The notes under the pieces: generated by a model | What the model was told of the DNA's origin: nothing | Seen by the model: only the letters and a program-made list of their open reading frames with translations | Database searches by the model: none | Assembly (NCBI GenBank): GCA_963628195.1 | Contig: CAVGEC010000004.1 | Location: 20,517-52,516, forward strand | Source: Bacteroidaceae bacterium | Lineage (GTDB): Bacteria > Bacillota > Clostridia > Oscillospirales > Oscillospiraceae | Direction: 5' to 3' | DNA: 32,000 nt | Position numbers and translations under genes: made by a program | Shown here: piece after piece, positions 1 to 32,000 of the stretch | Layout: each line of letters opens with the position of its first letter | How positions within the stretch are numbered: position 1 is the first letter of the stretch

Positions 1-668
1 ACCAGACGGATCATGCGCTGGAGCGAGCTGTCCTCGCCGACCTTCTCAGCGCGCATTTCGAAGGCACCGAACTGGTTGACGGTGCCGCTGGAGACAGTGT
101 CGCCTACGGATTTATCCACAGGTAAGGATTCACCGGTCATTACCGCTTGGTCCACAGAGGTCTGTCCGTGGGTAATAACACCGTCCACGGGGATCGTCTC
201 TCCGGGCAGGACGCGAAGGATATCGCCTACCTGTACCTGTTCGGCGTGGATGATCTCCTCGCCTGCGGCAGTCAGACGGCGGGCAGTGCGCGGCGTCAGA
301 TGGATCAGCTTTTCGATACCGGCGCGGGCGCGAGCTACAGTCAGTTCTTCCAGCAGGCCGCCCAGCTGCATGATGAAGGCGACCTCTCCGGCGGCAAAGT
401 CCTGGCCGATGCAGACAGAGGCAATAAGCGCCATGCTGACCAGCACGTCCGCCTTGATATCAAAGGCGGTGACCAATCCGATGACCGCCTCCAGCACAAT
501 GGGTACGCCGCAGAGAATGATGGCAACCCAGGCCATGTCGAAGGGAAGAGGATCGAATTTCAGCAGACTGCAGAGGACAGCGGCACCGGAAATGACCAGC
601 AGAATGATATCCTTTTTCGTGCCGCCGGCATCCAGCAGCGCTTGCAGCTTTTCCATGAGATGTTTCAT
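1..668 (-). CDS. Heavy-metal translocating P-type (P1B) ATPase, N-terminal ~222 codons; gene runs off the left window edge
   Basis: Hand translation of the minus strand from ATG at 668 (AGGAGG 7 nt upstream) gives [31 protein letters not shown]..., TM helices, then the in-frame [10 protein letters not shown] actuator motif (revcomp of 111-140). Absent from the ORF track because no stop lies in the window. No N-terminal CxxC metal-binding domain. Confidence 0.85.
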
Positions 669-677
669 AACGCGCCT

Positions 678-732
678 CCTATACCTATGGGGGTATAGGC
701 ACATAATATACCCGTGTGGGTATACTTGTCAA
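678..732 (-). promoter_or_regulatory. ATPase promoter with two CsoR-type operators
   Basis: Minus strand TTGACA (727-732), 18 nt spacer, TATTAT (703-708). Perfect inverted repeat TATACCC-GTGT-GGGTATA (707-724) lies inside the spacer. A second repeat, CCTATAC-N8-GTATAGG (678-699, core ATACCTATGGGGGTAT), covers the TSS/RBS region. Both resemble known CsoR operators (TACC..GGGGTA). Confidence 0.7.
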
Positions 733-741
733 GAGCAATGT

Positions 742-783
742 AAAAAAACAGTCCTTAGGCCGTCAGGCCTAAGGACTGTTTTG
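742..783 (-). terminator. Rho-independent terminator after csoR (bidirectional hairpin)
   Basis: 14-bp perfect stem ACAGTCCTTAGGCC / GGCCTAAGGACTGT (748-761 and 766-779), loop GTCA, with an A-run on one side and a T-run on the other. Confidence 0.8.
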
Positions 784-798
784 GGAATACCGCGATGC

Positions 799-1071
799 TC
801 ACATATTGGCGAAGCGTTCTACCGCTTTGGTAAAGCTTTCGATGGTCTTGTCCGCGTCGCCGTGCTGGATGCCGTCACGCACGCAGTGCTGGATATGGCC
901 TTCAAGTACCACCTTACCGCAGCTGTGCAGGGCGGACTTGGCGGCGTTGATCTGGGAGAGGATATCCTCGCAGGGAACATCCTGGTCCACCATGCGGTCG
1001 ATAGCCTGCAGTTGGCCGATGATCTTGCTGAGGCGGCGGTGCAGGTTGGCCGCGTCCATACATTGCTTCAT
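799..1071 (-). CDS. csoR: CsoR/RcnR-family metal-sensing transcriptional repressor (DUF156)
   Basis: 90 aa with typical family length and helices. Cys in VPCEDIL plus HIQHC gives an x-C-H-C ligand signature as in Cu(I)-sensing CsoR. Cognate palindromes lie nearby. Confidence 0.85.
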   Translation of the reverse strand: MKQCMDAANLHRRLSKIIGQLQAIDRMVDQDVPCEDILSQINAAKSALHSCGKVVLEGHIQHCVRDGIQHGDADKTIESFTKAVERFANM

Positions 1072-1096
1072 AATGGCATCTCCTTACTGATCGATG

Positions 1097-1112
1097 GTAC
1101 CGATAGGGGTAC
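1097..1112 (-). promoter_or_regulatory. CsoR-type operator upstream of csoR (autoregulation candidate)
   Basis: GTACCGATAGGGGTAC lies 26 nt upstream of the csoR start and shares the TACC..GGGGTAC core with the ATPase operators. Confidence 0.5.
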
Positions 1113-1185
1113 TCCTATATGCTTATGCTTATTATATCCGAAAATCCTGGCCTGTCAAGCGGCGGGGACGAAAAGCGGTGCCCTA

Positions 1186-1219
1186 AGCAGAAAGCACCCC
1201 CGGCTTGTGCCGGGGGTGC
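1186..1219 (-). terminator. Terminator after the glutamine synthetase gene
   Basis: Stem GCACCCCCGG / CCGGGGGTGC (1194-1203 and 1210-1219), followed on the minus strand by TTTCTGCTT. Confidence 0.7.
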
Positions 1220-1225
1220 AGCGCG

Positions 1226-3328
1226 TTATACGCTGAATAGGATGTCGGCGTAGGTGGGGTACGGCCAGGCGTTGGCGTCCACCATGGTCTCCAGCCGACT
1301 GATCAGGTCGCCGGCCTGCTGGGTGCGTGTGGAGATCTCCGCACGGTAATAGCGGGCGGCATCAATGCCGCCGTCGGCGGCAGGGGCGCTGTGCAGGGCG
1401 GATTGCAGCGCCTCGCAGGCATCGAACAGCTGCTCACCCAGGTCGTTGATGCGCCGGGCCATGGTATTCTCCATACGGGCGGACAACGCCGGTGTGACAC
1501 TCTCCTTATGGAAGGCTGTCTGGGCCAGGCGGTCAGCGTAAGCGCTGACGGCGGGGAGAATGTGGCGCTGGGCCATATCCAGCAAAGTGTTGGCTTCGAT
1601 AGCGGAGATCTTGCAGTAGTTTTCCAGATGGATCTCGTACCGGGCGCGCATCTCTGTTTCCGTCAGAACGGCGTGCTTGGTGAACAGGTCGACGTTCTTT
1701 TTATCGATGTAGGCAGGCATGCAGTCCACGGTATCGCGGAGGTTGGACAGGCCGCGGCGGGAAGCCTCCGCCACCCAGGCCTCGTCGTAGCCGTTGCCGT
1801 TGAAGATGATACGCTGATGGGCGGTGAATGTCTCCTGCAGCAGATCCTGGAGGGTGGACTGGAAGTTGTCGGCCTTTTCCAGAATGTCGGCGAATCGGCT
1901 CAGCTCCTCGGCCATGATGGTGTTCAGCACCACGTTGGGACTGGCGATGGACTGAGAGGAGCCCAGCATGCGGAACTCGAACTTGTTTCCAGTGAAGGCC
2001 AAGGGAGAGGTGCGGTTGCGGTCTGTGGTGTCCTGGGGGATCTCAGGCAGGGTATCTACGCCGATGGTGAGTTTTTTCTTGGTGATATCCACATACTCGG
2101 TGCCCCGGATGATAGAATCCAGAATGGCGGTGAGTTCATCACCCAGAAATACGGAGATGATGGCGGGAGGCGCCTCGTTGCCGCCCAGGCGGTGGTCGTT
2201 TCCGGGGTAGGAAACGCAGCAGCGCAGCATCTCCTGGTATTCGTCCACACCCTTGATGAAGGCGGCCAGGAACAGCAAAAACTGGGCGTTCTGACTGGGA
2301 GTGCTGCCGGGCTTCAACAGGTTCTCGCCGGTGTCGGTGGCCAGGGACCAGTTGTCGTGCTTGCCGGAACCGTTGATGCCGGCAAAGGGCTTCTCGTGGA
2401 GCAGGCAGACCAGCCCGTGGCGGGCGGCGACCTTTTTCAGCAGCTCCATAGTCAGCTGGTTCTTATCGCAGGCGGTATTGGCGTCGGAGTAGATCGGGGC
2501 GATCTCATGCTGGGCGGGAGCGACCTCGTTGTGCTCGGTCTTGGCCAGGACACCCAGCTGCCACAGCTCTTGATCCAGCTCGCGCATGAATGCGGCCACG
2601 CGGGGCTTGATGGCTCCGTAGTAGTGGTCATCCAACTCCTGCCCCTTGGCGGGACGGGCACCGAACAGAGTACGACCGCAGAGCTTCAAGTCGGCACGGC
2701 GGTCATACATGGCGGCGTCGATGAGGAAATACTCCTGTTCGGGGCCTACCTGGGGGATCACATGCTGGGCCTCGGTATTGCCGAACAGGCGCAGAATACG
2801 GATGCACTCTTTATCCAACTCGCGCATGGAGCGCAGGAGAGGCGTCTTTTTATCCAGTGTCTGCCCGCTGTAGGAACAAAAAATGGTGGGAATATAGAGC
2901 GTTTCATCCTTGACGAAAGCGTAGGACGTGGGATCCCAGGCGGTATAGCCGCGGGCCTCAAAGGTGGCGCGGAGACCGCCGGAGGGGAAGGAGGAGGCGT
3001 CGGCCTCTCCCTTGCTGAGTTCCTTGGCGCTGAGTTCCATGACCACGCCGTCCTTGCCGTGGCGGGTGATGAAGCTGTCATGCTTTTCGGCGGTGAAGCC
3101 GGTCATGGGCTGGAACCAGTGGGTGTAGTGCGTAGCGCCCTTCTCAATGGCCCAGTCCTTCATGGCGTTGGCGATCTCGCCGGCGGTGGTGCGATCCAGC
3201 GGCGTTCCCTGGGCCAGGCATTGCTGCCACTTCTGGTAGGCGGCGGCGGGAAGACGCTGCTGCATCTGCTGCTCGCCAAACACCATTTTGCCAAACAGAG
3301 CGGGAACGTTCGTGATCTTTTCACACAT
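1226..3328 (-). CDS. glnN: Glutamine synthetase, type III
   Basis: 700 aa, the length typical of GSIII. The N-terminal region (LFGKMVFGEQQMQQRLP...YQKW...THYTHWFQPMTG) and central catalytic region match my recollection of GSIII. Confidence 0.9.
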   Translation of the reverse strand: MCEKITNVPALFGKMVFGEQQMQQRLPAAAYQKWQQCLAQGTPLDRTTAGEIANAMKDWAIEKGATHYTHWFQPMTGFTAEKHDSFITRHGKDGVVMELSAKELSKGEADASSFPSGGLRATFEARGYTAWDPTSYAFVKDETLYIPTIFCSYSGQTLDKKTPLLRSMRELDKECIRILRLFGNTEAQHVIPQVGPEQEYFLIDAAMYDRRADLKLCGRTLFGARPAKGQELDDHYYGAIKPRVAAFMRELDQELWQLGVLAKTEHNEVAPAQHEIAPIYSDANTACDKNQLTMELLKKVAARHGLVCLLHEKPFAGINGSGKHDNWSLATDTGENLLKPGSTPSQNAQFLLFLAAFIKGVDEYQEMLRCCVSYPGNDHRLGGNEAPPAIISVFLGDELTAILDSIIRGTEYVDITKKKLTIGVDTLPEIPQDTTDRNRTSPLAFTGNKFEFRMLGSSQSIASPNVVLNTIMAEELSRFADILEKADNFQSTLQDLLQETFTAHQRIIFNGNGYDEAWVAEASRRGLSNLRDTVDCMPAYIDKKNVDLFTKHAVLTETEMRARYEIHLENYCKISAIEANTLLDMAQRHILPAVSAYADRLAQTAFHKESVTPALSARMENTMARRINDLGEQLFDACEALQSALHSAPAADGGIDAARYYRAEISTRTQQAGDLISRLETMVDANAWPYPTYADILFSV

Positions 3329-3385
3329 TGCGGGATCAGTCCTTTCAAATTCAAATACGCGGCGATGCCGCGGGGAAAACGGGTA

Positions 3386-3988
3386 TTACAGGAACAGCTG
3401 CATGGCCAGCGGGGTGACATAGGCCTCCATAACGGCGGCAAATGCCAACAGAGGGACCAGCAGCAGGAGCATCACGCGGAGGATATTCAGCAGCAGGGGC
3501 CTCATGACACCCTTTTCGTTGCGGCGGATGTAGGTGTTGATGTTTTTGCACAGGCACAGACCGGCGGCGAGACTTAGGAAAAGGGCGGGGATCTCAAAGA
3601 CACCGTGGGGGATCAAGCCGGCGGCCAACAGCAGCCAGCGCCCCTGCATAAGGGAGGTCAGTACGCCGATCAGCATAGCGTTGACGCCCAGAGACAGCGC
3701 GGGCAGATACAGGAAGGGGATGAATCCGTACAGGACAGAGAATACCATAGCCCGCAGGTTATTGCCGAACAGGGCAAGTGCGCTGAAGCTGCCGTCCTCC
3801 TGCACAATACCGGAATCGCTGAGGGCATTATCGAACCAGGTCATGACAGTGTTGGAAACATCGGGGACCAGACGGCCCACCGCATAGGCCAGCACAGTGA
3901 TGACAAGAAAAGCGATGGCGGTCATGCCTACAAAACGGCCATACTGGTCGCGCCAAAAGGCGGCCAAAGACTGAAACTGACGCTTCAT
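3386..3988 (-). CDS. SpoIIM/DUF95-family integral membrane protein
   Basis: Multi-TM protein with IPHGVFEIPALFLSLAAG, typical of the stage II sporulation protein M family. Start chosen at ATG 3988 (MKRQFQ...), which overlaps the gltX TGA by 1 nt. The track start at 4030 would overlap gltX. Confidence 0.75.
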   Translation of the reverse strand: MKRQFQSLAAFWRDQYGRFVGMTAIAFLVITVLAYAVGRLVPDVSNTVMTWFDNALSDSGIVQEDGSFSALALFGNNLRAMVFSVLYGFIPFLYLPALSLGVNAMLIGVLTSLMQGRWLLLAAGLIPHGVFEIPALFLSLAAGLCLCKNINTYIRRNEKGVMRPLLLNILRVMLLLLVPLLAFAAVMEAYVTPLAMQLFL

Positions 3989-5475
3989 CAGACATTCTCC
4001 AGCTTGGCCAAACCAGCGCGGAGACGGCACAGCGTCTCGTCACGGCCCAGGATGCGGCAGATCTCCACAGCGCCGCCGGGAGTGACCAGTTTGCCGGCGG
4101 CAGCAATGCGCACCGGCCACATAAGTGTGGCGTTCTTGACGCCCAGCTGCTCGGCCAGGGCGATAAGACCGTCATGGATGGCCTCGTCTGTCCAGACAGG
4201 CAGGGACTCCAGCATAGGAATGGCGGCGCTGAGCATATCCCGGCAGACCTCTGGGTTGGTTTTCGACTTCTTATTGGTGAAAAACTCTACGTCATAGTCA
4301 GGGCATGTGTCGAAGAAGTCAACCTTTTCAGGGATATCTGTCAGCTTTTCACAGCGGGCCTGCAGCAGGGCGGCGATGGCAGCGATGTCGAAGTCGCCCC
4401 TGACGCTCTGCCGGATGTAGGGCGCGGCCACAACGGCGAAATCCTCCGGGGACATGGCGCGCAGGTAAACGGCGTTGAAATGATCCAGCTTGGCTCTGTC
4501 AAAAATGGCGGGGGACTTGGATATACCTGTAAGGTCAAAGGCCTTTACAAGCTCGTCGAGAGTGAATATCTCCTGCTCAGCCAGGTCGCCCTTGGGGCTC
4601 CAGCCCAGAAGGGCCACATAGTTGAGGATAGCGTCGGTGAGGTAACCCTCGGCCTTCAGATCCTCGTAGCTGGGATCGCCGTGGCGCTTGGACATTTTAT
4701 TCTGAGCGTCCCGCATGACAGGGGAGCAGTGGACATAGGTGGGTACATCCCAGCCGAAAGCATGGTACAGCAGATCATACTTGGGCGCGGAGGAGAGATA
4801 CTCGCTGCCGCGCACCACATGGGTGATGCCCATAAGATGGTCGTCGATAACGTTAGCAAAGTTGTAGGTGGGCAGACCATCGCGCTTGAGGAGCACTTGA
4901 TCATCCAGTGTACTGTTCTCCACGGTGATATCGCCGAACACAGCGTCGTGGAAGGTGGTGGTGCCCTCTTTGGGGATGCGTTGGCGGATAACATAGGGTT
5001 CACCGGCTTCCACGCGCTTGAGCGCTTCAGCCAGAGGCAGATCCCGGCAGGGATCGTCGGCGCGGTCAAAGTCGCCGGTATCCTCCTCGGAGGCACACTT
5101 CTCGCAGAAGCAGTAGTACGCGCCGCCTTTTTCTACCAGCAGACGGGCGTATTTGCCGTAGGTATCCCGGCGCTGGGACTGAATATAGGGAGCCACAGGG
5201 CCGCCCACATCGGGGCCTTCGTCATGAGTCAGGCGGCACTCGGCCATAGTGCGGTAGATCACGTCGGTGGCACCCTCCACCAAGCGGCCCTGGTCGGTAT
5301 CCTCGATGCGGAGGATAAATGTCCCGCCATGAGAGCGGGCTATGAGCCAGGTGTAGAGAGCGGTGCGCAGGTTGCCGATGTGCATATAGCCGGTGGGAGA
5401 GGGCGCAAAACGGGTGCGGATCTTACCCGTGGGGATCTTGGCTTCCATTTCGGCGAAATAAGCGGCGTCAGACAT
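3988..5475 (-). CDS. gltX: Glutamate--tRNA ligase
   Basis: 495 aa with HIGH-type motif PSPTGYMHIGNLRTAL and KMSKS motif KMSKRHG. RBS GGAGG upstream. Confidence 0.95.
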   Translation of the reverse strand: MSDAAYFAEMEAKIPTGKIRTRFAPSPTGYMHIGNLRTALYTWLIARSHGGTFILRIEDTDQGRLVEGATDVIYRTMAECRLTHDEGPDVGGPVAPYIQSQRRDTYGKYARLLVEKGGAYYCFCEKCASEEDTGDFDRADDPCRDLPLAEALKRVEAGEPYVIRQRIPKEGTTTFHDAVFGDITVENSTLDDQVLLKRDGLPTYNFANVIDDHLMGITHVVRGSEYLSSAPKYDLLYHAFGWDVPTYVHCSPVMRDAQNKMSKRHGDPSYEDLKAEGYLTDAILNYVALLGWSPKGDLAEQEIFTLDELVKAFDLTGISKSPAIFDRAKLDHFNAVYLRAMSPEDFAVVAAPYIRQSVRGDFDIAAIAALLQARCEKLTDIPEKVDFFDTCPDYDVEFFTNKKSKTNPEVCRDMLSAAIPMLESLPVWTDEAIHDGLIALAEQLGVKNATLMWPVRIAAAGKLVTPGGAVEICRILGRDETLCRLRAGLAKLENV

Positions 5476-5511
5476 AATAGACCTCCGTGATTCTCATAAA
5501 AATACTATAAC

Positions 5512-5539
5512 ATTATATTTGTTTTACGGGAAAAGTCAA
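5512..5539 (-). promoter_or_regulatory. Sigma-A type promoter of gltX
   Basis: Minus strand TTGACT (5534-5539), 16 nt spacer, TATAAT (5512-5517). The leader is short and has no T-box. Confidence 0.65.
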
Positions 5540-5585
5540 TGCTTACAGGCCATTTCACGGAATGTCCAAATGTTTGGAATGTTTC

Positions 5586-5614
5586 TTGCAATTTGTGGGG
5601 ACATTTGGTATAAT
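5586..5614 (+). promoter_or_regulatory. Sigma-A type promoter of the NifU-like/GGGtGRT operon
   Basis: TTGCAA (5586-5591), 17 nt spacer, TGnTATAAT (5606-5614). Confidence 0.7.
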
Positions 5615-5672
5615 GCAGTTGGTTTTACCTGCCGCAAGGCACGACTATAACACAGAAAGGAACATCGTCACT

Positions 5673-6365
5673 ATGATCTATACGACGGAAGTACAGCATA
5701 TGTGTCCTGTCGCCAAGGGCGCTTATCACGGTCCGGCTCCCATTCCTGAGGAGGGCAAGTGGGTGCAGGCCAAGCAGATCGGGGATATTTCCGGCTTTAC
5801 TCACGGCATCGGCTGGTGCGCACCTCAGCAGGGCGCCTGCAAGCTGACGCTGAATGTGAAGAACGGCGTTATTGAGGAGGCGCTGGTGGAGACCATTGGC
5901 TGCTCCGGCATGACGCACTCCGCCGCCATGGCTTCCGAAATTCTGATCGGCAAGACCATTCTGGAGGCGCTGAACACTGATTTGGTGTGCGACGCCATCA
6001 ACACCGCCATGCGCGAGCTGTTTCTACAGATCGTGTACGGCCGCACCCAGTCCGCGTTCTCTGAGGACGGTCTGGCGGTGGGTGCCTCTCTGGAAGATCT
6101 GGGCAAGGGGCTGCGCTCCCAGGTGGGCACCATGTTCGGTACCCGCGAGAAGGGCCCCCGCTATCTGGAAATGGCCGAGGGCTATTGCAGCCGTCTGGCA
6201 CTGAACGACAAGGACGAGATCATCGGCTACGAGTTCATCAGCCTGGGCAAGATGATGGACGCCGTGAAGAAGGGCGTGGACGCCAACGAGGCCTTGAAGA
6301 ACGCCACTGGCCACTACGGTCAGTGGGACAACGCGGCGAAGTATATCGATCCGCGCCAGGAATAA
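5673..6365 (+). CDS. NifU/IscU-like N-terminal domain protein (Fe-S scaffold-like), partner of the GGGtGRT protein
   Basis: Start moved to ATG 5673 (MIYTTEVQHMCP...) because the track start at 5562 lies upstream of the promoter. Cys-containing IscU-like segment ETIGCSGMTHSAAMASE. Confidence 0.7.
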   Translation: MIYTTEVQHMCPVAKGAYHGPAPIPEEGKWVQAKQIGDISGFTHGIGWCAPQQGACKLTLNVKNGVIEEALVETIGCSGMTHSAAMASEILIGKTILEALNTDLVCDAINTAMRELFLQIVYGRTQSAFSEDGLAVGASLEDLGKGLRSQVGTMFGTREKGPRYLEMAEGYCSRLALNDKDEIIGYEFISLGKMMDAVKKGVDANEALKNATGHYGQWDNAAKYIDPRQE

Positions 6366-6383
6366 GAGAAGGAGGACGACAAA

Positions 6384-7382
6384 ATGGCTCTGTTTGAAAG
6401 TTACGAAAGACGTATCGACAAGATCAACGGCGTCCTCGCGCAGTACGGCATCGGCTCCGTGGAAGAGTGCCGCGATCTCTGCAAGGCGAAGGGGTTTGAT
6501 CCCTATGAGATCGTGAAGGGCATTCAGCCCATCTGCTTTGAAAACGCCTGCTGGGCGTACACCGTGGGTGCGGCCATCGCGCTGAAGTCCGGCGTCAAGA
6601 CTGCTGCTGACGCTGCCCGGAAGATCGGCGAAGGCCTGCAGTCCTTCTGCATTGACGGCTCTGTGGCCGAGGACCGCAAGGTAGGCTTGGGCCACGGCAA
6701 TCTGGGCGCCATGCTGCTGAGCGACGAGAGCAAGTGCTTCGCATTCCTGGCCGGCCACGAGTCCTTTGCTGCCGCCGAAGGAGCTATCGGCATTGTGCGC
6801 AACGCCAATAAGGCCCGCAAGGAGCCTCTGCGCGTGATTCTGAACGGTCTGGGCAAGGATGCGGCGCAGATCATCAGCCGCATTAACGGCTTCACCTATG
6901 TGCAGACTCAGTTTGACTATTTTACCGGTAAGCTGAACATTGTGCGTGAGATCCGCTATTCCGAGACCGAGCGCGCCGATGTGCGCTGCTACGGTGCGGA
7001 CGACGTCCGCGAAGGCGTGGCCATCATGCACCACGAGGGTGTGGACGTGTCCATCACCGGCAACTCCACCAACCCCACCCGCTTCCAGCACCCTGTGGCG
7101 GGCACCTATAAGAAGGAGTGCATCGAGCAGGGTAAGAAGTATTTCTCCGTGGCTTCCGGCGGCGGTACCGGCCGTACGCTGCACCCGGACAACATGGCTG
7201 CCGGTCCCGCTTCCTACGGCATGACCGACACTATGGGACGTATGCACAGCGACGCGCAGTTCGCAGGTTCCAGTTCCGTCCCCGCACATGTGGAGATGAT
7301 GGGCTTCCTGGGCATGGGCAACAATCCCATGGTGGGCGCTACCGTGGCTGTGGCTGTGGCTGTGGCAGAGGCTGTGAAGTAA
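6384..7382 (+). CDS. GGGtGRT family protein (uncharacterised)
   Basis: 332 aa containing the eponymous SGGGTGRT motif. RBS GAAGGAGG upstream. Confidence 0.85.
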   Translation: MALFESYERRIDKINGVLAQYGIGSVEECRDLCKAKGFDPYEIVKGIQPICFENACWAYTVGAAIALKSGVKTAADAARKIGEGLQSFCIDGSVAEDRKVGLGHGNLGAMLLSDESKCFAFLAGHESFAAAEGAIGIVRNANKARKEPLRVILNGLGKDAAQIISRINGFTYVQTQFDYFTGKLNIVREIRYSETERADVRCYGADDVREGVAIMHHEGVDVSITGNSTNPTRFQHPVAGTYKKECIEQGKKYFSVASGGGTGRTLHPDNMAAGPASYGMTDTMGRMHSDAQFAGSSSVPAHVEMMGFLGMGNNPMVGATVAVAVAVAEAVK

Positions 7383-7397
7383 TTTCCGCTTACACGT

Positions 7398-7436
7398 AAA
7401 GCATCCCCCGACAGACTGTCGGGGGATGCTTTTCTA
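7398..7436. terminator. Bidirectional terminator shared by the convergent GGGtGRT gene and the small peptide gene
   Basis: Stem AAAGCATCCCCCGACA / TGTCGGGGGATGCTTT with a T-run on the plus side and an A-run on the other. Confidence 0.8.
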
Positions 7437-7452
7437 TGTGTGCGCAGGTGCG

Positions 7453-7518
7453 TCAGCACTTGCCGAACCAGCTGCACAGCAGCTTCAGCAGGGAAGCGCA
7501 GTCGAAATTGCAGAACAT
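7453..7518 (-). CDS. 21-aa Cys-rich small peptide MFCNFDCASLLKLLCSWFGKC
   Basis: Not in the ORF track (too short). AGGAGG (7526-7531) lies 7 nt before the ATG at 7518. It has its own promoter and a terminator directly downstream. Four Cys in 21 residues. Confidence 0.5.
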   Translation of the reverse strand: MFCNFDCASLLKLLCSWFGKC

Positions 7519-7562
7519 ACTGTGACCTCCTATGTTTGGATTTCCCTTGCAAGGATGGGCAT

Positions 7563-7591
7563 ATTGTAACCGTTTTGTAACTGTTTTGCAA
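7563..7591 (-). promoter_or_regulatory. Sigma-A type promoter for the small peptide gene
   Basis: Minus strand TTGCAA (7586-7591), 17 nt spacer, TACAAT (7563-7568). Confidence 0.55.
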
Positions 7592-7607
7592 ATGTAAATG
7601 CTGGAAG

Positions 7608-7844
7608 TCACAGGATCAGCAGCAGGCCGATGGCGATAAGAAGTTCCTCGTCGGCTTTTTGTTTAGAGAGGTAGAACAGCAGAAACAACAGCAGCAAATC
7701 GCCGGCGTCCAGATCGCCCAGATGCAGCTTTTCCAGCAGATCGTTGAAGAATCCGCGTTCCGGGGCATCGCTGTATGGCGGCGGAGAGGGCGGCGGTGCG
7801 TTGTTGGGGGGAGACTCACGCCGGGAAGAGGTGTCCTCATCCAC
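7608..7844 (-). CDS. Small hypothetical protein with a Pro-rich N-terminus and a hydrophobic C-terminal tail
   Basis: 78 aa from a GTG start. C-terminus is LHLGDLDAGDLLLLFLLFYLS...LLIAIGLLLIL. Start is uncertain: no RBS precedes the GTG, and the frame is open back to 7914. Confidence 0.55.
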   Translation of the reverse strand: MDEDTSSRRESPPNNAPPPSPPPYSDAPERGFFNDLLEKLHLGDLDAGDLLLLFLLFYLSKQKADEELLIAIGLLLIL

Positions 7845-7887
7845 GGGAACACGGGTATAGGCACCATCATTGCCGCGGATATAGCGG

Positions 7888-8262
7888 TTATACAGGCAGA
7901 CCGCCTCCTTCCGTCAGAAATCGCTTACCAATGGTGATGAGACGCGCCAGCTTTGCGGCACGCGCCACTTTGCCCTGTTTATCGTCCTTCAAAAAAGGGC
8001 GCAGGGCGTAGAGCAGCTGGGTGGTCTGGCTGGTGTCGCGGGTAAGCTCCTGCAGGAGAGGGAGGTATTTGGCAATGGTCTGCGGATCGATAGCAGGCAG
8101 CGGCGCAGGCGGAGGGGGCGATGTGGGAGGCGGCACAGGGGACTGTTGTACCGGGGTGTCGCCGCCCGCGGAGCCGGACAACTGCTGAGCTAATTGCATG
8201 ATCTGCGCCATGCTGCCGGGATCGGACAGCAGCGCGTTGAGTTTTTCGTTCATATCGTCCAC
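7888..8262 (-). CDS. Hypothetical protein with a Pro-rich linker
   Basis: 124 aa. GTG at 8262 with GGAGG (8270-8274) 7 nt upstream. N-terminal LLSDPGSMAQIMQLAQQL motif, then a PPPTSPPPPAP linker. Confidence 0.65.
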   Translation of the reverse strand: MDDMNEKLNALLSDPGSMAQIMQLAQQLSGSAGGDTPVQQSPVPPPTSPPPPAPLPAIDPQTIAKYLPLLQELTRDTSQTTQLLYALRPFLKDDKQGKVARAAKLARLITIGKRFLTEGGGLPV

Positions 8263-8280
8263 GCTGCGTCCTCCTTTCTG

Positions 8281-8529
8281 TTATTGCTGTAATTTACTCT
8301 CCAGACGCTGCACGAGTTCTGCGCCTTGGGGACTGGAAAGCACGCGGGAGAGCATGTCGCTGAGGGCCGCTGTGTCGCCGGAGGCGGCCTGCCGCGCTGC
8401 CTGGCCCAGAGCGGCGCTGTTGCCGCCGGAGAGCATTTGCAGCAGCGTTTGGCCGTCCTTGGACTGCATAACGGACTTCAGGGCCCGCGGATCACTTTTC
8501 AGCTTGTTCATAATGTCCTGTTCGTTCAT
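8281..8529 (-). CDS. Small hypothetical protein (Ala/Gln/Ser-rich)
   Basis: 82 aa with AAGGAGG RBS. First gene of a tightly packed minus-strand operon. Confidence 0.65.
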   Translation of the reverse strand: MNEQDIMNKLKSDPRALKSVMQSKDGQTLLQMLSGGNSAALGQAARQAASGDTAALSDMLSRVLSSPQGAELVQRLESKLQQ

Positions 8530-8583
8530 ACAAAGACCTCCTTGTGGGGTTCATTACAGATACATCCTATGTACACGGAACTA

Positions 8584-8620
8584 AAAAAGTGCCTGCCAGC
8601 CAAGCTGACAGGCACTTTTT
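8584..8620 (-). terminator. Terminator after the 348-aa membrane-anchored protein gene
   Basis: Stem AGTGCCTG..CAGGCACT with inner CAGC/GCTG pairing, flanked by A6 and T5 runs. Confidence 0.75.
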
Positions 8621-8623
8621 AGT

Positions 8624-9670
8624 TCACTGAGCAATGCAGGATTGCAAATAGAGATGGCCGGCATCCTCCTCAGCTTGACCGAGGGTAAAGCTGATCCAAC
8701 AGTCCTGACCAAAGGCGTTCTCGAAACGAAGACTTCCGCCGCTGCCGTGCAGATTCCCGCCCAGCAGGACGACGGCATTGATACCGGTATCGCCATGGGC
8801 GTGGTACCAGCAGTCGGTCTTATCCCAGTAGATCCAGCCTTCCGGAGCCAGATCGTCGGGGATGGAAGTCTGGCCGTAAATGGTGTCGCGAAGCACCTGA
8901 TACATACCGCTGCGTGGAAGGCGGGAGACATCTGTCTCCGTGGCGCCGGGGACGTTTGCCTGTACCCAATCCCACTCGTCGCCGTCCTCCGGCGTGACAA
9001 AACCACCGTAGACAGGGGCACCGTTTTCGTCATAGGACAGGCCGTCGTAGAACATGCTGTTCAGGTTCACGGTGTTATCGGAAAAGGGCGAGGCCACTGC
9101 CTGAGCGTACCAGCTGGGGGCGTTAAACAGCTGCTGATAGGCATCAAGCCGCTCTTGCGAAAGGTCGCCGGAGGTAATGCCCTCCGCGTCGGAGGCCGTC
9201 TTAACGCGCTCAAAGAATGCCAGATACTCGGACATCAGGGCATCATCCTTGATCCTGTAACCGTAGTTGCCGTAGTAGACAACACCGTCCGGGCGGAAGG
9301 TGACGGGCTTCAGTACCTCATCACACCAGACGTAGACACTGATCAGCTCGCCGGTGTTGGGTTCGTCAGCGTAATACTTGACACCGCCGGTATAGTTGAC
9401 AAAGTACAGCCTTGTCCGGGTAAGAAGTCCGTAATATTCTTGTACCAGACCGGCATTTGTTGCAGTGCTGTTGACGTCGTAGAAATGGTTGATGTCGTAG
9501 GGCGTAACAGTGGAGTCTACCATGTAAAGGCCGTAGACGCTTTCCACGTCGGGCAGCCGGAGGAGCTTGTCCCCGCGGCGAGGAAGGAGAAAAAACAGCA
9601 GAGCAGCCGTTACCAGAGCCGTGCCGACACAGATCGAGACAATGAGCTTTGCTTTTTCTTTCTTTGCCAT
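8624..9670 (-). CDS. Membrane-anchored hypothetical protein (N-terminal signal anchor, extracytoplasmic domain)
   Basis: Start set at ATG 9670 (MAKKEKAKLIVSICVGTALVTAALLFFLL) with AAAGGA upstream. I recognise no family. Confidence 0.7.
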   Translation of the reverse strand: MAKKEKAKLIVSICVGTALVTAALLFFLLPRRGDKLLRLPDVESVYGLYMVDSTVTPYDINHFYDVNSTATNAGLVQEYYGLLTRTRLYFVNYTGGVKYYADEPNTGELISVYVWCDEVLKPVTFRPDGVVYYGNYGYRIKDDALMSEYLAFFERVKTASDAEGITSGDLSQERLDAYQQLFNAPSWYAQAVASPFSDNTVNLNSMFYDGLSYDENGAPVYGGFVTPEDGDEWDWVQANVPGATETDVSRLPRSGMYQVLRDTIYGQTSIPDDLAPEGWIYWDKTDCWYHAHGDTGINAVVLLGGNLHGSGGSLRFENAFGQDCWISFTLGQAEEDAGHLYLQSCIAQ

Positions 9671-9785
9671 AGAATGAGATCCTTTCTGCCGGATTTGGCG
9701 ACAGTATACCACGGTATGTGGAATAAGTCGTTACAGGGAGGTAACAGAGTGTTACATGAATATGCAGAATACTTTGTATAAACGG

Positions 9786-9814
9786 TTGTAAAACCGAAGG
9801 AAATATGATAAAAT
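9786..9814 (+). promoter_or_regulatory. Sigma-A type promoter of the dxs cluster
   Basis: TTGTAA (9786-9791), 17 nt spacer, TGnTAAAAT (9806-9814). Confidence 0.6.
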
Positions 9815-9884
9815 ATTACGCTGACTAAAATGGGATGGTGGGCGCTCAGGCGTCTGCTGCTGAGATAAAGGACGGAGACGGATC

Positions 9885-11732
9885 TTGATTTTGGAGACGA
9901 TCAACAGCCCGGCAGACGTGAAGCGTCTGACCGAGGAGCAGACGGCGATGCTGTGCCGTGAACTGCGGGAATTTCTGGTGAAGCAAGTGGCCTGCACCGG
10001 CGGGCACCTGGCATCCAATCTGGGCGTGGTGGAGCTGACGGTGGCCATTCACCGGGTGTTTGACACAGCCCGCGACCGGCTGGTGCTGGATGTGGGACAC
10101 CAGTGCTATGTACACAAGGCGCTAACTGGACGGCGGGAGCTGTTCGGCACACTGCGGCAGTTTGGCGGCATGTCGGGCTTTCCAAAACCATACGAGAGCG
10201 TACATGATGCCTTTATGGCGGGACACGCATCGGATTCGGTGTCTGTGGCGTTAGGAATGGCGCGGGCGCGGACACTGCTGGGAGAGAACTACCACATAGT
10301 GGCTGTCATCGGCGACGGTGCACTGGGCGGGGGATTGAGCTTTGAAGGGCTCAACGATGCCGGAGGCAGCGGTGAGCCCCTGGTGGTCATCCTCAACGAC
10401 AATGGCATGTCCATTGATGAAAATGTGGGCGGGCTGTCCAAGCACCTGTCGAGGATGCGGACGGATCCGGAATATTATGAATTCAAAAAGCGTTACCGTA
10501 AGGCGCTGGAGAAGCTGCCGGCGGGCCGGACGCTGTATGAGTGGAGCCATGAGGTGAAAACGGCGCTGAAAAAGACGCTGCTGCCGCCGGTAAGCACCGT
10601 GTTTGAAGATATGGGGTTTGCATACATGGGGCCGGTGGACGGTCATGATGTGCAGCGGCTGACGGCGGTACTGCAGGCCGCAAAGGAGGCCGGGCGTCCC
10701 GTGCTGGTGCATGTTCACACGGTGAAGGGCTGCGGGTACGACTACGCCCTGCGGGAGCCTGAGAGGTTCCATGGCGTGGGCCCCTTTGATCCGGCCACAG
10801 GTAAGGTATACAGCCAGGGAGGCGAGACGTTTTCTCATGTGTTTGGTGAGACGCTGCGGCAGTTGGCGCGGGAGGACCGGCGCGTGTGCGCTATCACTGC
10901 GGCCATGGCCGACGGTACGGGGCTGACGGGGTTTGCCGGGGAGTTCCCGCGGCGGTTTTTCGATGTGGGTATCGCTGAAGGACACGGTGTAGCCATGGCC
11001 GGAGGTATGGCCAAGCAGGGGCTGATTCCTGTGTTTGCGGTGTACGACAGCTTTTTGCAGCGGGGCTATGACATGTTGGTGCAGGATGCGGCGCTGGAAG
11101 GGCTGCATGTGGTACTTGCGGTGGATCGATGCGGTATCGTAGGCGCGGATGGTGAGACGCACCACGGTTGTCTGGATTATCTGAGCCAGGTACCGGGGAT
11201 GACGGTATTTGCGCCCGCCAGCTTTGCAGAACTGCGGCAGATGCTGCGCCGTGCGGTGCTGGAACTGGACGGGCCGGTAGCGATACGGTATCCCAGAGGC
11301 GGCGAATGCGGCTATAATGAGGACTGCGGCAGTGCAGCGGTCAGCGTGTTGAGGCAGGGCGGCGATGCGGCCGTCGTGACCTGTGGAATCCTAACAGGAC
11401 AGGCACTTGCGGCGGCAGAGGCACTGAGTCATGAGGGGATAAGCGTTCGGGTAGTAAAGCTGAACCGTGTGATGCCGCTTGACGGCGACGCGCTGTGTGC
11501 GGCACTGCGCGGGGTGAAGCGCGTAGTCATTGCGGAGGATCAGCTGCGCGGCGGCGGCTTGGGCGAGCGGCTGGGTGCACTGCTGTTGGAGCGAAACGCA
11601 GGAATGGAAAATGCCCTGCTGCGAAATGCGGGGATAGCCCTGCCGAGCCAGGGCACCACGGCGCAGCTGTGGCATGCCCTCGGTCTGGACGCAGAGGGCA
11701 TCGCCAAGGCAGTGCGGGAGGTATTGGTATGA
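9885..11732 (+). CDS. dxs: 1-deoxy-D-xylulose-5-phosphate synthase
   Basis: 615 aa with GGHLASNLGVVELTVAIH and a TPP-binding region. TTG start with GGAG 7 nt upstream; an in-frame TGA at 9861 excludes an earlier start. Confidence 0.95.
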   Translation: MILETINSPADVKRLTEEQTAMLCRELREFLVKQVACTGGHLASNLGVVELTVAIHRVFDTARDRLVLDVGHQCYVHKALTGRRELFGTLRQFGGMSGFPKPYESVHDAFMAGHASDSVSVALGMARARTLLGENYHIVAVIGDGALGGGLSFEGLNDAGGSGEPLVVILNDNGMSIDENVGGLSKHLSRMRTDPEYYEFKKRYRKALEKLPAGRTLYEWSHEVKTALKKTLLPPVSTVFEDMGFAYMGPVDGHDVQRLTAVLQAAKEAGRPVLVHVHTVKGCGYDYALREPERFHGVGPFDPATGKVYSQGGETFSHVFGETLRQLAREDRRVCAITAAMADGTGLTGFAGEFPRRFFDVGIAEGHGVAMAGGMAKQGLIPVFAVYDSFLQRGYDMLVQDAALEGLHVVLAVDRCGIVGADGETHHGCLDYLSQVPGMTVFAPASFAELRQMLRRAVLELDGPVAIRYPRGGECGYNEDCGSAAVSVLRQGGDAAVVTCGILTGQALAAAEALSHEGISVRVVKLNRVMPLDGDALCAALRGVKRVVIAEDQLRGGGLGERLGALLLERNAGMENALLRNAGIALPSQGTTAQLWHALGLDAEGIAKAVREVLV

Positions 11733-12544
11733 GCAAAAAGACGCGGCTGGATGTGCTGCTGACAGAGCGCGGACTGTGCGAGAGCCGCCAGAAGGCGCAG
11801 GGCGCCATCATGGCCGGATTGGTATTCGTAAACGGGCAGCGTTCGGACAAACCGGGGACACCGGTGGCCGATGACGCCGATGTGGAAGTACGCGGGCATG
11901 CCCTGCGGTATGTGAGCCGGGGAGGTCTGAAGCTGGAGAAGGCTATGCAGACGTTCCCCATCACACTGGTGGGAAAGGTGTGCGCGGACATCGGTGCATC
12001 CACCGGAGGATTTACGGACTGCATGCTGCAAAACGGCGCGGCGAAGGTTTACGCCGTGGACGTGGGCTACGGACAGCTGGACTGGAAGCTGCGCAGCGAT
12101 GCACGGGTGGTGTGCCTGGAACGCACCAATGCACGGTATCTCTCCGCGGAGCAAATACCGGAGGCGCTGGACTTTGCGTCTATCGATGTGAGCTTTATCT
12201 CGTTGAAGCTGATATTTCCGGCGCTGTACCAGCTGCTGCGCGATGGCGGTGAGGTAGCCTGCCTTATCAAGCCGCAGTTTGAAGCGGGACGTGAAAAGGT
12301 GGGCAAAAAAGGTGTCGTGCGGGATCCTAAAGTACATCTGGAGGTACTGGAGGACTTTTTGGAGCACGCAAAAGAAAATCACTTTACGGTGCTTGGTATT
12401 ACATTTTCTCCCATCCGCGGGCCGGAGGGAAATATTGAATATCTGGGCTACCTTAAAAAATGCGGGGAAGCGGACTGCATCCCTGATCTGCAGGCGTTGG
12501 TGGACGCCTCACACTCTGTGTTGAAGGAAGGTCACGGGGAATAA
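11729..12544 (+). CDS. tlyA: TlyA-family rRNA 2'-O-methyltransferase (S4 domain plus FtsJ-like)
   Basis: Start ATG 11729 overlaps the dxs stop (ATGA). Sequence MSKKTRLDVLLTERGL..., then SAM motif DIGASTGGFTD. Confidence 0.9.
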   Translation: MSKKTRLDVLLTERGLCESRQKAQGAIMAGLVFVNGQRSDKPGTPVADDADVEVRGHALRYVSRGGLKLEKAMQTFPITLVGKVCADIGASTGGFTDCMLQNGAAKVYAVDVGYGQLDWKLRSDARVVCLERTNARYLSAEQIPEALDFASIDVSFISLKLIFPALYQLLRDGGEVACLIKPQFEAGREKVGKKGVVRDPKVHLEVLEDFLEHAKENHFTVLGITFSPIRGPEGNIEYLGYLKKCGEADCIPDLQALVDASHSVLKEGHGE

Positions 12545-13422
12545 TGAAACGAGTGATACTCTGCCCGAATCCATATCGGGACAGTGAATTGACGGTGGCC
12601 AAACGGTCAAGGGAAATACTGGAGGCCATCGGCTTTGAGACGGTGGTATGCCTGCCCTTCAGCCGGGAAGGCTACGACGATCAGTTGGGTGTGCCTATCC
12701 GGCAGCTGCAGCAGGAAATCAAGCGGGCGGACATGCTGATCGCTTTCGGCGGCGACGGGACGATCCTGCATTTGGCCCGGACGGTGGCGCTGCATAATGT
12801 GCCGGTACTGGGCATCAATCTGGGAAGTTTGGGGTTTATGTCCGAGTTGGAGCCCAATGAGCTGGAACGTTTAAACGATTTGAAGGATTGGAGCTTCGCG
12901 GTGGAATCCCGGATGATGCTGGATGTTACGGTGCTGCGGGACAGCAAACCGGTATACAGCAATATTGCGCTGAACGATGCGGTGATCTCTAAAGGCAGCG
13001 TGGCCAGAGTGGTGCGGTTGGATGTTTCCACAGAGGAAGGCCGGCTGACAAAGATCACCGGCGACGGAGCCATTGTGTCTACGCCCACCGGCTCTACCGG
13101 GTATTCCATGGCGGCGGGCGGCCCTATTGTGGAACCTACGGCTCACAATCTGCTGCTGACACCTATATGTCCGCACTCCACGCGTGCAGGCAGCTATGTT
13201 CTTTCGCCGGAGCATACCATTCTGGTGGAAACAGCGGATGCCAATCGGAAGTTTGTATATCTGTCTGTGGATGGCGGCAAGGCTTTTTCCCTAAGAAACG
13301 GTGATATCGTGCGGGCACGGCAGTCCAGATTCGTGACAAAACTGGTACGTTTGAGCAAAAAGAGCTTTTGTGAGATATTGGATTCCAAGATGGGAATGGA
13401 GGCGCTGAAGCATGAAAAATGA
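12544..13422 (+). CDS. nadK: NAD kinase
   Basis: 292 aa with the GGDGTILH motif. Its start overlaps the tlyA stop by 1 nt. Confidence 0.92.
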   Translation: MKRVILCPNPYRDSELTVAKRSREILEAIGFETVVCLPFSREGYDDQLGVPIRQLQQEIKRADMLIAFGGDGTILHLARTVALHNVPVLGINLGSLGFMSELEPNELERLNDLKDWSFAVESRMMLDVTVLRDSKPVYSNIALNDAVISKGSVARVVRLDVSTEEGRLTKITGDGAIVSTPTGSTGYSMAAGGPIVEPTAHNLLLTPICPHSTRAGSYVLSPEHTILVETADANRKFVYLSVDGGKAFSLRNGDIVRARQSRFVTKLVRLSKKSFCEILDSKMGMEALKHEK

Positions 13423-13864
13423 TCGACAGACAGCAGTTTTGCAGATCATCGAGGAGAGCGCGGTGGAGACGCAGGAGCAGCTGATGCAGCTGCTGGCCGT
13501 ACGGGGCTTTGCCTGCACGCAGGCGACCGTTTCCAGGGATATCAAGCAGCTGCACCTGGTGAAAGCACCGGACGGAAACGGCGGGTATCGCTACGCCGTG
13601 TCGGCGCAGATGCCCAAGCTGAACTTTGCGGAAAAGCTGCAGACCATATTCCGGGAGTGCGTACTCAGCATCGAAGCGGCGCAGAATCTGGCAGTGCTGA
13701 AAACCATGGAGGGTATGGCTAACGCCGCGGCATTCGCGCTGGACAGCATGGAGGATACGGATATCGTAGGTACGCTGGCCGGCGATGATACGGTACTGCT
13801 TGTGTTCCACGACAGCGCTCACGCGGTGGATTTCTGCGAACAGGTGCGGCAGATGCTGCGCTGA
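13412..13864 (+). CDS. argR: Arginine repressor
   Basis: 150 aa with winged-helix segment TQATVSRDIKQLHLVK and a C-terminal oligomerisation domain. Confidence 0.92.
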   Translation: MKNDRQTAVLQIIEESAVETQEQLMQLLAVRGFACTQATVSRDIKQLHLVKAPDGNGGYRYAVSAQMPKLNFAEKLQTIFRECVLSIEAAQNLAVLKTMEGMANAAAFALDSMEDTDIVGTLAGDDTVLLVFHDSAHAVDFCEQVRQMLR

Positions 13865-13877
13865 GGAGGCGAGTAAA

Positions 13878-15554
13878 ATGCTGGAACTGCTGCATATTGA
13901 GAATATTGCCATCATAGAAGCGGCGGATATCGAATTTGCGCCGGGGTTCAATGCGCTGACCGGTGAAACCGGCGCGGGCAAGTCCATCGTGATCGACAGC
14001 CTGAGTGCCGTACTGGGCCAGCGAACCAGTCGGGAACTGATACGGACCGGGGCGGACAAAGCGTTTGTCAGCGCAGCATTTTCCGGTATCACGCCGGAAC
14101 TGACAGTGGATCTGGGCATACAGCCGGAATTGGACGGGACACTGCTGCTGCAGCGAGAGATACAGACCGACGGTAAAAACGTGTGCCGTGTCAACGGACG
14201 GCCGGCGACTGTAGGACAGCTGCGTGCACTGGGAGCGCGGCTGCTGAATATCCATGGACAGCATGACGGGCAGCAGCTTTTGGATGAGGAACAGCATATT
14301 GTGTATCTGGACAGCTTTGGAAAAACAGAAAAGCTTTCTGAAGCGTATGCTGTAAAGTATAGACGTCTTACAGATATACGCCGGCAGATCAGCGCTTTGC
14401 AGATGGATGAAGCCGAGAAGGCTCGCCGGGTGGATACACTGCAGTATCAGATCAACGAACTGCGCCGAGCCAAGTTGAGGCCCGGCGAGGAGGAGGAACT
14501 GACAGCGCGGCGCGGGATACTCCGCAACGCGGAGAAGTTCCTGGACGCAGTGGCCGGGGCTGACTATGCGCTCAACGGCGATGACAGCGGCGGCGGAGCA
14601 CTCAGCGCACTGCGGCAGGCGCAGGATGCGCTGGGCGGTGTGCGGCATCTGGATGACGCTTTTGCCCAGCTGTATGATCGGCTGGGGGAAGCTTACAGCG
14701 AGATATATGATATCGCAGCCACAATAGACGACAAGCGGGGCGAACTGGACGTGTCCCCCGGTGAGCTCGACCGCGTGGAGAGCCGCATGGACCAGCTGTA
14801 TCGGCTGAAGAAAAAGTACGGCGCCACAGTGGAGGATATGCTGGAGTATCTGCACCGCTGCACCGATGAGCTGGCGCAGATCGAGGATGCGGGTGATGCG
14901 CTGCTCCGATTAGAGCACGAACGGTCCGAGGCGGAAAAAACAGCATGGCAAGCAGCAAAAGCGCTGTCCGATGCGCGAAAGGCGGCGGCAGAGCAGCTGA
15001 CGGCGCAGATATTGAGCGAACTGCAGCAGCTGGACATGGGAAAGATACGTTTTGCCGTGGAGTTTACCGAGAAGCCGCTGGACGGCGACGGTATGGACGC
15101 GGTACGGTTTCTGATGTCCGCCAATGTGGGTGAGGAGCTGCGGCCCATCCACAAGATCGCCTCCGGCGGTGAGTTGGCCAGGATCATGCTGGCCATGAAA
15201 AACGTACTCAGCGAGCAGGATCATGTGGGAACGATGGTGTTTGACGAAGTAGACACCGGCGTTTCCGGGCGGGCGGCCCAGAAGGTAGCGGAAAAGATGG
15301 CGCGTATCAGCCGGAAAAAGCAGGTGCTGTGCGTGACACATCTGCCGCAGCTGGCAGCTATGGCGGACACGCATTTCTCCGTGGAGAAGGGCGAACGGAA
15401 CGGGCGTACCTATACGGAGGTGCGGCGGCTTGACCGTGAGCGGCGGCGGCAGGAGCTGGCGAGGCTCACCGGCGGCAGCCATGTGTCCCAGACTATGCTG
15501 GACGGCGCGGAGGAACTGTTGGTACAGGCTGAGAAATTCCGGGCCGCACTATAA
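13878..15554 (+). CDS. recN: DNA repair protein RecN
   Basis: Start at ATG 13878 (GAGGAGG RBS). Sequence MLELLHIENIAIIE..., Walker A GETGAGKS, SMC-like coiled coil. Confidence 0.95.
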   Translation: MLELLHIENIAIIEAADIEFAPGFNALTGETGAGKSIVIDSLSAVLGQRTSRELIRTGADKAFVSAAFSGITPELTVDLGIQPELDGTLLLQREIQTDGKNVCRVNGRPATVGQLRALGARLLNIHGQHDGQQLLDEEQHIVYLDSFGKTEKLSEAYAVKYRRLTDIRRQISALQMDEAEKARRVDTLQYQINELRRAKLRPGEEEELTARRGILRNAEKFLDAVAGADYALNGDDSGGGALSALRQAQDALGGVRHLDDAFAQLYDRLGEAYSEIYDIAATIDDKRGELDVSPGELDRVESRMDQLYRLKKKYGATVEDMLEYLHRCTDELAQIEDAGDALLRLEHERSEAEKTAWQAAKALSDARKAAAEQLTAQILSELQQLDMGKIRFAVEFTEKPLDGDGMDAVRFLMSANVGEELRPIHKIASGGELARIMLAMKNVLSEQDHVGTMVFDEVDTGVSGRAAQKVAEKMARISRKKQVLCVTHLPQLAAMADTHFSVEKGERNGRTYTEVRRLDRERRRQELARLTGGSHVSQTMLDGAEELLVQAEKFRAAL

Positions 15555-15581
15555 TGATTTTCGCAGCATGAAAAATAATAG

Positions 15582-15609
15582 TTGACAAACGAAAAAAATC
15601 TGCTACAAT
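15582..15609 (+). promoter_or_regulatory. Sigma-A type promoter of the tyrS leader
   Basis: TTGACA (15582-15587), 16 nt spacer, TGnTACAAT (15601-15609). Confidence 0.7.
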
Positions 15610-15614
15610 AACCT

Positions 15615-15897
15615 CAACTTGATACCGCAACAGCGATGAAGGGAATAAGTAGCGCATTTCAGACCTGCCAAGAGAGCCCCCGGTTGGTGGAAGGGGGAGA
15701 GGAAGAAATGGGTGAATACATCCCGGAGCAGCCTCCCGAACGTTTGCATGAGCCAGTAGGGATGTGTCGGGTTCGCCCGTTACAGCGATAGGGTGTGTCT
15801 GCACCCGATGAGGTCGTGTCTGCGAGGGCATGGCGAATATGAGGTGGTACCGCGAGCGTTTGCATCGCCCTCTGTCGAGATGACAGGGGGCGTTTTT
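15615..15897 (+). promoter_or_regulatory. T-box riboswitch leader, tyrosine-specific
   Basis: AGAGA box (~15671). Specifier-loop GAAUACAU with the UAC Tyr codon at 15717-15719. Canonical T-box GGTGGTACCGCG (15843-15854). Terminator CGCCCTCTGTC..GACAGGGGGCG plus T5 (15866-15897). Confidence 0.9.
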
Positions 15898-15947
15898 ATT
15901 TCCCTGTCAAAAAACACAAATGAAAATACAGAAAGGAAATGGAAGCT

Positions 15948-17174
15948 ATGGGTATTTATGAGGAATTGATCGCGCGTGGTCTGATCGCGCAGGTCACCAA
16001 CGAGGAAGAGATCCGCGAGATGGTCAATAACGGCAAGGCCACTTTCTACATTGGCTTTGACTGCACGGCAGACTCCCTGCATGTGGGCCACTTTATGGCG
16101 TTGTGCCTGATGAAGCGTTTGCAGATGGCAGGCAACAAGCCCATCGCCCTGATCGGCGACGGCACTACCTTGATAGGCGATCCCTCCGGCCGTACCGACA
16201 TGCGCCAGATGCTTACTGAGGAGACTATCAAGCACAACGCGGAGTGCTTCAAGCGCCAGATGGAGAAGTTCATCGACTTTTCCGACGGCAAGGCGCTGAT
16301 GCTGTATAACTCCGAGTGGCTGAAGCCCCTGAACTATATCGAGATGCTGCGTGAAGTGGGCGGCTGCTTCTCCGTAAACAATATGCTGCGCGCCCGCTGC
16401 TACGAGCAGCGTATGGAGCGAGGGCTGAGTTTCCTGGAGTTCAACTATATGATCATGCAGAGCTACGACTTCTACTACATGTTCCAGCACTACGGCTGCA
16501 ACATGCAGTTCGGCGGCGATGACCAGTGGAGCAACATGCTGGGCGGCACCGAGTTGATCCGTAAGAAGCTGGGTAAGGATGCCCACGCCATGACCATCAC
16601 CCTTCTGATGAACTCCGAGGGCAACAAGATGGGCAAGACCGCCAAGGGCGCTGTGTGGCTGGATCCCAATAAGACCAGCCCCTTTGAATTCTACCAGTAC
16701 TGGCGCAACGTGGGCGATGCCGATGTGCTGAAGTGCATCCGCATGCTGACATTCCTGCCGTTGGAGCAGATCGACGCCATGTCTAACTGGGAGGGCTCTC
16801 AGCTGAACGAGGCCAAGGACATTCTGGCCTATGAACTGACAAAACTGGTACACGGCGAGGATGAGGCCGAGAAGGCCCGCGCCGCATCCCGCGCACTGTT
16901 TGCTGGTGAGGGCGATACTGAGCACATGCCCACCACCGAGCTGACCAACGACGACTTCGGCGGCGGCAGCATCGACGTGCTGACTCTGCTGGTCAAGTGC
17001 GGCCTGGCGGCCTCCAAGGGCGAAGCCCGCCGCCTAGTGCAGCAGGGCGGTGTCACTGTTAATGATGAGAAGGTAGCCGCCATTGAGCAGACCTTCGGCT
17101 GCGAGCAGTTTACCGGCGACGGCGTGGTCATCAGGAAGGGTAAGAAGGTTTTCCACCGCGCTGTGCTGGTGTGA
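15948..17174 (+). CDS. tyrS: Tyrosine--tRNA ligase
   Basis: HIGH-type SLHVGH, KMSKS-type KMGKT, C-terminal S4 domain. ATG 15948 is preferred (AAAGGA about 10 nt upstream) over ATG 15939. Confidence 0.93.
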   Translation: MGIYEELIARGLIAQVTNEEEIREMVNNGKATFYIGFDCTADSLHVGHFMALCLMKRLQMAGNKPIALIGDGTTLIGDPSGRTDMRQMLTEETIKHNAECFKRQMEKFIDFSDGKALMLYNSEWLKPLNYIEMLREVGGCFSVNNMLRARCYEQRMERGLSFLEFNYMIMQSYDFYYMFQHYGCNMQFGGDDQWSNMLGGTELIRKKLGKDAHAMTITLLMNSEGNKMGKTAKGAVWLDPNKTSPFEFYQYWRNVGDADVLKCIRMLTFLPLEQIDAMSNWEGSQLNEAKDILAYELTKLVHGEDEAEKARAASRALFAGEGDTEHMPTTELTNDDFGGGSIDVLTLLVKCGLAASKGEARRLVQQGGVTVNDEKVAAIEQTFGCEQFTGDGVVIRKGKKVFHRAVLV

Positions 17175-17227
17175 GTCGCAGATAAATTCCGCTTATGATG
17201 TTACCATCATAATATAATCTCCATCTT

Positions 17228-17262
17228 GAGAAAGGCCGCGGTATGCCCGCGGCCTTTCTCGT
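17228..17262 (+). terminator. Terminator after tyrS
   Basis: 14-bp stem GAGAAAGGCCGCGG / CCGCGGCCTTTCTC with a weak T-tract. Confidence 0.6.
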
Positions 17263-17322
17263 TGCCGGAGGGAGTGTATCCCCGGTTTTTCTCCGGCATA
17301 TGGACTTTTCACCGGAAAAGCG

Positions 17323-17351
17323 TTGCATAACGGCAGGAAGTATACTATAAT
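17323..17351 (+). promoter_or_regulatory. Sigma-A type promoter of queA
   Basis: TTGCAT (17323-17328), 17 nt spacer, TATAAT (17346-17351). Confidence 0.7.
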
Positions 17352-17392
17352 GTGTCGCGGTATGTAAATCTTAGATAAACGAGTGGTATGAT

Positions 17393-18418
17393 ATGAAAAC
17401 GCATGATTTCTACTTTGATCTGCCACAGGAGCTGATCGCTCAGACGCCGCTGGAGCGGCGGGATGGGTCGAGGCTGCTGGTGCTGGATAAGAAAACTGGT
17501 GAGGTGGAGCACCGGCATTTTTATGATCTGCCGGAGTATCTGCATCCGGGAGACTGCTTGATACTGAACAACTCCCGCGTGCTGCCGGCGCGGCTTCTGG
17601 GCCATCGTGTGCCCGGCGGCGGCGCCTGCGAAATACTGCTGCTCATTGACCGCGGGAACAACACATGGGAGTGCCTGGTGCGGCCCGGAAAGAAGCTGCG
17701 GAAGGGCGCGCAGGTGACCTTCGGCAGCGGGGAACTGACGGCGGAGATCGCGGAAGAGCTGCCGGACGGCAACCGGTTGGTGAAATTTGGCTATAAGGGC
17801 ATTTTTCTGGAGGTTCTGGAACGTTTGGGAAAGATGCCGCTGCCGCCCTACATCAAAGAGGAACTGCAGGATCAGGAACGCTACCAAACGGTGTATTCCA
17901 AAGTTAACGGCTCGGCGGCGGCCCCCACTGCGGGCTTGCACTTTACACCAGAACTTCTGGAGAAAGTACAGGCAATGGGTGTAAAGGTAGGATACGTTAC
18001 ACTTCATGTGGGCTTAGGTACATTCCGTCCGGTAAAGGAAGATGAGATTACCGATCATACCATGCACAGTGAGTACTGTGTGATACCACAGGAGACAGCG
18101 GATCTGATCAACGAGACAAAGAAGAACGGCGGCAGAGTTATTTGCGTAGGCACCACCAGCTGCCGCACGATAGAATCGCAGGCGGAGGAGGATGGTACCA
18201 TGCATGCTTGCGCCGGTTGGACGGATATATTCATCTATCCGGGCTATAAATTCAAGGTGCTGGATGCCCTGGTAACGAATTTCCATCTGCCGGAGTCCAC
18301 GCTGATCATGCTGGTGTCGGCGCTGGCCGGGCGGGAGCATATTCTGAGCGCTTACCGGCAAGCGGTAGAGGAACGGTACCGGTTCTTCTCCTTCGGCGAT
18401 GCGATGCTCATATCGTGA
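17393..18418 (+). CDS. queA: S-adenosylmethionine:tRNA ribosyltransferase-isomerase
   Basis: 341 aa beginning [31 protein letters not shown], with a conserved C-terminus. Confidence 0.95.
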
Positions 18419-18582
18419 TTTTGCACAAAATTATACTATTATACAAGAGCGTAATTATGAAATATTACCAATCGGTAAGTGCGAAATACCATTCGGTAAC
18501 ATCGGCTGACCGATGTTGATGAAACAAATATCGGAAGATTTGGCACCGGCATAACTTTTTTATTCAAGGAAAGCGTTCATTG

Positions 18583-18610
18583 TTGACTTCGAGAAATAAT
18601 ATGGCATAAT
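18583..18610 (+). promoter_or_regulatory. Promoter of the DUF4160/DUF2442 cassette
   Basis: TTGACT (18583-18588), 16 nt spacer, TGnCATAAT (18602-18610). Confidence 0.55.
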
Positions 18611-18668
18611 AGAATTACCGGAGCAATGATAGTACGATTTTGGACATGGGAAAAGTGAGGAGAAAATC

Positions 18669-18935
18669 ATGCCGGAACTTTGCAGATTTTATAACATCGT
18701 TATCAAGATGATTTTCAGCGACACTGACAAGCACCACAAGCCGCACTTTCATGTTTATTACAACGAGTATGAGGCATCCGTTGGTGTGGACGGAGAATTG
18801 ATTGCAGGCAGCCTTCCGGTCAAACAGTTGAAGCTGGTGCAGGCTTGGGCTGCTATTCACGAGGATGAACTCTACGCCGCATGGAACAAAGCGGTGCAAA
18901 ATATCCCGTTCGGCAAAATCGAACCGCTGAGATAA
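18669..18935 (+). CDS. DUF4160 domain protein
   Basis: 88 aa with the characteristic KHHKPHFHVYY motif. GAGGAG RBS. Confidence 0.85.
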   Translation: MPELCRFYNIVIKMIFSDTDKHHKPHFHVYYNEYEASVGVDGELIAGSLPVKQLKLVQAWAAIHEDELYAAWNKAVQNIPFGKIEPLR

Positions 18936-18948
18936 GGAGGAACGCTTT

Positions 18949-19242
18949 ATGTATATCTCGAACGGAATTGCGTATGCAGGGGAGCAGGAGCCAGTCATCA
19001 AGGTCTGCGGCGTTCGTCCGCTGGCTGGTCATAAGCTTTGGCTCCGATTCACAACCGGAGAAGCAAAAGTTTTTGACTTTACACCCTTATTGAAAGACGC
19101 GGGTTTTGCACCGCTGGTCGACGAACACACCTTTGCAGGCGTCTATATTGACTACGGTGTGACTGTTTGGAATGACGGCGACATTGACATTGCGCCGGAA
19201 TATCTATATCAGCATTCAAAAGCAGTGGAAGGCATTGCCTGA
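18949..19242 (+). CDS. DUF2442 domain protein
   Basis: 97 aa with a typical DUF2442 layout (...KLWLRFTTGEAKVFDF...WNDGDIDIAPEYLY). AGGAGG RBS, 13 nt after the DUF4160 stop. Confidence 0.8.
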   Translation: MYISNGIAYAGEQEPVIKVCGVRPLAGHKLWLRFTTGEAKVFDFTPLLKDAGFAPLVDEHTFAGVYIDYGVTVWNDGDIDIAPEYLYQHSKAVEGIA

Positions 19243-19374
19243 TGGCAAGTGATTTCAACCGGAAATACGGCGGCTATGCTGCCGTATTTCGCTATGAAAG
19301 GGAGTAGGATCATGTGCAGTTTATTCACTTTCCCGACTCCCGTACATATCGGCGACGCGATGTTTATACACTGA

Positions 19375-20526
<1,152 letters not shown>

Positions 20527-20532
20527 AACCTC

Positions 20533-20561
20533 TTGCCAAAACCAAAAGAACTATGTATAAT
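20533..20561 (+). promoter_or_regulatory. Sigma-A type promoter of yajC
   Basis: TTGCCA (20533-20538), 17 nt spacer, TATAAT (20556-20561). Confidence 0.6.
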
Positions 20562-20595
20562 AAAACCACTTTGTTTGAAAAAGGAGTAATGTCCC

Positions 20596-21045
20596 ATGAT
20601 TCAGATCGCTTATGCTGATGCTGCCGCTGCCACCACTTCTGGCGGTATGGGTTCCACCATTCTGATGATCGTCGTGATGATCGCCATCTTCTACTTCCTC
20701 ATGATCCGCCCTGAGAACAAGCGGAAAAAGCAGGCTGAGGAGATGCGTAATTCTCTGAAGAAGGGCGATTGGCTGACCACTATCGGCGGTGTATATGGCC
20801 GCGTCGTGGCCATCACTGACCGCACTGTGGTCATCGAGACCAGTGAGGATCGCGTTCGCGTGGAGTTCTTGAAGTCCGCTATCGGCCAGGTGGGTACCCT
20901 GGATGAGCAGGCTGCCGTTCAGCAGCGTCCTGCCAAGAAGGATAAGAAGGCTGAGGCCGCAGAGGAAACTCCTGCCGTGGAGGAGAAGGCGTCTGAAGAA
21001 GCTACCGAAGCACCTGCCGAGGAAGAAAAGACCGACGCTGAGTGA
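20596..21045 (+). CDS. yajC: Preprotein translocase subunit YajC with a long acidic/Lys-rich C-terminal extension
   Basis: Single TM then the YajC core FYFLMIRPENKRKKQ...GDWLTTIGGVYGRVV. At 149 aa it is longer than I would expect for YajC. Confidence 0.9.
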   Translation: MIQIAYADAAAATTSGGMGSTILMIVVMIAIFYFLMIRPENKRKKQAEEMRNSLKKGDWLTTIGGVYGRVVAITDRTVVIETSEDRVRVEFLKSAIGQVGTLDEQAAVQQRPAKKDKKAEAAEETPAVEEKASEEATEAPAEEEKTDAE

Positions 21046-21057
21046 TTCATAGCGAGA

Positions 21058-21105
21058 TACGCCTCCCGCATAAGCTGGAACACAGCTTATGCGGGAGGTA
21101 TTTTT
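21058..21105 (+). terminator. Terminator after yajC
   Basis: 16-bp stem CCTCCCGCATAAGCTG / CAGCTTATGCGGGAGG (21062-21077 and 21083-21098), followed by a T5 run. Confidence 0.8.
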
Positions 21106-21540
21106 ATGTCTTGGAAGCAATTGGCAGGGACAGGAACATGGCTGGGGGCAGCCGTTGCGGCGGCAGTGCTGCTGGTTGGATTGGGAGTATCATCGTTGCT
21201 CTTGCTGCGCAGCGTAGTACCGGAATACGCCATGGGCCCGTTGGTATGGGGCAGCAGTGCACTGGCGTGCTTTTGCGGCGGACGAGCGGCAGTGCGAAAA
21301 GGCGGTGAGGGAGCACTACCCAGAACTCTGGCGGTGTCAGCCTGTGTGTACGGTGCCATATGGCTGGCCGCGCTGACAGGGGACGGCCAGATTCGATTCG
21401 GCGGCAGCGGGATCGCGGAGACATGTGCAGTGTGGGGAGGCGGTATTCTGGCGGGCGTGGTTGGGATAAAACGACGCCAAAAGCGGACACCTGTGCGTCG
21501 CCGCAAGGGTACCGGCCGTCGAAAAAGGGCGGTGACATAA
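21106..21540 (+). CDS. Small integral membrane protein with an Arg/Lys-rich tail (possibly the YrzE-like family often found next to yajC)
   Basis: 144 aa with 3-4 predicted TM segments and the tail KRRQKRTPVRRRKGTGRRKR. Its only SD (GGGAGG, 21093-21098) is the 3' arm of the yajC terminator. Confidence 0.6.
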   Translation: MSWKQLAGTGTWLGAAVAAAVLLVGLGVSSLLLLRSVVPEYAMGPLVWGSSALACFCGGRAAVRKGGEGALPRTLAVSACVYGAIWLAALTGDGQIRFGGSGIAETCAVWGGGILAGVVGIKRRQKRTPVRRRKGTGRRKRAVT

Positions 21541-21600
21541 ATTGGCACATGGTTAAAATAACGAAAACGCGATTTTGAAGAGGGAAATAGCAAGGTGCAC

Positions 21601-21640
21601 GGCGGACAGCAAATGAGTTGTCCGCCGCTTTGCGGTTTTC
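21601..21640 (+). terminator. Candidate terminator
   Basis: Stem GGCGGACA / TGTCCGCC (21601-21608 and 21619-21626), followed by GCTTTGCGGTTTT. Confidence 0.5.
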
Positions 21641-21889
21641 AATATATGGTGCAGTAAATTTTGCGGTTTCCCCGGATATTGGGATTTCGGCATTTTGACA
21701 GGCCGCCACGCAACTTCGGTTTTTATAGTTTACATAATTGCATTTACATAACGTTTTGACATAATTTACAAAAAATATGTTTTTACGGAAAACCCCTTGC
21801 GGTTTTGTGAATTTTGCCATATATTATTTATTACGTTTTGCGCGTCTATTTACAGGGCTTGGCTCATAAACTATGGTCGAGGTGAGCCC

Positions 21890-22483
21890 ATGAAGCTGCA
21901 ACATCGCCGGATAGCCGCCGTCAAACCGCCGAGAACGCGTTTGTACATATTGTGCCTGTTTTTTGCCGCCGGGATGCTGGCGGGATTTTTAGCGCGCCAT
22001 ATCGTAACATCGGACGACCTTTCGGCGTTGAGCGATTATGTGACAAGCTATGCGCAGCTGTCGGCGGACAAACCGCGCAGCGCGGGGCTTGTACAGATTC
22101 TGTGGGCATATTTGCGGTATCCTTTGGCCGTGTTTCTGCTGGGCTGTACGGCCTGGGGAGTAATGCTGATACCGCTGGTGTGCGCAGCGCAGGGATTTTT
22201 TCTGTCCTTCGCAGTGCAATGCTTCGCAGCTTCGTTGGGAAGGCAGGGTGTAGTGTTGGCCCTGTCGGCACTGGGGCTGCGGTGTCTGTTTGTAGTGCCG
22301 TGTTTGCTGGTGATCGCCTCGGATGGGTTTGCCGCCGCGTGGCGGCGGGCTGAACACCAGAAACCGGAGGCACGGGACCGGCGAAGAACGATCATTTGTG
22401 TGTTTGTGTTGCTGACCGGCACAGTGGCGGAGTGCGCGCTTGTGCCGCGGTTCTTTGCGTGGCTTCTGCCAGGCTTGACTTGA
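21890..22483 (+). CDS. spoIIM: Stage II sporulation protein M
   Basis: Start at ATG 21890 (GAGGTGA RBS). 197-aa multi-TM protein of the SpoIIM/DUF95 type, in the spoIIM-xerD arrangement I recall being common in Clostridia. Confidence 0.75.
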   Translation: MKLQHRRIAAVKPPRTRLYILCLFFAAGMLAGFLARHIVTSDDLSALSDYVTSYAQLSADKPRSAGLVQILWAYLRYPLAVFLLGCTAWGVMLIPLVCAAQGFFLSFAVQCFAASLGRQGVVLALSALGLRCLFVVPCLLVIASDGFAAAWRRAEHQKPEARDRRRTIICVFVLLTGTVAECALVPRFFAWLLPGLT

Positions 22484-22505
22484 AAAAGAGAGGAGTGAGG
22501 GTGAT

Positions 22506-23390
22506 ATGACAGACTTTATCGCGGCTTACCGCGACTATCTTATCGAGGAGAAACATTCGTCTGCCAATACCCTCAGCTCTTACATACGAGACTTGACGCA
22601 GTTCCAGAGTTGGCTGCTTTCCGGCGGTGTAACAGATATGCGTAAGGTCAAAAAAGAGACGATTAACGAATATCTGCTGCACATGACACACAGTGGAAAG
22701 AGTCCGGCCACGGTCACCCGGTCTACGGCGTCGATCAAGTCCTTTTACGCCTACATGGTACAGTGCGGCGCGATAAAAACCAACCCGGCCAAAAACGTGG
22801 TGGCCATGAAAGTGGAACGGAAGTACCCGGAAATCCTTACCAACCGCGAGGTGGAACTGTTTCTGGATCAGCCCAAATGCGTGGATGAAAAGGGATTCCG
22901 CGACCATGCCATGCTGGAACTGCTGTACGCCACAGGTATCCGTGTCAGCGAGCTGATCGGACTTGACGTGAGCGACGTTAATCTGTCCGCCGGCTTCGTC
23001 CGCTGCCGCAGCAAGGGTAAAGAGCGAATCGTACCGCTGTATCCTGCCGCGGTAAAGGCACTGGAGGACTATGTGCGTGATATCCGGCCCCGGCTGATCG
23101 CCGACGAAGATGAACAGGCACTGTTTGTCAATATGAGCGGTGAGCGCATGAGCCGGCAAGGTTTTTGGAAGATCATCAAGCATTATCAAGAAAAAGCCGG
23201 CATAGAGAAGGACATTACTCCGCACACTCTGCGGCACTCCTTTGCGGTGCATCTGCTGGAGAATGGCGCGGATCTGCGCTCTATTCAAGAGATGCTTGGC
23301 CATGCGGATATCAGTTCTACGCAGATTTATACACATGTGATCAAAAAGCAGCTGAAGGATGTGTACAACAAGGCCCATCCCAGGGCATAG
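22506..23390 (+). CDS. xerD: Site-specific tyrosine recombinase XerD
   Basis: 294 aa with an N-terminal SAM-like domain. Catalytic R..HxxR..Y residues in HTLRHSFAVHLLENGADLRSIQEMLGHADISSTQIYTH. Ends in TAG. Confidence 0.9.
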   Translation: MTDFIAAYRDYLIEEKHSSANTLSSYIRDLTQFQSWLLSGGVTDMRKVKKETINEYLLHMTHSGKSPATVTRSTASIKSFYAYMVQCGAIKTNPAKNVVAMKVERKYPEILTNREVELFLDQPKCVDEKGFRDHAMLELLYATGIRVSELIGLDVSDVNLSAGFVRCRSKGKERIVPLYPAAVKALEDYVRDIRPRLIADEDEQALFVNMSGERMSRQGFWKIIKHYQEKAGIEKDITPHTLRHSFAVHLLENGADLRSIQEMLGHADISSTQIYTHVIKKQLKDVYNKAHPRA

Positions 23391-23455
23391 GTCTTTGTGT
23401 GTCTTTTCAACTAATACTTCATTGCAGCGGATTTTCGCACTATGCGGCGTACTTG

Positions 23456-23483
23456 ACCGCCCGGTTTTGCCGGGCGGTTTTTG
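23456..23483 (+). terminator. Terminator after xerD
   Basis: Stem ACCGCCCGG / CCGGGCGGT plus a T5 run. Confidence 0.8.
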
Positions 23484-23512
23484 TTGCTATTTTTCCTGCA
23501 GTTTGATATAAT
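23484..23512 (+). promoter_or_regulatory. Sigma-A type promoter of ruvCAB
   Basis: TTGCTA (23484-23489), 17 nt spacer, TGnTATAAT (23504-23512). Confidence 0.65.
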
Positions 23513-23535
23513 AGAACAAATGTTGGGAGGTGGGC

Positions 23536-24054
23536 ATGGCTATGCGGATTTTGGGCATCGATCCCGGCATCGCTATCGTGGGCTTCGGGTTGATCGAGTC
23601 AGAGCGCGGGAGCATGCGCATGCTGCAGTACGGTGCGGTGACCACTGAAGCCGGACTGCCGTTGGCAGCCCGACTACTGCAGATCGAAAATGACATGACC
23701 GCTCTGTTCTCACAGCTGAAGCCCGATGTTATCGCCATTGAGGAGCTGTTTTTCAGCAAGAACATCACCACAGGTATTGCTGTTGCCCACGGACGTGGTG
23801 TTATTCTCTGTACGGCGGAGCGGCTGGGCGTGCCTGTATTTGAGTATACGCCCATGCAGGTGAAGCAGGCGGTGGCGGGTTACGGTCTGGCTGATAAGAA
23901 GCAGGTCATGGATATGACAAAACGGCTGCTGAAGCTGAAAGCGGTGCCGAAGCCGGATGACGCTGCGGACGCACTGGCTATGGCCATCTGCCACGCGCGC
24001 AGCGCTACCAGCTTGCTGCGGCGGAAGGATCCCAGTGTGAAGGAGACAGTCTGA
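23536..24054 (+). CDS. ruvC: Crossover junction endodeoxyribonuclease RuvC
   Basis: Contains MRILGIDPGIAIVGFG. GGAGG at 23526-23530. ATG 23536 or ATG 23542 are both possible starts; the track start at 23530 is a GTG overlapping the SD. Confidence 0.9.
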   Translation: MAMRILGIDPGIAIVGFGLIESERGSMRMLQYGAVTTEAGLPLAARLLQIENDMTALFSQLKPDVIAIEELFFSKNITTGIAVAHGRGVILCTAERLGVPVFEYTPMQVKQAVAGYGLADKKQVMDMTKRLLKLKAVPKPDDAADALAMAICHARSATSLLRRKDPSVKETV

Positions 24055-24055
24055 T

Positions 24056-24661
24056 ATGTATTACTATGTGAGCGGTACCGTGGCGGAGATCGACGCAGGC
24101 CTGGCGGTGATTGACTGTGGCGGCGTGGGCTATGCCTGCGCCACCACCAACTATACTCTGTCCCAGTTGAAAAAAGGGACGCAGGCCAAGCTGTACACCT
24201 ACTTAAATGTACGGGAAGATGCCATGGAACTGTTTGGCTTTGCCGATCAAAGCGAGCTGCGGAGCTTCAAGCTGCTGATCGGCGTATCCGGCGTGGGCCC
24301 CAGGGCGGCGTTGTCTATATTGTCCGCCGTGACACCGCAGCAGTTGGCGCTGGCGGTGGTGACGGAGGACGAAAAGGCTCTGACCGCGGCCAACGGTATC
24401 GGCAAGAAGATCGCCCAGCGGGTAATCCTGGAGTTGAAGGACAAGCTGGCACGGGAGGAAGCTATGGGCGGCACGCAGATGAGAGGCGGCGCAACCGCGG
24501 CAGCCCCTGTGCCTCAGAGCAAAAAGAGCGAGGCGCAGGCGGCGCTGGCGGTGCTGGGATACGGCAGCGCGGAGATCGCCGCGGCGCTGAAGGATATCGA
24601 CATAGAGGCACTGACACTGGAGGATATTATCCGGCAGGCGCTGAAGCGTATGATCAAGTGA
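24056..24661 (+). CDS. ruvA: Holliday junction DNA helicase RuvA
   Basis: 201 aa with an N-terminal OB fold, HhH motifs ([26 protein letters not shown]) and a C-terminal domain III. Confidence 0.93.
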
Positions 24662-24674
24662 GGGAGGGACGCAC

Positions 24675-25715
24675 ATGAGTATTGATTTCGGGGCGGATCT
24701 GTACGAGGATCCTATCGTAGCTAAGACCTTCCTCAGCGAGGATGTCAACGAGGGATCCCTGCGTCCCCGCACGCTGGCGGAGTATATCGGCCAGGAAAAA
24801 GCCAAGCAAAATCTCTCCATCTTTATCGAGGCGGCGCGTCGGCGGACGGAGTCACTGGATCATGTGCTGCTGCATGGCCCTCCGGGACTGGGCAAGACCA
24901 CGCTGGCAGGGATCATTGCGCAGGAGATGGGCGTAAACATCCGCATCACCTCCGGGCCGGCCATTGAGAAGCCGGGCGATCTGGCGGCGCTGCTGACCAA
25001 CTTGAGTGAAAACGACATTCTGTTTGTGGATGAGATACACCGGCTGAACCGGGCCGTGGAGGAAATACTGTATCCGGCCATGGAGGACTACGCCATTGAT
25101 ATCATCATCGGCAAAGGTCCCTCGGCCAATTCCATCCGGCTGGATCTTCCGAAATTCACACTGATCGGCGCCACCACACGGGCTGGTTCGCTATCCGCGC
25201 CGCTGCGGGATCGTTTTGGTGTGACGCTGCGGCTGGAACTGTACACACCGGAGGAATTGGCAAAGATCGTCACCCGCAGCGCAGGTATACTCGATGTGCC
25301 CATTGAGGCGGAGGGGGCCATGGAGATCGCACGGCGTTCCCGCGGCACGCCCCGCATTGCCAACCGTATGCTGCGGCGGGTGCGGGACTTTGCACAGGTG
25401 ATGGCGGACGGAGTTATCACCAAAACGGTGGCCGATAAGGCGCTGCTGGCGCTTGAGGTCGACTACCTGGGCCTGGACAATGTAGACCGCCGTATGCTGC
25501 GGGCCATTATTGAGAACTACGGCGGCGGGCCGGTAGGCCTTGACACCTTGGCAGCGACTATCGGCGAGGAATCGGTAACGCTGGAGGATGTATATGAGCC
25601 GTATCTGATGCAGATAGGCTTTTTGACGCGCACACCCAGAGGCCGCTGCGTTACACAGAGGGCTTATGAGCATCTGCACATCGCTTTTTTGGGACAGCAG
25701 CAGCTGGAACTGTAG
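24675..25715 (+). CDS. ruvB: Holliday junction DNA helicase RuvB
   Basis: 346 aa with Walker [10 protein letters not shown] and Walker [11 protein letters not shown]. Ends in TAG. Confidence 0.95.
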
Positions 25716-25806
25716 GCTTCGGCGGGCTGTTGACCGGATTTTCCGGAGAAATTGGTCAGGAACACCGCGGAAATTGGTCTATTTTTGACAAAATTTCTCT
25801 ATTGAC

Positions 25807-25836
25807 TTGACAAATTCTTTTGTAAAAAGGTATAAT
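25807..25836 (+). promoter_or_regulatory. Sigma-A type promoter directly abutting the sigH start codon
   Basis: TTGACA (25807-25812), 18 nt spacer, TATAAT (25831-25836). The ATG at 25842 lies only 5 nt after the -10 element. Confidence 0.55.
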
Positions 25837-25841
25837 GATAT

Positions 25842-26465
25842 ATGGTGAATGATACAAGGGCTGAATATGACCGGATGCAGACCTTCAGCGATGAGGCGCT
25901 GTGCACTTTGGTGAAGCAGGGAAACCGCGACGCCGAGGAGATCCTGGTGGGGCGCTACCATCGACTGGTGCGCTCCTGCGCCCGTCCATACTTCCTGGCA
26001 GGCGGCGACAGTGAGGATCTGCTGCAAGAGGGCATGTTCGGGCTCATCAAGGCCATACGGGAGTATGCACCGGGGCATGACGCCTCCTTTTGTACCTTTG
26101 CCGAGACGTGTATTCGCAGGCGGCTGTATTCCGTGCTGCGTTCCGCGTCCTCCGGCAAACACTCACCACTGAACCAAGCCGTTCCGTTGGATACCTCTTT
26201 CTTTGACGCGAATCTCTCCTTTGCCACTGTCGATCCCGAAGGTTGGGTTATTGACCGCGAAAAAACCGCCGCTCTGCTGGAAAAGACGCGCAAGTTGCTG
26301 TCCGAATTCGAGGTAAAGATTTTAGGGTATTATCTGGACGGTCTCACCTGCCGTGAGATCGCAGAAACTGTGGGCAAGTCACCCAAATCGGTGGACAATG
26401 CCGTGCAGCGTTTGCGCCGCAAAATAGCGCGGCAGCTACTATCCGGCGATATCAGCAAAGGCTGA
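25842..26465 (+). CDS. sigH: RNA polymerase sporulation/transition-state sigma factor SigH
   Basis: 207 aa containing YFLAGGDSEDLLQEGMFGLIKAIREY...FAETCIRRRL...KHSPLNQAV, which matches the SigH region 2 as I recall it, plus a C-terminal region 4 HTH. Confidence 0.85.
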   Translation: MVNDTRAEYDRMQTFSDEALCTLVKQGNRDAEEILVGRYHRLVRSCARPYFLAGGDSEDLLQEGMFGLIKAIREYAPGHDASFCTFAETCIRRRLYSVLRSASSGKHSPLNQAVPLDTSFFDANLSFATVDPEGWVIDREKTAALLEKTRKLLSEFEVKILGYYLDGLTCREIAETVGKSPKSVDNAVQRLRRKIARQLLSGDISKG

Positions 26466-26500
26466 ACGCAATATATTTTTCTCAAAGAGAGGGTAAAATC

Positions 26501-26779
26501 ATGTACGAAGACAAGACCTTAGTGTGCAAAGAGTGCGGCAACGAGTTCGTTTTCACCGCCGGTGAGCAGGAGTTCTACGCTGAGCGCGGCTTCCAGAACG
26601 AGCCCCAGCGCTGCAAGGCCTGCCGCGACGCGCGCAAGAACGCTGCCCGTGGTCCCCGCGAGTATTTCACCGCTGTCTGCGCTGCCTGCGGCGGCGAGGC
26701 CAAGGTGCCTTTCGAGCCCAAGAGCGATCGTCCTGTGTATTGCAGCGACTGCTTCGCCAAAATGCGTGAGAACGGCTGA
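26501..26779 (+). CDS. Zinc-ribbon domain protein (CxxC pairs)
   Basis: 92 aa with CKECG...CKAC and CAACG...CSDC. This layout is typical of the small zinc-ribbon family in which a CxxC-containing ..VF..EQEFY.. unit is repeated. Confidence 0.8.
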   Translation: MYEDKTLVCKECGNEFVFTAGEQEFYAERGFQNEPQRCKACRDARKNAARGPREYFTAVCAACGGEAKVPFEPKSDRPVYCSDCFAKMRENG

Positions 26780-26811
26780 TCTGCTGACTGCACACTGTTA
26801 AGTAGATAGAG

Positions 26812-26845
26812 AACCGCCCTCCGGCACAGCCGGAGGGCGGTTTTA
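26812..26845 (+). terminator. Terminator after the zinc-ribbon gene
   Basis: 13-bp stem AACCGCCCTCCGG / CCGGAGGGCGGTT plus a T-run. Confidence 0.85.
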
Positions 26846-26869
26846 TGCCGTTCGGCGTGAAAAATCCTG

Positions 26870-26898
26870 TTGAAAGTTCCGGCATTTTGGGATATACT
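26870..26898 (+). promoter_or_regulatory. Sigma-A type promoter of the DUF1858 gene
   Basis: TTGAAA (26870-26875), 17 nt spacer, TATACT (26893-26898). Confidence 0.6.
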
Positions 26899-26931
26899 AT
26901 GCCTATAAATACAAATTGGAGGTTTCTCAGC

Positions 26932-27144
26932 ATGATCGAGATCACAAAAGACACTATTATCGGTGATATTCTGGACGTTGCGCCTCAGACCGCACCTATT
27001 TTCCTGTCCATCGGCATGCATTGCCTGGGCTGCCCGTCCTCCCGCGGCGAGACCGTTGAGGAAGCCTGCGCCGTACACGGCATTGACGTGGACAAGCTGC
27101 TGGAGTTGGTGAACGAGGAAGCCAACAAGCCTATCGCCGAGTAA
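26932..27144 (+). CDS. DUF1858 / hybrid-cluster-protein-associated redox disulfide domain protein
   Basis: Start at ATG 26932 (TGGAGG RBS). 70 aa containing GMHCLGCPSSRGETVEEACAVHGID. Confidence 0.8.
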   Translation: MIEITKDTIIGDILDVAPQTAPIFLSIGMHCLGCPSSRGETVEEACAVHGIDVDKLLELVNEEANKPIAE

Positions 27145-27154
27145 GAAAACCGAC

Positions 27155-27190
27155 GCCACGCATACGCCTTCGTATGCGTGGCCGTTTCTG
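27155..27190 (+). terminator. Terminator after the DUF1858 gene
   Basis: 12-bp stem GCCACGCATACG / CGTATGCGTGGC, followed by CGTTTCTG. Confidence 0.7.
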
Positions 27191-27199
27191 TAAAAAAGT

Positions 27200-27892
27200 A
27201 TGGGAAAACAACTGCAATTACAGCCGCGGCTGCAGCTGCTGGCAAACATGGTGCCGAAGGGCTGCCGTCTGGCGGACATCGGCACCGACCACGGCTATCT
27301 GCCTGTCTGGCTGCTGCAGCAAGGGTTTATCAAAAACGCTGTCGCTGCGGATATCGGTGAGGAGCCGCTGGATCACGCACGGCGTACATCAGAGGAATAC
27401 GGCGTGGAAAACATTGACTTCCGCCTGTGCAGCGGTCTTGCCGCTATCGCACCGGAGGAAGTGGATACGGTAGTCATCGCCGGTATGGGCGGCGAAACGA
27501 TCATCGCCATTCTGGCCGCAGCCCCCTGGACAAAGGATGGAGCGCATACTCTGCTGCTGCAGCCGATGACAAAAGCCGCTGATCTGCGTCATTGGTTATC
27601 TGTAAATGGGTATTGCTTTACAGCAGAACGACTGGTATGGGACAAGAATTACCTCTATCCGGTGCTGCAGGTGCGTGGCGGGACGTGCCCGGAATTGACT
27701 GAATTGCAGACGCTGACCGGTGTTTTACTGGCGGATGATCCTCTGTACAAGGATTATCTCGTCCAGCACATGGAAAAACTGCGCCGTGCCGCGGAAGGCC
27801 TGCGCCGCAGCGGCAGGGAGGACGCTCTGCGCCGGGCCGAAATGTTAGAGCGGCTGATCGATAGCATCGGACAAATAAGGAGTACAACATGA
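27200..27892 (+). CDS. trmK: tRNA (adenine22-N1)-methyltransferase TrmK
   Basis: 230 aa with LADIGTDHGYLPVWLL and VIAGMGGETI motifs, in the trmK-nif3 arrangement I recall from Bacillus yqfN-yqfO. Confidence 0.88.
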   Translation: MGKQLQLQPRLQLLANMVPKGCRLADIGTDHGYLPVWLLQQGFIKNAVAADIGEEPLDHARRTSEEYGVENIDFRLCSGLAAIAPEEVDTVVIAGMGGETIIAILAAAPWTKDGAHTLLLQPMTKAADLRHWLSVNGYCFTAERLVWDKNYLYPVLQVRGGTCPELTELQTLTGVLLADDPLYKDYLVQHMEKLRRAAEGLRRSGREDALRRAEMLERLIDSIGQIRSTT

Positions 27893-28674
27893 GCACCGTG
27901 CGGAATATTGAGGAGTATCTGTATACATGGGCGCCCCGCGAGCTGGCGGAAAGCTGGGACAACGTAGGCCTGCTGGTAGGGGATCCGGAGACCGAGGTCA
28001 AGCGTATTCTGGTAGCACTGGATGTAACCTCCTGGGTGGTGGACGAAGCCCTCGAAAAGAACTGTCAGCTGATCGTAGCGCACCACCCGGTGATGAACTG
28101 TGCCTGGCACCAGGTGCAGACGCTTCGTACCGACGACCGGCAGGGAAGGGTGTTGACTTCTCTGATCCGCCACGGTATTGCCGCCATCTGCATGCACACC
28201 AATCTGGATGCGGCAGCGGGCGGCGTTAACGATGTTTTGGCGCAGAAACTGGGCCTTGAAGGGCTGGAAATGCTGACAGAGGAAAAAATTGGCCGCATCG
28301 GCACGCTAAAATGTGAAATACCCCTTGTGGAGTTCACCCATTCTGTGATAGAATTATTAGGATGCAACGGTCTGCGCTATGTGGATGCGGGGCGGCCTGT
28401 TCACCGGGTGGCGGTGGGCGGCGGCGCCTGCGGCGGCTATATCCCACAGGCTGTCGCAGCAGGCTGCGATACCTTTGTGACCTCCGACCTGAAATACAAT
28501 GATTTTCTGGACACGGAGGGGCTGAACCTCATCGACGCAGGGCATTTCCCCACGGAGAATGTGGTGTGCTCTGTGCTGCGGGATCGGCTTGCGGAGGCGT
28601 TTCCTGCAGTCGACGTTTTATGTTCGACCTCGCACAGCCGCGAGATCATCCAATACTGCATAAAGGAGAAGTAA
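27889..28674 (+). CDS. Nif3-like dinuclear metal center protein (YqfO family)
   Basis: 261 aa containing WDNVGLLVGD...VAHHP...HTNLD. ATGA overlap with trmK. Confidence 0.9.
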   Translation: MSTVRNIEEYLYTWAPRELAESWDNVGLLVGDPETEVKRILVALDVTSWVVDEALEKNCQLIVAHHPVMNCAWHQVQTLRTDDRQGRVLTSLIRHGIAAICMHTNLDAAAGGVNDVLAQKLGLEGLEMLTEEKIGRIGTLKCEIPLVEFTHSVIELLGCNGLRYVDAGRPVHRVAVGGGACGGYIPQAVAAGCDTFVTSDLKYNDFLDTEGLNLIDAGHFPTENVVCSVLRDRLAEAFPAVDVLCSTSHSREIIQYCIKEK

Positions 28675-28677
28675 ACC

Positions 28678-29412
28678 ATGTCAGGACATTCCAAGTGGCA
28701 CAATATTCAAAAGACCAAGGGTGCGGCCGATGCCAAGCGCAGCGCCGCGTTCACCAAGATCGCCAAGGAGATCATTGTGGCCGTCAAGCAGGGCGGCAGC
28801 GGCGATCCCAACAATAACTCCCGTCTGGCTACCGTGATCGCCAAGGCCAAGGCTGCCAATATGCCTAACGACAATATCAAACGTACCATCGACAAGGCGC
28901 TGGGCTCCGGCAATACCGATAACTACGAGTCCGTCACCTACGAGGGCTATGGCCCCTGCGGTGTGGCCGTGATCGTGGAGGCGCTGACCGACAACCGCCA
29001 GCGCACCGCGCCGGAGATCCGCCATTACTTTGATAAGTTTGGCAAGGGCATGGGTGCACAGGGCTGCGTCAGCTGGTCCTTCGACCGCAAGGGCGTTGTT
29101 GTCATCGACAATGAGGAAGGCGAGCTGGACGAGGACACTGTGATGATGGACGCGCTGGATGCCGGTGCCGAGGATATGCAGGCCGATGGTCCCGTGTTCG
29201 AGATCACCACTGATCCCGACAGCTTCAACGATGTGGTCAAGGCGCTGGAGGAGAAGGGCTATTCCTTCGAGAGCGCCGAGATCGAGATGGTGCCCCAGAA
29301 CTACATCGTCATGACCAATGAGGACGACGTTCGCAGCATGACCAAGCTCCTGGATATGCTGGATGACAACGAGGACGTGCAGAACGTCTGGCATAACTGG
29401 CAGCAGGATTGA
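28678..29412 (+). CDS. yebC: YebC/PmpR family DNA-binding transcriptional regulator
   Basis: 244 aa beginning MSGHSKWHNIQKTKGAADAKRS. Confidence 0.93.
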   Translation: MSGHSKWHNIQKTKGAADAKRSAAFTKIAKEIIVAVKQGGSGDPNNNSRLATVIAKAKAANMPNDNIKRTIDKALGSGNTDNYESVTYEGYGPCGVAVIVEALTDNRQRTAPEIRHYFDKFGKGMGAQGCVSWSFDRKGVVVIDNEEGELDEDTVMMDALDAGAEDMQADGPVFEITTDPDSFNDVVKALEEKGYSFESAEIEMVPQNYIVMTNEDDVRSMTKLLDMLDDNEDVQNVWHNWQQD

Positions 29413-29555
29413 CGGAACTTTTCCTGCGGAAAAGAAGCTGACTTTCAGTAAAACAGCACATTTTCGGAACTAAAATTTTTGCGGTTGCGAAATACATTGA
29501 TTGCGCTGTGATATACATTCTCCTTTGATTGCGACATACCAAAGGAGGAAATGAC

Positions 29556-30449
29556 ATGAAAATCAGCGCCGCTATCAGAGAATACTTAATTGAGATTGAG
29601 GTTAGGAAATATACCCCAAAGACCATTCGCGGGTATCGGAATAGCCTCAATCTCTTTTTGCGTTTTTGTGAGCAGGAGGCGCACATCCAAGAGGTAGAAG
29701 AAATCAATTTGGCTGTGGTGCGGCAATTCAGCGCGTATATGAACCAAAAGGGGAGAAAAGGCAGCTACATCAACGGCCTCTTGAAAGTGTCGAAGTCGTT
29801 TATCCAGTATTGCTATGATGAGGGCTACGGCGGCTTTAATACCAAGAAGAATTTCAAGTGGTGCAAGCAGGATAAGGCGGTCATTATAGCGTTCAAGCCG
29901 TGTGATGTAAAACAGCTCTTGCAGGAGAGCAGGGGAACAGATTATATCCATGTGCGCGACACGGCCATCCTAACCGCACTGTTTGAAACGGGTATTCGCT
30001 GCTGGGAGCTGTGCTGCATCCAAAAGCAGGACATACACGATGATTATATCATCATCAAAGGAAAGAACCATAAACAGCGTGTCGTGCCTATCACGCCGGT
30101 CTTACAAAAGGCGTTGATAAAATACAATGCTTGCGCGGCGGACTATTTTACGCTGCGGGGGACGGACGATTTCTATTTTCTGTCAAATCACGGGCGGCAG
30201 CTCACAAATTCAGCGGTGGAGAACATCATCAAGCGATATGGACAGGGAATAGAGGGTGTCCGCGTATCGCCGCACACCTGCCGCCATTTCTACGCCCAAC
30301 AGCAGGTGAAAATGGGGACAGACCTCTATACCATCTCCCGCTTGCTGGGACATGAGAACATCCAAATCACGCAGACGTATTTGAACAGCCTGCGGGACGA
30401 GGATATTATCAACAACACGAAACAGCGGAGCGTCCTCATGAGTTTGTAG
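29556..30449 (+). CDS. int: Tyrosine-type site-specific integrase
   Basis: Start at ATG 29556 (AAAGGAGG RBS). N-terminal SAM-like domain and a catalytic region containing HTCRHFYAQQQVKMGTDLYTISRLLGHENIQITQTY. Stop codon is TAG (30447-30449). Confidence 0.9.
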   Translation: MKISAAIREYLIEIEVRKYTPKTIRGYRNSLNLFLRFCEQEAHIQEVEEINLAVVRQFSAYMNQKGRKGSYINGLLKVSKSFIQYCYDEGYGGFNTKKNFKWCKQDKAVIIAFKPCDVKQLLQESRGTDYIHVRDTAILTALFETGIRCWELCCIQKQDIHDDYIIIKGKNHKQRVVPITPVLQKALIKYNACAADYFTLRGTDDFYFLSNHGRQLTNSAVENIIKRYGQGIEGVRVSPHTCRHFYAQQQVKMGTDLYTISRLLGHENIQITQTYLNSLRDEDIINNTKQRSVLMSL

Positions 30450-30521
30450 AAGCCCGTCAGACGGTCATAAACGGCCATACACGGCGTTTGTCCGGCGGCT
30501 GTGTGATTTCCCCTAAAACGC

Positions 30522-30557
30522 AAAAAAAGAGGCAACAGCGCGATTGCTGTTGCCTCT
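30522..30557 (-). terminator. Terminator between the convergent int gene and the GIY-YIG gene
   Basis: Stem AGAGGCAACAGC / GCTGTTGCCTCT, followed by a T7 run on the minus strand. Confidence 0.8.
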
Positions 30558-30558
30558 G

Positions 30559-30990
30559 TCAGTTATCCAGTAGGTCATCTAATGTAATTGTCATGGCGCG
30601 GGGATTTGTATTGAACTCGCGCCAGTTTTCTTCTTTGGGAATTTGGTAATTCAATGGCGGCAGATACCGGCGGATGTATTCACCCTCCTTCTGCCCGATT
30701 TCCTCTGTGATTGCTTTTGGATTTCCGGCGGCTGCCGTATAAAGAATAAAAAAACGTATGCGGTGGCCGTATCGCCGCGCCTCGGACAGCACACGGTATT
30801 TGTGGTTGGATAATAGCTGCATTCCCGCGTAGTGCTGCGCCATGCGGTAAAGGATATTGTGGCTTTTGCCGATATACACGACTTTATCATCCAACAGGAT
30901 AGAATACACGCCAGCGCGTTCAAACTACGGGGATAGCCCCTTACGTTTCAAGGATTGATATATGCGCTGCTCAAAAGTCAAAGGGTTCAT
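30559..30990 (-). CDS. GIY-YIG nuclease-domain protein; frame from ATG 30990 is interrupted by one in-frame TAG (30925-30927); the standard-code ORF is 30559-30909
   Basis: Hand translation gives MNPLTFEQRIYQSLKRKGLSP-TAG-FERAGVYSILLDDKVVYIGKSHNILYRMAQH.... The Gly of the GVY (GIY) motif lies upstream of the track's GTG start, immediately after the TAG. Real stop is TGA. Confidence 0.6.
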
Positions 30991-31180
30991 CTGCCTTATC
31001 CGCTTTACACGGATAGTCATGGGTTGGAAATTCTACCCCGAAATCATAATACAGCAGTCCAAAGAGATTATATGCCGCCACCATCAGCTCCCCATAGCTT
31101 TGCCCCTCTCTGTATATCCAAGCCTAATCCATTATTTCATTTATACACCTTGTCATTTCTTCAGGGCTTAACTTTTTCAT
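30971..31180 (-). CDS. Hypothetical 69-codon gene with one in-frame TAG (31124-31126)
   Basis: AAGGAGA (31187-31193) is followed by ATG 31180 with GGAG 7 nt upstream. Translation is MKKLSPEEMTRCINEIMD-TAG-AWIYREGQSYGELMVAAYNLFGLLYYDFGVEFPTHDYPCKADKADEPFDF, ending at TGA 30971-30973. The 50 codons after the TAG are open and have no start signal of their own. Confidence 0.5.
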
Positions 31181-31191
31181 GTTCATTCTCC

Positions 31192-31662
31192 TTAAAAAAC
31201 AAAATCTTTTGATGCGGGGACAACTTGTTGTCCCTGCACAGTATTTATACTATTTTTATTATTTATAGTATTTATTTCTATATTATCCGCCGGATTTTTT
31301 GGTTTGTCTGTTGGATTATCCTGTCCGTCAGCCGTTTTTGTTTGCGTGTCGGACTGTGGGACTTCATAGAAATCATATTGATTGCCGCCGGTCTGAACGA
31401 GATACCCGCAATTTACTAATTTGCGGAATTGGTCATAGAACGTGGAACGTGGCATTCCCACGTCCCGTTCTAAGGCCAGCGGAGAAAGCGCCAGCAAATA
31501 GTTGTCAGCGTTTGATGCAAGATAGAGATACAGCCGCAGCGCGGTTGCGCCCAGTATGCGGGAGGCGGCCATCCATCTTTCATTCTTGATACCAAGAAAG
31601 TCAGACGAGGCGCGCTCACGATGGACGCGAATTACCCGCTGATTGGGGACTGTCTTAGGCAC
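31192..31662 (-). CDS. Winged-helix/HTH DNA-binding protein of an MGE (replication or regulatory type)
   Basis: 156 aa. GTG start with GGAGG 9 nt upstream. Contains ALRLYLYLASNADNYLLALSPLALERDVGMPRSTFYDQFRKLVNCGYLV. Stop is TAA and the frame has no in-frame TAG. Confidence 0.65.
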   Translation of the reverse strand: MPKTVPNQRVIRVHRERASSDFLGIKNERWMAASRILGATALRLYLYLASNADNYLLALSPLALERDVGMPRSTFYDQFRKLVNCGYLVQTGGNQYDFYEVPQSDTQTKTADGQDNPTDKPKNPADNIEINTINNKNSINTVQGQQVVPASKDFVF

Positions 31663-31668
31663 TTCTTT

Positions 31669-31926
31669 TCACCTCCCCAAGCTACCAATGGCGCGGCGCA
31701 GCTCCTCGATCTGACGCAGGACATCGGTAATATCAACCGTCAAGGATAGGTTGGCGAGAATGTCTGCCACGATTTCCTTTTTCATCTGCTCCATCTCGCG
31801 GCGGTGTTCTTCCTTTGCCCGCAGCTTATTATGAGCAAACTGATAGCTTAAATCAGCCTACATCTTACTATCCATTCCACTTATAAAATAGCGGAAGAAA
31901 TTATCATCATTGTATTTATTGGACAT
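31669..31926 (-). CDS. Hypothetical 85-codon coiled-coil gene with one in-frame TAG (31858-31860)
   Basis: AAGGAGG (31934-31940) lies 7 nt before ATG 31926. Translation is MSNKYNDDNFFRYFISGMDSKM-TAG-ADLSYQFAHNKLRAKEEHRREMEQMKKEIVADILANLSLTVDITDVLRQIEELRRAIGSLGR, ending at TGA 31669-31671, which sits in the RBS of the next gene. Confidence 0.5.
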
Positions 31927-32000
31927 CGTATGTCCTCCTTTATAATTTTTTGAAAAATGACAGTTCTTTGTCTTTTTCTATAAATATTATATAATAATTT

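Follow-up and report, generated by a model that had tools for sequence, protein, structure and literature searches.

The 32,000-nt stretch of DNA analysed here (the window) ends inside a small integrative element in which three of the four genes of one operon carry an in-frame TAG that is conserved, selected and equivalent to glutamine codons, and no tRNA that could read it was found in the element. So far, stop-codon recoding has been described in phages, which bring along their own code-changing machinery or are presumed to do so; what is new here is its occurrence in a tiny non-phage integrative element without such machinery. The conservation of the TAG-bearing genes implies their routine translation in cells whose code something else has changed. 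With moderate confidence only, we propose a phage-dependent, satellite-like element whose operon is fully expressed solely in phage-recoded cells; the decoder itself was not found. The element provides a concrete and testable system for the genetic code as a signal between mobile elements, and in-frame TAGs of this kind give bioinformatic searches a marker of dependence on recoding phages.

The element, its boundaries and the code of its host

The window contains the right half of a site-specific integrative element of about 5 kb whose insertion site is the 3' end of yebC. The right boundary of the element is the direct repeat of the attR side (29371–29500, no strand assigned), made up of the final 42 nt of yebC and the sequence downstream, while its left boundary lies past the end of the window. 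Size, boundaries and gene content were established with related copies. In L042, a 263-kb contig with 88% identity to the window across the element and the host flank, the 29371–29500 segment is present twice (6977–7106 and 12167–12296; 130 bp, 90% identical), and this pair flanks a complete element of 5.2 kb. Contigs L035, L036 and L037 hold 4.85-kb copies between 65-bp repeats. The element is found intact at the identical site in hosts that are about 12% diverged; in addition, L034 bears a tandem pair, and rearranged or fused copies are present in L034 and L037. The complete element of L042 encodes an integrase, a resolvase, a SHOCT cargo gene, two small regulators and the four-gene operon. 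No structural genes were found in its 5.2 kb, nor was any packaging or capsid-redirecting gene found in the element. A previous inspection of the letters of the window alone (the sequence-only reading) had implied a prophage with further recoded genes past position 32,000. This picture had to be abandoned in view of the copies in L042 and L035–L037, and judged by its sequence the element is not a prophage.

The tyrosine integrase (29556–30449, forward strand; 297 aa) matched Pfam Phage_integrase (E = 1.4e-26) together with a SAM-like N-terminal domain. It stops at TAG (30447–30449), with a back-up in-frame TAA six codons on, and has no internal in-frame TAG; the copy in L042 likewise stops at TAG. 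Exact look-up returned no record for the window integrase and only a 3-kb contig for yebC. With respect to the host, the view that it uses the standard code with TAG as a terminator was upheld, given that, among the 22 ORFs with 150 aa or more that precede the element, 6 stop at TAG. One of the two host stops previously adduced, that of ruvB (25713–25715), is the end of one of these ORFs (24675–25715); the other, attributed to xerD (23388–23390), does not coincide with the stop of any large ORF listed, and the conclusion holds. TAG therefore serves both ways in the element, the integrase ending in it and three operon genes carrying it within their frames.

The four-gene operon and the conservation of its TAG codons

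All four operon genes lie on the reverse strand. The first, g1 (31669–31926; 85 codons, probably coiled-coil), starts at ATG 31926 after an AAGGAGG with a 7-nt spacer and comprises 22 sense codons, a TAG at codon 23 (31858–31860, reverse strand; context ATG TAG GCT), 62 further codons and a TGA located inside the Shine-Dalgarno (SD) sequence of g156. This second gene (31192–31662) encodes a winged-helix protein of 156 aa resembling DnaD-like proteins and replication initiators (PHROG 186 and 270). The resemblance is modest: the PHROG families 'DnaD-like helicase loader' and 'replication initiation protein' were matched at only E = 1.1e-5, Pfam HTH matches were weak, and neither a primase nor a helicase was found in the complete element. 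In the window lineage g156 is free of TAG and stops at TAA, and the identical protein is present on 20 metagenome contigs; its homologues in L012/L043, L015 and L052 have one TAG each. The third gene, g2 (30971–31180; 69 codons), starts at ATG 31180 after a GGAG with a 7-nt spacer, and 18 codons precede a TAG at codon 19 (31124–31126, reverse strand; context GAT TAG GCT), which is followed by 50 codons and TGA. An alternative ATG lies two codons upstream of the g2 start.

The fourth gene, g3 (30559–30990; 143 codons), has its first 20 nt in common with the end of g2 and encodes a probable GIY-YIG nuclease akin to T4 endonuclease II. From ATG 30990 it runs through 21 codons, a TAG at codon 22 (30925–30927, reverse strand; context CCG TAG TTT) and the residues FERAG to GTG 30909, the standard-code start of a 116-aa ORF, and stops at TGA. 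The GVY and YIGKS motifs are present. The Pfam GIY-YIG score (PF01541) was 18.3 bits, below the cutoff of 22.6, and many homologues have a precomputed PF01541 match. PHROG 1111 ('endonuclease') was matched at E = 5e-8 in an alignment that begins at residue 13, that is, ahead of the TAG, and the N-terminal extension is kept across the whole family. The match to endonuclease II in the PDB (2wsh) was weak (E = 0.07). T4 endonuclease II (DenA) and g3 have in common a GIY-YIG core, a length of about 143 aa and an N-terminal extension before the first beta-strand, but no more than about 28% of the residues are identical across a stretch of 89, with weak E-values, and the target and role of g3 are not established. 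Searches of isolated phages and plasmids gave no homologue of g156 and, for g3, only distant matches to T4 denA; PADLOC gave no meaningful match to a defence system. A terminator scan placed an intrinsic terminator, with a 12-bp stem followed by a T run (30528–30557, reverse strand), between the convergent g3 and integrase, where it closes the operon. The single TAGs in g1, g2 and g3 and the SD sequences, as noticed before in the letters, were all confirmed, and so was the avoidance of TAG as a terminator in the operon (TGA, TAA, TGA and TGA, in gene order).

The possibility must be considered that the element acquired the operon from a code-15 phage and that the TAGs of the operon are leftovers in non-functional or decaying genes, in other words nonsense pseudogenes. 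The phage origin of the promoter (see below) and of the nuclease family would agree with it, as would the rearranged or fused copies mentioned above and a genuine TGA in g3 of one relative. This TGA, which arose from CGA in a short contig, is however the only non-TAG in-frame stop among all homologues of the four genes (about 60 loci), against about 25 distinct and independent TAG columns, and no frameshifts were found in the genes. Purifying selection was detected on both halves of g1, g2 and g3. Upstream of the TAG, g3 shows 6 synonymous and no non-synonymous differences from L002, and likewise from L001, and g1 shows 5 and none; downstream, dN/dS was about 0.1–0.25, in comparisons of copies with dS from 0.2 up to saturation. 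The intactness of the element at one site in diverged hosts is also at odds with decay.

The TAGs themselves recur in dozens of independent metagenome contigs and, beyond what chance would give, in all the related copies compared. In g2 the codon is at the identical site in all 9–10 unique homologues, with identities down to 44%. The window column of g3 has TAG in 11 unique sequences, CAA in L019 and AAA or AAG in distant homologues. In the aligned loci L001–L045, each copy of g1 has exactly one TAG, either at the window column, where the alternative is CAG, or 15 codons downstream, where the alternatives are AAG or GAA. Copies of g1 without TAG are those of L019 and of sister elements L086–L090, which were recovered separately from that alignment. 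Within the element clade the TAG positions are conserved or relocated and never lost. Since the TAGs persist, both halves are selected, TAG is exchanged with CAG or CAA and a single non-TAG interruption was found, the genes are not pseudogenes. The comparative data thus support g1, g2 and g3 as intact, selected genes with TAG as a sense codon, in agreement with the sequence-only reading, which had also remarked on the absence of frameshifts and mixed stop types as signs of decay, and we consider the leftover explanation very improbable. A stricter rule, under which every gene must have one TAG and no more, is weakened by L011–L015 (other counts), L054 (two per gene) and L086–L090 (none).

Glutamine as the meaning of TAG, and the search for a decoder

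The expectation that glutamine codons might align with the TAG positions was met at the DNA level in g1 and g3, where CAA or CAG occupies these columns in relatives. Column 25 of g1 has TAG in 6 sequences and CAG in 5. In g3, column 55, within 'AQHY', has CAG in 12 and TAG in 3; column 126, the near-invariant Gln of 'LNxQIP', has CAA in 13, CAG in 3 and TAG in 6; and column 12 also alternates between TAG and CAG or CAA. In addition, g156 of L052 has TAG where that of the window has CAG, and Gln is nearly invariant at Q23 of g1 in database homologues, including code-11 records of NCBI and JGI. On these alignments TAG is read as Gln in the operon genes, as in code-15 gut phages. The evidence for Gln was drawn only from DNA-level alignments and code-11 sources. 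Where database proteins (P0121, P0122, P0005 and others) show glutamine at a TAG site, this was not accepted as evidence, given that the DNA of L052 and L053 has TAG there and the proteins are code-15 calls. This is also a practical warning: standard-code gene calling splits such genes, and some public pipelines silently apply code 15. If TAG is Gln, the peptides spanning the codon would be KGLSPQFER in g3, CINEIMDQAWIYR in g2 and MQADLSYQFAHNK in g1.

Two other meanings of the codon, pyrrolysine or a true stop between naturally split genes with re-initiation after it, are scarcely credible together. Some Clostridia decode UAG as pyrrolysine, and distant homologues have Lys at the g3 site; the codon nevertheless falls at near-invariant Gln residues of conserved motifs and is swapped with CAG or CAA by single transitions, and no pyl genes or tRNA were found in the 32-kb window (the host genome beyond it was not covered). 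Re-initiation could be imagined at the GTG that lies six codons past the TAG of g3. Against it, the post-TAG segments have no conserved start codons or SD sequences, as had been noticed before for the window, and in relatives the codon is found midway through the nuclease domain or in its C-terminal part, from which re-initiation could give no functional protein.

ARAGORN detected no tRNA in the window, in the complete L042 element or in 20 related loci, and no amber suppressor in any element when more than 40 related loci were covered; Rfam recognised no known RNA in the complete element. Recoding is also confined to the operon, with 3 TAG against 20 CAA or CAG codons, compared with 0 against 42 in the other element genes (Fisher p = 0.04); the integrase, which terminates at TAG, and the genes to the left follow the standard code. 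According to the sequence-only reading, a lack of suppressor tRNA and of excess in-frame TAG in the rest of the element would refute recoding. Both are formally the case, yet recoding is not refuted; taken together they point to suppression supplied in trans. Its further suggestion that the TAGs act as a regulatory switch remains plausible but unproven.

The decoder in trans might belong to the host, either as a chromosomal and perhaps conditional amber suppressor tRNA or as a near-cognate tRNA-Gln(CUG) reading UAG at a low level. The TAGs would then be attenuators holding g1, g2 and the nuclease at about 1% expression, with no need of a phage. No tRNA(CUA) traceable to the window host was found, but only 32 kb of its genome were covered and a chromosomal copy is not excluded. 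Misreading of UAG naturally inserts Gln, in line with the TAG/CAG interchange, and one TAG per gene fits readthrough of low efficiency. The lack of a tRNA in the element also agrees with host decoding, as does its absence from the portions examined of the small TAG-recoded phages of the same ecosystem (see below). Suppressor tRNAs have moreover been detected in only 40% of TAG-recoded genomes (Borges et al., bioRxiv 10.1101/2021.08.26.457843). In a host in which about a quarter of the genes stop at TAG, however, a strong suppressor that is always active would be costly, and basal readthrough would be insufficient for relatives with 2–5 TAGs per gene or for neighbouring phage genes with up to 10 or 11; these, furthermore, have the same TAG sites (e.g., that of LNxQIP). 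Nor was any stimulatory RNA structure found 3' of the three TAGs in comparison with shuffled sequence (z = -1.8, +0.7 and +0.4), and the bases following them (G, G and T) are not known leaky contexts, a circumstance that is neutral for the phage hypothesis. Decoding by the host alone is for these reasons regarded as unlikely, and a phage origin of the suppressor, as opposed to a host one, is an inference.

The operon promoter and the proposed dependence on recoding phages

The promoter core of the operon (AATTATTATATAATATTTATAGAAA; 31975–31999, reverse strand) has its -10 box, TATAAT, at 31991–31986 and its -35 box, TTGATT, just past the window end, and is followed by an imperfect inverted repeat. 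It is single-copy in the window, where none is expected by chance even at 3 mismatches, and all close elements have it unchanged about 75 nt ahead of g1. These 25 nt match exactly a promoter cassette repeated in large low-GC phages (AATTATTATATAATATWTATAGAAAG). The 26-mer formed by the core and one 3' G, a base at which the window has A, was found in 31 viral-contig stretches, mostly from large low-GC phages with tRNA arrays. The GC content of phages with the cassette is 28–42%, versus about 58% for the window host, which speaks against the phage explanation. From the -35 box through the leader, about 49 of 50 nt agree between the element of L042 and phages L064 and L082. The promoter is therefore that of the phage cassette; that phages control it is inferred. 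In L064, L080 and L082 a tRNA(CUA), with a U1-U72 mismatch and G73, follows a motif copy on the same strand at a distance of 2–2.8 kb. These phages have in-frame TAG in a UDG gene (at the Gln position of E. coli Ung), in a methyltransferase-like gene and in other genes.

A second connection is that of the g3 nuclease family, which adjoins terminase in small phages, L022, L024, L026 and L027 being heavily TAG-recoded. No tRNA(CUA) was found in the sequenced portions examined of these small Topaz-like recoded phages, which weighs against the phage explanation. Phage and operon are physically joined in one contig only, L019, a recoded phage contig of 96 kb with the operon at its end. It was not accepted as proof of linkage: a sister contig from the same metagenome (the pair UViG_3300045988_073130 / _081499) shows 100% identity as far as the shared promoter, diverges exactly there and continues into a tRNA array; either a true recombination event or a chimeric assembly may account for the join.

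The model of phage dependence that we favour would operate as follows. In an uninfected host, ribosomes would halt after 18–22 codons in g1, g2 and g3, the last being further coupled to g2 through the overlap. Full-length products of the three genes would be made only in the presence of an amber suppressor tRNA(CUA) of Gln type. Because the operon promoter copies the phage cassette and some such phages have tRNA(CUA) downstream of it, an infecting or induced TAG-recoding phage would be the most likely source. The putative replication and nuclease module would thus be switched on only in a phage-recoded cell, and the element would be a minimal satellite or hitchhiker, possibly an anti-phage island. 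For induction and packaging by a helper phage the evidence is only indirect, namely the identity with phage promoters and the need for an amber suppressor, and that the TAGs are a gate, and not the neutral footprint of constant expression in a suppressing cell, is likewise inferred. A more specific version, in which the element is a minimal satellite or defence island and the copied phage promoter and the amber codons form a two-key lock that senses a code-switching phage and lets the operon fire exclusively in recoded cells, can be offered only tentatively. If true, it would be the first natural mobile element to use the genetic code of another element as its induction signal.

Topaz prophages of Oscillospiraceae are TAG-recoded, with integrases that lack in-frame TAG and may end in it, and recoding has been proposed as a possible means of sensing co-infecting phages (bioRxiv 10.1101/2021.08.26.457843). 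The element shares with these and other code-15 gut phages the TAG at Gln positions of conserved proteins in a standard-code host, an integrase without in-frame TAG that may stop at TAG, and recoded genes ending in TAA or TGA; with the small recoded phages it also has the nuclease family in common. It differs in its size of about 5 kb, in lacking structural, lysis and packaging genes and tRNA, and in having one TAG per gene, rarely two, where the phages have many. Code-15 phages, in addition, recode late genes, while the element recodes only one early-type operon (replication-initiator-like gene and nuclease). Like PICI, minimal PICMI-type and P4-like satellites, the element is small and integrative, with an integrase and att repeats, no virion genes, divergent small regulators, a replication-initiator-like gene, a variable cargo slot, tandem integration (L034) and sequence motifs in common with phages. 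Unlike them, it has no identified helper and no terS, capsid-remodelling gene or cos site, and known satellites sense their helpers by protein anti-repressors and not by the translation code. The logic is also that of laboratory amber mutants on suppressor hosts (T4 am, lambda Sam7), whose product is made only with tRNA(CUA), but the TAGs of the element are natural, conserved and spread over three genes of a single operon. The architecture does not require TAG, since sister elements L086–L090 have the same organization without it; in one of them, L089, the promoter is only 2 mismatches away from the phage motif, and these sister elements tell against a necessary role of the TAGs.

The interrupted operon within a standard-code host

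The four-gene minus-strand operon of the integrative element had been described, from the sequence alone, as containing three genes with a single in-frame TAG each, and this was borne out exactly when the coordinates were re-read. The TAG is codon 23 (context ATG TAG GCT) of g1 (31926-31669, minus strand), codon 19 (GAT TAG GCT) of g2 (31180-30971, minus strand) and codon 22 (CCG TAG TTT) of g3 (30990-30559, minus strand); g1 and g2 encode small proteins of unknown function and g3 a GIY-YIG nuclease. The fourth operon gene, g156 (31662-31192, minus strand), which codes for a winged-helix, replication-initiator-like protein, has no interruption. Both g1 and g2 are preceded by good Shine-Dalgarno sequences, while the start of g3 overlaps the end of g2 by 20 nt, and a GTG six codons past the g3 TAG is the start chosen by standard-code gene callers. 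The terminator scan revealed a strong terminator (30557-30528, minus strand) closing the operon, and no RNA structure was found 3' of the TAGs when downstream folding was checked.

Six of 22 large host ORFs end in TAG, in agreement with the claim of the sequence-only reading that the host uses it as a terminator. The integrase of the element (29556-30449) also ends in TAG, with a backup TAA six codons further, a point absent from that reading. No in-frame TAG was found in the element genes outside the operon, the counts of TAG against CAA/CAG being 3 to 20 in the operon and 0 to 42 in the other element genes (Fisher p=0.04). Upstream of a host gene lies a T-box leader (15627-15875, plus strand; RF00230 in Rfam, at 106.7 bits), which is ordinary and unrelated to recoding.

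The complete element, its relatives and the selection on its genes

The left half of the element lies past position 32000 of the window and was inferred from relatives 88-94% identical. The complete element is present in L042, a 263-kb human-gut contig 88% identical to the window across the element and the host flank on the side of yebC, where 130-bp direct repeats (window 29371-29500, the yebC end plus downstream sequence) bracket 5.2 kb; in three other loci (L035, L036, L037) 65-bp repeats surround 4.85 kb. Leftward lie the genes for a serine resolvase, for cargo that varies (a membrane protein with a SHOCT domain or a zinc ribbon), for an HTH_38 protein and for a product of 70 aa; next come a divergent promoter, g1, g156, g2, g3 and the convergent integrase. 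No virion, lysis or packaging genes were found in the element, and the complete element matched no Rfam family. The search for a suppressor tRNA proposed in the sequence-only reading was run on the complete element, but no tRNA of any kind was found there; the element is unable to decode TAG by itself.

A tandem pair of elements shares one att site in L034 (1-6975), and the first of the two has a 561-aa large serine recombinase in place of g1 and g156. The slot beside the resolvase varies between otherwise similar elements (L002, L004, L037, L042, L086, L089, L013, L012), holding SHOCT/DUF4234 membrane proteins, a zinc-ribbon membrane protein, TraX or DUF4352, and in distant relatives an Ltp lipoprotein or AAA plus WYL; it resembles a site for cargo or a hot spot.

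Twenty metagenome contigs encode the g156 protein unchanged, and more distant copies came from scans of genome, metagenome and viral collections; all homologues were read at DNA level, with TAG marked separately. Among the loci aligned (L001-L045), every copy of g1 has exactly one TAG, while g1 is TAG-free in the L019 copy and the sister elements L086-L090 (recovered separately from that alignment). The TAG of g2 is at the identical site in every copy, down to 44% identity, and every element-borne copy of g3 has one to three. None of these copies contains a frameshift. The sole non-TAG in-frame stop seen in the family is a CGA to TGA change in g3 of L052, at the codon equivalent to the window CGA in SEARRYGH; as it rests on a single 1.9-kb Logan contig, this nonsense change could be either genuine or an error.

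Across the 21 codons that precede the g3 TAG, six differences from L002 are synonymous and none is non-synonymous, and the same counts hold for L001; the 22 codons ahead of the TAG in g1 give five and none with respect to L034. In the post-TAG segments dN/dS lies at about 0.1-0.25, in comparisons whose dS ranges between 0.15 and saturation. Purifying selection is thus inferred on both sides of the stop. In addition, the match of the PHROG endonuclease profile to g3 begins at residue 13, that is, before the TAG, and the N-terminal extension of g3 is conserved family-wide. An operon captured from a phage and now decaying is contradicted by the selection data, and we consider it very improbable; at the level of sequence comparison, g1, g2 and g3 are not pseudogenes. 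In L037 (3058-3738) a deletion near the g156 end has joined g156 and g2 in a single frame of 226 codons, with the g2 TAG kept.

Relatives with the same core come from MAGs that bear the labels Oscillospiraceae, Ruminococcaceae and Faecousia (L011-L013), and further ones from contigs L015, L043 and L054. Their TAGs are elsewhere, including in g156 and an HNH nuclease, and their neighbours comprise integrases, resolvase, TnpV, SprT-like, WYL and cargo genes. Two sister lineages, L086-88 (48-bp direct repeats spanning 5.4 kb) and L089-90 (60-bp direct repeats spanning 5.9 kb), are wholly TAG-free in the standard code, with an architecture of resolvase, cargo, small regulators, g1, a g156-like gene, a GIY-YIG gene in some cases, and integrase; the L089 integrase still stops at TAG. 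The architecture is therefore that of a family of 5-6-kb integrative elements in which recoding, absent from these two lineages, is lineage-specific.

Glutamine at the TAG positions

The meaning of TAG was sought in codon-level DNA alignments. Column 25 of g1 reads TAG in six copies and CAG in five, and in the latter the single TAG sits 15 codons downstream instead. In g3, the 'AQHY' column contains CAG 12 times and TAG three times, the near-invariant Gln of 'LNxQIP' is CAA in 13 copies, CAG in three and TAG in six, and column 12 is CAA in 13 and TAG in one. The column of the window's own g3 TAG holds 11 TAG and one CAA, with Lys codons in distant homologues. Similarly, g156 of L052 has TAG where the window reads CAG, and at the g1 TAG site Gln is nearly invariant among homologues in the databases, code-11 annotations from NCBI and JGI among them. 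Pyrrolysine insertion or re-initiation after the stop is hardly credible, since it is contradicted both by this equivalence to Gln and by the TAGs that fall within the core of the nuclease. The alignments show an intact operon, under selection and coded with TAG as Gln.

The Q at the TAG sites of database proteins P0121, P0122, P0007 and P0005 was excluded as evidence. For these entries and for L052, L053 and L054 the public collections show Q where the contig DNA reads TAG; since the pipelines translated TAG with code 15 (TAG as Gln), this Q is not independent. Some pipelines already assign code 15 automatically to such short contigs (L052, L053, L054).

Links to recoded phages and a possible dependence on them

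The operon promoter contains the 25-mer AATTATTATATAATATWTATAGAAA (31975-31999, minus strand, exact match), present once in the window and exact in all close elements; even with three mismatches allowed, chance would give no copy in the window. As a 26-mer, with a further G at its 3' end, the motif occurs in 31 stretches of IMG/VR, mostly phages of 78-198 kb and 28-42% GC whose genomes hold several copies each, and in the phages always within one cassette: -35 TTGAtt, 17 nt, TATAAT, ATATATAGAAAGTTAAGGAAAGG, then ATG. Phages L064 and L082 match the element of L042 at about 49 of 50 positions. The cassette phages have arrays of 10-25 tRNAs, some of more than 20; in L064, L080 and L082 a cassette copy is followed on its own strand, at a distance of 2-2.8 kb, by a tRNA with anticodon CUA that has a U1-U72 mismatch and G73, which are GlnRS identity features in E. 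coli. The genes of these phages hold in-frame TAGs, for instance in uracil-DNA glycosylase at the Gln position of E. coli Ung 'PPQKDVF'. The operon promoter is thus the phage cassette, and some phages with this cassette, all of unknown host, carry amber suppressors. The cassette is highly conserved and repeated within L058, L060, L064, L066, L067, L072, L073, L075, L080 and L082-L084 (IMG/VR), and the L084 tRNA array includes one tRNA with anticodon UCA.

In contig L019 such a phage runs into the operon, the join falling precisely on the cassette (L019/L047 ~8985), where GC jumps from 33% to 48%. Its sister contig L058, from the same metagenome, is 100% identical up to the cassette (1126) and then continues with a tRNA array instead of g1-g156-g2-g3. 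This junction may have arisen by recombination there, or the assembly may be chimeric.

In phages of 11-27 kb the g3 family also adjoins the terminase genes, small and large; some of these phages are heavily TAG-recoded (L022, L024, L026, L027) and others not (L021, L023, L025). L026 adjoins tRNA-Thr and an integrase, which fits what has been published on Topaz prophages of Oscillospiraceae (bioRxiv 10.1101/2021.08.26.457843). Decoding by a host-encoded suppressor or by basal readthrough cannot be excluded without the host genome, but relatives and phage neighbours bearing many TAGs at shared sites do not accord well with it, and we regard it as unlikely.

We propose instead a dependence on phages, inferred without expression data. 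In the uninfected cell g1, g2 and g3 would give only peptides of 18-22 residues, g3 being additionally coupled to g2. A TAG-recoding phage would bring tRNA(CUA), and possibly also activate the cassette, so that full-length proteins are made and the element may replicate or use its nuclease. The TAGs could be an adaptive lock or a neutral trace of expression that takes place in suppressing cells alone, and the beneficiary could be the element itself, as a satellite, or the host, through defence.

TAG-to-Gln recoding is known in gut phages and Oscillospiraceae prophages, whose integrases are kept in the standard code, and it has been speculated that it might sense co-infecting phages (bioRxiv 10.1101/2021.08.26.457843). 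No report of recoding in satellites or small non-phage integrative elements was found in a full-text literature search. The element shares with those phages and prophages the code-15-type recoding and the standard-code integrase; unlike the gut phages, it is of ~5 kb, has neither virion genes nor decoder and confines recoding to one phage-promoter-driven early operon, and this combination is what is new here.

A distant g156 homologue (30% identity over ~100 residues) is encoded by the large phage itself (L047 1346-1651, also L046 and L048). Directly after the -10 box there is an inverted repeat, absent from the phage cassettes, in the window (31940-31975, minus strand; AAAAAGACA, 6 nt, TGTCATTTTT) and at the equivalent place in L002 and L042 (AGAAAGTT, 11 nt, AACTTTCT); the HTH proteins encoded by the element might use it as an operator.
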